The notes under the pieces are model-generated. The model worked only from the letters and a program-made list of their open reading frames with translations. It was not told the origin of the DNA and made no database searches. A program made the translations under genes and the position numbers. From a bacterium (GTDB lineage: Bacteria; Electryoneota; JAOADG01), in contig OY820579.1 of the NCBI GenBank assembly GCA_963681965.1, positions 1,664,001 to 1,728,000 on the forward strand: DNA of 64,000 nt, in the 5' to 3' direction. Positions 1 to 64,000 of this stretch are shown in pieces. Position 1 is the first letter of the stretch. Every line of letters begins with the position of its first letter.

Positions 1-2
1 CC

Positions 3-3000
3 TCCGGAACCAATCCGGGACATAATAATGTGATGTCGGCAGGTTCGTTCCATGCATATGGTGTCAAGAAAGCGCGTCAACCGGGACCGATGTTTTTCGA
101 GGGCAAATACCAGTTATGGCGTAATTACATTTGGAACGGTATTTCCGACTCGTCACAAGCGGTTCAATTTATTTATTGGAATAATCCACTCGGCGATCTT
201 TCGGTGAACATGTGGTCGGGAGTTCCGCGGAAATTATTAACGACTACACCGCGAACGATGGGATTAGGTCAAAATCGGTTGGAATTGACCGTAACCAAAC
301 AGCAAGGTGGCACCCCGGTCGCAGGCGCGATGGTAACGGCATTCAAACGAAATGCTACCGGTACAATCACAGAAACTTATGCGCGTGCGATTACCGATAC
401 CTCAGGTCATGTGTTGTTGACATTGAACAATGCCACAGCAGGCAGTATGTTCGTAACGGTATCTACGAATCAGATAGGACAGAATCTTTATCCTAAGATC
501 GATACGGTAAGCATTGTGCAACGACCGGTCGATTTATCAGTGGCGAATGTTGTCATTCAGGACGATAACAATAGCGGTCGCGTTGGCAATAACAATCTCA
601 CCGCCAATCCCGGTGAGACGATCGACCTAACAGTTTCGCTGCAAAACCGCGGAAGTTCGAATGCAACTGGAATTACTGGTAGCATCACAAGCACCGATCC
701 TCGGGTGACTGTCGGAACTGCAACGGCAACTTGGCCGACCGATTCAGCAGGATCGACCGTTGCCGCAAATGCTGCGATTCGGATTTCATTGCTTAATGGA
801 TTCAAAGACAATGAAGTTATTCCATTGCGATTAGGGGTAATCACCGATCAAGACACGAATATAATCTCGATCCCGATTACCGTTCGAACGATCAAGATGG
901 CATTTGTTTCCTATACTACGACACCGGCGGTGATCACTCCCGGTCAACCAGCATCGTTGTCTATCACGGTAAAGAATAGTGGCGGTTTAGCGACTGCGTC
1001 GACGAATGTCTCGTTGTTTACATTATCGCCGTATGCGGCTTTTAGTGTACCCACGGTGGCATTCCCGAGCCTGCCACTCAATACCAACGTTTCGAATCCA
1101 ACCGGTCAACGATTTACGATCGTCAGTAACGGTCGAACGATTCCCGGGACGATCGTCACGATTGGTGCCGCATTCAGTGCCGGTTCGAACATCGATACAG
1201 TGTATTTCACGATGGCAATCGGTACCCGCGCGACCTATCATGCGACGGGACCGGATCCATACGGTTATATGGCGTTCGACAAGACTGATACATCTTACCG
1301 AATGCTTTGTCCTACATACCAATGGGTAGAAATTCTTCCTGCATCGGGTGGTCATGGTACTCGGTTGGCATTAACTGATAACGTAATCGCATCCAATCGC
1401 TCATCAAACGACGTGTCGCTTCGCGTTCGCTTACCGTTCACAGTGCGGTATTACGGTGCCAATTACGACTCAGCGACCATTTGCAGTAATGGCTGGTTGG
1501 CGTTCGGTTCGCAGCCGAATTATCAAAATAGTCGTAACTGGCATTTGCCGGCATTCGAAGGTCCGCGGAATATCGTCGCGGTCAACTGGTGCGATCAATC
1601 CAACGATGGTTCGAACGAAGGTACTTATGTCTGGAACGATACCGCGAATCATCGGTACATCGTTACTTGGAAAAATACCTCGATGTTTACGCCTTCTGCT
1701 CAGGAATATCAGTTGATCATTTTCGATCCACGATTTAATGAAACCGCTACCGGCGATGCATCGTTGAAATTCCAGTACAAAGTCTTCAATCCAGCGGCAT
1801 ACTCTGGTGGCGAGACTGGTGTTTCGTACGCGACAGTCGGTATTTGCGATAGCACCTATACTAGGGCTTTGGAATACTGCTACTGGAATATGTACAATCC
1901 CGGTTGTGCTCCGATCACGAATGGCAGCAATTCGAATTTTGCCATTATGTTTACAACCTCGAAACCGGTAACTGGACACGTCGGCGGTCTTGTAACGAAG
2001 GCTTCAGACAATACTCCAATTCGCAATGCAGTAGTTGCATTGACGAATGGCGGTCGTAGTGCGATTACCGATTCGAACGGTCATTATTCGATGCGCGACG
2101 TTCAAATCGGCGCCTATAATATTCAGGCAACGTGCTCCGGTTACAATGCCGCAACCGATACTTTGACGGTTGTTGACAGTCTAACGACTACCGTTAATTT
2201 CCATCTTACCGCACCGCGACTGGTAATATCTTTAAATCCGCAAGACACAGTTTTAGCACCGAACGATTCACTGGTATGTTCGTTGCCGGATACTGGCGAT
2301 GCGACGACGTTGAAGATCTATTTACGGAACCGTGGTAATGGTCCGTTAACTTGGAATTCGGAATTGTTGTATGGTGGCGTATTCGATCGCGTTTCCCCAC
2401 AGCCGCAACCCATCGATCCACGGCAACAAAATGGTGGCGATAATTCAACCGACGAATTAAATAATTTGTGGGATCGCGTTTACACTTTCGATGCATCCGC
2501 AGCGGTCGGTGGCGATCAATTATTGAACGGCGTCGAATTCGACGGATTACACATGTGGATCACTGGTGCAACCAATGGTTACGCTCGTCCGCATAAATTA
2601 TACAAATTGACGCGAGCCGGTCAGTTGTTGGCTACCTATGATTGTCCCGATCAGACTGGTTTGATGGGCTGGCGCGATATGGCTTGGGATGGACATTACC
2701 TTTACGGCTCCTATTCCAACTATATCGACAAGATCGATACCTCGAATGGAAGCGTTGTATCACGATTCCAAGTGCAATCGATCAGCGTTGCTCGCGGTAT
2801 CGCGATCGACACTGCCGCTGGCATTATTTATTACGCCGATCAAAACAGCGCCATTTACAAGATGCATTTATCGGACGGCACGGCAGCCGGCAGCGTTGCT
2901 TCGCCGGGTGGTTTGTTCGGTTTGGCATGGTATCCAACCGATCCGGATAATATGCCGTTGTACGCATTCTGCCGCGATTCTTCCGGTCGTACGCGTGGTA

Positions 3001-3683
3001 CCCGAGTGTACAAGATCAATCCGACAACCGGTACGACGATATCATTGTTGTCGCTCGGTTCTTCGACTGAAAATGCCAATGGATTGGCAATCACACCGCG
3101 TTGGAATCCGATGCTTTGGACTTCGATTGCGATGCTTGAAAATCCAACTACTGGTGGCAACGATCATGTCGTGATCAACGAGTTGGCATTCAATACGGTT
3201 TGGATTCAATATTCACCGCATGCGTCGACTCTGGAACCGGGTGCGATGGATTCAATTCAGATTCATATCGACAGTCATTTTATGCCGATTGATCGATACC
3301 GTGTGGCAATTCGGTTGGTCACCAACTCCGTGACCGATACCGTTGTCGTTCCGGTAGTGATGAATGTGTATGATCATTTGATCAATTCCGCCGAAGAACC
3401 TACGGCAAAATTGCCCGCGGTTTATGCGCTGGAACAGAACTACCCGAATCCGTTCAATCCTACTACAGCGATCACGTTTGCACTACCTCGTGCCGAACGG
3501 GTGAAACTGTCGGTTTACAATGAATTGGGTCAGGAAGTCGTGAAATTGGTCTCCAATCGACCGATGAGTGCAGGAATGCATTCGGTTACTTTCGATGGCA
3601 GCAAACTGGCGACCGGTCTTTATTTCTACAAGATCGAAGCGGGTTCGTTTGTTTCGACCCGAAAGATGGTTCTGTTGAAGTAG
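3..3683 (+). CDS. Large secreted multidomain protein, 5'-truncated by the window: probable C25 (gingipain-like) peptidase C-terminal part, Ig-like domains, carboxypeptidase-regulatory-like domain, beta-propeller and T9SS-type C-terminal sorting domain
   Basis: Frame is open from base 3. 'YWNNPLGDLSVNMW' resembles the end of a C25 domain (xNLLGDP). Ends 'LEQNYPNPFNPTT...GLYFYKIEAGSFVSTRKMVLLK'. Confidence 0.75.
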   Translation, partial: SGTNPGHNNVMSAGSFHAYGVKKARQPGPMFFEGKYQLWRNYIWNGISDSSQAVQFIYWNNPLGDLSVNMWSGVPRKLLTTTPRTMGLGQNRLELTVTKQQGGTPVAGAMVTAFKRNATGTITETYARAITDTSGHVLLTLNNATAGSMFVTVSTNQIGQNLYPKIDTVSIVQRPVDLSVANVVIQDDNNSGRVGNNNLTANPGETIDLTVSLQNRGSSNATGITGSITSTDPRVTVGTATATWPTDSAGSTVAANAAIRISLLNGFKDNEVIPLRLGVITDQDTNIISIPITVRTIKMAFVSYTTTPAVITPGQPASLSITVKNSGGLATASTNVSLFTLSPYAAFSVPTVAFPSLPLNTNVSNPTGQRFTIVSNGRTIPGTIVTIGAAFSAGSNIDTVYFTMAIGTRATYHATGPDPYGYMAFDKTDTSYRMLCPTYQWVEILPASGGHGTRLALTDNVIASNRSSNDVSLRVRLPFTVRYYGANYDSATICSNGWLAFGSQPNYQNSRNWHLPAFEGPRNIVAVNWCDQSNDGSNEGTYVWNDTANHRYIVTWKNTSMFTPSAQEYQLIIFDPRFNETATGDASLKFQYKVFNPAAYSGGETGVSYATVGICDSTYTRALEYCYWNMYNPGCAPITNGSNSNFAIMFTTSKPVTGHVGGLVTKASDNTPIRNAVVALTNGGRSAITDSNGHYSMRDVQIGAYNIQATCSGYNAATDTLTVVDSLTTTVNFHLTAPRLVISLNPQDTVLAPNDSLVCSLPDTGDATTLKIYLRNRGNGPLTWNSELLYGGVFDRVSPQPQPIDPRQQNGGDNSTDELNNLWDRVYTFDASAAVGGDQLLNGVEFDGLHMWITGATNGYARPHKLYKLTRAGQLLATYDCPDQTGLMGWRDMAWDGHYLYGSYSNYIDKIDTSNGSVVSRFQVQSISVARGIAIDTAAGIIYYADQNSAIYKMHLSDGTAAGSVASPGGLFGLAWYPTDPDNMPLYAFCRDSSGRTRGTRVYKINPTTGTTISLLSLGSSTENANGLAITPRWNPMLWTSIAMLENPTTGGNDHVVINELAFNTVWIQYSPHASTLEPGAMDSIQIHIDSHFMPIDRYRVAIRLVTNSVTDTVVVPVVMNVYDHLINSAEEPTAKLPAVYALEQNYPNPFNPTTAITFALPRAERVKLSVYNELGQEVVKLVSNRPMSAGMHSVTFDGSKLATGLYFYKIEAGSFVSTRKMVLLK

Positions 3684-3711
3684 ACGCTAAGTAGTAAATT
3701 TGTTTCGATAA

Positions 3712-3747
3712 GAAACCGGGACTCGCAAGGGTTCCGGTTTCGATTTT
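3712..3747 (+). terminator. Probable intrinsic terminator
   Basis: 13-bp stem gaaaccgggactc/gggttccggtttc with GCAA loop, just after the stop codon; short T tract. Confidence 0.7.
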
Positions 3748-3839
3748 CGGTAGTTTGCTTGGTTCGTCAAAGGGTATTGTGGGGTGTTTGCTTCCACGCG
3801 AGTTTTTTCCTAACTTTATCGGCTACAAAAAAGTAGTAT

Positions 3840-3913
3840 GCTGGGGTAGCTCAGTTGGTTAGAGCGCCAGACTGTGGATCTGGAGGTCGAGGGTTCAAGT
3901 CTCTCCCCCAGTA
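3840..3913 (+). tRNA. tRNA-His (GTG), CCA not encoded
   Basis: Full cloverleaf: acceptor GCTGGGG/CCCCAGT, D arm GCTC/GAGC, anticodon arm CCAGA-CTGTGGA-TCTGG, T arm GAGGG-TTCAAGT-CTCTC, discriminator A. Confidence 0.97.
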
Positions 3914-3914
3914 C
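3869..3914 (+). repeat. attL core (3' part of tRNA-His)
   Basis: agactgtggatctggaggtcgagggttcaagtctctcccccagtac, identical to 15395..15440. Confidence 0.95.
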
Positions 3915-3951
3915 TGATAAATAGAGATTTAAATCCGTTATCTCGATACCA

Positions 3952-3987
3952 AGTGCTAACGGTTTTAGGCAAAACTGCTAACGGTAT
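3952..3987 (+). promoter_or_regulatory. Putative integrase arm-type sites, left (two direct copies of TGCTAACGGT)
   Basis: Copies at 3954-3963 and 3976-3985; same 10-mer occurs twice near attR. Confidence 0.7.
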
Positions 3988-4008
3988 TGTCACCTTTCCG
4001 AGGTCACT

Positions 4009-5040
4009 ATGCCGTTTTCTCTTTTTTTGCGAGGCTCCAAGTGGTACATGAAAGTAACCGAGAGTGGGAAAGTTCGATGGAAGTCTACCGGATGTACTGA
4101 TCACGCTGAAGCACAGAAGTTCCTTAGTGCTCATACTAGAAGTGTTTCCAAAAAACCAGCTAGAAAGCCACCAGAACCAATTCTCACCACGCAGTCGATC
4201 ACTTTATCGACTTTCATCGAACAGTATCTCGTATGGTCTTCTGCGAATCATCGTTCTGGATCGGTTGAGATTGTACAGCGATCATTAACGAACTTCAAGA
4301 ATGTGATTGGGGATCTCCCCTTAACAGCGATCAATAAACGACATGTCGATTACTTCAAATGTATCCGAATGGTTCAGATCAAACCGGTGACAGTGAATAT
4401 CGAATTGCGTACGATTCGCAGTGCCTTGTATCAAGCAAAGCGCTGGGGATTGCTTCAGGAAGTTCCGGTTAATGGTAAGGATATGTTCAAGCTGAGTTCC
4501 GATACGATTGCATTATCTGAGCAGGAAGTAACTCTGTTATTGTCTTCGATCAAAGAACCGTGGTTGAAGACGATTGTACTTGTCGCAGTGAATACGGGTA
4601 TGCGAAGAAATGAGTTGTGTAATCTTCGCTGGTCGGATATTGACCAAGAGAAAGGATTGCTCACTATTCATGAATCGAAATCGGGAAAAGCTCGCTGTAT
4701 TCCAATTCCTCCCTCGCTGATCGAAGCGGTGAAAGCAATCCGTAACCACAGTGAGTGGGTTTTCTCGATCGATGGAAAATTGAAAGTGAAAGGAGTTTGG
4801 GCGAGTCATTTGTTCAAGAAGTACTGCCGAAAATTGGGATTGTCCGAGAAAGTTCACTTCCACACGTTACGCCATACTTGTGCATCGATCATGGTTCGCA
4901 ATGGTGTCAGTCTCTACCATGCTTCCAAAGTGCTGGGACACTCCTCTGTGGTGGTTACCGAGAAATACTACGCTCACATGGGAGTAGAAGATCTAAGGGG
5001 TGCGGTGAATGTGGTGGGGGATAGGATTGTTTATTGTTAA
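4009..5040 (+). CDS. Tyrosine recombinase / phage integrase
   Basis: Catalytic motifs TGMRRNEL (R), ESKSGK (K), HTLRH, LGH, YYAH (Y); adjacent to attL. Confidence 0.95.
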   Translation: MPFSLFLRGSKWYMKVTESGKVRWKSTGCTDHAEAQKFLSAHTRSVSKKPARKPPEPILTTQSITLSTFIEQYLVWSSANHRSGSVEIVQRSLTNFKNVIGDLPLTAINKRHVDYFKCIRMVQIKPVTVNIELRTIRSALYQAKRWGLLQEVPVNGKDMFKLSSDTIALSEQEVTLLLSSIKEPWLKTIVLVAVNTGMRRNELCNLRWSDIDQEKGLLTIHESKSGKARCIPIPPSLIEAVKAIRNHSEWVFSIDGKLKVKGVWASHLFKKYCRKLGLSEKVHFHTLRHTCASIMVRNGVSLYHASKVLGHSSVVVTEKYYAHMGVEDLRGAVNVVGDRIVYC

Positions 5041-5041
5041 T

Positions 5042-6175
5042 TCAATTTATTAATGCAACAACTTTAATTGTTATATTATCAATCAAATAATTTACAGAAG
5101 GGGGAATTGGAATTGCTATCAATGGATTAAAGAAAAGGAAGTTAATACCTCTAGCACTTTTAGAATTATTTTGGCTAGAAGGATAAATTATTCCATCAAA
5201 ACCATATTCGCGAATGGTTTGTGCTAAAAATTGAGTAACTAAATATTCAGTAGATTCGTCACTTGGTCGGATAGGTTCGCCAAACATTTTCCCTAAAGTT
5301 TCACGAGTTTCTAATACTTCTAGATATTTCAAAAATAGATCATAATGAGTGAACGGTGAATATTTTAGCGAAGTCTGACGAGGTAATAAGTCACATAATT
5401 TTACTTCTCTTTTTAGCTTAAACTTTGAAACAGATACAATATCTTTTTTCGCAGGACGTACCTCATTAATTGCAGTTAATACGCTATCAGCACAATACAA
5501 AAACGGTTGACCTAGAAGATTGGCTCGTCCAGCTCGCGCTTTTTCAGGAGGAGGAGCAATTATCGAAGAACCTGAATGATCTTTCCCGATTCTTGCACGC
5601 CACAAATCAACATTTTTTTGAAGAATAACATCAATCTTTTCCAAGAGTTCAATAAAGATTTTGAAACTATGACGTGTAGCATCATCTAGTTCAACAGTTG
5701 AAATAACCTTATTGAACGTCAACGAATGTCCATATTTTCTAATTGCTTTTTCTAGCAGAGACAAATAAGAGCTAATTGGGAAGTCTAATTTATCAGAATC
5801 ATCTCTATCGAACCAACTATCGGATAATTTAGCTCCATTCTTTGTAATTAAACCAGAATCTATTAAGATATTATCCAACAATTTACGCTGAGTAGTTTCC
5901 GCTAAGCTTAAAGAAAATACACTAAATCTATTTTGAAATTTAGACAGCAATGTTTCGCCTTCTTGAAATTTTCGACGAGAAGATAGAGAATAGTCAAAAT
6001 GAATAAAACTCCTATAGATTACTGGTGAGATCATTTCTCCTAGATCAGATGGCTCTAGACGATGAGTATTTATCTTTTTACAAAATGGACACTGTTCTTC
6101 TGAGAAAACACCATTTTCTCTAATAAATTCTTTAATACCTCTCTCTTGGAAACACCCATCGCAACATTCTACCAT
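5042..6175 (-). CDS. RES-domain protein with Cys-rich N-terminal domain
   Basis: RES-type motifs LWRAR, GRANxxGxPFLY, AINEVRP, YLVTQFLA, FDGIIYPSS; N-terminal CCxxC...CxxC; AGGAG RBS; visibly AT-rich. Confidence 0.85.
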   Translation of the reverse strand: MVECCDGCFQERGIKEFIRENGVFSEEQCPFCKKINTHRLEPSDLGEMISPVIYRSFIHFDYSLSSRRKFQEGETLLSKFQNRFSVFSLSLAETTQRKLLDNILIDSGLITKNGAKLSDSWFDRDDSDKLDFPISSYLSLLEKAIRKYGHSLTFNKVISTVELDDATRHSFKIFIELLEKIDVILQKNVDLWRARIGKDHSGSSIIAPPPEKARAGRANLLGQPFLYCADSVLTAINEVRPAKKDIVSVSKFKLKREVKLCDLLPRQTSLKYSPFTHYDLFLKYLEVLETRETLGKMFGEPIRPSDESTEYLVTQFLAQTIREYGFDGIIYPSSQNNSKSARGINFLFFNPLIAIPIPPSVNYLIDNITIKVVALIN

Positions 6176-6192
6176 TTCTATCTCCTAAAATA

Positions 6193-6768
6193 TTAACCAT
6201 ATATAATTATTAACCAGATGATTAAACTAGTAATTAAAACGATAGTAATTTCTAAAGTTACCAAGCAACCCGCCTTCGTTTGTTGTGTGGAAGGATCGCG
6301 AGCTGTAGGTGTATCATTCTCGAAAGCATTTTCCCCCAGTGGTGGGCGTTCTATTGGTGGAAGTTCTTCAGTTATTACCTTTGAAGTTGGACTCCACATT
6401 TCTGGATTTACCCCACTCTTAGTAATTACCCGGTATTTCATTCTGTGGTTACGACAATAGATTTCACCGGCTTGAAGTTTCCTTGTGGTATTTGCGTCTT
6501 GAAATAGATGCTCCCCTTTGACTTCCCGTAGTTCTTTGGAGCCATCTAAAAGCTCCACAAAGAAATCTGGTTGATAACGCCCGGAAGCACCCCACCATTT
6601 AGTATAGGGAATCTCTACTCCGTGGTGGTGTGTCCATTTTGCAACAAGCGGGTCACGATCAAGCTCATCCATATACTGAAGTTCCCAACCGGAATCGAAC
6701 CATTCTCCCGCTTGTCCACGAGGACTCTTCCGCCAACCTCGCGACCATCCGCGCCGATAGCGAGCCAT
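6193..6768 (-). CDS. TnsA-N/type III Res-like PD-(D/E)xK endonuclease with C-terminal transmembrane helix
   Basis: FDSGWE...IPY...YQPDFFV...EVKG; hydrophobic C-terminus LVTLEITIVLITSLIIWLIIIYG; start overlaps upstream stop (TAATG). Confidence 0.8.
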   Translation of the reverse strand: MARYRRGWSRGWRKSPRGQAGEWFDSGWELQYMDELDRDPLVAKWTHHHGVEIPYTKWWGASGRYQPDFFVELLDGSKELREVKGEHLFQDANTTRKLQAGEIYCRNHRMKYRVITKSGVNPEMWSPTSKVITEELPPIERPPLGENAFENDTPTARDPSTQQTKAGCLVTLEITIVLITSLIIWLIIIYG

Positions 6769-7115
6769 TATACCCGCCTTGAGACGATCTTAAAGATCAT
6801 CCCACGCTTTCGGCAAAACTCTTCACCGGCTTTCAATTTCCGTTCAGTGTCAGGATTACCACGCAGGTGTGTACCTTTTACCTCATGTATTTCCTTTGAG
6901 CCATCCTCACGCTCAATAATAAAATCAGGATTATATGTCGCTTTGGAGTGATCGAGTTTTAGGTAGGGAATTTTCAAAGATCGGCAGCGCTCCCACTTTT
7001 TAACGGTCTCATCCTCATCGAGCAAGAGCATATAGTCACGTTCCCATGTGGAATCGTAAGGTTCACTTTTCCGGGTACACCGCTTGAGATTACTGACTAT
7101 TCCGTGTTCACTCAT
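6768..7115 (-). CDS. Stand-alone TnsA-N/type III Res-like PD-(D/E)xK endonuclease
   Basis: YDSTWE...IPY...YNPDFII...EVKG; ATGA overlap with the helicase stop. Confidence 0.82.
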   Translation of the reverse strand: MSEHGIVSNLKRCTRKSEPYDSTWERDYMLLLDEDETVKKWERCRSLKIPYLKLDHSKATYNPDFIIEREDGSKEIHEVKGTHLRGNPDTERKLKAGEEFCRKRGMIFKIVSRRV

Positions 7116-9178
7116 GATTCTGGTGGATTGTCTAATATAGATTTTAAAAGCGTTCGGATATTAAACTCGTGTCGAATGTAATGTAAACTGTCTTGAAGCA
7201 TTAGCAGTTGTGCTTCCCGATCACATTGACCGATTGTCAGTCCACCTAAGAACTTTTCGCTAATGTGGTATAGAAGTACTGAATAGATTATTCCTCTACC
7301 ACTTGGCGGAAGCCCGTTATTGTATAGAAGTTCCTTAGCAATTTCAAGAAGTTGGTCACCGATTTCTGTTTGTCGCTGTTTGATCGAGAGCGTTTCCTTA
7401 GGAGTGTTAAAAAGATCATTAGAGGTACTTTCACTCTCCGAATAGACAGTAGATGTGACAAAGCCCGTTCCAGTTAAATCACGTTCACTTTCACCCGACC
7501 GAACCTCATTAGTTACCGAAATATATTGACGGGGGTATTCAATGGCGTGTAAGTAATCCTGCCAACTCCCTACGAAGGTTCTATCCTCGTCTTCGATAAT
7601 ATCAGGTAATTCGATTTCTTCTTCTTCCTCCTCAAGTACTGGTTCGGGTGTAATGATTGAATCGTCAGTTTCCTCCACAGTTTCGGGATTCCCTTCGTCA
7701 AGGTCGAGTGTCTCGGTCGCTCCAACATTCTCTTTTACATAAGCGTCAATTACCTTCCAAAGCCACCCGTGGTTAAGTTTCGGATGATCAACAACAACTA
7801 GACGTTCCTTTTCCTCCATATCTAAAGGAAACATTCGTCTCAGACCGCGCCCGATTACTTGTTGTCCGTATACCGGAGAGGAAAACTTGCGTAACAAAGC
7901 AATCACTGACACCGATCGAACGTCCCAACCTTCGCGTAACATCAGTACACTAACTACAGCATCGTAATTATTCTCGTCTTTCGGTGAACCGATTGTCATA
8001 GCGACACGTAATTCTTCCTTACGTTGTTCCGGGCTAATATCCGTTTCATCATCATCCTTTGAGGCAATGACAAAGGTATTCAAATGATGTTCCTCATCAA
8101 GGACTCGCTTTGCATTGTAAGCGTCTTTGATACTTACAGCGACCACAAAGAGAATCGGCTTGTATCTATCCTTTGCTCTTAATTTTTGCTCTTCAAGCCG
8201 CCTTACCGCCAGTTCCAATTGTTGTCGGAGTGGTTTGGGACTGGTTACCCACTTTGTAGCAGGAATTCGTTTGGCTTCAATTTCCTCCCACGGTATATCT
8301 TCCACTTTAACGACCGCTCCGGTTTCAGTATCGGTATAAGTCAGTTCCACAGTTTTTATATTCGGTTGACAAACATAAATTGTCTTTACGATACCGTCTT
8401 TTACGGCTTGTTTTATCCCGTATTCATAGATCATGCGACTACGAGGGTTTTCTTTGTCGGCGCGGTCTGGAGTCGCTGTAGTATCTACCCGTAGAAATGT
8501 TTTACCGGATTGTGAAAGAGAGTCAAGCAGTTCATCATACTTAGGCGCTACAGTATTGTGAGCTTCGTCATTGAACACAGCAATTCGCCCGGTGTGGTTC
8601 ATAATGACTGCGAAATTCTCAGCGCCTTGGTCACTAGAGGTATAGAGTTGGTGAATGTTACAAAGGGTTATCGAAGCATTTCGGATACCGGCACTACCTG
8701 AACCAGACTCCAATACATGGAGCACCATATCGTGAACAAAGTGAGCGTATTCCGGGGGAAAGAACTGGAACCGTTTCCACACGGAATCGTCACGATCCGG
8801 TTTTTCAAAGTCCTGTCGGAGCCGTTCTCTAACTATAGTATTCGGAGTAATGACGAGGAAAGCTCGAATCTCGTGACAAACCCGCAAATACGCCATCAGC
8901 GCCGCTATGATTGCAGTTTTACCGCCTCCGGTTACCACATTGAGGAGTAAATCCTTCCACCCTCGATCAACAGGTTTCAGGAATTCGTTGGCGAAAACAG
9001 TTCGAAGGAACGCTTCGGATTGATGTTTCCACAGTATTGGATGGTCTGCTGTCGTTGTTTCCAAAGCTAGGTGAGACAGGAAATCACGGACAATATCCGA
9101 GGTTTCGGGAGTACGAAAGCCGGATGTTACCCATGCTTGATAAGTTCGTAAATGCGAAGCCGTGAAGCTATTAAACAA
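7112..9178 (-). CDS. Type III restriction Res-like SF2 helicase/ATPase with no C-terminal nuclease domain
   Basis: Motifs VTGGGKT (I), NDEAH (II), TATP (III), MLREGWDV (V), QVIGRGLR (VI); TTG start after GGAG RBS. Confidence 0.88.
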   Translation of the reverse strand: MFNSFTASHLRTYQAWVTSGFRTPETSDIVRDFLSHLALETTTADHPILWKHQSEAFLRTVFANEFLKPVDRGWKDLLLNVVTGGGKTAIIAALMAYLRVCHEIRAFLVITPNTIVRERLRQDFEKPDRDDSVWKRFQFFPPEYAHFVHDMVLHVLESGSGSAGIRNASITLCNIHQLYTSSDQGAENFAVIMNHTGRIAVFNDEAHNTVAPKYDELLDSLSQSGKTFLRVDTTATPDRADKENPRSRMIYEYGIKQAVKDGIVKTIYVCQPNIKTVELTYTDTETGAVVKVEDIPWEEIEAKRIPATKWVTSPKPLRQQLELAVRRLEEQKLRAKDRYKPILFVVAVSIKDAYNAKRVLDEEHHLNTFVIASKDDDETDISPEQRKEELRVAMTIGSPKDENNYDAVVSVLMLREGWDVRSVSVIALLRKFSSPVYGQQVIGRGLRRMFPLDMEEKERLVVVDHPKLNHGWLWKVIDAYVKENVGATETLDLDEGNPETVEETDDSIITPEPVLEEEEEEIELPDIIEDEDRTFVGSWQDYLHAIEYPRQYISVTNEVRSGESERDLTGTGFVTSTVYSESESTSNDLFNTPKETLSIKQRQTEIGDQLLEIAKELLYNNGLPPSGRGIIYSVLLYHISEKFLGGLTIGQCDREAQLLMLQDSLHYIRHEFNIRTLLKSILDNPPES

Positions 9179-9187
9179 GGCAAACTC

Positions 9188-11326
9188 CTAGTGTACTTTG
9201 AGTACTTGGATTTTAATACCCTCACCACCAAGATCATCTTGAACCCGGCAAGCGATACTAACAGGTGTTCCGGGTTCCAGATCCTCGAAGGTGTATTCCA
9301 CAGTCAGCTCACCTTCAAAGCCACGCTCACCTTTGCCTTTCTTTTCTTTCCGACAAAGTTGAAACCCTTGTGTCGCTGAGAAGATTCCACCTCGGAAATC
9401 AAAGTCCCATTGCACATTGATTATCTTACCACCCATAACCGAACGTGCCTCCGATACATCGAAGCGATATTTCATGGTGCTTAAACGGGTTACACCAATT
9501 CTGGGAATTTCTGGAGGCAAGATAAAACGGAAGAAATCCTTGTACTTATCGTGTTTTTTCGTGACATGCTTCTTTAGTTCTTCGCCATCCAAAGACCACA
9601 ATTGAAGTTTGATGAACTGAATCGGTTTTTGTTTGCCCATTGCAACAAGTTTGTCGGCATAAGCCCGGGCACTCGGTAGAATAGTCCAACCAATCATAAC
9701 AGCTTGCCGTTCTTCCTGTCTACGGCTTTTCATCACAGCGCTTGCAAAGCCCTTTACGTCATTTGCATTAATCGCGTCCGTTTCCTTTACTCCACCGATC
9801 CAGAGTAATTCTCTCCCTTTCACGCCATGAATATTCGAGTCGGAACCAGTCCACTTCCGAGCACCATAACAAGCTAGAACAAACGCCCGGAATTCATCGT
9901 CACTCAGCTTTGTAAGTCGATCGATCTCGTAGATACCCCAATGCTCTACTGAGTAACCAGTATCCCGTAGGATTGAGGATTCTACAGCTTTCTTCTTAGA
10001 CGCCTCGACACTTGAAAGTGTAGGGTCTTCGATAATAAGACCTAATGGAGTAGAAAGTGTTTCTTCCTTCACTTTCTTTTTGGTTCGTTTTATATCTTGA
10101 AGTGAAGGAGCTAGAAGGCGTGCAATTCGGTCGGCAGTAAGAGCCACAGCCACACGGGATATATCACTTCCGATCCAACGTCTCCCGAGTCGGTGAGCAA
10201 CGGCGCAAGTTGCACCTCCGCCACAGAAGAAATCGGCAACAACATCATTTCTGTCTGTCGTTGCATTGATGATTCTTTCTAAGAGTTGCTCCGGTTTCTG
10301 AGTGGGGTAACCGATTTTTTCAATTGCTTGTGAATTTACTGGAGGTATGTCAATCCAGATCGATCCGACAGGAATCCCTTTAGATTCATCGAGATATCTT
10401 TTATAGGAAGGTTGACCATTTTTTGTAAATACTATACGACCATTTTTTAAGTATTCATCTATTGTCTCTTGTGTCCACTGCCAATGTCTACCAGTGGGTG
10501 GGCTTAAAAGTTGACCATTAAACAATCTAGCTGTTCCTTGTCCCGCTGCAGTAGCATCACCTAATCGGAACCTACGACCATCCGGATCTTCACCCGTATA
10601 ATGACTATCAACATATTTTGAAGTATGTTCACTGTATTGAGGATTGTGTTTTGGCTGTTTCGAATTGGAGTATAAGAAAATTATATCGTGAATATTTGCG
10701 AATCTTCTAGCGTCGCCGTGGATTGAAACTCTTTGCCAAACGATCTCGGTTATGAAATTGTCGTAACCGAATATTTTATCTAGTTCACATTTGACATAAT
10801 GACTCGCATGCCAATCAAGATGAACGTAAATGCTTCCAGTTGATTTGAGAAGCCGTTTCATCTCGTAGAGACGTGTATTCAACCAAATCAAGTAACCGGG
10901 CATTCCCCCTTCCCAGATATCCGAGAATGAACGAATTTCGTTTTTGTCGCCGAAAATGATATTGTAGTTTCGACCGGAAAAGAACGGAGGGTCAATGTAG
11001 ATAAGATCGATGGACTCACTGGGAAGCATTCTCATGACATGAAGATTGTCACCAAAAAAGAGCCGGTTACGACCTTGAGGAAATAGTTCATTAACTTTAC
11101 CGAGGCGCTCGGCTTGGGTTTTTACCACATCTACAACTTGAAAAGGGAGTTCGATACGGGGGTAGTGGTGCTCGAAGCGCCGTTCCGGGTCGTAACCAAG
11201 GGGTATCTCTGCAACTGGTACATGACCGAAGCGAGCCGGAATTTTGAAGAAACCTTTTTGTTCAGGTATCTCTACTGGTGAGATTATAGGTTGTTCCGGG
11301 ACTTCATCATCTAGGGGAGCCGACAT
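9188..11326 (-). CDS. Beta-class N6-adenine/N4-cytosine DNA methyltransferase (type III Mod-like) with long C-terminal extension
   Basis: LIYIDPPF (motif IV) before ADFFCGGG (motif I), YPTQKPE. Start moved from the ORF-track 11398 to ATG 11326, which follows a GAGG RBS. Confidence 0.92.
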   Translation of the reverse strand: MSAPLDDEVPEQPIISPVEIPEQKGFFKIPARFGHVPVAEIPLGYDPERRFEHHYPRIELPFQVVDVVKTQAERLGKVNELFPQGRNRLFFGDNLHVMRMLPSESIDLIYIDPPFFSGRNYNIIFGDKNEIRSFSDIWEGGMPGYLIWLNTRLYEMKRLLKSTGSIYVHLDWHASHYVKCELDKIFGYDNFITEIVWQRVSIHGDARRFANIHDIIFLYSNSKQPKHNPQYSEHTSKYVDSHYTGEDPDGRRFRLGDATAAGQGTARLFNGQLLSPPTGRHWQWTQETIDEYLKNGRIVFTKNGQPSYKRYLDESKGIPVGSIWIDIPPVNSQAIEKIGYPTQKPEQLLERIINATTDRNDVVADFFCGGGATCAVAHRLGRRWIGSDISRVAVALTADRIARLLAPSLQDIKRTKKKVKEETLSTPLGLIIEDPTLSSVEASKKKAVESSILRDTGYSVEHWGIYEIDRLTKLSDDEFRAFVLACYGARKWTGSDSNIHGVKGRELLWIGGVKETDAINANDVKGFASAVMKSRRQEERQAVMIGWTILPSARAYADKLVAMGKQKPIQFIKLQLWSLDGEELKKHVTKKHDKYKDFFRFILPPEIPRIGVTRLSTMKYRFDVSEARSVMGGKIINVQWDFDFRGGIFSATQGFQLCRKEKKGKGERGFEGELTVEYTFEDLEPGTPVSIACRVQDDLGGEGIKIQVLKVH

Positions 11327-11447
11327 TTTTAACCTCTGTGGTCTATGATGAATCAATATACAATAGGTTTCTATTCGATCCTTACAAACAAGTAACAATT
11401 TGTATTCTTCGCTTTATCAATCCCCCTACCCCTAAAATAATGCAATT

Positions 11448-11810
11448 CTAGTACCGACGGTACGAGCGGCGCGGGGGTTCTTTCACGCTAAATTCACGAC
11501 CGGAAGCGATCAAGAATAATATTTTGCTAATGGTCGGATCATCGGAACGATTCGCGATCCGCTTGGTCATCCATTCTGGAAGTGTCCCTTTTATTCGACA
11601 GACCTTCAACTGGTTCAGGTTAATCGAACGGGATAACGAATCTATCAACCACACTGGACAATCACAGACACCACGTTCCACAGAAGAGATGAATTGCTGC
11701 GTTACTTCCAGCTTACGAGCGAGTTCGGCTTGAGTGTAACCGTGATCGATTCTCGCTTTCCGAATCTCTTTCCCGATAAGTTCCCGTGTCGTTTGATCCT
11801 CGGTATCCAT
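11448..11810 (-). CDS. XRE-family helix-turn-helix regulator
   Basis: IGKEIRKARIDHGYTQAELARKLEVTQQFISSVERG. Confidence 0.9.
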   Translation of the reverse strand: MDTEDQTTRELIGKEIRKARIDHGYTQAELARKLEVTQQFISSVERGVCDCPVWLIDSLSRSINLNQLKVCRIKGTLPEWMTKRIANRSDDPTISKILFLIASGREFSVKEPPRRSYRRY

Positions 11811-11856
11811 GCTCTACCCCCTACCACAGTTGAAGTTCACCCTACCTAACAACCAA

Positions 11857-11951
11857 TGAAGGATGAAGGATTCTCGCCCGAATTTCATTAGCACTTTATA
11901 TACCCATTTAAAAAATCCGATGAAAAATAGGTCTAAATCCATCATCCTTCA
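11857..11951. repeat. 16-bp inverted repeat around an AT-rich core; candidate replication origin
   Basis: tgaaggatgaaggatt (11857-11872) and aatccatcatccttca (11936-11951), one mismatch, directly downstream of the primase gene. Confidence 0.55.
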
Positions 11952-11960
11952 CACTGCTTA

Positions 11961-14327
11961 TCAGGTTGACTGCTCCTCCGGTTTATTCAATGGTTTCAGT
12001 TGCAGACCCTTGAAGTAAATACCATCGGCTCTCTTGACCTTGGTGAACCCGTTGATCCTGACCAGACTCATCGAGAATGATTTCGGAGATATGCAAATCT
12101 CACCTTCACCGTACTCAGACTTCCACCATTCTTGAAAAGCAGCAAATAGATCAGCATGAGATACAGATCCTTGTTCGACGGTCTCACAGCATTCCTTCGT
12201 GAAACTGTAAACTTGATCGGTATCTTCCTGCCATGCCCGGGTAGCAAGTTGTACTTGTTCAGGCTCACTACCGAACCCCTTCTCGATGTGGTACTCATTC
12301 AATCCTTGAAGCGCCCACATGAGAACGCCATCCAACTCAGACTCGATGATTCTCTTGTCTAAGTCCATGATACGCTCTTGTTCAGGAATGTGAACCCGGA
12401 ACGGAATCACTCTTGCTCGATCCCAATACGCTTCATCGGCATCTCGCAATCGTGGGAGTTTATTGGTAGCGAACCAGACCTTGAACTGTGGTTTGAAGGT
12501 GAACTCGCGCTCATTCAGATTACGAGCATTGAGTGGATCGTTACCTGTTACTTGCTTGACAGCGTTCACACTCAACTGATACCCTTCATCACATTCCGAG
12601 ATGGTAACCAACCTTTTCCCATGGAGCATAGCTCGCTCTCGCTTCACTTCCAGATCTTTTCGATTGGAGGCAAAGGCTTCGAAACCGACACTCACACTGT
12701 AATCTCCAATGAGAGCCGAGATAACATTCAGGAAGGTAGATTTTCCTGTTGCCGTTTTATTGTCGAATACAAGCCACAGTTTTCGCTTGGGATTACCGCC
12801 CAAAAGCGTGTAACCGACACACTTCTGAACGTATCGAATCAGCTCTGAGTCATTGTTCAACGCATGCTTAATGAATCGTTCCCACTTTGGACACTTGGCA
12901 GAGGGATCATAGCTTCCATTGATACTCTTAGTGATATAATGTTCCCGGTCGAAATCTAATTGTACAAGCGTTCGAAGATCGATTGTACAGTTTCGGCAAG
13001 TAAGCAGGTACTCAATCTTATCGAGTTCTTCCACATTGACAGAAATATCCTCAACGACTCTGCAACTCTTTTCAATGCTAGATAGACCAGAACTCTCGTA
13101 AGCTCGTGTGACTGATTCAAGCAGTTTCTTACGTGTAGATCCGGATAAACTGCAGTATTTGCCAATCGATGATTGAACAAACAATCGCAGAGCAGAAAGT
13201 AGTACTACGTCTTCAACATGCTTCCACAGTTGACCTGTCCAGTGATACCATCGTCCTAGATTCGGTATAAATCGCCAATCCTGACCATGCGCCCCAATAA
13301 AGGCATCGGCAAACCACGCAAGCGGTAACTTCGAGCATTCATCCCAAACCTTCGGATCACGCCATTTAACCTCTTGAATCGATAGACTGGGCAAGGGAAA
13401 GTTCCCTCGATTACAAGCGCGCCTGATCGTTCGTTCCCGATAATCGCGACGTTCCCACTTATCAGCTCGGTACAATCCGGAAGCGTAAAAGACTTGCTCT
13501 ACCCAAGCTGGATCGTCTTTGATTCTAAGTAGCTTCGAACAGAGAGCAAGATCGGCTCGGCTTTCATCGAAATCGTAACGATCAGAGTTCCCTTCCCAGA
13601 GTTCGGTAAATATCTCATCCCGATCTATTGCACGTTGAATAATTCGCTCATCCTGTTCAGAGAGCTTGCGTGGTGTCGCTGTATTCACTTCTGAATGCCA
13701 CTCTACCGACTCGACAATGCTCTCAGTGAAATACTTACTGTGGAGAGTGTCGATTGCCTCCTGACGGGATTCTAGCGTTTTCGGGGTTCCTTCGAGATGA
13801 TTACCCGTTACAATAAAGAAACGACCGGTATCGTAGAACTCAATATCTTTGAAGCCGTATTCTTCCATTCCGTGTTTGTGACTAGTCTTCGTCAATTCAC
13901 CCTTGACTAGAATGTGGAAACCCTTACCGCTCTTCGACCATTCAGTATAACTGTTGGCAGTCTTAATGATCTCCAGCGCTTCGGGGACGATCTCACCGGT
14001 ATCATCCACGCACTTATCAAGATCGATACCGGTTATTCCACACTCTTTAGTAAAGACAAAGCCGATACCATCGAAACCACCTTTTTCATAGGCTCTGAGT
14101 ACTTCAGCATAAGGTTTCCACTTCGAAGGATCATTCACTTTTGCTTTGAAGCCGTTGATTTGATAGGGTGCTTTGTTTCTGTGGAGTACCCAGTTGGGTA
14201 TCTGGGTAAGCTCTTGGGGAATTGGGAGTTGTTGAAAATCAGGTTGTTGTTGATATTTTTCAGAATTTTGGGGATCCCCTCTTGCTTTTGTAGGAGTATC
14301 CACCTTACTTTGTTTTAAGGTTTTCAT
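11961..14327 (-). CDS. NrS-1-like primase-polymerase fused to a D5/P4-family SF3 helicase
   Basis: GIGFVF...GIDLDKC...YTEWSKSGKGFHI...IEFYDTGRFFIVTG (prim-pol); DESRADLAL...DKWERRDY helical domain; ATGKST Walker A, VKQVTGND, FATNKLP. Confidence 0.9.
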   Translation of the reverse strand: MKTLKQSKVDTPTKARGDPQNSEKYQQQPDFQQLPIPQELTQIPNWVLHRNKAPYQINGFKAKVNDPSKWKPYAEVLRAYEKGGFDGIGFVFTKECGITGIDLDKCVDDTGEIVPEALEIIKTANSYTEWSKSGKGFHILVKGELTKTSHKHGMEEYGFKDIEFYDTGRFFIVTGNHLEGTPKTLESRQEAIDTLHSKYFTESIVESVEWHSEVNTATPRKLSEQDERIIQRAIDRDEIFTELWEGNSDRYDFDESRADLALCSKLLRIKDDPAWVEQVFYASGLYRADKWERRDYRERTIRRACNRGNFPLPSLSIQEVKWRDPKVWDECSKLPLAWFADAFIGAHGQDWRFIPNLGRWYHWTGQLWKHVEDVVLLSALRLFVQSSIGKYCSLSGSTRKKLLESVTRAYESSGLSSIEKSCRVVEDISVNVEELDKIEYLLTCRNCTIDLRTLVQLDFDREHYITKSINGSYDPSAKCPKWERFIKHALNNDSELIRYVQKCVGYTLLGGNPKRKLWLVFDNKTATGKSTFLNVISALIGDYSVSVGFEAFASNRKDLEVKRERAMLHGKRLVTISECDEGYQLSVNAVKQVTGNDPLNARNLNEREFTFKPQFKVWFATNKLPRLRDADEAYWDRARVIPFRVHIPEQERIMDLDKRIIESELDGVLMWALQGLNEYHIEKGFGSEPEQVQLATRAWQEDTDQVYSFTKECCETVEQGSVSHADLFAAFQEWWKSEYGEGEICISPKSFSMSLVRINGFTKVKRADGIYFKGLQLKPLNKPEEQST

Positions 14328-14358
14328 TAGAGTGCACCTCTTTTAGATGACCTTGCGT

Positions 14359-14394
14359 ATGCTCATGGTGTGACAGCACTGTGAGCATTTTTTT
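14359..14394 (+). terminator. Plus-strand terminator-like hairpin, antisense to the primase leader
   Basis: atgctcatggtg-tgacag-cactgtgagcat followed by a T run; two G-U pairs form only on the + strand. Confidence 0.5.
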
Positions 14395-14931
14395 CGGCTA
14401 ATCCATTCGAATTGAATTACACCGAAACGAATTACTTTTGTCGATTCAACGACAATCCAAATATAAGGAATATATTTGGAAAATCCAATATATTATTTGC
14501 TTATAAAGTCAATTTTGAGTGATCGTATCGCTTTGAATTATAGTCGAATATAATATTCATATTGATATTAGGATTGGTTGTGAAAATTATTGATTGGCGC
14601 GGTCTATAGGTATCAATTGCAAGATCACAAACAGATTTTTGCACTAAATTGTGACTAGAAAAATACAACTCTTTTCTACTGACTCTCGGAGAGTTTCCAC
14701 GTTCAGAGGTCAGTATTTATCGGGGTGTGTTCTTGTTCGAGTAATCTGACTATTGACAAACTATGCGATTTCCGGGGGGAGATCAAGTCACCAAGATACA
14801 TCGGTAAGTTTGCATTTACTTTTCAAGATAATCGAACAATCGAGGAAGAGTATATCGGTGAATGGCGGGGATAGCTTTCTGTGTAAATTGGAAATGTATC
14901 ATTTCATGTACGTTTGTAGAGAGGATTCGAA

Positions 14932-15144
14932 ATGGGAGTAGTTAATTTTCTTTCCGATAAATCGGGACGTGTTTGGGCAGTACCCACCTCACCTGAAAAA
15001 TCACCTTGGGTTCTTTCCGATCCCAAAGGTGGTAATTGGACTGAAGCACCTCGTTCCAAAGTACCAGAAAAGTTGGTTCCATTAGACTCTAGTGGTACAA
15101 CTGAAGCAACACGTTCATTTGTAGCATACGGATTGCGTTCGTAA
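14932..15144 (+). CDS. Small hypothetical protein (70 aa)
   Basis: ATG preceded by GAGGA; no recognised motif. Confidence 0.5.
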   Translation: MGVVNFLSDKSGRVWAVPTSPEKSPWVLSDPKGGNWTEAPRSKVPEKLVPLDSSGTTEATRSFVAYGLRS

Positions 15145-15277
15145 ATGTCTTTCCATCCAGTTTCTGATCAAGGATAATTTATTTGACCAAATTCTCGTTG
15201 AGTAAATTCTCGGTAATCGATACCCCAAAATGAATCCCAACCTCCCTCTTGACTTTGACTCGGGAATTTTCGAGATT

Positions 15278-15323
15278 AGTGCTAACGGTTCGCACCCAAA
15301 ATTCATCGATACCGTTAGCAGTT
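15278..15323. promoter_or_regulatory. Putative integrase arm-type sites, right (inverted pair)
   Basis: agtgctaacggtt 15278-15290 equals 3952-3964; ataccgttagcagtt 15309-15323 is the reverse complement of 3973-3987. Confidence 0.7.
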
Positions 15324-15394
15324 GTCGCTAAAAAAATCTCTGGAAATCGTTAATTATCAGTAGCTAAGAGGGTGTATCAGCGCTGGCGAATCAA

Positions 15395-15440
15395 AGACTG
15401 TGGATCTGGAGGTCGAGGGTTCAAGTCTCTCCCCCAGTAC
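15395..15440 (+). repeat. attR core (displaced 3' part of tRNA-His)
   Basis: Exact 46-bp copy of 3869..3914. Confidence 0.95.
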
Positions 15441-15441
15441 G

Positions 15442-15480
15442 AAAAAACGGTATTCCCGATTTGGGGATACCGTTTTTTTT
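15442..15480. terminator. Bidirectional intrinsic terminator, probably the original tRNA terminator
   Basis: aaaaaacggtattccc-gattt-ggggataccgtttttttt. Confidence 0.85.
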
Positions 15481-15503
15481 ATTAACTGCCGATATTGCCT
15501 CGA

Positions 15504-16994
15504 TTATTTCGCGAGGATGATTTTCCGCTTTGAAGTAAATTCGCTAGTCGTCAATCGGAGGAAGTAGATCCCGGACGGTTGGTCAAATGCATTCCATGAT
15601 ATTTGTTTCGAACCCGCTTCCTGAGATTCGTCGATTAGCGTCGCAACAATTCGCCCAAGAAGATCGCAAATGGTGATTTTGACCTTCCCTGGTTTCGCAA
15701 TTGAATAGGTTATGTGCGTTGTGGCATTGAAGGGATTCGGATAATTGGATAAAGCGTACTGCGAAACAATCGATGCCGATGGATCGACGATGAATGATGC
15801 CTGCCGACCAATTCCGGTCAAATTTAACGTAAAGACGCTATCAGAAGCATTGTGATGAAAACCGAATAATCCCGATCGCACACCGGTATCCGTCGGAGCG
15901 AATGTGAGAGTGACATTCGCATGACTACCGGCAGCAATCGATGGTGGAAGCGAATCGCATCGGAAGTCCCCGGTAATCGATCCCGCGTTCAGCAATAGCA
16001 CACCTTCGCCGTAATTCGATAGTCGAATCGTGTATTCGATCGAATCACCAATGACCGTAGATCCGAAATTCAATGGATCAGAAAGCACGGCACCGTTCAC
16101 ATCCGACACATCGAAAAGAGGGAGGGGAGGAGGTAGACCGGTTCCTACCAAATTCAGCACAAAGGGACTACCGGGTGCATTTGTGACAAAACCAAAAAAT
16201 CCATCTCACCGAATCGACTCGGCTGGTCGGAATGTCAACGTCACATCCAGATGATCACCGGGAGCAAGCGGACTAGTTATAGCTGAATGATGGAAATCAA
16301 CGGAAATAGTGTCATTCGAGATCGTCAACGCAGCATTTCCGGCATTGGTAAAACGGATCGTGTGATTGACATCAGAACCAATTCGTACCGACCCGAAATT
16401 CACCGGAGTAACAAGCGCGCTGTCGTTGGTTTCAGTGACAATCAAAGCGGGTGAGTTGATGGGGTTACAGATCTGCCAATTAGGGGTAGAAGAATTCGGG
16501 TTGACATGCACATCCCAGATCGAGCCGTCAATCATTGGAGCGAGATACTGACCACCGTCAACATAATGCGAACCGACCGGGAATGGATACGTTGCTCCTA
16601 CATTCACATCTGCCCAGACACGGAAATAGAAATTTTGACCGCCAATCAGAGTAGTATGGGGCGGATTGACTATGATCGAGTTGGTTAAAAAAAGCGCAAA
16701 CAAACCGTCGGCTTCTGTACTTCCACCGACTTGCCAAATAGAGTTGATGACATCTCCGTTACTCGGCGCTCCACGCAAATCGCCAGACATGATTGGGGGG
16801 TGTAGATTATCGTTATTAGGACGGATGATCTGGATCAATCGCCCTTGCGGAACAGGATTATCGTGATACATGATCGTATATAGAATTTCGCCGTTGATAT
16901 CGAAAGTCGCGAAATCGAAACCAACCGGTTGCGCCAAGACCGATCCAATCAGTATCTATTAATTGATCGCAATCAACAACAGGATCTTTTTCAT
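15504..16994 (-). pseudogene. Pseudogene of a secreted protein (shared N-terminal domain, two ASH/choice-of-anchor-D-like Ig domains, T9SS-type CTD)
   Basis: AGGAGG then ATG at 16994; in-frame TAA TAG at 16961-16956 inside the signal peptide and in-frame TGA at 16208-16206. ORFs 16206..16937 and 15504..16160 are in the same frame. Confidence 0.85.
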
Positions 16995-17021
16995 CGTTCC
17001 TCCTGGTCCGTGACAATCCAC

Positions 17022-19682
17022 TTATTTTGTCAAGAGGATTTGCCGGGTCGTACTGAAACTCGACGTCTCCATTTTCACAAAATAATTTCCCGAAGGTAGA
17101 TCTTTCGCATTCCAGTTGATCGATTGTGAGCCACGCTTCACATTGCCATTCACCAATGTTGCATTCGTCTGACCCAAGATGTTCATAATCGTAATTTTAA
17201 CGTTCCCTTCGGTCATCATCGAATACGAAATTCGCGTCGTCGAATTGAATGGATTGGGATAACTCGACAACGAATACTCATTTACCACTGCTGACTGCGG
17301 TGTTGCCGTACGCGAGGCATTCGAAGTCGTCGTCCCGTCGAGCGCCTTATCGGTGATGCGATAAGTGTAGGTTCGACCGTTTTCAAGATTGTAATTGTCG
17401 ACATAATAATAGTTCAAAGGCACCGAGCTATTGCCCCCGTCGGCTTTCGATTGCTCCCGATGAATCAATGTCCAATTGCCCGATGGATCGTCGTTCAATT
17501 TGCGCTCGATCTCGAATCCCCAGTTGTTGATTTCGGTAGCGACACGCCAGTGTAAAGTCACCTGACGGTCACCGGCGGAAGCATCCATCGTCAATGCTGT
17601 TACCGGCGTAACTGGTTGAGCGGTTAATGCCCAAGTCGAGAATTGTTGGACATTGTAGATCGTTGCGCGCCAGACATTCGGGGTACCGGCAGCATACAGG
17701 TCGATTACCGGGTAGTAATAATTCCAGACACCGAGGTGATATGCGAGCGCCATCAACCGCGGAGTATGTAATCGTGGATCCCCAAACCCGGCCGGGAGAT
17801 CGGTGTCGGTGAAATAAAGTTCAACGCGGGCACGGAAGCCTGCGCCCCCGGTTTGATCGATTTGCCACCAGCGCTGAATATTGTCGTTTGCATTATAGGG
17901 CATCGGGTTGTAAATGCCGGAACCAGTGAACCCGCCAACCGGAAGACCGGTAGGATAACTGGTAACGTAATTGACAACTACTGTGGACGGTTGAAGACCG
18001 ACATTACCGCTGAATTCCAAAATAATTGGGGGTAGGTTGTTTGTTTCGGGATCCGGAGGAAATGACGGATGCCACGGTAGAGGGTTCGCACCAGGCGTCG
18101 GGTTATTGTCGGAATTATCGTTGCCATCCACCCAACGGTCTGCAGCGATAGCCGTACCTTCGAGATTCGCAAAAAATAGTGGAGCACTGCCAGTATGGAA
18201 GAAACTGAATGTACCGGTTTCATGACCGGCAACTGTTGGAGTATAGCGAACAGTTACATCGTAAGTTGCGGATGATGCAATAATAACAGGGTAAGTATGG
18301 GTTCCAACCAGACTAAACGGACCAGTACAGGACAAATTAGTAACTCTTATACTGTCCGGTCCACAATTGAAGATTTGGAATACTTTATCGGTAGTCATCG
18401 ATCCAATAGTATCGGCACCGAATTGAACTACTGAAGATCCAACCGGTGTGCCATTCACCGTTACACGCGGAAATTGTGGACCTTCCCAGATACCGATTCC
18501 CGTAAGTGCCAAGGTATATGGCGATCCACTAGCATTGTGATCAAATCTGAAGTTGCCTGTTCGTGTACCGTGTATCGTGGGAGTAAATGTTAAGACGACA
18601 TCAGCGTAATTTCCCGGAAGAAGGCTTGAAGGTACCGCGCCATGACTAAAATCGCCAGTAGTTGCGACACTGTCGATCGTCAATGGCGAACCACCGGTAT
18701 TGCGAAGACGGATGGTGTGCGAGACTGATGTACCGTTTAACGTAGAACCCAAATTCAATGGTGGCGAAATCGCAGCGCCACCGACTTCAGTTACCGATAG
18801 TGCCGATGCTGGCACGGGAAGACCGGTACCGGTCAGGGTCAGGGCATATGAACCTCCGGCACCATTGTGATTAAATCCAAAAATACTGATTCGTGTTCCG
18901 GTAGTCGAAGGGTTGAAGGTAATCGTAACGTCGAGATGTCCACCTCCGATGATTGGAGTAGTTAAAGCGGAATAAGTGAAATCACCGTAGATCGAACCGT
19001 TGGAAAGCGTTAGTTCGGCATTACCGGAATTGGAAATGCGAATCGTATGTGTAACCGGAGTACCGAGAACAGACGAACCAAAATTCAACGGAGTTGTAAT
19101 CGAAGTACCGGCAACCTCAGTCACGTTCATGATTGGCGTTGGTGCACCGCATACTTGCCAATTCGGTAATGCCGACGTCGGATTGACTTGCATATCCCAA
19201 TACGATGCGTCGGAAGTCGGTGCGATGTAGGGACCGCCATCGACATAGTGCGACCCTGATGGGAAAGGTGTTGCTGTTCCATAGGCAACATCGGACCAAA
19301 TTCGAATATAGAAAAAGGCTCCGGCATTCAGCGAAGTTGGGGTTTGAGTATTGTGTAAAGAAGTGGATTGCGCCGTCAGGAACAACGAAAATAAACCATC
19401 GGCTTCAGTACCCTCGCCAATCTGCCACATCGAATTAATAATGTCCCCGTCAGTGACTGCGCCGAGATCTCCTGCAGCAGACGATGGAGGATGCAACGTT
19501 CCGTTCGGGCGAAGAATTTGTATGAGGCTACCGCGAGGTACCGGGTTGCCATTATACATCACCGTGTACAGAATTTCTCCACTCACGTCGAAGGATGCAA
19601 AATCAAATCCGATCGGATTGGCGAATATCGATCCAACCAGCAGGAATAGATTGATCATAAACATCACACAAATCTTCTTTAT
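17022..19682 (-). CDS. Secreted protein: shared N-terminal domain, three ASH/choice-of-anchor-D-like Ig repeats, FN3-like domain, T9SS-type CTD
   Basis: Repeats LNFGS...IRISNSG...FxP...R...F...LTGTG; WRVATEINNWGFEIER; YPNPFNS. Homologous start position is ATA at 19682; nearest standard start is GTG 19667. Confidence 0.85.
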   Translation of the reverse strand: MKKICVMFMINLFLLVGSIFANPIGFDFASFDVSGEILYTVMYNGNPVPRGSLIQILRPNGTLHPPSSAAGDLGAVTDGDIINSMWQIGEGTEADGLFSLFLTAQSTSLHNTQTPTSLNAGAFFYIRIWSDVAYGTATPFPSGSHYVDGGPYIAPTSDASYWDMQVNPTSALPNWQVCGAPTPIMNVTEVAGTSITTPLNFGSSVLGTPVTHTIRISNSGNAELTLSNGSIYGDFTYSALTTPIIGGGHLDVTITFNPSTTGTRISIFGFNHNGAGGSYALTLTGTGLPVPASALSVTEVGGAAISPPLNLGSTLNGTSVSHTIRLRNTGGSPLTIDSVATTGDFSHGAVPSSLLPGNYADVVLTFTPTIHGTRTGNFRFDHNASGSPYTLALTGIGIWEGPQFPRVTVNGTPVGSSVVQFGADTIGSMTTDKVFQIFNCGPDSIRVTNLSCTGPFSLVGTHTYPVIIASSATYDVTVRYTPTVAGHETGTFSFFHTGSAPLFFANLEGTAIAADRWVDGNDNSDNNPTPGANPLPWHPSFPPDPETNNLPPIILEFSGNVGLQPSTVVVNYVTSYPTGLPVGGFTGSGIYNPMPYNANDNIQRWWQIDQTGGAGFRARVELYFTDTDLPAGFGDPRLHTPRLMALAYHLGVWNYYYPVIDLYAAGTPNVWRATIYNVQQFSTWALTAQPVTPVTALTMDASAGDRQVTLHWRVATEINNWGFEIERKLNDDPSGNWTLIHREQSKADGGNSSVPLNYYYVDNYNLENGRTYTYRITDKALDGTTTSNASRTATPQSAVVNEYSLSSYPNPFNSTTRISYSMMTEGNVKITIMNILGQTNATLVNGNVKRGSQSINWNAKDLPSGNYFVKMETSSFSTTRQILLTK

Positions 19683-19714
19683 AATTCCTCCTAGTACGAT
19701 TCTGCCGACGGGGG

Positions 19715-20524
19715 TTACTTGGTCAGCATGATTTGGCGAGTGGTATTACTAGTAGTTGTTTCCATCTTTACGAAATAAATTCCTGAAGGTAATCCGGTCG
19801 CATTCCAAGTCACATAATGCGTACCGTTGTTTGCGGTGCCATTAACCAATGCCGCGACTTGCTGTCCCAGCATATTGGCGATCGTGATTCGAACATTCCC
19901 CGGTTGGGGTAGTGAATATGCGATTTGCGTAGATGCATTGAAGGGATTGGGATAATTAGTGAGAGCATAGTTTCGTATGATTGTAATTTCCTCGGGAGCG
20001 GCGGTGCCACCAAGTGTCTGCCAATTCGGATTCGTCGAATTGGGTAATACCTGCACATTCCAGACAGCGTTATCGACGACGAAAGGACCGCCATCAACAT
20101 AATGCGTTCCGGGTGGGAATGGAGTCGGTGCATTGGAATTTACATCGGCCCAAATCCGGCAATAGAATCGAGCTTCTCGAATCAAGGCACCGGGAAGAAA
20201 CACGCCCTGGGGATAACCAGTCAATACGAGCGAAAATAGTCCGTCGGAGCTGCACCCTTCACCAATTCCCCAATGAGAGTTGAGGAGATCGCCTCCGCCG
20301 GGAGCGCCGCGAAGATCGCCCGTCGTGACGGGAGGATGAAGTGAATCGACCACAGCAATGATCTGAATCATTCTACCTTGTCGTAGAATATCGCCGTTAT
20401 ACCGGATCGGAAAAGTCGTTTCGCCATCGCTGCTGAAAGTCGCGAAATCGATCGGAAACGGTTGGGCAAACGCTAAACTAGATAACACAAGGAGGACTGT
20501 CAGACAGGAAAAAAGGTGTTTCAT
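19715..20524 (-). CDS. Secreted protein: signal peptide, shared N-terminal domain, T9SS-type CTD
   Basis: Signal peptide ending AFA-Q; domain clearly paralogous to the two downstream genes; NYPNPFNAST. Confidence 0.88.
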   Translation of the reverse strand: MKHLFSCLTVLLVLSSLAFAQPFPIDFATFSSDGETTFPIRYNGDILRQGRMIQIIAVVDSLHPPVTTGDLRGAPGGGDLLNSHWGIGEGCSSDGLFSLVLTGYPQGVFLPGALIREARFYCRIWADVNSNAPTPFPPGTHYVDGGPFVVDNAVWNVQVLPNSTNPNWQTLGGTAAPEEITIIRNYALTNYPNPFNASTQIAYSLPQPGNVRITIANMLGQQVAALVNGTANNGTHYVTWNATGLPSGIYFVKMETTTSNTTRQIMLTK

Positions 20525-20765
20525 AAAAGCTCCAGATTCACGGTAGAAAAGTCAGAGATTAATCAGGATAGGGGTGAGTTATTGCAACATAAGCCATTGT
20601 AAGAATTTTAAATAGGGAATTCAATATACTTTAGAAAGAATTTCAATTAATTTAAGAATGTTTGAATTCAATATTTTAGTGTCCAAATTTGAAACTGAAT
20701 TGGGAAACTTATTGGTCAGTTGTGTTTCCGTTTTCTTTCATAGTGCCAATGTTGTATCTTTAGAC

Positions 20766-20917
20766 GCGGGTAATTGAAATCTACCCGCTTTTCCGTTGCA
20801 ATCGGTGAACGGGAAACGGCGAACCGACCGGCATTGCGCAGCCTCCCCGGCTGATCTCGCAAGCGCCGGGTGGGCAGGGCGAACCGGTTCCAGCGTAGTA
20901 TTCCGGGCTGTCTCTGC
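20766..20917 (+). promoter_or_regulatory. GC-rich structured leader upstream of hutH (candidate cis-regulatory RNA)
   Basis: Several overlapping stems after a TG-n-TATCTT -10-like element at ~20752-20760; no known family recognised. Confidence 0.35.
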
Positions 20918-21029
20918 CAATCAAATCTCGTTTGATCGCAACCACAGTTCCGAACTCTACTGCCCAAATCGAATTACACTCCGAACGCAACTTCGCAATT
21001 TCATTCATCTCTTACGCAGGAGTCGTCCC

Positions 21030-22559
21030 GTGTCTATTAAAATTACCGGTTACAATTTGACCGTGAATGATGTCGTTGCGGTCGCCCGTCGCAACGAAAA
21101 AATCGAATTGGCACCCGAAGCCATCGATCGAATTAAAGAATGCCGCAGCTTTCTGCTCCGCAAAATCGCCAAAGGCGAAACGATGTACGGCGTCAATACC
21201 GGCATCGGCGAATTGTCCGAAATCCGGCTCTCCGACGAACAGACGCGCGAATTTCAGAAATACCTCGTATTCAATCACGCCGCCGGAATCGGCGATCCGA
21301 TGCTGATCGACTATGTTCGCGCCGCGATGCTTTCGCGCATCAATGTCCACTCCAAAGGAAAGTCGGCGTGCCGTCCCGAAATCACTCAGACTTATGTCGA
21401 CATGCTCAACAAGGGCGTCACGCCGGTGGTCTGCAATCGCGGTTCGGTAGGCGCTTGCGGCGATCTCGCACCGATGTCGCAAATCGCACTTTCGCTGCTC
21501 GGTGAAGGGGAATCGTTTTACAACGGCATTCGCATGCCGTCATCGGAAGCATTCCGCCTTGCCGGTATTCCCGTACCCGGTCTCGAAGTGCGCGACGGTC
21601 TCGCTGCCATCAACGGCAGCAATTTTATCTGCGGTGTCGGCTGCATGTTGATTCACGACATGGAACGATTCCTGTTGCAAGCGGAAATTGCCGCAGCGAT
21701 GTCGCTGGAAGCACTACTCGCCAACATGAAACCGTATGACGAACGGCTCCATACCCTGCGTGGGTTCAGCGGTTCGGTAACCAGTGCCGCGAATCTCCGC
21801 AAATTGATGCACGGTTCCGATCTGACTACTGGCAAGATGAAAGTGAAAGTGCAGGATGCCTACAGCATGCGCTGCACCCCGCAAGTGATCGGCAGTGCGC
21901 GCGATGCCATCAAGTGGGCACGCTCGCAATTCGAAATTGAACTCAATGGTGTCTGCGACAATCCGATTTTTGTTCCGGAAGACGATGTAGTGTTATCCGG
22001 TGCAAATTTCCAAGGTACGCCGATCAGCTTGCCGCTCGATGCCGTCGCAGCGGCGATCACGATGGTATGCGTGTTGTCGGAACGACGTTTGAACCGGTTG
22101 TTGAATCCGGCTTGCAGCGTCGGTCTGCCGGCGTTCCTCACCAAGGGTGCGGGAATGTTCTCGGGACACATGCTGAGTCAATACACCGCCGATATGCTGA
22201 TTGTCGAACAGCGCATTTTGTCGGTACCGGCGACGATTCAGTCGATCCCGGCGGCAGCCGATCAGGAAGATTTCGTCAGTATGGGTTGGAACAGCGCACT
22301 GAAGGCGGCGACCATAGTGGACAACGCCTACGGTATCCTCGGCATCGAACTCATTGCCGGAGCGCAGGCGCTCGATTTCCGTGAATTCACGCCGGGCAAG
22401 GGAACGCTCGCGGGCAAGGAAGCAGTACGCAAATTCGTGCAGCATCTCGATATCGACCGACCGTTGTTCCCGGACCACAATGCGATGAAGGAAGCAGTGA
22501 AGAATCAGGAAGTGCTGAAGACTGTGGAAGCCGCGATTGGCGAGTTGAAGATTTACTAG
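21030..22559 (+). CDS. hutH: Histidine ammonia-lyase (MIO-dependent aromatic amino acid lyase family)
   Basis: YGVNTGIG, NHAAGIG, GSVGACGDLAP, GLAAING, VQDAYSMRCTPQV, DNP, GANFQG, QEDFVSMG. Start set at GTG 21030 after AGGAG. Confidence 0.85.
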   Translation: MSIKITGYNLTVNDVVAVARRNEKIELAPEAIDRIKECRSFLLRKIAKGETMYGVNTGIGELSEIRLSDEQTREFQKYLVFNHAAGIGDPMLIDYVRAAMLSRINVHSKGKSACRPEITQTYVDMLNKGVTPVVCNRGSVGACGDLAPMSQIALSLLGEGESFYNGIRMPSSEAFRLAGIPVPGLEVRDGLAAINGSNFICGVGCMLIHDMERFLLQAEIAAAMSLEALLANMKPYDERLHTLRGFSGSVTSAANLRKLMHGSDLTTGKMKVKVQDAYSMRCTPQVIGSARDAIKWARSQFEIELNGVCDNPIFVPEDDVVLSGANFQGTPISLPLDAVAAAITMVCVLSERRLNRLLNPACSVGLPAFLTKGAGMFSGHMLSQYTADMLIVEQRILSVPATIQSIPAAADQEDFVSMGWNSALKAATIVDNAYGILGIELIAGAQALDFREFTPGKGTLAGKEAVRKFVQHLDIDRPLFPDHNAMKEAVKNQEVLKTVEAAIGELKIY

Positions 22560-22590
22560 TCGCTTATCACAACCTTTTGTACTAGTATTC

Positions 22591-22621
22591 GGAGGTGGGA
22601 CTTTAGTCCCGCCTCTTTTTT
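22591..22621 (+). terminator. Intrinsic terminator
   Basis: ggaggtgggac-ttt-agtcccgcctc followed by T run. Confidence 0.8.
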
Positions 22622-23335
22622 CTCTTTAAGTCTAAGTACTAGAAGTAAACCTGTCAGAAGGTTAGTGGCTATTTTTCTGTTGGTTGTATTCATTGAATTT
22701 TGCTATAACAGCTGGTTTCATATTTATTATCTCACTTGAATGAATGAATCGGCCAACATCAAGAGGAATCATATACTTAAGAGAAACTTCATTTGAAGTT
22801 TGATCAGTATGTAAGAGTGTGATATCTCCATCTTTGTTAATTCTATACCAATCCGAAATAACGCCTAATAATTTTACCCGATCATTTAACGTGATTTCAG
22901 TTCCAAACATGTCTACAGCTTGAGTTAGAATAACTGGAGCGCCTGATGAACCAGGTAATATTGCTACATCAACCAGACCATTTGGATTATTTTCAAATCT
23001 AACAACTGGAGGCAATGCTGTCGTTCCGCTTCTATTTATTGGTAGATTGTGAATCGAATCCCATAAACCATTCGGATATGATGGTATGACTACATTTGAG
23101 GACGGCGGTAAACGTTCTAGAAATTCACTATTCGGAATATGTTGTTCAGTAAACGACATTGCACCAATTTTTTTTCCGCCATCTTCTTGATTAAATAGAA
23201 TTGTGACTAAGTCGATATCCTCGTTAGGATGACTAACAATATCTTTTATCGTAAAAGTTCTGATTTGAGGCTTTTCATCAAAAGACCCATGGTCTGCATC
23301 GTGATCTGCCCCCATTATTTGTACCAGTGTCTATG

Positions 23336-24211
23336 TCACACTGGTCTCATTCCTGCGTAGCGTAGCGGAGCAGGAATGAGTGGTAACTCTGTTTCCGGTG
23401 CCGGCGGCAGATAGCCCAAAGAGCTGTGCGGTCGAATCGTATTGTAATGGTGCCGCCATTGTTCGATAATCACCTTTGCTTCCAATATGGTATCAAAGAT
23501 TTCACCCTTCAGCAACAGTTTCAACCGACAGTTAAAACTTTCGATGTATCCGTTTTCCCACGGGCTGCCAGGCGTAATAAACAAGGGTTGCACATCAACC
23601 CGGGGCAGCCACGCTAGTACCTCATTCGCCGTAAACTCAGGGCCATTGTCACTACGAACATGAATCGGTGTACCTCGTACTACAAACAGTTCTTCCAGTA
23701 CGCAAAGAACATCATCCGCCTTGATCTTCCGGGCTACCAGGATCGCAAGGCATTCCCGGGTGTATTCGTCCATGATCGCAAAGATCTTGAACGAACGACC
23801 ATTCGACGTATGCCACGTGACAAAGTCGAAGCTCCAGACATGATCCGGATGTTCCGGACGTAGACGGATGCAGGAACCATCATTCAGCCACAGTCTTCGA
23901 CGCTTCTTCTGCTTCTTCGGGACCTTCAGTCCGGACTGTCGCCAGATCCGTTCCACCCGTTTGTGGTTTACCCGCCAGCCGATGTTACGGATCATCGCCG
24001 TTACGATCCGGTAGCCATACCCGCCATACTGGCAAGCCAGAAATACCACCAGCGAGACCAACGGGCCTTCGTCGGCACGACGAAGCGGTGCATACCGGTG
24101 ACTCGTTCGTGGTTCGCAAAGAACCGTACAGACCCGTCGTTCCGAGACCCGATCAATGCCCAGCGAATGGCGAACAGTAAGCGCAGTCTCGCGACGCTTC
24201 GCCGGGCACAC
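23336..24211 (-). CDS. IS3 transposase OrfB (DDE integrase core)
   Basis: YGYR, VWSFDF, RSDNGPEF, SPWENGYIESFN, RPHSSLGY; -1 frame relative to OrfA with GGGAAAA slippery site. Confidence 0.93.
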   Translation of the reverse strand: MCPAKRRETALTVRHSLGIDRVSERRVCTVLCEPRTSHRYAPLRRADEGPLVSLVVFLACQYGGYGYRIVTAMIRNIGWRVNHKRVERIWRQSGLKVPKKQKKRRRLWLNDGSCIRLRPEHPDHVWSFDFVTWHTSNGRSFKIFAIMDEYTRECLAILVARKIKADDVLCVLEELFVVRGTPIHVRSDNGPEFTANEVLAWLPRVDVQPLFITPGSPWENGYIESFNCRLKLLLKGEIFDTILEAKVIIEQWRHHYNTIRPHSSLGYLPPAPETELPLIPAPLRYAGMRPV

Positions 24212-24486
24212 TATTTTCCCTTGAGAGCCTCCTGCAGGATCTCTTTGTCCAAGGTCAGATCAGATACGACCTTCCGAAGACGGCCATTCTCGCGTTCCAG
24301 TTCCTTCAAACGCTTCGCCTGATCCAGCTTCAAACCACCGTATTCCTTGCGCCAGTGGTAGTAAGTATGTTCCTGGATGCCCAACTTCCGGCAAACTTCA
24401 CGGACGCTCATCCCCTTCCCAATCTCAACTTCCGCTTCACGAAGCATCGGGATAATCTGCTCCGCAGTTCGCTTCACTCCACGCAT
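24211..24486 (-). CDS. IS3 transposase OrfA (HTH)
   Basis: VCRKLGIQEHTYYHWRKEYGG...RLKELERENGRLRKVVSDLTLDKEIL. Confidence 0.93.
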   Translation of the reverse strand: MRGVKRTAEQIIPMLREAEVEIGKGMSVREVCRKLGIQEHTYYHWRKEYGGLKLDQAKRLKELERENGRLRKVVSDLTLDKEILQEALKGK

Positions 24487-25144
24487 GAAAACCTCCCATA
24501 AAAGGTACTACTCTGACATAGAGAGTGGTACTACTTTCGGGGGCTAGATCAATCGGACAATGTATGCACGAAAAATCGTCCAGAATCTATAGGTTTAGTC
24601 ATTATATCAACAACATGTTTATTTGTTATAATAACTCGTATACAGTGTTTAGTGTTATATGAATTTTCGAAAAAAAATCCAGTTCCATCTTTCATAATTT
24701 GATCACTTCTAGCCTCGATTTTGACAGTACTAAATAGGCTATGAGCATAATGTCCCCTGAAGGGTATCTGCCAATTTTCCACGGGAAATTCCTTGGGTTA
24801 ATTGTTGTATTTTTGCTAAACAAACTTATTGATAGTAAATATAGTTAAATTAGTATTAACTTGCAATCACATTTAAATTAATAGGTTTTTTCTCACATTT
24901 CTTTTAACTACCGCATCCAAATTGAACGAGTTACCACCCGCAAGGTCGCTCGAATAGTTTTTCCCATTTGTTGGCGAGATACACAGAAGGTGGTCTTGTC
25001 GAACAGTATTGTTCGCGTCATTACTACGCTGGATGCGTACGAAAGGTGGTTATTGGACCATGATGGGTCGGAGGAACTGGGAATTTGCGGTTGGAACATG
25101 AAATTACAAGGTCGGACGTATGTCGTTCGTCACAAGGATAAAAA

Positions 25145-25463
25145 CAAGATACATGATACAGGCGGAGATTGCTTTGTCTCTACGCTTCGGAAGTGTTTCG
25201 CACGTTCCTTCGCTTCGTTCCTCGCAAAGACATAATCAAGACGTAAGATACAGGATACAAGATGCGAGTTACCTGATGGTAGGGGCGGTTCGCGAACCGC
25301 TCGTGTCCAGTCAAGATACACAAAATGAAAAAGATAGATTGCTTCGTCACTACGCTTCGGAAGTGCTTCGCACGTTCCTTCGCTGCGTTCCTCGCAACGA
25401 CGGATCAGGACACAAGACACAGGATATAAGATACCCAACGCAGGCTCGGAGGCCTGCGCCACC
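25145..25463. repeat. Composite patch of REP-like palindromes and heptamer tandem repeats
   Basis: 66-bp direct repeat at 25166-25231 and 25336-25401 (5 mismatches); GTAGGGGCGGTTCGCGAACCGC at 25279-25300; CGCAGGCTCGGAGGCCTGCGCCACC at 25439-25463; A(A/G)GATAC-type heptamer runs. Confidence 0.85.
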
Positions 25464-25609
25464 ACAAAAAATCAGAAAAATGGGAGTTTGCAGAGAGGCT
25501 CCCCTACTTCTGATGCGATTACTTTTGATAATCATAGTAAGTTCGGTTTGTCACTACTTGGTGGATTCCCGTATCTTAGGATAATTTCGATACAAATGGA
25601 ATTTTTTTT

Positions 25610-27070
25610 ATGACCGAACCGACCACGAAATCCACTGTACCTGATGACATTTCACCCGCAAAAAAACGTCTGCTGGAATTGGGCAAGCAGGTAAAGCAAT
25701 GGGTTGCCGAAGATCGACACGAAGAAATCCTCGCGGCACACGATGAGCTGATCGCACTCACCGAAGAAGTCGGTGATGAACATCTGACCACTTTTGTACT
25801 ATACACCTACAGCTTTTACTATTGGCGGGTAGGTCGATTCGACGATGCCTTTCGCTATCTTCAAAAATCACTGGCGATCGTTCGTCGTTCCGGTTCGCCA
25901 CGACAAATTGGCGCACTGCTCAATAATATCGGGAATATTTTCCGGGTGCGGGGCTATCCCACCGAAGCGCGAGAAAACTACGATCAAGCACTGACGGAGT
26001 TCCGCGCGATCGACGATAAGGAAGGGATTGCCAATTCACTGGGAAATATCGCCGTAATGTATATCGAATCCCGTCGTCATGCCGAAGCAGAACCGTACTT
26101 GCTCGAAGCAATTCAAATCTTCCACGATCTGGGCGATCAAAAATCCGAAGCCAATTTTCTCGGCGACTATGCCAAAGTCCAATTTGTACTCAATCAACCG
26201 GAACAATCGATTGCCACCGCCGAACGCGCAGTCGCATTAGCCGAAGCAATCCCCGATAATCATACCCTCGGTACAGTACTGAATTCACTCGGGTTAAGCC
26301 TTATCGCCGCGAAGCGTTTCGATGAAGCGTTTTCAGCATTGCAACGTGCACTCGAGGCGAATCGTATTGCTCACAATCAACGGTTCGAAGGGGTGACACT
26401 TTCGAATTTAGGATTTGCGGCATCGGAAATGGGAAATTTCGACCGAGCCATCGAATATTTCAATGATGCAGTTGAAATCCACCGGCGCATTTCCGATGTG
26501 AAGGGGACAACACTGGCGCGGTGGAGTATCATTAACGTTTATTTCAATCAACACAATTGGGAAAAGTGCAACCAGTTGATTGCTGATATCGCAGACGATA
26601 TCCGTGATTTGAATAATTCCGATCTCGAAATCATCGCATTTCTAAAGAAGGCGGAAGTACATCGCCGGCTCGGTGATTTTGTGGAGGCATTCGCGACTGC
26701 GGAACTGGTGGAAGGGTTCAGCCAAGCGCATTTTCCCGAATTGAAGGGTCTGACTCAAAGCTATTTTGCCTTGATCGAACTGGATCAGAATCGTATCGAA
26801 CAAGCTGCCACTTGGTTACTGCAGGCAAAATCATTAACCGATCAGAACAGCACCGAAGCGATCACGATGTATTGGTTGGTTCAGACTCGCTTCTTGATCG
26901 ATTCAAGTAGTATGAACCGAATCGACGAGCAACTTTCCAACATTAAACAGGCATATCGTCAGAGTATAATTTCCGATGACATCACAACAGGAGTACTGGA
27001 ATCAGTACTGAAAGTGATTCGAGAGGATGTGATCGAAAGAATAAATCCGCTGAAGATAGAGCTCTCCTAA
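25610..27070 (+). CDS. Tetratricopeptide repeat protein (MalT-like TPR)
   Basis: Repeated LNNIG/LGNIA/LNSLG/LSNLG...A...Y..AL units about 40 aa apart. Confidence 0.88.
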   Translation: MTEPTTKSTVPDDISPAKKRLLELGKQVKQWVAEDRHEEILAAHDELIALTEEVGDEHLTTFVLYTYSFYYWRVGRFDDAFRYLQKSLAIVRRSGSPRQIGALLNNIGNIFRVRGYPTEARENYDQALTEFRAIDDKEGIANSLGNIAVMYIESRRHAEAEPYLLEAIQIFHDLGDQKSEANFLGDYAKVQFVLNQPEQSIATAERAVALAEAIPDNHTLGTVLNSLGLSLIAAKRFDEAFSALQRALEANRIAHNQRFEGVTLSNLGFAASEMGNFDRAIEYFNDAVEIHRRISDVKGTTLARWSIINVYFNQHNWEKCNQLIADIADDIRDLNNSDLEIIAFLKKAEVHRRLGDFVEAFATAELVEGFSQAHFPELKGLTQSYFALIELDQNRIEQAATWLLQAKSLTDQNSTEAITMYWLVQTRFLIDSSSMNRIDEQLSNIKQAYRQSIISDDITTGVLESVLKVIREDVIERINPLKIELS

Positions 27071-27099
27071 CCGAAGCACCTCAAAGAAATATCTTACGC

Positions 27100-27621
27100 T
27101 TAAAACCAAGTGGTTTTACGATACTCGCGGTATTCGGGTATACGTGCGATCAGCATTTTTTCTTCCAGTGCTCGCCAGAATAAGACATTGAATATTCCGA
27201 GTAATCCGAGTAGTTGTGCTGTACACCCTTGTTTGAATAGGGGAAAGCCGATCAGCCAGCAGATAAACGCCACGTACATGGGATGGCGAAGTACCCGGTA
27301 CAGACCGTTTTTTACCAATGGTGCCGTATCGCTTTCGAAAAACCGGAGCTGGATCAGCGCTGTAAGAAAGAGGATGATACCGGCAAGACTAATACCCAGT
27401 CCACTATACCGCACGATGTCCGGAAAATTGTAGTGGCATGAATCACTGTCGCAGAGTCCGAACCACGACAACCAGAGCACCATCATATTGGCAAACAACA
27501 ACCAGAAAACTGGGCGTGAAGTTTTGATTTTGCCGCGATATTTAAGAAAATCGTAAAGCGATCGAATCGCGAGAGTTAACAAGAAAATTGTGGCAAGAAG
27601 GTAGAAGCTAGGCATATACAT
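27100..27621 (-). CDS. Isoprenylcysteine carboxylmethyltransferase / PEMT-family membrane protein
   Basis: LVKNGLYRVLRHPMY...EEKML...YREYRKTT. Confidence 0.88.
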   Translation of the reverse strand: MYMPSFYLLATIFLLTLAIRSLYDFLKYRGKIKTSRPVFWLLFANMMVLWLSWFGLCDSDSCHYNFPDIVRYSGLGISLAGIILFLTALIQLRFFESDTAPLVKNGLYRVLRHPMYVAFICWLIGFPLFKQGCTAQLLGLLGIFNVLFWRALEEKMLIARIPEYREYRKTTWF

Positions 27622-28100
27622 GCTCCTGTAGAATTAATTGAAATTTAACAAGAATTTTGAGTAATGAAAAGAATATTCGAATAATTTAATTTCAAGATAC
27701 TTATCTCCAGTTGTATAAATGCGTTAGTAAATATCAGATTGCTGCACTTGAGTGATTACAAGAATTGTATTATGAATGCACGAACAGCATTTATGAATTT
27801 CATACCGAATTTGGCAATAGCGAGACACGATTGGAACGTTGTGAGTGGGTGTACCGGAACTATTCAGGTGTTTAAAACGTAGAAATACCGCAAGTAGATA
27901 AGACAGAATTCAGTAAAATGTTGTTTTGAATAGATATAATTAGCCAGTATTGAGATATTTTTAATAAATTATTCGGAACAGTTCACTATTGCGTGCCTCT
28001 TGTACATTGAGTATTTTTTACGATTATTCGCGTGCATCAACTGCCCCGGTTCCAGAATGTGGAACTGTTAATTTGGTGCGAATCCCAGATAGGAGGGTAC

Positions 28101-29303
28101 TTGGAAGGCAATATCACTTGGATTGATCGACTTGAGACATTGTCGCGGTACCGCCGTTTTTTATTACGTTGGTTGCTGTTTTGGATTGTTGCCGGTGTAG
28201 TCGCCGCCTTCGTTTGGCCACCTCGCTATCGTGCCGAAGCGAGTTTTTTACCACCGACTGAGGATAATAGTGGACTTCTCGGCGCACTTGGACCACAATT
28301 TAAAATCAGCAACTCATCCGATATCGAGGGTGGCGGTTTCTTTGCCGTTCTTCATTCCCATCGGCTGCGCGATTCGCTTGATCTTCGATACGATTTTCGA
28401 AAACGTTACAGCGAGACCAAATTGGATAAAGCCTATGCCAGTTTCGACGACCACATCGAATTTGCCACAGAATCCGAAGAAGGTATCGGCTTAGCCCGCA
28501 TTCATGCCTACTATATCCGCGTCAATGATAAGAAACCGGAAGATGCGGCAGCAATTGCTAATTCGATAATCCATTTTTCGGATCGTATTGTCTCGGAATT
28601 GACTTCTCAACGTCAACGTTTGACACGCGAATTTTTGGAAACCCGCGTCTCGGCATCGAAAGAATCGTTGCGCATCGCCGAAGATTCGCTTCGATCATTT
28701 TCACAGCGAACCGGTATCATTGCACCCGATGTTCAAATCGAGGCAACGATTAAAGCGTTGGCTTCGTTTAAAGAACAGATTGCTGCTACCGACGTTCAAC
28801 TCCACGTGATTCGCACTACCATGGGCAATTCCCATCCTTCGGTTCGCGAAATCGAAGAACGTCGGAAAGAATTGGAAAAACTCCGCGACGAGCTATCCGG
28901 TAAGCTTGATCAAACAGCTCCGACAGACATGATCGGTCTTCGACAATCTCCGGACCTAGCGTTGACTTATTCTCGGCTATATCGAAAAGTTCGAACCGAA
29001 GAAACCCTGTTCGCTTTTTTAGCGACTCAGCTGGAACAAGCCCGTATCGGTGAATTACGTAATGCACCGGTTTTGCGTGTGCTAGATTATGCCAAAGCAC
29101 CCGAATCCAGAAAGTGGCCGATACGATCGGTTGTGGTGATATTGGGATTGATCCTGGGTTTAATTAGCGGTTTACTATGGGTTGGCTGGGTGGAATGGCT
29201 GAAAGCAATCCAGAATTCCGAGTTTGAGCATAAGTTCAAGTCATTGCTTACCCAATACTCACCAAAAACACTTTGGCACATTCTCATTGGCAAAGAAGAA
29301 TGA
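28101..29303 (+). CDS. Wzz/GumC-like polysaccharide co-polymerase (chain-length determinant)
   Basis: N- and C-terminal TM helices, coiled coil, PPRYRAEASFLPP, HPSV, VLDYAKAPESRKWP. Start set at TTG 28101 after GGGAGGG. Confidence 0.85.
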   Translation: MEGNITWIDRLETLSRYRRFLLRWLLFWIVAGVVAAFVWPPRYRAEASFLPPTEDNSGLLGALGPQFKISNSSDIEGGGFFAVLHSHRLRDSLDLRYDFRKRYSETKLDKAYASFDDHIEFATESEEGIGLARIHAYYIRVNDKKPEDAAAIANSIIHFSDRIVSELTSQRQRLTREFLETRVSASKESLRIAEDSLRSFSQRTGIIAPDVQIEATIKALASFKEQIAATDVQLHVIRTTMGNSHPSVREIEERRKELEKLRDELSGKLDQTAPTDMIGLRQSPDLALTYSRLYRKVRTEETLFAFLATQLEQARIGELRNAPVLRVLDYAKAPESRKWPIRSVVVILGLILGLISGLLWVGWVEWLKAIQNSEFEHKFKSLLTQYSPKTLWHILIGKEE

Positions 29304-31087
29304 GCGACGTAGTGTCGACCCAGTCTTCTGCTCCTAATACCATACCGGGATTTCCGCTGTTTGTCAGCACCGCGATGGTTGTAGGGTTGGGTTTGTCATA
29401 TTTTGTTTTGCAATTACCACACAGCCGCTGGGTGATGTTATCATCACTGGTTGTCGGTGGAATAATTGCGCTATTCAAATTGGAATTTCCCGCTTTTTTC
29501 TTTCCAAGTCATACCAATTGGCCGATCCTTTTTTTGATTCCCTTTTGTGGTTTAATCGCCGGGTTCGGATATGGATACACCGGTTTGCCCGGTGGTATTT
29601 TTGTTCAAATTGCCCTCGTCTTAGGGTCATTCGGATTGTCCATTCTTCTCAATACGAATCTTTTTGTCTCGAGTAGAAACGGTGAACGATCGCTGTTATG
29701 GCGACTTATGCCACTCAGTTCGATTTGTTTCGGCGGAATCCTGCTCGTCGCATCCATGATCATGGGGAGAAATCGTTTTCTTCTTTACGGCAGTGTCGCT
29801 ACAATATTAATCTACCCAATCTTGTATATTGTTTTACGTTTGAAACATTACCCCATTTTAGCATTATCGTCAATGCTTTTGGGCATGTGGCCGTTGTTAT
29901 TCCGAATTAATATTATGTATTGGATTACAATAGGTTTGGGATTCGCGTTGATAGTTTTGGCGTTCTTCAGAACGGCAAAAGACAATCTCCCGTCAGTTTT
30001 TCCTGCCACAGCGATCTATGTAACCGGTTTCATCTATATTATTTGGTTGATATTGTCGTTGATGATTTCCCCAATCGCAACTTCCGGTTCATCGGTGAAG
30101 GTTGTTTTTTGCATAAGTCAACTAGTCTTTCTCTTCGGAATGCTGCAAAATATGCGATCGAAAGAAGATCTCTATTCAGTCGTTCTCGGTTATCTAATTG
30201 GCGCGTCGATCGTCATCGGTTTTTTAATTTTCAATACTTGGCAGCAGATTACTCACTTCAATCCGATCGTATTTTTGTTTAGCGGAATCCGAATTACAGT
30301 CATCGATCAAAATCCCAATGCCGCCATTCCTCCAGCTCTCACAACCCTCTTATTCGCTTTTGCATTTTTTATAAACAAACGCGGTCTCATTCAATACGCT
30401 GCTCTTTTCGTCGTATCAATATGTTTATTTCTGTTGTTTCTTTCCGGGTCCCGTTCCTCGCAAATTGCATTTTTAGTTGTCGGCGTTTTATTTACTGCGC
30501 GCGAACCAAAGTGGCGAAAATTCACTTTTGGTGGTCTCGCCGTATTGGTGGTATTAATCACAGCAGCTTATATCATCAATCCCGAAGTCACCAAAATCTT
30601 AACCCGTGCGCGCAATATGGACAGCGGTCGGCTTGAGTTGTGGCGAGGGGTATGGGAAATGATTCAACGGCGCCCGCTTTTTGGATTTGGTCCCGACGCC
30701 GGTCGAGTATGTCTTCCGCAATACATCAACGAGTTTACTACTACCTATTTAACTGGTTTAGGTGGAAGAGCGCACAATATATTTTTTAGCGAGATAATCG
30801 AGAGTGGTTTTGTCGGTTTTCTCTTATTATCGACTATCTACTTCTTTATGTGGCGTTGGTTGAAACGGATTCCCAATCGTGAATCATCACCATGGAAATT
30901 TGCCGCGATGAGCATTTTTATCGCTTACACGTTTCGCGGACTCTTTCAATCGGACGGAATATTATTTATTCACAGTGTTCTAGGTGAATGCTATCCGCCA
31001 CTGTTGGCATTAATTGTTGCAACTGGGGATGTACTTCCCGACACAACAGACAAATCCACATTTTTCCTTGAAAAGGAATTAAATTGA
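29300..31087 (+). CDS. O-antigen ligase/polymerase (Wzy/WaaL-like)
   Basis: Multi-TM; LSGSRSS, SGRLELWRG...RPLFGFG, AHNIFFSEIIESGFVG; ATGA overlap with the upstream stop. Confidence 0.85.
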   Translation: MSDVVSTQSSAPNTIPGFPLFVSTAMVVGLGLSYFVLQLPHSRWVMLSSLVVGGIIALFKLEFPAFFFPSHTNWPILFLIPFCGLIAGFGYGYTGLPGGIFVQIALVLGSFGLSILLNTNLFVSSRNGERSLLWRLMPLSSICFGGILLVASMIMGRNRFLLYGSVATILIYPILYIVLRLKHYPILALSSMLLGMWPLLFRINIMYWITIGLGFALIVLAFFRTAKDNLPSVFPATAIYVTGFIYIIWLILSLMISPIATSGSSVKVVFCISQLVFLFGMLQNMRSKEDLYSVVLGYLIGASIVIGFLIFNTWQQITHFNPIVFLFSGIRITVIDQNPNAAIPPALTTLLFAFAFFINKRGLIQYAALFVVSICLFLLFLSGSRSSQIAFLVVGVLFTAREPKWRKFTFGGLAVLVVLITAAYIINPEVTKILTRARNMDSGRLELWRGVWEMIQRRPLFGFGPDAGRVCLPQYINEFTTTYLTGLGGRAHNIFFSEIIESGFVGFLLLSTIYFFMWRWLKRIPNRESSPWKFAAMSIFIAYTFRGLFQSDGILFIHSVLGECYPPLLALIVATGDVLPDTTDKSTFFLEKELN

Positions 31088-31245
31088 TCTGTTGATATCT
31101 CTTATCTCATCATTATCATTCCCAGTCTGTGGGTAATCATGGGTAAGCAACACATTCGACTCAAAGAAAATCTCGTCGCGACCTACATCCAAAAGGGTCA
31201 CCACCGAGGTTTCTATAAGTTGTCACGATTATTACGAGGACTACT

Positions 31246-31584
31246 GGGTGTGCCCACAATATCTTCTTTACTGAAGCTGTCGAAACCGGATTGATCGGAG
31301 CTTTTCTCTTGATTTTCGCGCATTTCGAAGCGTGGCGTTGGATGCGTAAGCTTCCTAGTAAATGTGGGTCATATCTTCGACTGGCAGGTCTTTCTATCTT
31401 CACAGTTGTTGCAATTCGAGGAATTTTCGAATCGGTTGGAGCACTATATATCCACGGTTTTATTGGCGATTGCTACCCGACCATTCTTGCAATGACGATT
31501 TCATTCGGAGGAATTTTATTTTCCAATACCGATGAATCATCGAAATCGAATATCAATCTGAATGAACTCATTCAAGCTGAGTGA
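31246..31584 (+). pseudogene. 3' remnant of a second O-antigen ligase paralog
   Basis: GCAHNIFFTEAVETGLIG...RGIFESVG...IGDCYP aligns with the C-terminus of the preceding gene; in-frame stop at 31216-31218 and no 5' part. Confidence 0.75.
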
Positions 31585-31647
31585 TTACGATTCGGTATGG
31601 TCTGTTATCGACGATTCGAGTTTTCAACCATTATTATAGTGTAATCC

Positions 31648-33252
31648 ATGAGTAACTCAGAAACCGAAAAATTGAAACCACGCAAATCGATACTTCACGT
31701 AACCGGTCTACTCATGGTTACCCGTGGCGCTAGCTCGGCACTGGGTATGGTTCGAGAAATCACGATTGCGGCAATCTTCGGTGCATCCCGCATTGTCGAT
31801 GCATTCGCTGTCGCAAGTGTATTCCACAATCAGATATTCTCGACTCTTAGTAACGTCCTCGCCAGTACATTGATCCCTCACTATGTGTCGGTAAAAGCCG
31901 AACAAGGCGAATTTGCCGCCAAGCAGATGGTTCGCGCGATCACAATGCAATTAATCGCGATAATGACACTAATATCGTTGTTGGGATTTATTTTCGCAGC
32001 TCAATTGGTTCAATGGTTTGCCCCGACATTTACACCTGCCGAAACCGAATTGACAATCCGTTTTTTAAGGATTTTAATTCCAAGTATCATCGGTGCATCG
32101 CTGTTTCTAGTACTACAAAATGTATATCAGATTCACGATCAGTGGGTGCGTCCCGCGATTGGTCCATTGATTGTCAATATCATCTCAATTTCCGTTATCG
32201 CGGGTGGCTATTTGTGGATCGGTTCGGATGTTTTGGCATGGAGTTGGTTATTATCGATGGTCATTCTTCCCATAATCCTGATCTCGGGTCGGGTTGGGCG
32301 AGGATATTTGGGAACACACTTCTTCGATCGAAATACTATTTCATTATATCGCGTTTCAACGCCGATTCTAATCGAAGGAGTATTTGTAATGGTGACACAA
32401 ATCGTTGTTCGATATCTCGGATCGAGTATGCCGAATGGCGAGCTATCATCGATGGTTTATGCGCAACGAGTCTATGCGATGTCGGCTGAGTTGGTCGTGG
32501 CAACCTTTATTCCGGCGCTGTTACCCCGATTAGCAGAGTCATCAGTGCATGCGTCTAGGGAAGAATATTCATTATTGCTCGAACGTGCCTTGTTGGGAAT
32601 TACTTTACTTGCAATCGGCGGTGCGGCTATTCTGGCGGGAACTTCACTGTCTTTAGTCGAAGTGATTTTTGAGCATGGTGCATTTACGCCGGTAGATTCG
32701 GCACGGGTCGCGAGTTTGCTGTCGATTTTTGCCGGAGCATTATTGGTATATTTGCCCTTGTATCTGGTGTATCGAGCATATTTTGTTGTCAAAAACAGTA
32801 TTGTGCCGGCGTTGGGAATGTTCCTTGCGGTTTGTCTATTCGTGTTGATTAGTTTTCTTTTAATCGAACCTATGGGTATACGCGCACTGGCAGTGGCAAC
32901 GACAGCTAGCTTAATACTCCAATTCGGATTTTTAGTAGCTGTAGCAAAACGATACGGTGTTTATCTCCCAGGCAAGAAGCTTTATGGATTGCTGCTTCGA
33001 GGTTTGATGGTAGGGATAGTACTTGCGATACTTTTAAATCGAATTGACCTTCTGTTACGATCAATGTGGGAATTTCAGGCAATTTGGTTACGATTAATTA
33101 AACTATTTGGATTGATTTCCTTGGGTATCGGTCTATTTGCCCTGATGTCAAAACTAATTAGATTGCCGGGGTACGACTTATTGATGGAATATGTAAAAGT
33201 GATGTGGCAGAAGATTCGTAAGTTAAATTATACCAACTCAGATCTGAAGTAA
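31648..33252 (+). CDS. MurJ/MviN-like MOP-superfamily flippase
   Basis: LGMVREITIAAIFGASRIVDAF, YAQRV, IFEHGAFT; context suggests a polysaccharide flippase. Confidence 0.82.
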   Translation: MSNSETEKLKPRKSILHVTGLLMVTRGASSALGMVREITIAAIFGASRIVDAFAVASVFHNQIFSTLSNVLASTLIPHYVSVKAEQGEFAAKQMVRAITMQLIAIMTLISLLGFIFAAQLVQWFAPTFTPAETELTIRFLRILIPSIIGASLFLVLQNVYQIHDQWVRPAIGPLIVNIISISVIAGGYLWIGSDVLAWSWLLSMVILPIILISGRVGRGYLGTHFFDRNTISLYRVSTPILIEGVFVMVTQIVVRYLGSSMPNGELSSMVYAQRVYAMSAELVVATFIPALLPRLAESSVHASREEYSLLLERALLGITLLAIGGAAILAGTSLSLVEVIFEHGAFTPVDSARVASLLSIFAGALLVYLPLYLVYRAYFVVKNSIVPALGMFLAVCLFVLISFLLIEPMGIRALAVATTASLILQFGFLVAVAKRYGVYLPGKKLYGLLLRGLMVGIVLAILLNRIDLLLRSMWEFQAIWLRLIKLFGLISLGIGLFALMSKLIRLPGYDLLMEYVKVMWQKIRKLNYTNSDLK

Positions 33253-33293
33253 TCGTATTGACTGCATAATTGAATGAAATCGGTTAAAATAGA

Positions 33294-34475
33294 ATGAACA
33301 TTTTTCTTATCGACCAACATCGACAATTTGCACCGACGTTCGCACCGGGATTTTATTCTGCGCTCTCGAAACAAGCTCGCGTGTTGATGGTATTTCAAGA
33401 AAAGTGGTTGAGTCGATCCCCGGAAAACGAACATCCGAAAGAGATTGCACCCAATTTCTGGGTTGTGAATCGGCGGGTGCTTGCACCGTATCGTGGCATC
33501 TTAATGTCGGATCGAGTTGCTCAGCTCGATACTTTTTTACTTGACCAGCAGCTTGCGCGTTATTCACGCGAACTAGGGTGGTCTCCCGATATCGTCGAGT
33601 TTACCAGTCCTCATTTCCGGATGCATCTGAAATGCAAGACCGGTCGAAAAAGAGTTTTCTGGTTGGTCGATCATTATTCGCAGGTCCGGGAACTGGATCC
33701 ATTTAGTGCCGGGTTGACGGTGAATGCCGAACGAATGGCAGCACAACATGCTGACCTGACATTAACCACAGCTACAGAATTGTTGAAGCGCTTTTCTCCG
33801 CTTGCTAAGCAAATTCGGTTCATGCCGAATGCTGCCGACCGGAATCTCTATCAACCACTTTGGATGCGACCGGTTCCGGAACCTGAGCTATTAAATAAAA
33901 TCAAGCGACCCATACTTGGATTTGCAGGCAACATCAATCCGGGTTGCGATTGGAAAATGCTTGGTGTTTTTGCCAAACATTATCCTCAATACTCGATTGC
34001 ATTACTAGGTGCGATGAATGGTCCAGCAGAATTTTATCAGAGTGGAACTTTCGCGGAAACCCTTCGTTTACCGAATGTGCATTACCTCGGACAAGTTCCG
34101 CAGGAAGAGTTGCCGGCTTACGTAGCCCATTTCGATGCGGGTATTCTGTTCGATTCGTTTTCCGACTTTTCCAAGACACGGAATCACAATAAAGTATACC
34201 AGAATTTGTTATCGGGTATTCCGATTACCGGTGCCAATACACAACCAGATTACCAACCCTTTGCCGAGTTGCTATATTTGTTCGACGATCCTCGCGATTG
34301 GCCCAAACAGTGCGAGGCTGCGCTGGCAGCGCGCGACGAAACTCATTCCCGTCGGCGCAGAGCTTACGGTGAAAAGCTCGATTGGGATGCGAATATCAGG
34401 TTCCGGTTGAAAATTTACGAAGCATTGTTGGAAGAGCGGGAAATACCCGTGTTTGAGTTTCCACCGCTGGATTGA
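33294..34475 (+). CDS. Glycosyltransferase (GT-B fold, GT4/TuaH-like)
   Basis: PNAAD, RPILGFAG, PNVHYLGQVPQEELPAYVAHFDAG, KVYQNLLSGIP. Confidence 0.85.
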   Translation: MNIFLIDQHRQFAPTFAPGFYSALSKQARVLMVFQEKWLSRSPENEHPKEIAPNFWVVNRRVLAPYRGILMSDRVAQLDTFLLDQQLARYSRELGWSPDIVEFTSPHFRMHLKCKTGRKRVFWLVDHYSQVRELDPFSAGLTVNAERMAAQHADLTLTTATELLKRFSPLAKQIRFMPNAADRNLYQPLWMRPVPEPELLNKIKRPILGFAGNINPGCDWKMLGVFAKHYPQYSIALLGAMNGPAEFYQSGTFAETLRLPNVHYLGQVPQEELPAYVAHFDAGILFDSFSDFSKTRNHNKVYQNLLSGIPITGANTQPDYQPFAELLYLFDDPRDWPKQCEAALAARDETHSRRRRAYGEKLDWDANIRFRLKIYEALLEEREIPVFEFPPLD

Positions 34476-34564
34476 TAGCGTCTCAAAGATCTTTCGACTG
34501 TATATTACCTATATCGTATTGTTATAGCAGATTGTCGATAATTGCCGAATAAGGAGGTTCCATT

Positions 34565-35890
34565 TTGCTTCGATTCCGAGTATTCCTGTTCGCAGTAGTG
34601 CTGATCTCGACCATTCTCTCAGGTTGCGTCAATGAAAAAGACGAAACGGCGGTTTTGGATCAACCGACTACTGTTTCCGGGATAGCAATTGGTGTAAAAG
34701 ATTCGATCTGGAATATCGTCGACAATGCACCCTACACGATCTCGATTCGGGTCGAAGGGGGTGGACGGGTGGATTCGATCTGGGTTGAGATTCAAGCCGA
34801 TTCTTCGTATCGATTTTCGTTAGCGGATGATGGTGGGAACGATACACTTTTCACCGGACACAGTTGGCTATTGAGTAATTCCGGGGATCAAGTACCTCAC
34901 GATGGACTTTGGACTCGCCGACTTCGATCGGGATTTGCTCCGATCGGATCTTATCCCGTTCATTATTTTGCGAAACTCGGTGAAACGATTTGGCAACTGA
35001 CGACTCATTGGCAAGTAGTGAGTAATTTTGCCCCGCAAATTACGAATATTTCGGCACCGGATACGCTATTCAGTGGAACGGAACAATCGTTGCTGGTCAC
35101 AGTGGTCGATCCCGACACTTTGATTCAAACCGGGATCACTTCGATTACTGGTGAATTGTTCAAACATACCCCGACCGATTCCAGTCGTCGCAAGACCTTC
35201 TCATTCGAACCACTTGGCGGTAATCAACAATGGCGATTCACATTACGCGACACTTTTGCGTTGAATTTGCATTCGGATTGGTATAAAATCACGGCGACTG
35301 CAACGGATTTGTTTGGTGCGATCGGTAAAGGGTCGGATACGATCTGGATCGAGAACAAACCGCCTCACATTGATACGATGGGTTTAACGGCAATTGCCTA
35401 TGGTCCGGGTCTCACTCAACGCAATGCGGTACGAGGGTTGACTGCGGTATTGTGGGATTCGTTGGGTCGCGACGACGTCGATTCGGTATTGATTACTTTC
35501 CGGGTGTTCATTGACGATCCGCAATCGGCGCGGGATGTAATTAGTATGCGATTCGATTTATCGCGCACGATGCGGGGCGATACGGTGATTTATTCCCGCT
35601 TTGGAACGCGAAAGAATCCTGTAACCGGCGACAGTATCGACGGTGTCTGGTATGGTCAGATGCCGTCGTTGAATGCAACGAATCGTCCTGGTGGTCCTGG
35701 CTACCGACGACCTCCATTCGACACTTATTTCGCAGTATTCACAGCGATGGATGGCGGGGGAAATGTTAGTGAAATCGATACTTTGACATTTAATATCGTT
35801 CCGGATACGCTAGCACCGGCATTTTATAAACGACAGTCGACAACACCTAATTTTCATCAGTCGCAGTCCAACTTAATCCGAGGTAACTAA
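34565..35890 (+). CDS. Lipoprotein with Ig-like / choice-of-anchor-X-like domains
   Basis: Lipobox ILSG-C; LADDG...GDQVPHDGLWT; AAGGAGG RBS. Confidence 0.7.
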   Translation: MLRFRVFLFAVVLISTILSGCVNEKDETAVLDQPTTVSGIAIGVKDSIWNIVDNAPYTISIRVEGGGRVDSIWVEIQADSSYRFSLADDGGNDTLFTGHSWLLSNSGDQVPHDGLWTRRLRSGFAPIGSYPVHYFAKLGETIWQLTTHWQVVSNFAPQITNISAPDTLFSGTEQSLLVTVVDPDTLIQTGITSITGELFKHTPTDSSRRKTFSFEPLGGNQQWRFTLRDTFALNLHSDWYKITATATDLFGAIGKGSDTIWIENKPPHIDTMGLTAIAYGPGLTQRNAVRGLTAVLWDSLGRDDVDSVLITFRVFIDDPQSARDVISMRFDLSRTMRGDTVIYSRFGTRKNPVTGDSIDGVWYGQMPSLNATNRPGGPGYRRPPFDTYFAVFTAMDGGGNVSEIDTLTFNIVPDTLAPAFYKRQSTTPNFHQSQSNLIRGN

Positions 35891-35893
35891 GCC

Positions 35894-37387
35894 ATGCACA
35901 GGAACTGCTTACTGGTTTTCATTGTATTGATGTTGTGTCTGGCAGCAATCGCCTACGCGATGACACCTACCAGTTATCGGATACACGACGATAAAAATTT
36001 CGGTCGAGTTTCTTCGGCAGCTCCAGCATCAGATGGAAAACTGCTCTCGAATTCAGTAATCGATCAACGATTCGATGCTTCTCGCAACGCTTTCTGGTTG
36101 GCAACTGGAAACGGCATCAATTATTGGCACATTACCTCAGCCGATAGTTCCATGCAATCTTTTGTTTCGGGTGTTGCAATCGGTAATGGCGGTGTCAGTG
36201 CAATCGTTCCGACGACCCGTTCAGTATGGGCTGCCACTGCCTTCGATACTACGATAAAGGGTGAAGTTTTTCCCGCAGGTGGCGGAATAGGGTATACGAC
36301 GAACGATGGGATAACTTGGACCTGGATGCATCAACCAGTCGATCGACGCGACGAAACCCGGTACAAACCGACTTCAACTGTCGTTTACAATATCGCCTAT
36401 GATCTCGCAGTGACCGATAGTGCGGTGTGGGCTGCCTGTTTTGGCGGTGGTCTGCGAAAATTCCGATTTAGCGATTCGACATGGAGTGTGGTTGCTCCCG
36501 ATACGAACGAATTCTCCTCCGGCGATTATTTGAATCATCGTGTATTTTCGGTTTTGGCGATCAACGATTCAGTGATTTGGTGCGGAACGGCGGGTGGTAT
36601 CAATTTATCACAGGATGGCGGAAACAGTTGGGAGAATTTTCATTTCATTCCAAACAATGTTCAAACGCTTCAAGGCAATTTTGTTGTGGCACTTCATCGC
36701 CAAGTAACTCGAACTGGGCGAGAAATCATCTGGGCATCGACTTGGAAAGCGGAAGATCCCAGCGAAGAGTATGGTTTGTGTTGGTCCGATAATTTGGGTG
36801 CCTCTTGGAATCGAACTCTTGAAGGAGTGAAGATTCACAACATTACTTCGGTCGATAGCGTGGTATATGCCGTCGGTCCCGATGGTTTGTTCAAATCGAA
36901 TGACTATGGCGAGACTTGGGGCAATTTTCCCAACATGATCGATTGGCGCGGAAACGAACGATTCGGCGAAACAGAATTGTATTCGGTGGCGATCGGCAAT
37001 CATCGATTATCGGTCGGTGGTCCCGATGGTTGGGCGACGAGTAACGACTTAGGTGGTAGCTGGTCAATCGGTCGATCTTTTGTGTCGACTACCGAAGCCG
37101 AACAACCATCGATCTATGCCTATCCCAATCCATTCAGTCCACAACGCTTCGGACTTGTGCGATTTCAGTACAATCTTGCGAACTCCGGCAACGTGACGCT
37201 TACGCTATTCAATTATGCGATGGAAAAAGCGGGCACGATCATTAAAAATGCCAGCCGACCGGCAGGTGACAATACTGAATTGTGGAATGGTCGCTTCGGT
37301 AGTTCTACTCTGGCAAATGGTGTGTATTTCTACCGACTGGAAAAGCCGGGTGGCGAGTTCTGGGGAAAAATTATCATTCTCGATTAA
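35894..37387 (+). CDS. Secreted Asp-box (BNR) beta-propeller protein with FlgD/T9SS-like C-terminal domain
   Basis: Repeated SxDGGxSW/SNDYGETW; YAYPNPFSP...WNGR...LANGVYFY. Confidence 0.8.
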   Translation: MHRNCLLVFIVLMLCLAAIAYAMTPTSYRIHDDKNFGRVSSAAPASDGKLLSNSVIDQRFDASRNAFWLATGNGINYWHITSADSSMQSFVSGVAIGNGGVSAIVPTTRSVWAATAFDTTIKGEVFPAGGGIGYTTNDGITWTWMHQPVDRRDETRYKPTSTVVYNIAYDLAVTDSAVWAACFGGGLRKFRFSDSTWSVVAPDTNEFSSGDYLNHRVFSVLAINDSVIWCGTAGGINLSQDGGNSWENFHFIPNNVQTLQGNFVVALHRQVTRTGREIIWASTWKAEDPSEEYGLCWSDNLGASWNRTLEGVKIHNITSVDSVVYAVGPDGLFKSNDYGETWGNFPNMIDWRGNERFGETELYSVAIGNHRLSVGGPDGWATSNDLGGSWSIGRSFVSTTEAEQPSIYAYPNPFSPQRFGLVRFQYNLANSGNVTLTLFNYAMEKAGTIIKNASRPAGDNTELWNGRFGSSTLANGVYFYRLEKPGGEFWGKIIILD

Positions 37388-37455
37388 TCGAATCGAATTG
37401 CCACATTATTAACCAATGGATCTAGTGAATAGCACAATCGGTACGATGAGGAAAC

Positions 37456-38400
37456 ATGCATAAAATACTATTCATTCTGCTACTACTAGCGATCACGCTT
37501 TCGTGTGCTGCTCAAGACAACGCGGGAATGATGGCTGGTAGTTTTGAACGGATTGGCGTATCGGCACGTACGCGAGCCATGGGAAATGCCGGAACGGCAA
37601 TTGCCGAAGGGTATAGCACTGCTTACGACAATCCCGCATTTCTTCCGGTTCTTCCGAAAAAATCTGCCGGTGTGACGATGAATCGGTTGGCGCTCGACCG
37701 CAAATTTACTCATCTTGGTTTCGTGTCGCCGTTAAAAGGCGGTGCCGGAGTATCGCTCTGGTGGATCAATGCCGGTGTCGAGAACATCGATAGTCGCGAT
37801 CAGGATGGCAATAAACTCGATCAACTAAGCTATTACGACAATGCTTTTGCATTGGGGTTTGCAATCTCACCTGTACCGGAAAAAGTATCGATCGGTTTAA
37901 ATTTCAAAGTGTTCTATGGTCTTTTTCCACGGATTAAAGACGACGGCAAAGCGATCAAAGGGAATGGTTTGGGTTTCGATGTCGGTACTCGCATTGCCCT
38001 CCCATATCACCTAACTGCAGGAGTTGTACTCCACGATCTAGGTGGTAAGTATACCTGGAATAGCGATGGCTACTGGAGTCAAGGATCAACAAAGATCGAC
38101 AAATTTCCAGTCCAGACACGTCTCGGTATGGCTTATAACAATAATGGAATCACTGGAACGGTCGATGGTGAATTGACGACTGGTCAACAAAAGCTCCGCG
38201 TAGGCGCTGAATACCGGTATCGGGAAGATGAACCGATCGGTGGTGCGCTTCGGGCGGGGATGGATGGAGCATCACCAAGTTTCGGATTCGGAGTGCACTG
38301 GTTGCTGGGTAAGCTTCCGACCAATTTAGATTATGCTTATGTCCTCGATGCCATTGCTCCGACCGATACGCAAGTGTTGACTTGGTCGGTAAGTTTCTAA
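37456..38400 (+). CDS. PorV/PorQ-family outer-membrane beta-barrel
   Basis: GVSARTRAMGNA...YDNPA; terminal F. Confidence 0.8.
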   Translation: MHKILFILLLLAITLSCAAQDNAGMMAGSFERIGVSARTRAMGNAGTAIAEGYSTAYDNPAFLPVLPKKSAGVTMNRLALDRKFTHLGFVSPLKGGAGVSLWWINAGVENIDSRDQDGNKLDQLSYYDNAFALGFAISPVPEKVSIGLNFKVFYGLFPRIKDDGKAIKGNGLGFDVGTRIALPYHLTAGVVLHDLGGKYTWNSDGYWSQGSTKIDKFPVQTRLGMAYNNNGITGTVDGELTTGQQKLRVGAEYRYREDEPIGGALRAGMDGASPSFGFGVHWLLGKLPTNLDYAYVLDAIAPTDTQVLTWSVSF

Positions 38401-38426
38401 TCCAAGATTGATCTTGAGTTGGGGTG

Positions 38427-38459
38427 AATTGCGTAGAAGAAAAATTCTACGCAATTTTT
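38427..38459 (+). terminator. Intrinsic terminator
   Basis: aattgcgtagaa/ttctacgcaatt stem followed by Ts. Confidence 0.7.
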
Positions 38460-38547
38460 CATTCGAGTCCGACGGTGTCAAATCTTCATCCAATCTCGTA
38501 TTGTTTAGTAGTATTCATTTTCGAGGTAAAGGTAATCAAATCGATAC

Positions 38548-40386
38548 ATGAGTAAATTTCTCGACACGATTGATCAACGAGTAATTGTCGCCGATGGTGC
38601 GATGGGCACACAACTATATGCCCAAGGGATTCCCTTTCATCGCTGCTACGATAGCCTCAATTTAACCGATCCGGTTCGGATCGAACGCATCCACCGTAGC
38701 TACATCGCAGCCGGAGCTGAGCTGATCGAGACTAACACTTTTGGGGCGAATCGTGTACGACTGAGTGCATTTGGATTAAGTGATCGAGTTGTCGATATCA
38801 ATCGTCGTGGTGCCGAGATCGCACGCTGGGTTGCTGGTAACGATCGCTTTATCGCGGGATCGATTTCTTCGCTAGGAAAACCGTTGGCTCCCATCGGTAA
38901 AATTTCTCATGAAACCGCTCGCGATGTTTTTCGGGAACAAGCGACGGCATTGATCGAGGGCGGCGTCGATGTATTATTGCTGGAAACCTTCACTTCGCTC
39001 TCCGAAGCGTTGGTTGCGCTACAGGGTGTAAAGCCGGTTGCAGTAGAACATGATATTCCCGTCTGGTTACAAATCACCTTTACCGAAGAGGGAAAAACAT
39101 TAGTTGGCGACAAACCGGAGGAGGTCGCGAGGAAATTGCGCGATGCCGGTGCCGATGGTATTGGATCGAATTGTTCGATGGGTCCGCAAGTACTATTCGA
39201 AGTAATGGAACGGATGACCCGGGTAGACGGAATCCGCTTTTCCTGTCAACCGAATGCTGGTTTGCCGCAAGTGATCGAAGGGCGGTATGTCTATCTTGCC
39301 AGTCCAAGTTACTTTGCCGAATACGCGGAACGATTCCGGTCGCTCGGAATTTCATTGATTGGCGGATGTTGCGGTACTACACCGGAACATATCAAAGCAA
39401 TTAGCGAAATGGTTGGTGGAAAGTCGATCGATCATTCGACCACGCGCGAGATTTTTACCATTACTTCGATCGATAGCGAACCGGAAAAAAAAACGGAAGA
39501 ATTGATTGAACCGGAACGATTTATCGATCGATTAATCGGAGACGAGTATTATATCTCGGTGGAAATCGATCCGCCTCGTGGTGTAAATAGCGAGAAGCTG
39601 GTTCAGGGGGCAAAACTCTGCAAAGCTGGTGGTATTCATTGTGTGAATGTCGCCGACAGCCCCTTGGCACGTGCCCGGATGTCGCCATTAGCATTATCGC
39701 ATATCATTCGCGATGCGGTCGGTATTGAAATTATTCTGCACATGAGTTGTCGCGACCGGAATGTTCTGGCAACCCAAGCCGAATTGATGGGTGCTCACGC
39801 GCTGCAGATCAGGAATATTTTGGCAGTAACCGGAGATCCACCGATTTTGGGCGACTATCCCGATGCGAAAGGAGTGTTCGAACTAGATAGCGTCAGCTTA
39901 ACAAGATTGATCGGGACACTCAATCAGGGGATGGATCTTTCCGGTCGGAAATTGGATTCGCCATGCTATTTTTCAATCGGTGTCGCACTTAACCCAACAG
40001 CCGAAAAGATGGAAGCCGAGTTGGAAAAATATGCCCGCAAAATCGAAGCTGGTGCGATGTTTGCCATGACACAACCGCTATTCGACCCGGATATTTTAGC
40101 AACCTTTTTAGCTAAATGGAATGGACCGAAGCTCCCGGTGATGGTGGGTGTGCTACCGTTACGGAATACGAAACATGCCGAGTATATCCATAATGAAGTT
40201 CCGGGTATGACAGTTCCGGAATCGGTTCGAAAGCGGATGTATGCGGCTGGGGAGGATGGACCGAAAGAAGGTGTTAAGATTGCACAAGAGTTTCTTAAGG
40301 AAGCCAAACAGATGAGTGCAGGATTATATTTAATGCCTCCATTCAATAAATTCGAAATGGCAGTTGAAATTGTTCAAGTACTGTAG
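38548..40386 (+). CDS. yitJ: Bifunctional homocysteine S-methyltransferase / methylenetetrahydrofolate reductase (YitJ-like)
   Basis: DGAMGT, ETNTFGAN, NCSMGP, PNAGLP, GGCCGTTPEHI; C-terminal VEIDPPRG, CRDRN, TGDPP. Confidence 0.92.
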   Translation: MSKFLDTIDQRVIVADGAMGTQLYAQGIPFHRCYDSLNLTDPVRIERIHRSYIAAGAELIETNTFGANRVRLSAFGLSDRVVDINRRGAEIARWVAGNDRFIAGSISSLGKPLAPIGKISHETARDVFREQATALIEGGVDVLLLETFTSLSEALVALQGVKPVAVEHDIPVWLQITFTEEGKTLVGDKPEEVARKLRDAGADGIGSNCSMGPQVLFEVMERMTRVDGIRFSCQPNAGLPQVIEGRYVYLASPSYFAEYAERFRSLGISLIGGCCGTTPEHIKAISEMVGGKSIDHSTTREIFTITSIDSEPEKKTEELIEPERFIDRLIGDEYYISVEIDPPRGVNSEKLVQGAKLCKAGGIHCVNVADSPLARARMSPLALSHIIRDAVGIEIILHMSCRDRNVLATQAELMGAHALQIRNILAVTGDPPILGDYPDAKGVFELDSVSLTRLIGTLNQGMDLSGRKLDSPCYFSIGVALNPTAEKMEAELEKYARKIEAGAMFAMTQPLFDPDILATFLAKWNGPKLPVMVGVLPLRNTKHAEYIHNEVPGMTVPESVRKRMYAAGEDGPKEGVKIAQEFLKEAKQMSAGLYLMPPFNKFEMAVEIVQVL

Positions 40387-40407
40387 AATTCAATAAATAT
40401 AGTATTG

Positions 40408-40436
40408 ATAACCGCTGTAGTCGCGGTTATTTTTTT
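40408..40436 (+). terminator. Intrinsic terminator
   Basis: ataaccgc-tgtagtc-gcggttat followed by T run. Confidence 0.75.
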
Positions 40437-40659
40437 AGAAGTTATCGTCAATCATACAAGAGAAAGGCGAAACTGTTAATATACGTGCGGTATACCTATC
40501 TTTCGAAAATTTCTTGGTTATTATTGCCCTTATGCATTGCCCTCATTACTTTGCAATTCCGATCAGATGTAACTTCGATTTTTTTTCCGATTCTTTCCAC
40601 GCATTTTCTGAATAAATAGTACTAAGATGCAAAGTCCTGTTTTTTAAAAGGGGATAAAC

Positions 40660-41262
40660 ATGTACTTGAAAATTGGATCAACGATTCTGTTTGTGTTTTT
40701 GTTATTTACTTTCGCTTTTGGGGCAAATTTGGAAAAAGGGTCATCGATTATTGGGGGTACAGCCTCGTATTTTTCGCGAAAATATTCCGATAGTCCGACT
40801 TCAGTAGGGTTTCAATTAACTCCCAGTTATACTTATGCATTTAATCCCAATTTTGGGTTAGGTATTAAAGGGAATTATTCGAGCACAAAGTATTTAGATG
40901 TAACTTTTAAGTCGGTTAGTGTCGCACCAACTGTTACCTGTTTTATCAACGTCGAAAATCAAAACGTTATTCCCTATACTAGCATCGGAGTGTATTTGCT
41001 ATCAAAAAGCGATGGTGGTAATTCTACGGTGAAAGAGACCTGTCAAATTCCCGAGTTATCATTGGGAATCTTATGCAAAGTATCCAGTGGACTGGCGATC
41101 GATATCAGGGCAGTGTACTACGAATCGGAAACGACCTCCGAAAGTAATTCTTATGACTATTATGGGAGCAGTTACTCCGATCAAACCAGTTACAAGCAGA
41201 AGGTTTTCAAAGTCGAATTCGGGCTAATGGGAATTCTAACGCCCAATACTTCGAGTCAATAG
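40660..41262 (+). CDS. Small outer-membrane beta-barrel protein
   Basis: Signal peptide; LEKGSSIIGG; alternating beta-strand pattern. Confidence 0.7.
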   Translation: MYLKIGSTILFVFLLFTFAFGANLEKGSSIIGGTASYFSRKYSDSPTSVGFQLTPSYTYAFNPNFGLGIKGNYSSTKYLDVTFKSVSVAPTVTCFINVENQNVIPYTSIGVYLLSKSDGGNSTVKETCQIPELSLGILCKVSSGLAIDIRAVYYESETTSESNSYDYYGSSYSDQTSYKQKVFKVEFGLMGILTPNTSSQ

Positions 41263-41285
41263 TGTCCACAAAACAAATGAGTAAG

Positions 41286-41318
41286 AAAAAACGGGCTTCC
41301 CGAAGGAAGCCCGTTTTT
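41286..41318. terminator. Bidirectional intrinsic terminator
   Basis: aaaaaacgggcttcc-cgaa-ggaagcccgttttt between convergent genes. Confidence 0.88.
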
Positions 41319-41344
41319 CGTACAAAAGATGTAATTAAGAATAA

Positions 41345-42478
41345 TTACTTCGTCGGCATATAGCGTAGCGATGCCATCGTCGACCAACCGGTGGAAGATG
41401 CACCAGTTAGGAAATAGGGACCACGATTGATGACGCCCGGATCGACATTCAGATCCAGCATGAAATCACCCTTGCGCATTCCCGCGCCGAGGTACAACGA
41501 AGTCGTGGAAGATCCCCACTCTTTGTTGTTGTCTTCGGAATAGGTTTCCCAATTTCGAACTGCACCAATACGCGCCGTCAACCAATTGGTAACTGGGGTC
41601 TCGAAACCAAACGAATAATAAGGAAGAGTGTTTTCGCTGATTTTCGTCGTTGTGGATGGACCACCAGTCGGTTCAACTTTATTCTCGGTGCTTGACGTTT
41701 GGATACCAAAGTCGGCAACAAAAAGTGTGCTTTCGGTAATCCAAGTATTGAAACCAGCGCCAAGTGCAATCGACGTAGTCTTATCCGAGGCTTTGCCAAC
41801 ACCTGTTTGGTCGACACCCTGATTTTCGGAAGAGAACATGAAATAGGGGATCACATAGGAGTGATCTTCTACCTGCCACCAATAGCGGGCATTCAAATCC
41901 ATTAAGAAACCGCCATTGGGTTTGGAAGCATCGTCACCGGCAGCGTCTTTATCGGTAAAGCTGTGAGTGCGAATATTTAAACCGACATCGAGTTTCTCGA
42001 TGAATGTCGCACCAAAACCGACACCCATATAAGTCTGCGAACGTTCGGTTTTATCGCCTGCAACTTTCGATTTCCAGCTATTTTGGTAAATATTCAGGTT
42101 CATACCGAACGGGATATCGCCAAGTTTGCGACCATAGTACAGATTTAACTTCGGTGCGGTATTGACATCGGTTGCACCGTTTTCTTTCACTTGGGGTCCG
42201 TACATTCCACCTTCCGGAATGCCTTCAGTGGTTAGATACATAGCGTACACGGCATCACGAACTTTATAGTGACCACCGATTGAATATAGATTTGCTCCAT
42301 CGATTTCCATCGAAGCAAAAATTGGGTAGTTATTGATCGCTTGGGGATAAAGCTCGATATTAGCCTTGTCCTTGACGATGTGGTTCACTTCACCTAATGT
42401 GAGCACGCGAACGCGAGTCGCGCTAGCTACACTGACAAGCAGAACGATTAAAGCTAAACTTAATAGCTTACGGTTCAT
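41345..42478 (-). CDS. Outer-membrane beta-barrel / porin-like protein
   Basis: Signal peptide ending ASA-T; amphipathic beta strands throughout. Confidence 0.7.
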   Translation of the reverse strand: MNRKLLSLALIVLLVSVASATRVRVLTLGEVNHIVKDKANIELYPQAINNYPIFASMEIDGANLYSIGGHYKVRDAVYAMYLTTEGIPEGGMYGPQVKENGATDVNTAPKLNLYYGRKLGDIPFGMNLNIYQNSWKSKVAGDKTERSQTYMGVGFGATFIEKLDVGLNIRTHSFTDKDAAGDDASKPNGGFLMDLNARYWWQVEDHSYVIPYFMFSSENQGVDQTGVGKASDKTTSIALGAGFNTWITESTLFVADFGIQTSSTENKVEPTGGPSTTTKISENTLPYYSFGFETPVTNWLTARIGAVRNWETYSEDNNKEWGSSTTSLYLGAGMRKGDFMLDLNVDPGVINRGPYFLTGASSTGWSTMASLRYMPTK

Positions 42479-42818
42479 AGAGATAGTCTCCTACACGATT
42501 AAACGGATCGGTTTGGATCATTCAAGATCGGTAGCTGAAGACGGTCAACCGATCAGGAAAAGTATAGAACCATTGGGAGCAGCTCTTCGAGGTACATCAC
42601 GATTCCGGTCTTAAAATACAAATATGAGGCCTCAAAAGCAATACCAGCGCGGGATAAATACTAATAAGTTTGCTGAATTAGTCGATTTACTCTCTGATTG
42701 AGACCGGAAGTTAAGGAAATTCCTCAAATTCTCAACCGGCTTGCATCGCTTCCCTACATTTGCTTATTTTACTCTACTTCTAATTGTCCTACAGATCGCT
42801 CGACTGCTGAGGTGAAGA

Positions 42819-43781
42819 ATGCGGATTTTTAAGTCGGTTTCTTTTTTGTTGTTAATGCTAGCATTAATGCTAATTGGCATGCCGTTATTTTCGGGGTGTG
42901 GACGTAACTCTACTGACCCGATCGTCACGACACGATCCCCTTCCGAAGATGACGATACTCGTTTAGCGTATTATGCCATCGAGACCTTCGACAAATTTAT
43001 GCTTTCGATCGAGCAGTCTAAGAGTCGCTTTGGAGTCAATGGCGGTGTCGATTATTCGGTGTATACTCCTGTTGGCTGGGATACTTTGATTCCACGTGAT
43101 ACTACCGAGCAACCGACTACGGAAAAATTGCTTTCCGTACCGTGGAGCAATTTGCTCTATCAAAGCCTCTATCAAGAGTCGGAACTGTCGAGAATTCAGT
43201 TCGATAAAGACCTCGATGCCGGCATCGCGTTGCGACCAGCACGGGTTTTCTGGGGCTTCTATCGGTATGGTGCATTAGGCATTTCAGTACGCGGAATTCC
43301 CGATTCGATTCGCGAACGATATCGCAATCTTCCCTTCGACGGTCTCGATTACGAAATGAAATATTCTAACAATTACCGCGACCCACGCTTTTTCAGTGGA
43401 CAGGGCGCATTTACTGGTGTTGTCAATGTGAATGTCACCTATGCCGGTGGTCGAGCGAATTCCAATCAATCCGATACGGTTACTGCAAAGATCGAATTCG
43501 ACAACGTCGGATATCAAATTGGCGACAATAGCGCACACTTTAAACTATCTGCCAATCTTCCCTATTACAATATGTTGACCGATTTCTACTCATTCTCGCG
43601 TAAACCGTTGGAAGTCGAAATCAACGTAAGTCAGAATGGTCGAGGTAGTGGAACAATCTGGTACGGCGGGTCCGAACGAGTGCATATCTATTTCGAAGGA
43701 CGTCCGTATTATTACACCGGAACTTTCCGAATCGGTCTCGACAATTTTGCGAAATCGCACACGATTCCATCTACATTCTGA
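42819..43781 (+). CDS. Hypothetical lipoprotein
   Basis: Lipobox LFSG-C; GAGGT RBS. Confidence 0.7.
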   Translation: MRIFKSVSFLLLMLALMLIGMPLFSGCGRNSTDPIVTTRSPSEDDDTRLAYYAIETFDKFMLSIEQSKSRFGVNGGVDYSVYTPVGWDTLIPRDTTEQPTTEKLLSVPWSNLLYQSLYQESELSRIQFDKDLDAGIALRPARVFWGFYRYGALGISVRGIPDSIRERYRNLPFDGLDYEMKYSNNYRDPRFFSGQGAFTGVVNVNVTYAGGRANSNQSDTVTAKIEFDNVGYQIGDNSAHFKLSANLPYYNMLTDFYSFSRKPLEVEINVSQNGRGSGTIWYGGSERVHIYFEGRPYYYTGTFRIGLDNFAKSHTIPSTF

Positions 43782-43802
43782 TCGATCATTTCGGTAGATA
43801 TT

Positions 43803-43838
43803 AAAAAACAGGCGGGAATGAATTCCCGCCTGTTTTTT
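43803..43838. terminator. Bidirectional intrinsic terminator
   Basis: aaaaaacaggcgggaat/attcccgcctgtttttt. Confidence 0.88.
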
Positions 43839-43854
43839 ATTGCTACAACTATAT

Positions 43855-44835
43855 TTATTCGCCCTCTGAAACTTTGTCCAATCTCGACACTTCATCCGAA
43901 GATAATTTTACCTCAATTGCAGGCAGTAGTTCTTCCAATTGCGCAATCGATGTGGCACCAATGATTGGACTTGTCATCCACGGTTTTGCTAGTAACCACG
44001 CGAGAGCAATCTGCGATAATTTCGCGTGATGATGATTCGCAATTTGCTCCATTTCATGAATTATTCCTTGGACACGAGGCGTTAACTTTTCAAGTGCCCG
44101 ACCGTTCATCGTATGACGCGCTCCTGCCGGTAACGCAACCGAAGATTGGTATTTTCCAGTTAACAAACCACCTTCAAGAGGACTATAGGGTATTAATCCG
44201 ATGTGTTCCTCGATCAGTGCGGGGAGTAGATCGGTTTCAAAGCTTTTCCGTAACGTGAGATTGTATTTCGGTTGGCTAGATACCGGTAGGGGTAGATTTT
44301 CCGACCGAGCAAATCGACAAATTTCGCGGTGCTGATCACCGGAAAAGTTGGAGAGACCGAGCCATCGTACTTTACCATCACGAACGAGTGTACTGAGCGC
44401 TTGCCACGTTTCTTCGATCGGAGTATTGGAGTCGGGAAAATGACACTGGTAGAGATCGATTGTATCAATCTGAAGCCTTCGGAGGGAATCTTCAACTGCT
44501 CGGGCGATGTGTTTTGCCGAAAGCCCTTCGCCATCTTCGCCTTCCCACATTTGACCACGTACTTTGGTCGCAATTACTACGTTATTCCGGGATTTTCCAA
44601 TCGATGTAGATTGTTTCAACCAATTTCCGATAAACGTCTCAGAAACGCCGCCCGGATTTCCCGGTACCCACCTGCTATAAACATCGGCAGTATCGATGAA
44701 ATTTATCCCTCCATCAACAGCGCGATCAAGGATACGGTGCGATTCGGGTTCATCGTTTGCCCAACCCATCGTCATCGTTCCCAGACAGAGTGGCGAAACT
44801 TGAAGGTCACTTTTTCCAAGTTGAATCAACTGCAT
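43855..44835 (-). CDS. Aldo/keto reductase
   Basis: LCLGTM, GINFIDTADVY, IATKV, SLRRLQIDTIDLYQCH, YSPLEGGLLTGKY. Confidence 0.95.
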   Translation of the reverse strand: MQLIQLGKSDLQVSPLCLGTMTMGWANDEPESHRILDRAVDGGINFIDTADVYSRWVPGNPGGVSETFIGNWLKQSTSIGKSRNNVVIATKVRGQMWEGEDGEGLSAKHIARAVEDSLRRLQIDTIDLYQCHFPDSNTPIEETWQALSTLVRDGKVRWLGLSNFSGDQHREICRFARSENLPLPVSSQPKYNLTLRKSFETDLLPALIEEHIGLIPYSPLEGGLLTGKYQSSVALPAGARHTMNGRALEKLTPRVQGIIHEMEQIANHHHAKLSQIALAWLLAKPWMTSPIIGATSIAQLEELLPAIEVKLSSDEVSRLDKVSEGE

Positions 44836-44838
44836 TTA

Positions 44839-45384
44839 TTATCCTCTCGACAAAAATTCTTGATGAGGTGTTTTCGTTAACCAACAATTTGGTTCGTGTT
44901 TGATCGGAAAGACACCAATACTCAATAAAAACTCATTCACAATTTCCGAACCGACGAATTTGAATTCCTGCTTGAATGCTTTTACCCAATTCGGTAGATC
45001 CAATTTTCGAGCAGCATTATTGACTAGCCAGGCGTCGAAACTGGATCCATTCCGCTGGAATTCCAGCAGCCGATTGGCATTGGCAATGATTGCCTCGATC
45101 TTTTTCCGGTTTCGGATAATCCCGGCATCGCTGCAAAGTCGATCGACATCGCTTTCGGTATAATTTGCAACAACCGGAATTTGAAATTTGTCGAAAGCGG
45201 TGCGTATTGCATCGCGTTTCTTTAATACGATAAGCCATGACAATCCCGCTTGCATTTGTTCCAGTGCCAATCGTTCAAGCAGTAAATTGTCATCGTGTAA
45301 CGGTACGCCATACTCATCATCGTGATATGTCAGATAAAGGGGGTGTGATTCCGCCCAAGCGCACCGAGTTCGAATAGTTTCCAT
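44839..45384 (-). CDS. tag: DNA-3-methyladenine glycosylase I
   Basis: RCAW...YHDDEYG...QAGLSW...GIIRNRKKI...FKFVG...HEPNC; start set at ATG 45384. Confidence 0.92.
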   Translation of the reverse strand: METIRTRCAWAESHPLYLTYHDDEYGVPLHDDNLLLERLALEQMQAGLSWLIVLKKRDAIRTAFDKFQIPVVANYTESDVDRLCSDAGIIRNRKKIEAIIANANRLLEFQRNGSSFDAWLVNNAARKLDLPNWVKAFKQEFKFVGSEIVNEFLLSIGVFPIKHEPNCWLTKTPHQEFLSRG

Positions 45385-45406
45385 TGAATGATCTCGATTT
45401 ATAATC

Positions 45407-45433
45407 AAAAACGCCCGGAAGATCCGGGCGTTT
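45407..45433 (-). terminator. Intrinsic terminator after metK
   Basis: aaacgcccgga/tccgggcgttt stem with T run on the minus strand. Confidence 0.75.
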
Positions 45434-45446
45434 CGATTGGGTCGTG

Positions 45447-46574
45447 TTACTTTAATTTCTCGACGTAGTCTTTCTTTTCCCAATTGAATTCGGGAAGTTC
45501 ACGTCCGAAGTGTCCGTAGTTAGAAGATAACCGGTAAATCGGTCGACGCAGATCCAAACGGTCGATAATTCCAGCCGGTGTCATATCGAACACCTTACTG
45601 ACCAATTTAGTGATTTCACCATCAGGCATTTTCCCGGTTCCAAAAGTATCGACCATCATACTCACTGGAGCGGCAACGCCGATTGCGTATGCTACCTGAA
45701 TTTGGCAGCGATCTGCCAAACCGGCTGCTACGACGTTCTTCGCCATGTGTCGAACGGCATAGGCTGCCGAGCGATCGACCTTGGTCGGATCCTTACCGCT
45801 GAATGCGCCACCACCATGCGGGGCAGCACCACCGTACGTATCGACGATGATCTTGCGACCCGTTAAGCCGGCATCGCCGTGCGGTCCGCCAATCACAAAA
45901 TTGCCCGTCGGATTGACATAATACTTGATGTTGGATGCCAGCATCTCGCTGGGGATCACGTGCTTGATGACGTGCTCGATGATTTCATCTTTTAATTTCG
46001 AATGAAGTACATCGGGATCATGCTGACTGGAAATCACAACCGCGGTGACGTCAACCGGTTTTCCATCGACGTAGCGAACGGATACTTGCGATTTTCCATC
46101 GGGTCGAAGATATGGCAATTCGCCACTCTTCCGTACTTCGGTTAGTCGTTGGGTTAGCTTGTGTGCAAGCATAATCGGTAACGGCATCAATTCCGGAGTT
46201 TCATTGACTGCATATCCGAACATCATACCTTGGTCACCAGCACCGGCGCGATCGACTCCCATCGCAATATCGGGTGATTGTTTGTCTAGAGTGACCATCA
46301 CCGCACAGGTTTCCCAATCGAAACCGTAATGCGAACTATTGTACCCAATGTCTTTGATTACGTTACGAACCAAATCGGCGACTGGTACGTAGGTTGTCGT
46401 CGTGATTTCACCGCCAACAAGTACCAATCCAGTCGTTGTAAAGGTTTCGCAAGCAACGCGACCGAACGGATCGTCGGTCATTACTGCGTCGAGTACGGAA
46501 TCGGAAATCTGATCTGCAATTTTATCCGGGTGACCTTCGGTCACTGATTCGGAACTAAATAAAAATTCTGCCAC
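45447..46574 (-). CDS. metK: S-adenosylmethionine synthetase
   Basis: [56 protein letters not shown]. Confidence 0.98.
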
Positions 46575-46788
46575 GCTATATCTCCCTCGAGCCTCGGGGC
46601 CTTCGTTGATGTATTAGATAAGAGCCGGTGACTGCATTTCCGCTCTCAACCCAAGTAGTAAAGATCGATTGGAAGTAATCTTGCAATCGAACCGAAATTC
46701 AATAAATATGATACGATGAATTAGCGGTAGTACACAGACTAATTCGAATACGTCGGTTAAACGTATTTTAATTCAAAATTGTAGTATC

Positions 46789-47814
46789 TTAACTCTTTAA
46801 TTTAAGAATCGCTGGAATCGGTGTTGCGGGAACGCCATTTTGATTCGCTAACGCCAGACTAATTCGATCGCCTAATGCGATCAATTGTAACAGTGAACAA
46901 ATCTCTTCGCCATTTCTTCGAATTACAATCGGTCGATGTCCTGTATTTTTAAGCAGTTCAACAGCCCGCTCAATGGGTCCTTCTTCGTTGGGATCTCGAA
47001 AAACAATTGTTTGAATATTTTCGAATGGCTTGGGATTATCGCACAACCCGATGATTTCATTGTGAAATGCTTCCGGAATAATACTCCAATGTGCCGGGAC
47101 TTTGCTGTTTTCGGAAAATTGATTTGCCCATCTCCGAGCAACACTAGCTAGCCGTCTAGGCGCCCAAATCCAGGGAATTTTATTTCCTAACGATTTGGCG
47201 ATCTCTTCGATTGAAAAACCGCTATCGTTCACAGATGAGCTATTATCGGTTTCAAAATTACACAGTATTTTGTTCGAACCACCGATTTCCGGATTCGGAT
47301 CGGGAGCGACACCCGCATCGAACAATAACCGCCAGAGCCCGCAAAACATATATCCCAATGCGGCACGGGGTGCTAGTCCCCCCGGCACGATTAACCGGAA
47401 CAGGTTATTCTTTTCAGCGATATCGCCGATTCGACCGCCAGAAGTTAAGACAACGACAGTAGCTTTTCTTGCCAGTGCGACTTCACAGGCTACAACCGAT
47501 TCAACGGTATCACCGGAGTAAGAAGAAGCAACAACCAATGTGTCTTCATTTACCCATATCGGGAGCATCGGACCGCGATTAACCAAGATTGGTAGCGTTA
47601 TTCGACCACCCAAGCCGTCAATCAACAGATCGCCACCGATTGCCGAACCACCCATTCCACAAATCACAGCATTGGCATATTTCTTTCGAGCAGGTGAGCC
47701 GAGTATTGGGAATGTCAGGCTATCCTGCAGTTGTTTGGGAAATTCCTTTACCCATTGTGACATCGGATCATTCGTGAACAATCCATTTTCAGATTTGTTG
47801 ATTTGGGTTGACAT
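46789..47814 (-). CDS. Bifunctional phosphoglucose/phosphomannose isomerase (SIS domain)
   Basis: CGMGGSAIGG, SSYSGDT, APRAA, QFSENSK, PEAFHNEI. Confidence 0.9.
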   Translation of the reverse strand: MSTQINKSENGLFTNDPMSQWVKEFPKQLQDSLTFPILGSPARKKYANAVICGMGGSAIGGDLLIDGLGGRITLPILVNRGPMLPIWVNEDTLVVASSYSGDTVESVVACEVALARKATVVVLTSGGRIGDIAEKNNLFRLIVPGGLAPRAALGYMFCGLWRLLFDAGVAPDPNPEIGGSNKILCNFETDNSSSVNDSGFSIEEIAKSLGNKIPWIWAPRRLASVARRWANQFSENSKVPAHWSIIPEAFHNEIIGLCDNPKPFENIQTIVFRDPNEEGPIERAVELLKNTGHRPIVIRRNGEEICSLLQLIALGDRISLALANQNGVPATPIPAILKLKS

Positions 47815-47961
47815 ACAGCTATCCTTACTGGGACATTATCTTGGTAAAATAACTGATTAAATCGACCAGAGTATAGAGCTTTTTAAACTTTGTTGCAAGA
47901 ATCACATCTTACAGATAAGTTGTTGCGTATATTATGCTGAACCAACTGAGTATGATGCCCT

Positions 47962-48183
47962 GTGAGGAATACTTTGAAAAACCAAGCCAGAAAGTTGCTA
48001 GAACCCGAAGCGCAGCCACTCCAGATGGTTGAAATGCATACGGAGCGCTTTGGTTCGCAATTCCGCGCAATAATTCGATTAAGTAACGGCGAAGAACGGG
48101 AAGCTATTGGAGATACAGCAGCTGAAGCGCAACGAAAGGCGATGGCTGGTCTTGATCTAGACTGGTCGTTTACCCCTAGATAA
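47962..48183 (+). CDS. Small hypothetical protein
   Basis: 73-aa ORF in otherwise intergenic space; start uncertain. Confidence 0.5.
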   Translation: MRNTLKNQARKLLEPEAQPLQMVEMHTERFGSQFRAIIRLSNGEEREAIGDTAAEAQRKAMAGLDLDWSFTPR

Positions 48184-48382
48184 AGCGAATCCTCTGAGAG
48201 TTATTCGATTATTCATTTTTTACCCTCTTTTCGATAAAGTAAGGGTTGATGCTGGTTTTTGCTCACTCACCAAATCTCTGGTGTAAATTCTTACGAATTA
48301 ATTCGATCCATTTTTTCCCAAGTCACTTTTTTTACTTCTCTTTCCGATCGAAACCGGCTATTTTTGATTCGAGGAGGGCTCT

Positions 48383-49966
48383 ATGTCAAATCGAATTATA
48401 AAAATATTCTGGCGTATGATGCTGTTTCTGGTTCTCTCCCTACCGTTTACTGCTTCAGCGCAAATTATTGTGAGAGACTCCGTACTAATCACTGACAGCT
48501 TGCCACGCATCATTTACGAACAGTACTGGGCTCGTATCCCGTTAGGTTACGACCCGCTCGTACCACCACCACTGTTTATCGCTTGTCACGCACTGGGCGC
48601 GGATTTTAACGATGCTGCTGCTCAATCAATTCTGAACGATACCGCATCGGCATGGGGCTGGATAGTATTAGCGATAAATGGTGAACCTGCCAATGAACGT
48701 GGCTGGGCGCACTGGTGGAGTCAGCGTGCGTTGCATCAACTCGATCTGGTGATGGACACATTGGCGCACAACTATCCGTTCGACCCCGACCGCATCTATT
48801 TTGTCGGGGGAAGTATGGGAGGCGCTGCCGGAATGCAGTACAACAACTCGCACATGGATCCCAACGGATACATGTGTGCAGCGACTGCAAGCGGAAGTGG
48901 CATTATCGACCTAATCCGGCGTGCACGCGAACAAGGATCGAATGTTTCGATGTCGCTGGAGTTCGGTGGTCGATACGACAGCACTAGTGCAATCAATTTT
49001 CGATATAAACGCAATTCCGCAATTGTCAGTTGGGATACCTCCAACTCATTACACTACAATTTGAAATGGTTACCAACTTATCTCGCGGCTGGAGTGAATG
49101 AAGCACATTTCACTCATGCCAGCGATCTGGTCAGGATGTTTGGACCGGAAATGCGTTCGGTTTGGCTGCAGTCAGGTGTCGGTGCGAACCATGGATGGAT
49201 TAACATCGACAGCAATTCTACGATGACATGGATTCGCCAACAACCACCGTTGCTTCGTCATCCCACTGTACAAAGCGTTGCAGCCGATTGCCCGCGCCGT
49301 TGTTACGATTTGCGGTTCGAAGAGCTTCGCTGCGATACGAATATGGCGCGAGCAATTGTACAATACGACAGTTTACTGTTTGATAATCACTGGTATTTGA
49401 CTCATCCGATTTTGAATTCGATCCGGAATGCATCTCGTCTCCGACTTTATCGTGATATTATCCCGAGTCGTCCCGACACAATCGAAATTTTCAATCGCGA
49501 TACAGCTTCGTTCGCGTTAGCGATCGAGTATGGTCGACCTCCGATCGCCGATAATTCATTCCAAGTTATTCCGCCTCTTCCCTTTTCGATTGAATTACAG
49601 AATAATGTTGTAGTTGTAATCTTGCCGGATGTGCCACAAGGATACCACGGAATGGGCACTTTCCGATATTTGAACGTGAAAGAAGGGTATTCAATGCTGC
49701 CAAGCGAATACAATATGTCCGTGTATCCAAATCCTTTTAATGGAATGACAACGGTTCGCTTGAATACACCGAATGGCGGTTTAATGTCATTGAAAGTATA
49801 TGACGTGACCGGTCGAGTGGTAAAATCGATTCCGAATAAATTCTTGCGATCAAGTGGATCGGTGTCATTTTCGCTGCCGGCTGGTGAACTATCGAGTGGC
49901 AACTATTTCATTCGAGGTAATGTCGGATCGAAGGTAGTCCAAACGCGGATGACATTGATTAAGTAG
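48383..49966 (+). CDS. Secreted alpha/beta-hydrolase with T9SS-type CTD
   Basis: DPDRIYFVGGSMGG nucleophile elbow; HGW; VYPNPFNG. Confidence 0.85.
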   Translation: MSNRIIKIFWRMMLFLVLSLPFTASAQIIVRDSVLITDSLPRIIYEQYWARIPLGYDPLVPPPLFIACHALGADFNDAAAQSILNDTASAWGWIVLAINGEPANERGWAHWWSQRALHQLDLVMDTLAHNYPFDPDRIYFVGGSMGGAAGMQYNNSHMDPNGYMCAATASGSGIIDLIRRAREQGSNVSMSLEFGGRYDSTSAINFRYKRNSAIVSWDTSNSLHYNLKWLPTYLAAGVNEAHFTHASDLVRMFGPEMRSVWLQSGVGANHGWINIDSNSTMTWIRQQPPLLRHPTVQSVAADCPRRCYDLRFEELRCDTNMARAIVQYDSLLFDNHWYLTHPILNSIRNASRLRLYRDIIPSRPDTIEIFNRDTASFALAIEYGRPPIADNSFQVIPPLPFSIELQNNVVVVILPDVPQGYHGMGTFRYLNVKEGYSMLPSEYNMSVYPNPFNGMTTVRLNTPNGGLMSLKVYDVTGRVVKSIPNKFLRSSGSVSFSLPAGELSSGNYFIRGNVGSKVVQTRMTLIK

Positions 49967-49991
49967 CTAACACAATAGAATCTTATCGTCG

Positions 49992-50018
49992 AATGGGCAC
50001 ACATCGTGTGCCCATTTT
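49992..50018 (+). terminator. Intrinsic terminator
   Basis: aatgggcacac-atc-gtgtgcccatttt. Confidence 0.75.
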
Positions 50019-50245
50019 CCTTTTAGATATAATTAATGATTACGGAGTGTTCGATTGCGATGTAGCTTCGTCGGAAAATAAAAGTGAGAACAATAAAATT
50101 GGTACATTGGCAATCGTCACGATAATCGAAACGAAAATCCAGATTGGCAAAACCCAGGAAATAAACTGTACCCACTTTTCAAACACGAAAACGGATATTG
50201 ACGAAAATGGGGCAATGACTATGCATATCGAAACCAGAAGTACTA

Positions 50246-51335
50246 TACCGTTTCTCATAAATAGTGTCGCATTGTTTCTTATCTTTATTTCATGCGACCT
50301 TTATCTCCTAATCCTGCGAATGGTACTTTGGACGAGATCGAAGAAGCCCTTCGTTGTTCGGTTGACCATGACGAGCACTGTCGCTTTCAAGGGATTAAAA
50401 TGCTCTTGTTAGGGTTACCGGACAATCAAGTTTGTCAAGTGTTGTCGGTTGTACCGCGATCTTTACAGCGGTGGGTTCAGCATTGGAACGCCGGTGGCAT
50501 TGACCGTTTGAAACGGATACCGCGACCGGGACGACCGCGCAAAGCTAACAAAGAACAACGGTTTCTGGTTGTCGATTGGCTTACCCATCCCGAGCAGCAC
50601 GGACAGACACACTGGACACTACGCAAGTTGCATGGCGTATTGCGTAGCGAACTACGCATCGAATTGGGCTATTCCACGCTCGCCCGTCTTGTTCGCGATG
50701 AACGATTTGCCTTGAATATGCCGCGATCCTGGCCGGCAAAACAGGATGCCGAGGCCCGGTTGGCTTTCACAGAACTGCTGTCGTCGCTGCTTGCCAGCGA
50801 TCCCAATCGGATTTGGTTCTACGACGAAAGCGGCATTACCGGCGATCCACGCCCGCGCCGACGCTGGATGCGGAAAGGAGAACGACAAACGGTTCCCTTT
50901 ACCGGCACCCATTTGCGGGAAAACATTTTGGGCGCGGTACAACCCTTATCCGGTCGGTTGTTTTCGCTGCAAATGCCGGAAGTGGATCGGGAACTGTTCC
51001 AGATTTTCCTTGACCACTTCGCCGAATATACCAAGGGCGAAAGGGTAACAATGGTGCTGGACAATGCCAGTTGGCACAAGGTTAAATCGTTAAACTGGCA
51101 TCATATTCAACCAATATTCTTGCCACCCTATTCACCCGATCTCAACCCGATAGAACGATTGTGGTTGTATATCAAAGAGCATTACTTCAACCATTGGTAC
51201 AGCAAGTCCAGAGAAGAACTAAGAGATCGGGTAACATGGGCAATACAACAGCTACTCAATCAACCAGAAATTGTAAAATCTGTAACACGAGTGTGAGAGT
51301 AAATCACAATGCGACACGATTTTCAAGAAATGGTA
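50246..51335 (+). mobile_element. IS630-family insertion sequence, 1090 bp
   Basis: 30-bp IRs taccgtttctcataaatagtgtcgcattgt vs taccatttcttgaaaatcgtgtcgcattgt; TA duplication at 50244-45 and 51336-37. Confidence 0.93.
50292..51296 (+). CDS. IS630 transposase
   Basis: RPGRPRK, WTL, FYDESG, VLDNASWH, LPPYSPDLNPIERLW. Confidence 0.95.
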   Translation: MRPLSPNPANGTLDEIEEALRCSVDHDEHCRFQGIKMLLLGLPDNQVCQVLSVVPRSLQRWVQHWNAGGIDRLKRIPRPGRPRKANKEQRFLVVDWLTHPEQHGQTHWTLRKLHGVLRSELRIELGYSTLARLVRDERFALNMPRSWPAKQDAEARLAFTELLSSLLASDPNRIWFYDESGITGDPRPRRRWMRKGERQTVPFTGTHLRENILGAVQPLSGRLFSLQMPEVDRELFQIFLDHFAEYTKGERVTMVLDNASWHKVKSLNWHHIQPIFLPPYSPDLNPIERLWLYIKEHYFNHWYSKSREELRDRVTWAIQQLLNQPEIVKSVTRV

Positions 51336-52167
51336 TAATAGGAAAATTGCCGGTTTTAAGAAATTGTGCCAATCGGTCGATGATGGTGCGATATGCAGCG
51401 CGATACATACCACAAAATAACCGACCAAATAGGTTTGCCATTGAGTAAATATTTCCGGTCGCCACAATCTTTGGATCAATTCGGTCAATTGCCCAGATAG
51501 ATCGCTAAGAAAGATCTGCCACAAATCGATCGAATCGATCGCATTGGGAGTTGGTGGCGATACTGTGGATGAAAGAGTAGTCGAAAAATCCGGCATTAAA
51601 AATCGAACCAAGAGCAGAATCAGAGCAGTACCGCCAATTAACGGAGCAATCGGAAGAATAGTGTTACCGATATATCTCGACCATTTCCGTTTATCATCGA
51701 ACGAAGTCTCAACGATTCCAAGTTGACCGGTTTTTGGATTGGGATTGAATGGTCGGAACTTTCGAATTTTATGACCACCGATCAACGCTGCTATCAGATG
51801 GGATGTTTCGTGAATCGGTACTCCTAACCAGGCGGTAACATACAACAGCCGAAATCCGCCGAGTGAAATTATCCGTCTGAGAGTAAGAGAATTAAGAAAA
51901 ACGATATAAAGAACCATCAGCATGATTGGGAGTAATCCGCTGAGAAGGATTATCAAGAAAAATTGTCCACTCAGTTGTAGCGATTCCAGAGTAAGGTCGA
52001 ATATTTCGTTCATACCGCAATATCGATTGCCGAGGAGGTGAATTCAAGTGCTATGGCGCATTTGGGTTTGAAATATTCCATTGATTTCCGGGAGTCGGGT
52101 TTACTTCGTGATTCAATCAATGTAGATTGTATTCAATTGCATTCGATACAAGAATTTTGAGGAGAGG

Positions 52168-52392
52168 ATGACCGAAAAAAAGCTTGAGGATTGGATCACA
52201 TCCATCCTTGCCTGCCCGGTTTCGCATTCACCTTTGGCGAAAGCTGTGTATGCGGGAAAACCAGTTTTAGTCTGTACCGATCCTGCCATTCATCGTTGTT
52301 ATCCTATTCGGGACGGAATCCCCGAACTGCTACAAGAATGCGGAATCGATTTGACCGAAGATCAACATCGAACGCTACTCGACCAGCTTTGA
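52168..52392 (+). CDS. Trm112-like protein
   Basis: ILACPVSHSPL...YPIRDGIPELL. Confidence 0.88.
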   Translation: MTEKKLEDWITSILACPVSHSPLAKAVYAGKPVLVCTDPAIHRCYPIRDGIPELLQECGIDLTEDQHRTLLDQL

Positions 52393-52465
52393 TCGGTCGG
52401 TTTCAGAGCGCAAAAAAACAACACGTAGCGATACGTGTTGTTATAATTTATAATCGATAAAAAAT

Positions 52466-52843
52466 TTATTCAGAATCGCCGATTTGTAGATTCGAGATCG
52501 AGACAATCAAATCGGAAATATCGAAAGGCTTTTGTAGAAATCCGTCCGGCTTGTATTTAAGCGATTGAATCAGTTGTTTGAAGTGCGAATAGCCGGTGAT
52601 TAACATGACAGGGGTTTTTACGGAATCCTTTTTCACTTTCGCCAACAGTTCCAAGCCATTCATTTTCGGCATGTAGATATCAGAAATAATCAGATCGAAT
52701 TTCTCGCGTTTGAAATATTCGTATGCCTCGTCACCGTCACGAGCACCTACCGCTTCCCAGCCGATGGTAGTAATAATTTCTACCAGCAGTCTGACGATTT
52801 CGATTTCGTCGTCGACAACTAATACACGGAGGGGTTTCGACAT
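52466..52843 (-). CDS. Single-domain response regulator
   Basis: VLVVDDE, SDIYMPKMNG, ITG, KPF. Confidence 0.93.
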   Translation of the reverse strand: MSKPLRVLVVDDEIEIVRLLVEIITTIGWEAVGARDGDEAYEYFKREKFDLIISDIYMPKMNGLELLAKVKKDSVKTPVMLITGYSHFKQLIQSLKYKPDGFLQKPFDISDLIVSISNLQIGDSE

Positions 52844-52908
52844 TTATTTCTTTCCTGTTGGGAATCGATGTAGTTAAGTCAATATGCAATTATACGCAAT
52901 CCAAATGG

Positions 52909-53283
52909 CTATGACAAGGGTTTCATTTTCCTTGTGACAGAATTGCACAGCCAATGGGAATACTCCGGGTTTACCGAATATGGATCCAAGGCGATAATCT
53001 CAGGTACTTCGTACGGGTGATGATGCTTGATGGATTCGATCAATTCGGGTAGTTTGAGTTTAATCGTCTTGATGAGATAGAGCGTTTCGTTTGCTGTATC
53101 GATCACATTCTGCCAATTAAAGATTGACACTGCTCCCGGTAATTTTGTTATACAACCTGCTAACCCGGATTCAACCAATTCTCTCAACCAGATATCTTCG
53201 CATTTCGCAGGTAACGTCGTGACAACAAGAATTGGCGATAAAGAACTGGAATCAGACCGAACTGGATCCTGATTCTCAGACAT
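52909..53283 (-). CDS. cutA: Divalent-cation tolerance protein CutA
   Basis: LAGC...SIFNW...E...IKT...HPYEVPEII. Confidence 0.92.
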   Translation of the reverse strand: MSENQDPVRSDSSSLSPILVVTTLPAKCEDIWLRELVESGLAGCITKLPGAVSIFNWQNVIDTANETLYLIKTIKLKLPELIESIKHHHPYEVPEIIALDPYSVNPEYSHWLCNSVTRKMKPLS

Positions 53284-53938
53284 GAATGATTTTTTTCGGT
53301 ACTTTAATCGTTATCCATTCAGTACCGTTCCAAATCTTAAATTGAGTGTTTGCTTCGCCTTCCTGCTGCTTCGGACTAGTACCATAGGATCCACTCTGAC
53401 TGGTGTAGGGAACCGGTCGCTGCGGTGGTCGCGGAGCAGGTGGTGGTGCTGGTTTAATTGCCGCCGGTTTGGGTGGTTGATCAGACATAACCGGTGGTTT
53501 AATCGACATTGGTTTCATCGGTTCTTTGATCACCGGAGATTGTAATTTTACGACTACCGGTTCTGGAATCGGTGAAATAATTTCCTGTGCTGCAACTTTT
53601 TTCTTGACTTTGAGAAGCTTAACCGAAATCGCTTTTTGCGATACATTGAAATGTGCAGCAATCTTATCGGTCTTGAAACCTTTACGATGAAGATCGAGTA
53701 ACTCGTTTTCCTCTTCCGGTGTCCAGCGCTTTGCTTCACCGCCCACCGAGGCGCGTTGCCGCGGGATGGAGAGGATATCCGTGACTCCAGTTTTTCGCAT
53801 TGCCTGTCGAAGTTTTTGCAACTTGACTGCAACGGATTTCGGTGTGACACCGTATTTATTCGCCAATTGGTCGATTGACATTTTGGACGATTCCTGAAAA
53901 AGGGCAGCTTCTTCTACAGGTGTCCAGCGCTTTGGCAT
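53276..53938 (-). CDS. Hypothetical protein with two Myb/GcrA-like HTH repeats and a Pro-rich linker
   Basis: Two KRWTPxEE...A..(Y/F)xV(T/S)xK...VKLxK repeats; GGAG RBS. Confidence 0.75.
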   Translation of the reverse strand: MPKRWTPVEEAALFQESSKMSIDQLANKYGVTPKSVAVKLQKLRQAMRKTGVTDILSIPRQRASVGGEAKRWTPEEENELLDLHRKGFKTDKIAAHFNVSQKAISVKLLKVKKKVAAQEIISPIPEPVVVKLQSPVIKEPMKPMSIKPPVMSDQPPKPAAIKPAPPPAPRPPQRPVPYTSQSGSYGTSPKQQEGEANTQFKIWNGTEWITIKVPKKIIHV

Positions 53939-54092
53939 GATTTCTCCATTTCCATATTCGTCATTAGGGTAAACTGGAAGTCAATTCGTTATGGAACACA
54001 TCGTTTGTTTTTCAGTGATCTAGCTCAATAGTCAGATTTGTTCGCAACAATCAAAAGCGATATAATCTAAGAGCGGACTCTGGGAGGATCAA

Positions 54093-55046
54093 GTGTTATT
54101 CCATTTTTTTTATTCTTGTCGGACAAATCGGGTAGTTTGCCTAGCATTCTTCCTCATGATGGTTTCCCCGATTTTGGGTGAACCACCGGTAATTTCAGTA
54201 CCTCGATTACCCGAAAAGCTAGTATTTGCCGGACAGACGGTTCCTTTAGAGCGACCGGCAGTCTTAGAACAGATCGATGCGATGTTCACAATCATGTGTA
54301 CCGATAATCGCGGACAAATGATTTTGTGGTTCAAACGAGCGAATCGAATTTTACCGATTGCAAAACAAGTTATGGAAAAAGCCGGACTTCCACAAGATCT
54401 CGCATACTTAGCCATCGCGGAAAGCGATCTGTTGAACCGCGCGAAATCCCCATCCGGTGCGTATGGAATCTGGCAATTTATGCCGGTCACAGCCAAAGAA
54501 AAGCATCTGTTGCTACAGGAAGGGCTCGATGAGCGGGGTGACTTCTTAAAATCAGCGACAGCATCAGCTAGTTATTTAAAGGAACTTTATAACGATCTGG
54601 GGCAAGATTGGTTTTTGGCGATGGCAGCTTATAACAACGGTAAAACCAATATTAAGAAAATGATGGCAGCACAACATGCGAAAACTTATTGGGATGCTGT
54701 TCCTACCCGTGAAACATATGTCTATGTTCCGCGGATTGTCTTGATTAAAACACTCTTCGAGAACCCCCGGTTGTTCGGAATCGATCCTAGTTTAATCGAT
54801 TCGTATCCGGAATCTGCTTCGGAACGTGTTTATTTGGTTTTGAATTCGCCAGTGCCCTTTGGTAATATCTGCGACCAAGTTGGAGTGGATTACCGGTCGA
54901 TGCTTTTTCTGAATCCGCACATTGCAAATCCATCCTACATCAAAGACGTACTTCTTCCAGCGAATCACTCTTTTTTTCTGGATATTCCGAAGGGGAGAGG
55001 GGATATGTTACGGCGATCCCTACGCGAGAGTAAACTAATTGATTGA
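54093..55046 (+). CDS. Lytic transglycosylase (SLT domain, MltD-like)
   Basis: YLAIAES, GAYGIWQFMP, AAYNNG, ETYVYVPR; start uncertain. Confidence 0.9.
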   Translation: MLFHFFYSCRTNRVVCLAFFLMMVSPILGEPPVISVPRLPEKLVFAGQTVPLERPAVLEQIDAMFTIMCTDNRGQMILWFKRANRILPIAKQVMEKAGLPQDLAYLAIAESDLLNRAKSPSGAYGIWQFMPVTAKEKHLLLQEGLDERGDFLKSATASASYLKELYNDLGQDWFLAMAAYNNGKTNIKKMMAAQHAKTYWDAVPTRETYVYVPRIVLIKTLFENPRLFGIDPSLIDSYPESASERVYLVLNSPVPFGNICDQVGVDYRSMLFLNPHIANPSYIKDVLLPANHSFFLDIPKGRGDMLRRSLRESKLID

Positions 55047-55141
55047 TCAAACTATTCGCTCCAAGAGGGCTTGTTTCTCCTAGAATGACATCGTATCTTT
55101 ACGAGCTTGTACCGCGAAGCAAGGTACTGGTAAGGAGTTGA

Positions 55142-55603
55142 TTGGACTTTATCATGATTAAAACGAAACATACTAAAGCGGTAGACCGCAAGTGGTTTTT
55201 AATTGATGCCGACGGGGTTGTTTTAGGTCGCCTTTCGTCGGAAGTTGCACGAATTCTTCGGGGCAAGCATAAGTCAATTTGGTCGCCGCACATCGACACC
55301 GGCGATTACGTGGTTGTTGTCAATGCCGAGAAAATCCGGTTGACCGGAGATAAGGCGAATGCCAAAGGCTATTTTATTGCCTCTTCTCGACCCGGCAGTA
55401 GTCAGACGATTCCCCTCAAGACGATGATCGCGAAGCATCCGACCGAGATTATTCGTCATGCCGTGTGGGGGATGTTGCCGCGCGGAGCGTTAGGCAATCA
55501 CATGATCCGTAAGTTGAAATTGGTTGTCGGTCCCGATGCGACGCGCTATACAGCGCAGAAGCCGGAAGCAATTCCCACGGACAAGTTCCGGGTTATCGCG
55601 TAA
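55142..55603 (+). CDS. rplM: 50S ribosomal protein L13
   Basis: RKWFLIDA...LGRL...LRGKHK...DTGDYVVVVNAEK...GMLP; alternative start ATG 55154. Confidence 0.97.
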   Translation: MDFIMIKTKHTKAVDRKWFLIDADGVVLGRLSSEVARILRGKHKSIWSPHIDTGDYVVVVNAEKIRLTGDKANAKGYFIASSRPGSSQTIPLKTMIAKHPTEIIRHAVWGMLPRGALGNHMIRKLKLVVGPDATRYTAQKPEAIPTDKFRVIA

Positions 55604-55634
55604 GATTATCGTAGAAAGAAGTTCGGAAGCGTAG

Positions 55635-56027
55635 ATGAAACAACCGTTTTTTTATGCCACCGGTCGTCGAAAGACCAGCGTTGCTCGAGTATATTTGACG
55701 CCCGGCAGCGGCAAGATTATTGTAAACAATAAAAATTTGCTGGATTACTTCCGTCGTGAAGTATTGAAAATGACGATTATGCAGCCGTTGGAAGTATTGG
55801 AAGCGGTGGGCAAGTTTGATATCGAAGCGTATTGCAGCGGCGGCGGACTATCCGGACAAGCCGGTGCGTTGCGCTTGGGTATGGCTCGCGCATTGGTCGT
55901 CTTCGATGCCGAACTGAAAAGCGAATTGCGGAAGCACGGATTTATGACTCGCGATCCGCGAGCGGTCGAACGCAAGAAATACGGTCGTCCCAAAGCACGC
56001 AAGCGGTTCCAGTACTCGAAACGTTAA
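55635..56027 (+). CDS. rpsI: 30S ribosomal protein S9
   Basis: [11 protein letters not shown]...[10 protein letters not shown]...ERKKYG...QYSKR. Confidence 0.98.
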
Positions 56028-56096
56028 GATTTTTACAGCAACTCGATTTTCCGCGATTTTATTGCGGAGTGTTTTGAGAAGAAAAGGTTATTCGGT

Positions 56097-56951
56097 ATGC
56101 CGAGAGTTAGTGTGGAACAACTGGTCGCAGTGCAGGCGCACTTCGGTCATTTAACGAGCAAGTGGAATCCGCGAATGAAGCCGTTCATCTTCATGAAGCG
56201 TAACGGAATCCACATTATCGACTTGATGAAAACGTCGGAAATGATCGACAAGGCTTGTGAAGCCGTATTGAAGATCACTTCTGCCGGAGATCAGGTACTT
56301 TTTGTCGGTACGAAAAAGCAAGCAAAGGATTTGGTTCGCGAACAGGCAACTCGAGCGAATTCACCCTATGTTTGCGAACGTTGGCTTGGTGGTACATTGA
56401 CCAATCTTCAAACGATCCGCAAATCGGTCAAAACGATGCAAGCGATCGAAAAGAAGAAAATCGACGGTACTTACGAAAAAATCACCAAGAAGGAACGTAT
56501 TACCCTCGATGCACAACTTGAGAAGTTGACTTTGGCACTCGGTGGTATCCGCGATATGAAGAAATTGCCCGGTGCGATGTTTGTCGTCGATATCCGTAAT
56601 GAAGCGATTGCCGTAGCCGAAGCGAACCGTTTGGGTATTCCGGTCATTGGTATTGTCGATACGAACAGCGATCCAACTGCGATTCGGTATCCCATTCCTG
56701 CCAACGACGATGCTTTCAAGAGCATCTGGTTAATCATGCAAGCGATTGCCAACGCTGCCATCGAAGGACAAGCGATTTGGGCTGAAAAAGCCTCAGCACG
56801 CGAACAAGAGACTGGCGAATCGATGTCGGCTCCGGAAGATAAGAAGCGCGAACAGCCGCGTGAACCGCGTGGTCGCGGTCCACGTCGCCGGGATCGTGGC
56901 GATCGTGGCACAGCCACAGACAAGACGCCGGACGCTTCATCCGCGGAATAA
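56097..56951 (+). CDS. rpsB: 30S ribosomal protein S2
   Basis: HFGH...WNPRM...LFVGTKKQA...RWLGGTLTN...IPANDD. Confidence 0.98.
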   Translation: MPRVSVEQLVAVQAHFGHLTSKWNPRMKPFIFMKRNGIHIIDLMKTSEMIDKACEAVLKITSAGDQVLFVGTKKQAKDLVREQATRANSPYVCERWLGGTLTNLQTIRKSVKTMQAIEKKKIDGTYEKITKKERITLDAQLEKLTLALGGIRDMKKLPGAMFVVDIRNEAIAVAEANRLGIPVIGIVDTNSDPTAIRYPIPANDDAFKSIWLIMQAIANAAIEGQAIWAEKASAREQETGESMSAPEDKKREQPREPRGRGPRRRDRGDRGTATDKTPDASSAE

Positions 56952-57100
56952 CACGCAGGGTACGATAGAGCTACTGAACGACCCCGCTTTGGGGTCGTTC
57001 CTATGTATAGGAATATTGTAGAAAAATCTGAATAGGTGCCGGGTTTGGTCGAGCAACCACTGGAAAGCCGTTCAGTTCAATGAGGAAAGGGAGAGGAAGA

Positions 57101-57958
57101 ATGGCAATAACTGCTAGCGTAGTCAAGGAATTGCGCGAGAAAACCGGCGCCGGAATGATGGATTGCAAAGCAGCCCTTGAAGCAACGGGCGGAAATTTCC
57201 AGGAAGCCGAAGACTGGTTACGGAAAAAGGGTATTTCTACTGCCGCCAAGAAGGCTGGTCGCGCTACCAGCGATGGTATCATTGCTGCCCGCTATTATCG
57301 GGACAATCGACGCGCCGTCATGGCTGAAGTAAACTGCGAAACCGATTTTGTGGCAAAGACGGAAGATTTCTCCAAGTTGGTCGATGTCGTCTGCGATACG
57401 ATCGACGGATTGCCAGCATTACCCGAGAAAGTCGAACAATTGCCATCGATCGTGGAAGAAGCACGAGCTACTTGTGTCGGGAAACTCGGTGAAAATATGG
57501 CAGTGCGACGGTTTGCACGGATCGATTTGACCGAACCGGGTAAAATTCAGATCTACATTCACACTGGCAACAAACTAGCAGTCGCAGTTGAATTGAATTC
57601 GACCAAGAGCGAAACCATTGCGAAAGCCGAATTCAACGAATTAGCTGCCGATGTCGCGATGCAGATTGCTGCAGCGACTCCGTCGTCAGTCGATCGTACC
57701 GGTTTGTCTCAGGCAACCATCGATCACGAAATGGAAATTGCACGTGAACAAGCGCGCGCAACCGGTAAGCCGGAAGCCGTGGTCGAGAAGATTGCCATTG
57801 GCAAGATGGAAAAGATCTATAGCGAATTTTGCTTGCTCGAACAACCGTACGTCAAAGACCCGAAACTTACCGTTCAGGATCATATCAATGCCGTTTCGAA
57901 GACGGTCGGCGATACGATTTCGGTTCGAAGTTTTCTGCGGTTCAAGATTGGCGAATAA
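57101..57958 (+). CDS. tsf: Elongation factor Ts
   Basis: VKELREKTGAGMMDCK...EVNCETDFVAK; start set at ATG 57101. Confidence 0.98.
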   Translation: MAITASVVKELREKTGAGMMDCKAALEATGGNFQEAEDWLRKKGISTAAKKAGRATSDGIIAARYYRDNRRAVMAEVNCETDFVAKTEDFSKLVDVVCDTIDGLPALPEKVEQLPSIVEEARATCVGKLGENMAVRRFARIDLTEPGKIQIYIHTGNKLAVAVELNSTKSETIAKAEFNELAADVAMQIAAATPSSVDRTGLSQATIDHEMEIAREQARATGKPEAVVEKIAIGKMEKIYSEFCLLEQPYVKDPKLTVQDHINAVSKTVGDTISVRSFLRFKIGE

Positions 57959-57977
57959 TCAGTTCGAAATTTATTTT

Positions 57978-58009
57978 AAAAAGCGGCGCCGTCGGTGCCG
58001 CTTTTTTTT
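57978..58009 (+). terminator. Intrinsic terminator
   Basis: aaaaagcggcgcc-gtc-ggtgccgctttttttt. Confidence 0.88.
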
Positions 58010-58107
58010 ATCAAAATTGATGTCTAGGGTTGCATCTGAAATGTTTGATGTGGTAAATTTAGATTGAATGATAATTATGTATGACATTATGGTATAGTGA
58101 GGTTACG

Positions 58108-61095
58108 ATGTTCCGCATATTCTCCACACTGGTACTCTTTCTTACGTTCGTGTTTTCAAGTTTCGCGCAATTCAACCAGAACCAATATCCGGTTCCGGGC
58201 GATTCGGTTGGGATCCCAGTTCATACTAGTTTGAACATCCAGCTCTTCAATAAGATTGTGGGTTGTAGCGATGGTGGTTGGTATTATCTCTGGACGACGA
58301 CCAACCGCAATGCGAAATCGCTTTATCTAAGTAAGATTGGTTGGAATGGCGATTCGCTGTGGTCTGCGACAGTATACTCGAGCGATTATTTTGTGTATCC
58401 GAACGATATCGAGACTTTGACGGATGGGGTCGCCATCGGATGGCAGGTGGAAGATTCGCTCCGCGGTCGAATCGCTTACGTCCAAAAATTCGGCAATACC
58501 GGTCAAATCGCATGGTCACAGCCCTATTCTCATCTTTTGAATCTGAATCGCTACGACGGTCCGCGTCTCTTTTCCGACAGTAGCGGTGGTTGTTATAGTT
58601 ACTTTTCCAATGCAGTCATTACACGATAATTATCTTCCGGTGCGATCGCGCCCGGTTTCAATGTCGATGGAAATAGTGTCCTGCCCGATTCGTTAGGGGG
58701 AGGTGGATCATTTTTGCTACCGGCTGTTTGTTCGGCAGGATCGAATGGCTGCTGGGTGGTTCAATCAACGTCGAGTGCTTTTTATCTCCAGCGCGTCAAC
58801 CCCGATGGATCACTCCGATGGAGTGTACCCAATCGGTACCCCTTTCCTGCATCATATCTCAGGTCCACGTTTAATTACTTCAAGATTTTGCAGGATGGTC
58901 GGAATGGATTCTATTTGTCGTTTGGCGATACAACGGACTTATATATCCAGCGCTTCGATCAAAACGGAACACCCTTGTGGTCAAATAATACGGTTGCATT
59001 CAGAGGATTACCTTATGGAAATCAAGAGATTGCGGGGTTTGAATTAGCCGCGCCCGATACTTTTTTCCTGCTTTTTCATAAAGATTCAGCTCACACCAGT
59101 CTCCATTTTGTTCAGAAAATAACCGGGATCGATAGTGCAAGTCTATTATGGGGAAACCGCGGTATCGCGGTAGTTGATTCCGAAATTCCTTTGGCATATG
59201 GGATGAGTTTAACCGCTGATGGAGCGGGTGGATGTATTACCGGAGGATTCTATTACGAATCGCGAACGATGTGCAATCGATATCGATTAATTCAAATTAG
59301 CAATAACAGCACCGGAGCAACTATTCGCAACTTTGATCTGGCAGCGTCGGTTCCTTACATCGTTACGAGTCTATGTTACTTCCAGCAAGGTCATTTGTTG
59401 GCACTTTGGCATGACAACCGTAGCGGTTATGCCGATGTCTATCGAACAGTATTCGATTCAACGATGACTCCCTTACCCGGTTTTGTTTCGACCGGCTTAC
59501 TTACTCGCAAAAATAGATGGGGAGTTAGTTATGAAAATATCACTGTCATCGATCCCGAACGGTTCATGGTGAGTTGGATTGAGCGAAAGGATAATTACTC
59601 ATCGCGATTTTTCTATTCGATTTACGAAACTGCGACCGGTCACCGGATCACAACCGATCCGAATGGAACATTTTTGCCTATTCTCGATTCTCTGCCCTAT
59701 AGCCAAAGTTTGAACACTGTAACTACCAGTGATGGCTGTGTCATGGTGATGGCAATCGATAACAGTATCTATTTAAGTAAAATCGACCGTAACGGTACTC
59801 GACTCTGGCATACAAGTTACGGAGCTACTTCGGCGGAAACCGCTATTTCTCCATTTAATTTTGTCTGCGCGGATCAGAACGGGGGAATCTATATCAGTTA
59901 TCGATATATGAGTTCAGACAATCCCAATCGATTGCACTTACAACATTTTTCTTCTACAGGTCAAAGATTATTGAGTCCGATGGGAGCAGTGCTTCCGGGC
60001 GTGCCGTTATCCTATACCGTTCCCCTCGTGCATAATAATCAGAAACTTTACACTGTGACAGGCGATCTTGAGACAGATAGATACCGGTTGCGGTTGTTGT
60101 GTTCGAATGAAAGCGGCGATACACTTTGGACGAGAGTAATTTGGTCCGCTCAAATCAGTTCTTTATATGAAATACCTCGGCCGAAATTAATCCCTTTACC
60201 AGATGGCGTTTCGATTCATTACTGTGATCGGTACGCCGATTCTACTTATTCGAATGTTTACGGTCAAAGATATCTCGAAAATGGAACACCAGTGTGGGGT
60301 GATCCCAGTATCGTTGTGGGTCGAACCCAATACTATCGATATTCAGCTGTTGGAACAAGCAATGCGATCTGGTATCTGATCCAAGATTCGATTAGTATGA
60401 TCGCTCGCAAAATCTTTCTTGACGGAAGAATCGCTTTCGGAGATACCGGAATTCGGCTACCGCGCTCGCTGTCAGAACTTAATATCAGTTATTTTGGTGC
60501 ACACAGCATTTATGCCGATCGCGACTCCGGGGTTTTTGTCGGTTGGTACGATCATCTCAATGATCGCCAACACAAGACCTACTTCACACATCTAAACTCC
60601 GACGGAAGTTATGCCGATCCGACCGTCTGGAATTACTATCATGCGGGAAGGGTTTCCGGTAGCCGTTCCGGGATGATCGGTGCCTATCCCGATCAACGAG
60701 GTGGGTTACTCCTGATCGATTTTTCTGAGGATTATGTTCCCGATAATCTGTCACGTGGAGAAATCTACATTCAACGCATTGCCGATCACACGACACTTGC
60801 CGTTCGGGAAAGTAATTCGAATGCGCTACCCGACGTATTCCGGCTGGATCAGAATTATCCGAATCCGTTCAATGCGGTCACTTCGATCCGTTATCATTTG
60901 TCGATCGAATCCAGTGTCGAGTTGCGGCTTTTCGATATTCAGGGACGGTTAGTACAGAATTTATTTAACAGTATTCAACAAGCGGGGGATTACCGGCTGC
61001 AATTCAACGCGCAACGGCTAGCATCCGGTACCTATTTCCTGCGAATGAATTCTGGTGACTTTTCGAAAGTGCGGAAGATCGTGCTATTGAAGTAG
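58108..61095 (+). pseudogene. ~995-codon secreted beta-propeller-like protein with T9SS-type CTD, broken by one in-frame TAA
   Basis: ORFs 58081..58629 and 58714..61095 are in the same frame, with 28 open codons between them. Signal peptide from ATG 58108; repeated Q(R/K)(F/V)xxxGxxxW and DGxGG units; DQNYPNPFNA. Confidence 0.8.
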
Positions 61096-61117
61096 ACATG
61101 GCAAAATCAAGGGAATC

Positions 61118-61146
61118 AAAAAAGGGCACCGGAGGTGCCCTTTTTT
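61118..61146. terminator. Bidirectional intrinsic terminator
   Basis: aaaaaagggcacc-gga-ggtgccctttttt. Confidence 0.9.
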
Positions 61147-61166
61147 CAAAATCGATTTTTTGGAAC

Positions 61167-61421
61167 TTAGGCTAAGCGATTCAAATGGGTGGCAAGAGCT
61201 GACTTGTGGTTGGCAGCCTTGTTCATATGGATAATGCCCTTGTGAACCAGTTTATCCAAAGTTGATGTGGCTTCCCGAATCAATGGCAAGGCTTCGTCCT
61301 TCGACTTGGACGCTAATGCTCTCTTTAAAGCACCCTTCATGACCGATTTGCCAGCGCGATTCTGGATATTTTCTTCTTTGGATGTTTTCATCCGCTTTTC
61401 GCATGATTTATGTTGTGGCAT
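61167..61421 (-). CDS. rpsT: 30S ribosomal protein S20
   Basis: MPQHKSCEKR...N...KS...DK...KGIIHMNKAANHKS. Confidence 0.95.
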   Translation of the reverse strand: MPQHKSCEKRMKTSKEENIQNRAGKSVMKGALKRALASKSKDEALPLIREATSTLDKLVHKGIIHMNKAANHKSALATHLNRLA

Positions 61422-61580
61422 TCCAAACCTCTAACCGTGAATCTAAAGCTATCTCTTTCAAAGCCACACAATATACACTCGGTTCAAATGGAGTGCAAGA
61501 GAGGCAGAGGTGCACATGTTAAGTATCGAATTTTAAGTTATATGTTCGAATACCTATCTTGCAGCGAAGGGAAGTGATTC

Positions 61581-62318
61581 ATGTCGATTGTCGATAGTAT
61601 TGTTGAACATATTCCCAATTCGGATACTAAAGTACTCGTTTTGACCGGAGCCGGGGTTTCTGCAGAATCGGGAGTGCCTACTTTCCGCGATCCGGAAGGG
61701 TATTGGTCGAAATATCGGTTCGAAGAGCTGGCTAGTCGCGACGGTTTTCTTAAAAATCCCGAACTTGTATTGAAATGGTATTCCGAACGTCGGAAAACGG
61801 TAGTTTCAGTGCAACCGAATCCCGGGCATTACGCGTTAGCTGAATGGGAACAATTGCTCTCCGAGTATACGTTGGCGACTCAGAACGTTGACGGATTGCA
61901 TGATCGAGCCGGATCGAAACGGGTAATCGCACTCCACGGTTCGATTCTATCCGACAAATGTTTTGACTGCGAAACCCCGTATCGCACTGAATTTGCTGAT
62001 GCAGAATATGCTAACCAGCGTTGTCCGTGCGGTGGTAGAATACGTCCAGCCGTGGTTTGGTTTGGTGAACAACTTCCGGAGGATGCGATTTACGAAGCCG
62101 AGCGGGCAGCAAGAATTTGTGAGGTTTGTGTCGTAATTGGTACGACGGGTGCAGTCTTTCCCGCAGCAGGATTGGCTTATTTGGCAAAACAACACGACGC
62201 TTTTCTAATTGAGATCAATCCAAATCTTACGGAATTAAGCCCGATTTGCGATTTACACTGGCGTGAAAAAGCAGGAGTCGCGTTACCGCAGTTGGTGGTT
62301 CATTGGAAAGCGCGCTAG
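61581..62318 (+). CDS. cobB: NAD-dependent protein deacylase (sirtuin)
   Basis: LTGAGVSAESGVPTFR, TQNVDGLH, LHG, RPAVVWFGE. Confidence 0.95.
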   Translation: MSIVDSIVEHIPNSDTKVLVLTGAGVSAESGVPTFRDPEGYWSKYRFEELASRDGFLKNPELVLKWYSERRKTVVSVQPNPGHYALAEWEQLLSEYTLATQNVDGLHDRAGSKRVIALHGSILSDKCFDCETPYRTEFADAEYANQRCPCGGRIRPAVVWFGEQLPEDAIYEAERAARICEVCVVIGTTGAVFPAAGLAYLAKQHDAFLIEINPNLTELSPICDLHWREKAGVALPQLVVHWKAR

Positions 62319-62538
62319 TCATACGTATCATTCGACTAATTGGAAGCCGCTCGAAAACAGTAGAACTAACTTGTTCGAAATAGTACATTAGTGACAGCAT
62401 GAATATCAATAGTACCTTACCCAATCAATGGATCGAATTTGCCAGGGAGATTTATCGTAGCTTGTAACCGAAATATTACGTAACTCGGATTGATCCGAAC
62501 CTAATGAGCAAAATTAATTATTCGGTGCAAAGGATACG

Positions 62539-64000
62539 ATGACCGGTAAACGATCCTTTTGGTTATTTCTTCTGCTGGCGTCAATGCTGACGTTCAATGG
62601 ATGTGCATATTACAATTACATCTACAATGCGAAGAAGAATTTTGACAAAGGGGTAAAGACCAAGAGTGCCGCGACAGTGCCACAAGGCGCTGGTCGTGCC
62701 GACTTCGATAAAGTGATCGATGGCTGCGCGACGATGCTGGAATTTTTTCCCGACTCGCGGTGGGTACCCGATGCGTTGCTCTTGATCGGAAAAGCCTATT
62801 ACGAAACCGACCAGTTCAGCAAAGCCGAGCGGAAGTTCGTCGAACTTGAAACCAACTATCCCAACCACCCACTAGTATCCGAAGCACACCTGCAAAAAGC
62901 ACGTTGCTGGCTAGCCTTGAAACGTACCCGAGAAGGTCGCAACTTACTCGCTTCATTACAATCGAATCCCGATCCCGCAGTCAACTATTCAGCCAAATTG
63001 ATCCTTGCCGAAGGGTTGCTCGCCGATTCTCTATTTGGAGAGGCACTCGAGCAGTTTAACAGTTTAAAGGGAAAAGCACCCGACAAAATTCTGGAAACCC
63101 GAAATACCGAAAAGCGGTTGGAATGCTTACTTCGGATCGATAAAAAACTGGATGCAATCGATGCAATCGGCGACCTTCTGAAAATGAAGGAATCGCGTGT
63201 GAAGCAACATGAATTGTTCATGAAACGTGCATCGCTTTGGTCACAAACCGGGCAGCAGAAGACGGCAATTGCCGATCTGGTGAAACTGGAGAAAAATTCC
63301 GACTTTCGGGTGCAACGAAATCGAACAAGAGCCGAATTGAGTATTGCCTATTTCACCGATGGCGATACAACCAAGGCACTTGAAATTTGGGATGATTTGC
63401 TGTCGACCGATAAAATTCATGGCGAAGAAACTTCCATTGCAGGATTATATCGCGGCAAGTTGATCTATTTCTCCGGCGGTATCGATTCCTTGTATAAAGC
63501 CGATTTTGAACGTTCTAAGCGCGATCGACCCGGCTCGATTTATGCTCAACAAGCCGATTCCTTGCTACAACGCATCTCCTGGTTAAAGACGATCGAAACC
63601 AAAAAGAGTACGGCATTAACACAAATCAATTTCCTGAATGATCTCTTGGTCGGTAATCCGGTTCCAGACTCGATTCAACATCGTTATCTAGTAAGGGCAA
63701 ATGGTCGTCCAACTTCCGTTGCCGATACTTCGCATCGATCGGAATCGGATAAGCTTGATAAATCACAAGTCGAAGATTCACAGTCCAAGCCTGATCAACC
63801 AAAAGAAAAAGATAAAGAGACTGAGAAGAACGGTGATGATCAAAAACTAACACTGCACAAATCGATTGCTCCTGATCCGATCAAAAAAGTTGGTGACGCT
63901 GCAAAAGCCGTTCCTGAGAAAATTGCATCGACCACGACGACAAAAGAAGCTTCCGCAATTTCGAGCAAGGGTAAATTGAGTAAAGAATCTGCCGAATCTT
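62539..64000 (+). CDS. TPR lipoprotein, SprE/PorW-like, 3'-truncated by the window (absent from the ORF track)
   Basis: Hand translation: MTGKRSFWLFLLLASMLTFNG-CAYYNYIYNAKKNF...FPDSRWVPDALLLIGKAYY; appears to run off the window end. Confidence 0.75.
   Translation, partial: MTGKRSFWLFLLLASMLTFNGCAYYNYIYNAKKNFDKGVKTKSAATVPQGAGRADFDKVIDGCATMLEFFPDSRWVPDALLLIGKAYYETDQFSKAERKFVELETNYPNHPLVSEAHLQKARCWLALKRTREGRNLLASLQSNPDPAVNYSAKLILAEGLLADSLFGEALEQFNSLKGKAPDKILETRNTEKRLECLLRIDKKLDAIDAIGDLLKMKESRVKQHELFMKRASLWSQTGQQKTAIADLVKLEKNSDFRVQRNRTRAELSIAYFTDGDTTKALEIWDDLLSTDKIHGEETSIAGLYRGKLIYFSGGIDSLYKADFERSKRDRPGSIYAQQADSLLQRISWLKTIETKKSTALTQINFLNDLLVGNPVPDSIQHRYLVRANGRPTSVADTSHRSESDKLDKSQVEDSQSKPDQPKEKDKETEKNGDDQKLTLHKSIAPDPIKKVGDAAKAVPEKIASTTTTKEASAISSKGKLSKESAES

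Follow-up and report, generated by a model that had tools for sequence, protein, structure and literature searches.

In the window, by which the whole analysed stretch of 64,000 nucleotides is meant, five closely spaced and co-oriented genes lie on the minus strand in the order Mod, helicase, nuclease A, nuclease B and RES. The first encodes a Mod-like beta-class amino-methyltransferase of 712 aa (9188..11326; PF01555, 1.6e-41), with an ATG start at 11326 behind a GAGG ribosome-binding site; an alternative first TTG would extend it to 9188-11398. After a gap of 9 nt, a TTG start codon preceded by AGGAG opens the gene of a Res-like SF2 ATPase/helicase of 688 aa without nuclease (7112..9178; PF04851 ResIII, 1.3e-15). 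This gene overlaps as ATGA with that of nuclease A, a free-standing PD-(D/E)xK protein of 115 aa (6768..7115; PF08722, 8.1e-10), which in turn overlaps as TAATG with nuclease B (6193..6768; 191 aa; PF08722, 1.7e-11), where a PD-(D/E)xK core is followed by a proline-rich linker and a hydrophobic C-terminal tail. Another 17 nt separate nuclease B from a gene with its own ribosome-binding site (AGGAG), which codes for a RES-domain protein of 377 aa (5042..6175; PF08808, 1.8e-14 at residues 191-353). The ORF calls confirm the tightly packed string of the preliminary description down to its exact junctions. Contigs of runs from two studies span 4959-14881 with zero differences from the record, and the gene breaks are therefore no assembly artefact of this record. 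Promoter and terminator scans gave counts equal to those in shuffled sequence (25 versus 22.9 and 9 versus 9.3), so that operon boundaries cannot be drawn from them.

The preliminary description had overlooked the tRNA-His island in which these genes are set. A tRNA-His (GTG) gene at 3840..3914 on the plus strand (ARAGORN) would be the target of integration. The putative attL is formed by its final 46 nt (3869-3914, direct repeat D1), and the putative attR at 15395..15440, also on the plus strand, is an exact 46-nt copy of the tRNA-His 3' end, being the identical first part of a 53-nt repeat. A tyrosine integrase is encoded on the plus strand next to the tRNA gene (4009..5040; PF00589, 1.1e-33; phrog_1 integrase, 1.6e-64). 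On the minus strand, an Xre-type HTH protein of 120 aa (11448..11810; PF01381; PADLOC HTH_VI and control-protein models) comes first in the string of genes, and a P4/D5-type primase-helicase of 788 aa occupies 11961..14327 (PF08706, PF19263, PF22763; TIGR01613, 1e-70; phrog_1829, 1.3e-147). The 10-mer TGCTAACGGT has four matches in the window, all beside the att sites (two at 3954..3985, plus strand, beside attL and two at 15280-15320 beside attR), with 0.07 expected by chance; these copies are probable recombinase arm sites. A tRNA-integrating island is marked by an integrase beside a tRNA gene, by a primase-helicase and, at its far border, by a direct repeat of the 3' end of the tRNA. All of these are present, and the ~11.5 kb from 3869 to 15440 are, on this sequence evidence, an integrative mobile island in tRNA-His with the cassette as its cargo. 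The primase-helicase would be the replication module of the island and the HTH protein, for which tblastn gave no match in 80 related loci, its regulator or a controller protein. An empty tRNA-His site was sought in same-genus and same-family genomes; these are too divergent to show it and gave only short, chance-level matches. A full-length helicase match was absent from 3/3 same-family genomes and found in only 2 of 40 relatives, a sparseness that fits horizontal arrival.

Separate genes for motor and nuclease

The helicase is a ResIII/Rad25-type SF2 ATPase with intact motifs. It is built of two RecA lobes, an acidic disordered linker (residues 500-532) and a C-terminal helical bundle (599-683; model pLDDT 79.5). 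GGGKT, DEAH, TATP and QxxGRGxR are invariant in 30/30 aligned sequences, the residues concerned being K87, D204-H207, T234-P237 and Q439-R447. Its fold matches are RadD, XPB and, as fourth-best, EcoP15I Res, to which sequence similarity is limited to one motif region (2.1e-4). The protein stops at 688 aa without any nuclease-domain match, its model ending in the helical bundle, and hence does not unite SF2 ATPase and PD-(D/E)xK nuclease in a single polypeptide as a type III Res subunit does. Although the search admitted proteins of up to 1204 aa, the best 120 helicase relatives measure 387-727 aa, and the full-length homologues 660-727 aa.

The best fold match of nuclease A (model pLDDT 91.4) is the TnsA catalytic domain (TM 0.74), and Bax1 is among the weak ones (E ~0.02). 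It was the fold search that gave this match; a sequence search of the PDB with nuclease A and the nuclease profile as queries returned nothing significant. The similarity of nuclease A to PF19778 (type III endonuclease; 3.8e-4, 20.7 bits) lies under the cut-off of 23.4. It had been claimed that both small downstream ORFs carry the nuclease pattern, and the strings DS.WE, IPY, Y.PDF and EVKG are indeed present in nucleases A and B alike; the catalytic residues E25, D64, E78 and K80 are invariant in 33/33 aligned nucleases of both types. A predicted complex of the helicase (alignment A1) with nuclease A (A2) obtained a score of 0.12 (mark 0.32), which has no bearing either way.

Eighty related loci, from many phyla, were retrieved with a helicase profile; a scan with the single helicase gave none, whereas the alignment query did. 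A search for the same gene order and split point had been proposed earlier, and the split recurs: a separate nuclease ORF (~115 aa) follows the helicase in 76/80 loci, its start Met is conserved, and its first in-frame start falls -35 to +5 nt of the helicase stop in 63 of the 76. Three of the four loci without nuclease end at a contig edge (L039, L055, L068), and only L005 has room for it. In 71/80 a co-oriented Mod gene precedes the helicase; eight of the remaining nine have <820 nt of upstream DNA, and in the ninth, L064, Mod is absent within 4 kb. L005 and L064 are the counterpoints to the explanation preferred here. With a separate nuclease in 76 and Mod in 71 of the 80 loci, the core can therefore be regarded as a type III-like R-M variant of three genes with a wide distribution. 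The earlier view of a helicase without nuclease and a nuclease as its own gene is thus borne out, and the separate nuclease gene is, as judged from the sequences compared, a real, old and widespread arrangement. At first impression, and by nothing more, the short Res might suggest an ordinary type III res gene that has decayed by a private frameshift or was mis-assembled. Such an origin is hardly credible and is ruled out by the split in 76/80 loci of many phyla with a conserved nuclease start, by the 660-727-aa helicase homologues and by the identical DNA in the contigs of two studies.

The nuclease had also been described as detached from Res. Its separateness stands, but the direction of the change gains no support, the nearest helicase and nuclease relatives being free-standing and the fused family NF046055 distant. 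This 'BPTD_3080 family restriction endonuclease', a fused helicase-nuclease of ~970-1040 aa, is the best NCBIfam match of the helicase (3.6e-21, at the helicase part) as well as of nuclease A (positions 858-937, 2.1e-8) and nuclease B (858-928). In L098 and L103 it is adjoined by a beta-class methyltransferase, which matches the catalytic part of Mod only. The scores, however, are far under the family cut-off (75 versus 800 bits), and local identity is merely 24-30%, short motif matches aside. In the literature search, the family name was found in no paper. The helicase and both nucleases match PADLOC REase_III models too, the small-protein matches being weak (~1e-3, C-terminal regions).

Mod and the relation to known systems

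For the fusion of motor and nuclease in a single Res subunit, type III R-M is the textbook example; its asymmetric site is hemi-methylated, and ATP-dependent cleavage requires two inversely oriented unmethylated sites. With the classical representatives (EcoP1I, EcoP15I; Mod2Res1; PDB 4zcf) the cassette has in common the mod-then-res order, a beta-class Mod with an internal variable region, a ResIII-type SF2 ATPase with motifs I, II (DEAH), III and VI, and a PD-(D/E)xK nuclease. It differs in that the nuclease is not the C-terminal domain of Res but a ~115-aa protein in its own right, in that the helicase has its own C-terminal helical bundle, and in that Mod bears an extra C-terminal region of ~300 aa and resembles type III Mods no more than it does type II beta-class enzymes.

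In Mod, PF01555 covers residues 106-396, DPPF (motif IV) precedes FxGGG (motif I), and the internal target-recognition region, as found in type III Mods, is hypervariable (~211-330). Among 30 relatives the catalytic blocks are 83-88% identical to those in the window and residues 241-300 only 7-12%, with many gaps, as expected for a specificity-determining region. A PDB profile search listed RsrI, CcrM and MboIIA first and type III Mods after (type II beta-class ~1e-27 versus type III ~1e-19), and PADLOC models likewise gave higher scores for type II beta-class than for type III. The C-terminal extension is conserved and of unknown fold, with unnamed clusters only in the ESM Atlas.

The three-gene ATP-dependent R-M systems CglI and NgoAVII are examples of a restriction motor that does not share a polypeptide with its nuclease: according to their abstracts, each has one protein for the methyltransferase, one for the nuclease and one for the SF2 helicase-like ATPase; the helicase-like subunit of CglI has DEAD and Z1 domains, and its R protein combines site recognition and nuclease (PMC4267653, PMC5861437). 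By these abstract descriptions the families are unrelated to the present ones. A recognition domain would not fit into the nuclease of the cassette, so that reading the site must fall to Mod. Archaeal XPB-Bax1 (PDB 6p4o, 6p4f) also combines an XPB/Rad25-type SF2 helicase with a separate nuclease, but its context is repair, it has no methyltransferase, and Bax1 is much larger and a weak fold match. The relevant part of Murray et al. 2021 (PMC8259958) has a third ATPase 5' of mod and no detached nuclease, and that of Iyer et al. 2008 (PMC2292703) has Rad25-like helicases fused to REase-fold DNases, not the present split. PADLOC gave the cassette in the window no named system and the literature search found no account of a split three-gene type III-like variant, in agreement with the initial statement that the architecture was not recognised as a named system.

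The cassette sits between the island primase and the integrase, TnsA-like nucleases are also used by transposons, and the nuclease profile matches the phage families phrog_218 and phrog_190. It could thus be imagined that the cassette has no role in defence and is a DNA-processing or epigenetic module for island replication, packaging or host control. This seems very improbable, as an integrase like that of the window has matches in just 2/80 related loci, housekeeping genes flank those inspected, and the hypervariable Mod region and the accessory conflict genes that occupy the Mod-helicase slot in related loci are hallmarks of R-M.

The second nuclease and the RES protein

Two nucleases at one locus occur only in the window and in 3/80 related loci. 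In the tree, type A (three rows; support 99/97) and type B (five rows; 99/98) are sister clades, and the clade that unites them (97/95) excludes 25 single nucleases. The duplication that had been proposed is upheld insofar as the two small ORFs are true paralogues, both keeping the catalytic residues and both apparently active; it is local, being confined to one small clade. Nuclease B has a Kyte-Doolittle 19-aa maximum of 2.53 at residues 171-189, and a transmembrane-like C-terminal segment is found in 7/8 type-B proteins and in 0/28 others. With its hydrophobic tail, as judged from hydropathy alone, nuclease B is therefore probably tethered to the inner membrane. The helicase gene of L002 is followed by a type-B nuclease and no other, so that type B can serve the cassette alone. 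This observation, together with type-B nucleases without RES in L001, L002, L003 and L075, makes it rather far-fetched that nuclease B and RES constitute an abortive-infection module of their own, associated with the membrane and located behind a Mod-helicase-nuclease A system complete in itself, even if the tail sets nuclease B off from the family norm and the two genes adjoin.

The RES protein consists of an N-terminal CxxC..CxxC zinc ribbon, a helical region and the RES domain (191-353). In a six-sequence alignment, C29 and C32 are invariant, and so are R193, R195, R217, Y227 and E238 (6/6), catalytic-region residues that are conserved in zinc-ribbon/HEPN/RES-NTD1/RES solo proteins. Proteins made up of HEPN/RES-NTD1 and RES, some with a further zinc ribbon, figure in the relevant part of Anantharaman et al. 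2013 (PMC3710099). A profile match to PF18870-bearing RES proteins spans residues 4-352 (probability 99.85; low confidence in the middle of the N-terminal region), with conserved Arg/Glu/Ser-region residues, CxxC..CxxC and a helical N-terminal region in common. The RES protein of the window itself falls short of PF18870, with no match in its first 190 residues; its relatives P0124 and P0126 carry this domain, and P0122, P0123 and P0125 are sub-threshold (0.013 to 0.002). The gene is flanked by nuclease B upstream and the convergent integrase downstream, and since no Xre/DUF2384 antitoxin gene adjoins it, this is not a classical Xre-RES toxin-antitoxin pair. The HTH protein at 11448-11810 was rejected as antitoxin as well: it has no DUF2384 match, lies 5 kb off and is absent from all related loci. 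RES resembles the abortive-infection type of solo zinc-ribbon/N-terminal-domain/RES proteins and seems to have been added as cargo; it is likely an NAD+-consuming effector.

The preliminary description had taken all five genes for one system. In such a system, restriction would come first, and RES, a toxin coupled to it, would be the second line, set off for example by a block of restriction. The gene lies on the same strand as nuclease B at a distance of 17 nt, with no terminator-like site in the gap, accessory conflict genes are found inside the cassette at related loci, and abortive-infection-type genes inside R-M operons are a known theme in the part of PMC3710099 concerned. Nevertheless, RES was detected in 0/80 loci (tblastn with one divergent query, by which a distant RES gene could be missed) and is absent behind the nuclease in the three closest loci that extend far enough; the nuclease is followed by an aminotransferase gene in L003, a malic enzyme gene in L075 and a CTP synthase gene in L002. 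The RES gene deviates in composition (G+C 0.33 versus 0.42-0.46), has the ribosome-binding site of its own and encodes a protein with only 5 relatives among 5.8 billion proteins. None of these can be placed beside such a cassette: a two-sequence alignment, used for their contexts, found one 1.5-kb metagenome contig (L081) without usable flank. A single five-gene system is thus unlikely, and the claim that RES is part of it is not sustained; the gene is probably co-transcribed with the restriction genes, yet no conserved partner of them.

A probable split restriction enzyme as island cargo

With a probability of about three in four, we consider the locus to be a mobile island that carries a split-Res three-gene R-M system, in which the nuclease was duplicated locally and to which RES was separately acquired. 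The Res function would be divided between the nuclease-less SF2 ATPase and the ~115-aa PD-(D/E)xK nuclease beginning at the helicase stop codon. Mod would recognise an asymmetric site via its hypervariable region and methylate the host DNA. On unmethylated foreign DNA, Mod and the ATPase would communicate along the DNA using ATP, and the small nuclease would be recruited as a subunit and then cut. In the subclade of the window, the nuclease gene underwent tandem duplication, with the catalytic residues kept in both copies, and copy B acquired its linker and hydrophobic tail.

A bolder and rather doubtful extension is a membrane-tethered two-nuclease restriction enzyme with an NAD+-depleting RES fallback in this subclade. 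Were it true, nuclease B would use its tail as an anchor and so keep the Mod-helicase complex at the inner membrane, the site of phage DNA entry, and the co-transcribed RES would deplete NAD+ once restriction fails. Classical type III enzymes require two converging complexes for a double-strand break; the nuclease A/B pair would provide two active sites, and a single complex could therefore make one.

Two oddities are peculiar to the local variant: its nuclease is duplicated, apparently with activity in each copy, and one restriction nuclease bears a predicted membrane anchor. Reading RES as island cargo beside the system, and not as a subunit, is relevant when 'new five-gene systems' are counted. 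In bacteria of many phyla and in one archaeal MAG, motor and nuclease are kept as separate, translationally coupled proteins, and this split family may offer a natural system for understanding how a restriction motor recruits and licenses its nuclease.

Conserved separation of helicase and nuclease

Five co-oriented genes in the ORF list of the window lie on the minus strand. They encode a Mod methyltransferase (9188-11326, with an ATG start behind GAGG; the frame is also open from an upstream TTG at 11398), a helicase of 688 aa (7112-9178, with a TTG start behind AGGAG), nuclease A of 115 aa (6768-7115), nuclease B of 191 aa (6193-6768) and a RES protein of 377 aa (5042-6175). The junctions given in the preliminary description, a 9-nt gap, an ATGA overlap, a TAATG overlap and a 17-nt gap, are confirmed. 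Pfam matches were obtained to N6_N4_Mtase for Mod (1.6e-41), to ResIII for the helicase (1.3e-15), to TnsA-like endonucleases for nucleases A and B (8.1e-10 and 1.7e-11) and to RES for residues 191-353 of the RES protein (1.8e-14). The gene breaks are no artefact of assembly, since public-run contigs from two studies match 4959-14881 with zero differences.

Among 7999 scored candidates, 3355 helicase relatives were found at E <= 0.001. The best 120 of these measure 387-727 aa, in a search covering proteins of up to 1204 aa, and many of them show 100% query coverage and 40-71% identity. A helicase-profile scan with one genome per species yielded roughly 590 tblastn-confirmed stretches, of which 80 loci were examined (L numbers below); they stem from Chloroflexota, Planctomycetota, Verrucomicrobiota, Bacteroidota, Patescibacteria, Thermodesulfobacteriota, Nitrospirota and others, as well as one archaeal MAG. 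A same-strand Mod gene lies upstream of the helicase in 71 of the 80 loci, and in eight of the nine loci without it, the DNA upstream is shorter than 820 nt. Downstream of the helicase, 76/80 loci have a nuclease ORF; L039, L055 and L068, which have none, reach the contig edge. Thus, the split is not a private frameshift, and the proposed combination of a nuclease-less Res-like helicase with a separate nuclease gene turns out to be old and conserved. In 63 of the 76 loci, the first in-frame nuclease start precedes the helicase stop by at most 35 nt or follows it by at most 5 nt, and in the nuclease alignment the N-terminus is conserved starting at the first Met, which points to separate, translationally coupled initiation. 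Two loci deviate from this pattern. L005 (9992-11140) is the only one with downstream room yet without a nuclease, having OsmC-like and SnoaL-like genes there, and is possibly a decayed copy. In L064 (3080-4140), an integrase-like gene takes the place of Mod directly upstream of the helicase; a mobile element may have interrupted this cassette or rearranged it.

The structural model of nuclease A (pLDDT 91.4) has the TnsA catalytic domain as its top match (TM 0.74), with further, weak fold matches to McrC, Bax1 and the R.BspD6I small subunit. Residues E25, D64, E78 and K80 are invariant in all 33 aligned nucleases, of both the A and B types. The small nucleases weakly match the C-terminal parts of the PADLOC REase_III models, and a match to PF19778 falls just below the cut-off. 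One fused family, NF046055 of NCBIfam, is matched by the helicase as well as by both nucleases, the latter at positions 858-937 of 970. This family is found above the cut-off in 7/79 genomes of the phylum, and its proteins share a local identity of only 24-30% with the window helicase, short motif matches reaching 44-50%. Two further stretches, G043:C200:5878-6195 (126 aa) and G066:C515:1622-1897 (97 aa), contain open frames that match only the nuclease end of NF046055 (869-969); free-standing nucleases may therefore exist beside this lineage too. Among the best 150 of 7953 nuclease relatives, only two exceed 800 aa: one carries HTH domains ahead of the nuclease, and the other, of the Strawberry-notch type, is 2774 aa long and additionally matches ResIII. 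Because neither of these has the type III Res architecture, the history may have run in either direction, with the nuclease being detached or the fused forms being made by fusion.

Motor, methyltransferase and proposed mode of action

The ATPase motifs GGGKT, DEAH, TATP and QxxGRGxR are invariant in 30/30 helicase sequences. The helicase model (pLDDT 79.5) comprises two RecA lobes, a linker that is acidic and disordered (500-532) and, at the C-terminus, a helical bundle (599-683). The folds that match it best are those of RadD, XPB/TFIIH, EcoP15I Res (rank 4), SauUSI and HsdR. Mod is closer to RsrI, CcrM and MboIIA (about 1e-27) than to type III Mods (about 1e-19). Across 30 relatives, its catalytic blocks are 83-88% identical, and residues 241-300 show 7-12% identity with many gaps, a sequence signature of a putative specificity-determining region. 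The family as a whole conserves a C-terminal extension of Mod of about 300 aa (residues ~410-712; window 9188-10100), in which an NVQWDF block is nearly invariant and the end reads VQDDxGGEG. Pfam, PDB sequences and the Atlas yielded no assignment for this extension, which may serve as a docking platform for the helicase or the nuclease.

The sequences show the order of the genes, their domains, conserved catalytic residues and a variable region in Mod; the mode of action is proposed. Mod would recognise an asymmetric site and methylate it; together with the ATPase, it would signal along unmethylated DNA in an ATP-driven manner, and the small nuclease, joined as a subunit, would cut. In this predicted working, the three-gene cassette resembles type III R-M, but it departs from that type in its defining trait, a single-polypeptide Res. 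CglI/NgoAVII R-M systems are described as likewise having motor and nuclease as separate proteins; however, their protein families are unrelated to those of the window cassette. XPB-Bax1 represents a repair analogue of a separate helicase and nuclease. No description of the three-gene cassette was found in the open-access literature.

A mobile island with exchangeable cargo

The last 46 nt of a tRNA-His gene (3840-3914) have an exact second copy at 15395-15440. The five-gene string sits inside these repeats (attL and attR), alongside a tyrosine integrase (4009-5040), an Xre-type HTH protein (11448-11810) and a P4/D5-type primase-helicase (11961-14327). In the whole 64-kb window, where 0.07 copies would be expected, the 10-mer TGCTAACGGT is present four times, always within about 120 nt of an att site: two copies adjoin attL (3954-3985), and one direct and one inverted copy adjoin attR (15280-15320). 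These are probably arm sites of the integrase or an excisionase. A full-length helicase match is absent from all three same-family genomes and was found in only 2/40 relatives searched; therefore, the cassette is cargo of an integrative element of ~11.5 kb. From the primase gene to attR (14330-15390), about 1 kb of AT-rich DNA (G+C 0.38-0.40) contains only three short ORFs (62-70 aa), none with a PHROG match; this part could harbour an excisionase, an origin or regulatory RNAs of the island. Among the contigs of the sequencing runs, one of 292 nt agrees with the 3' end of the integrase gene (window 4959-5019) apart from four differences and then diverges. Separately, each of the four runs (X1, X3, X4, X5) has contigs in which 15227 follows directly on 15159, so that 67 nt are missing. 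This suggests that the sampled populations contain another related element, or a form of different length near attR.

The RES gene was found by tblastn in none of the 80 loci, and its G+C content (0.33) is lower than that of its neighbours (0.42-0.46). A five-gene system with RES as its effector, as initially proposed, is thus not supported. The nuclease is instead followed by an aminotransferase (L003), a malic enzyme (L075) or CTP synthase (L002). A set of 5.8 billion proteins contains five relatives of the window's RES protein, the best with 39% identity. Its residues 4-352 align with PF18870-bearing RES proteins (probability 99.85), with which a CxxC..CxxC element is shared. The study of Anantharaman et al. 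2013 (PMC3710099) describes HEPN/RES-NTD1 fused to RES, in some cases with a further N-terminal zinc ribbon, likens such N-terminal-domain-plus-effector architectures to abortive-infection (Abi) proteins, and has R-M operons with such genes in its tables. The RES protein could act independently, either as an abortive-infection effector that consumes NAD+ or as a toxin that stabilises the island.

The spacing between Mod and helicase exceeds 500 nt in 15/71 loci. Unrelated accessory genes occupy this slot in the five loci inspected (L002 5309-7990, L003 2457-6516, L036 6343-7707, L050 1862-3699 and L075 6052-7997): Schlafen/AlbA_2+HATPase_c_4 in three of them, and furthermore an AAA_21/SMC-like ATPase, an AAA_16/BrxC-like ATPase, an HD protein and a radical-SAM SPL-like enzyme. 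The RES gene of the window fits this picture of changeable accessory cargo.

Duplication and putative membrane tethering of the nuclease

Two nuclease genes are present only in the window and, among the 80 loci, in L001, L003 and L075; L002 has type B as its sole nuclease. In the tree, from which the type-A ORF of L075, with its unclear start, was omitted, type A (3 rows) and type B (5 rows) each form a clade, supported by 99/97 and 99/98, respectively. Jointly they make up one clade (97/95), from which the 25 single nucleases are separate. This indicates one tandem duplication in the lineage of the window. The earlier claim of a duplicated nuclease therefore holds, the two types being sister clades local to these few loci.

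Type B proteins carry a Pro-rich linker and a hydrophobic C-terminal stretch. In 7/8 of them, the Kyte-Doolittle 19-residue maximum reaches 2.25 or more, against 0.55 or less in 28/28 others. Since the C-terminus is hydrophobic and an N-terminal signal sequence is absent, the simplest reading of this tail is a putative tail anchor. In the clade of the window, the task of cutting would then be split between two nucleases, one of them membrane-tethered. The duplicated and putatively tail-anchored nuclease is the most original part of the finding.
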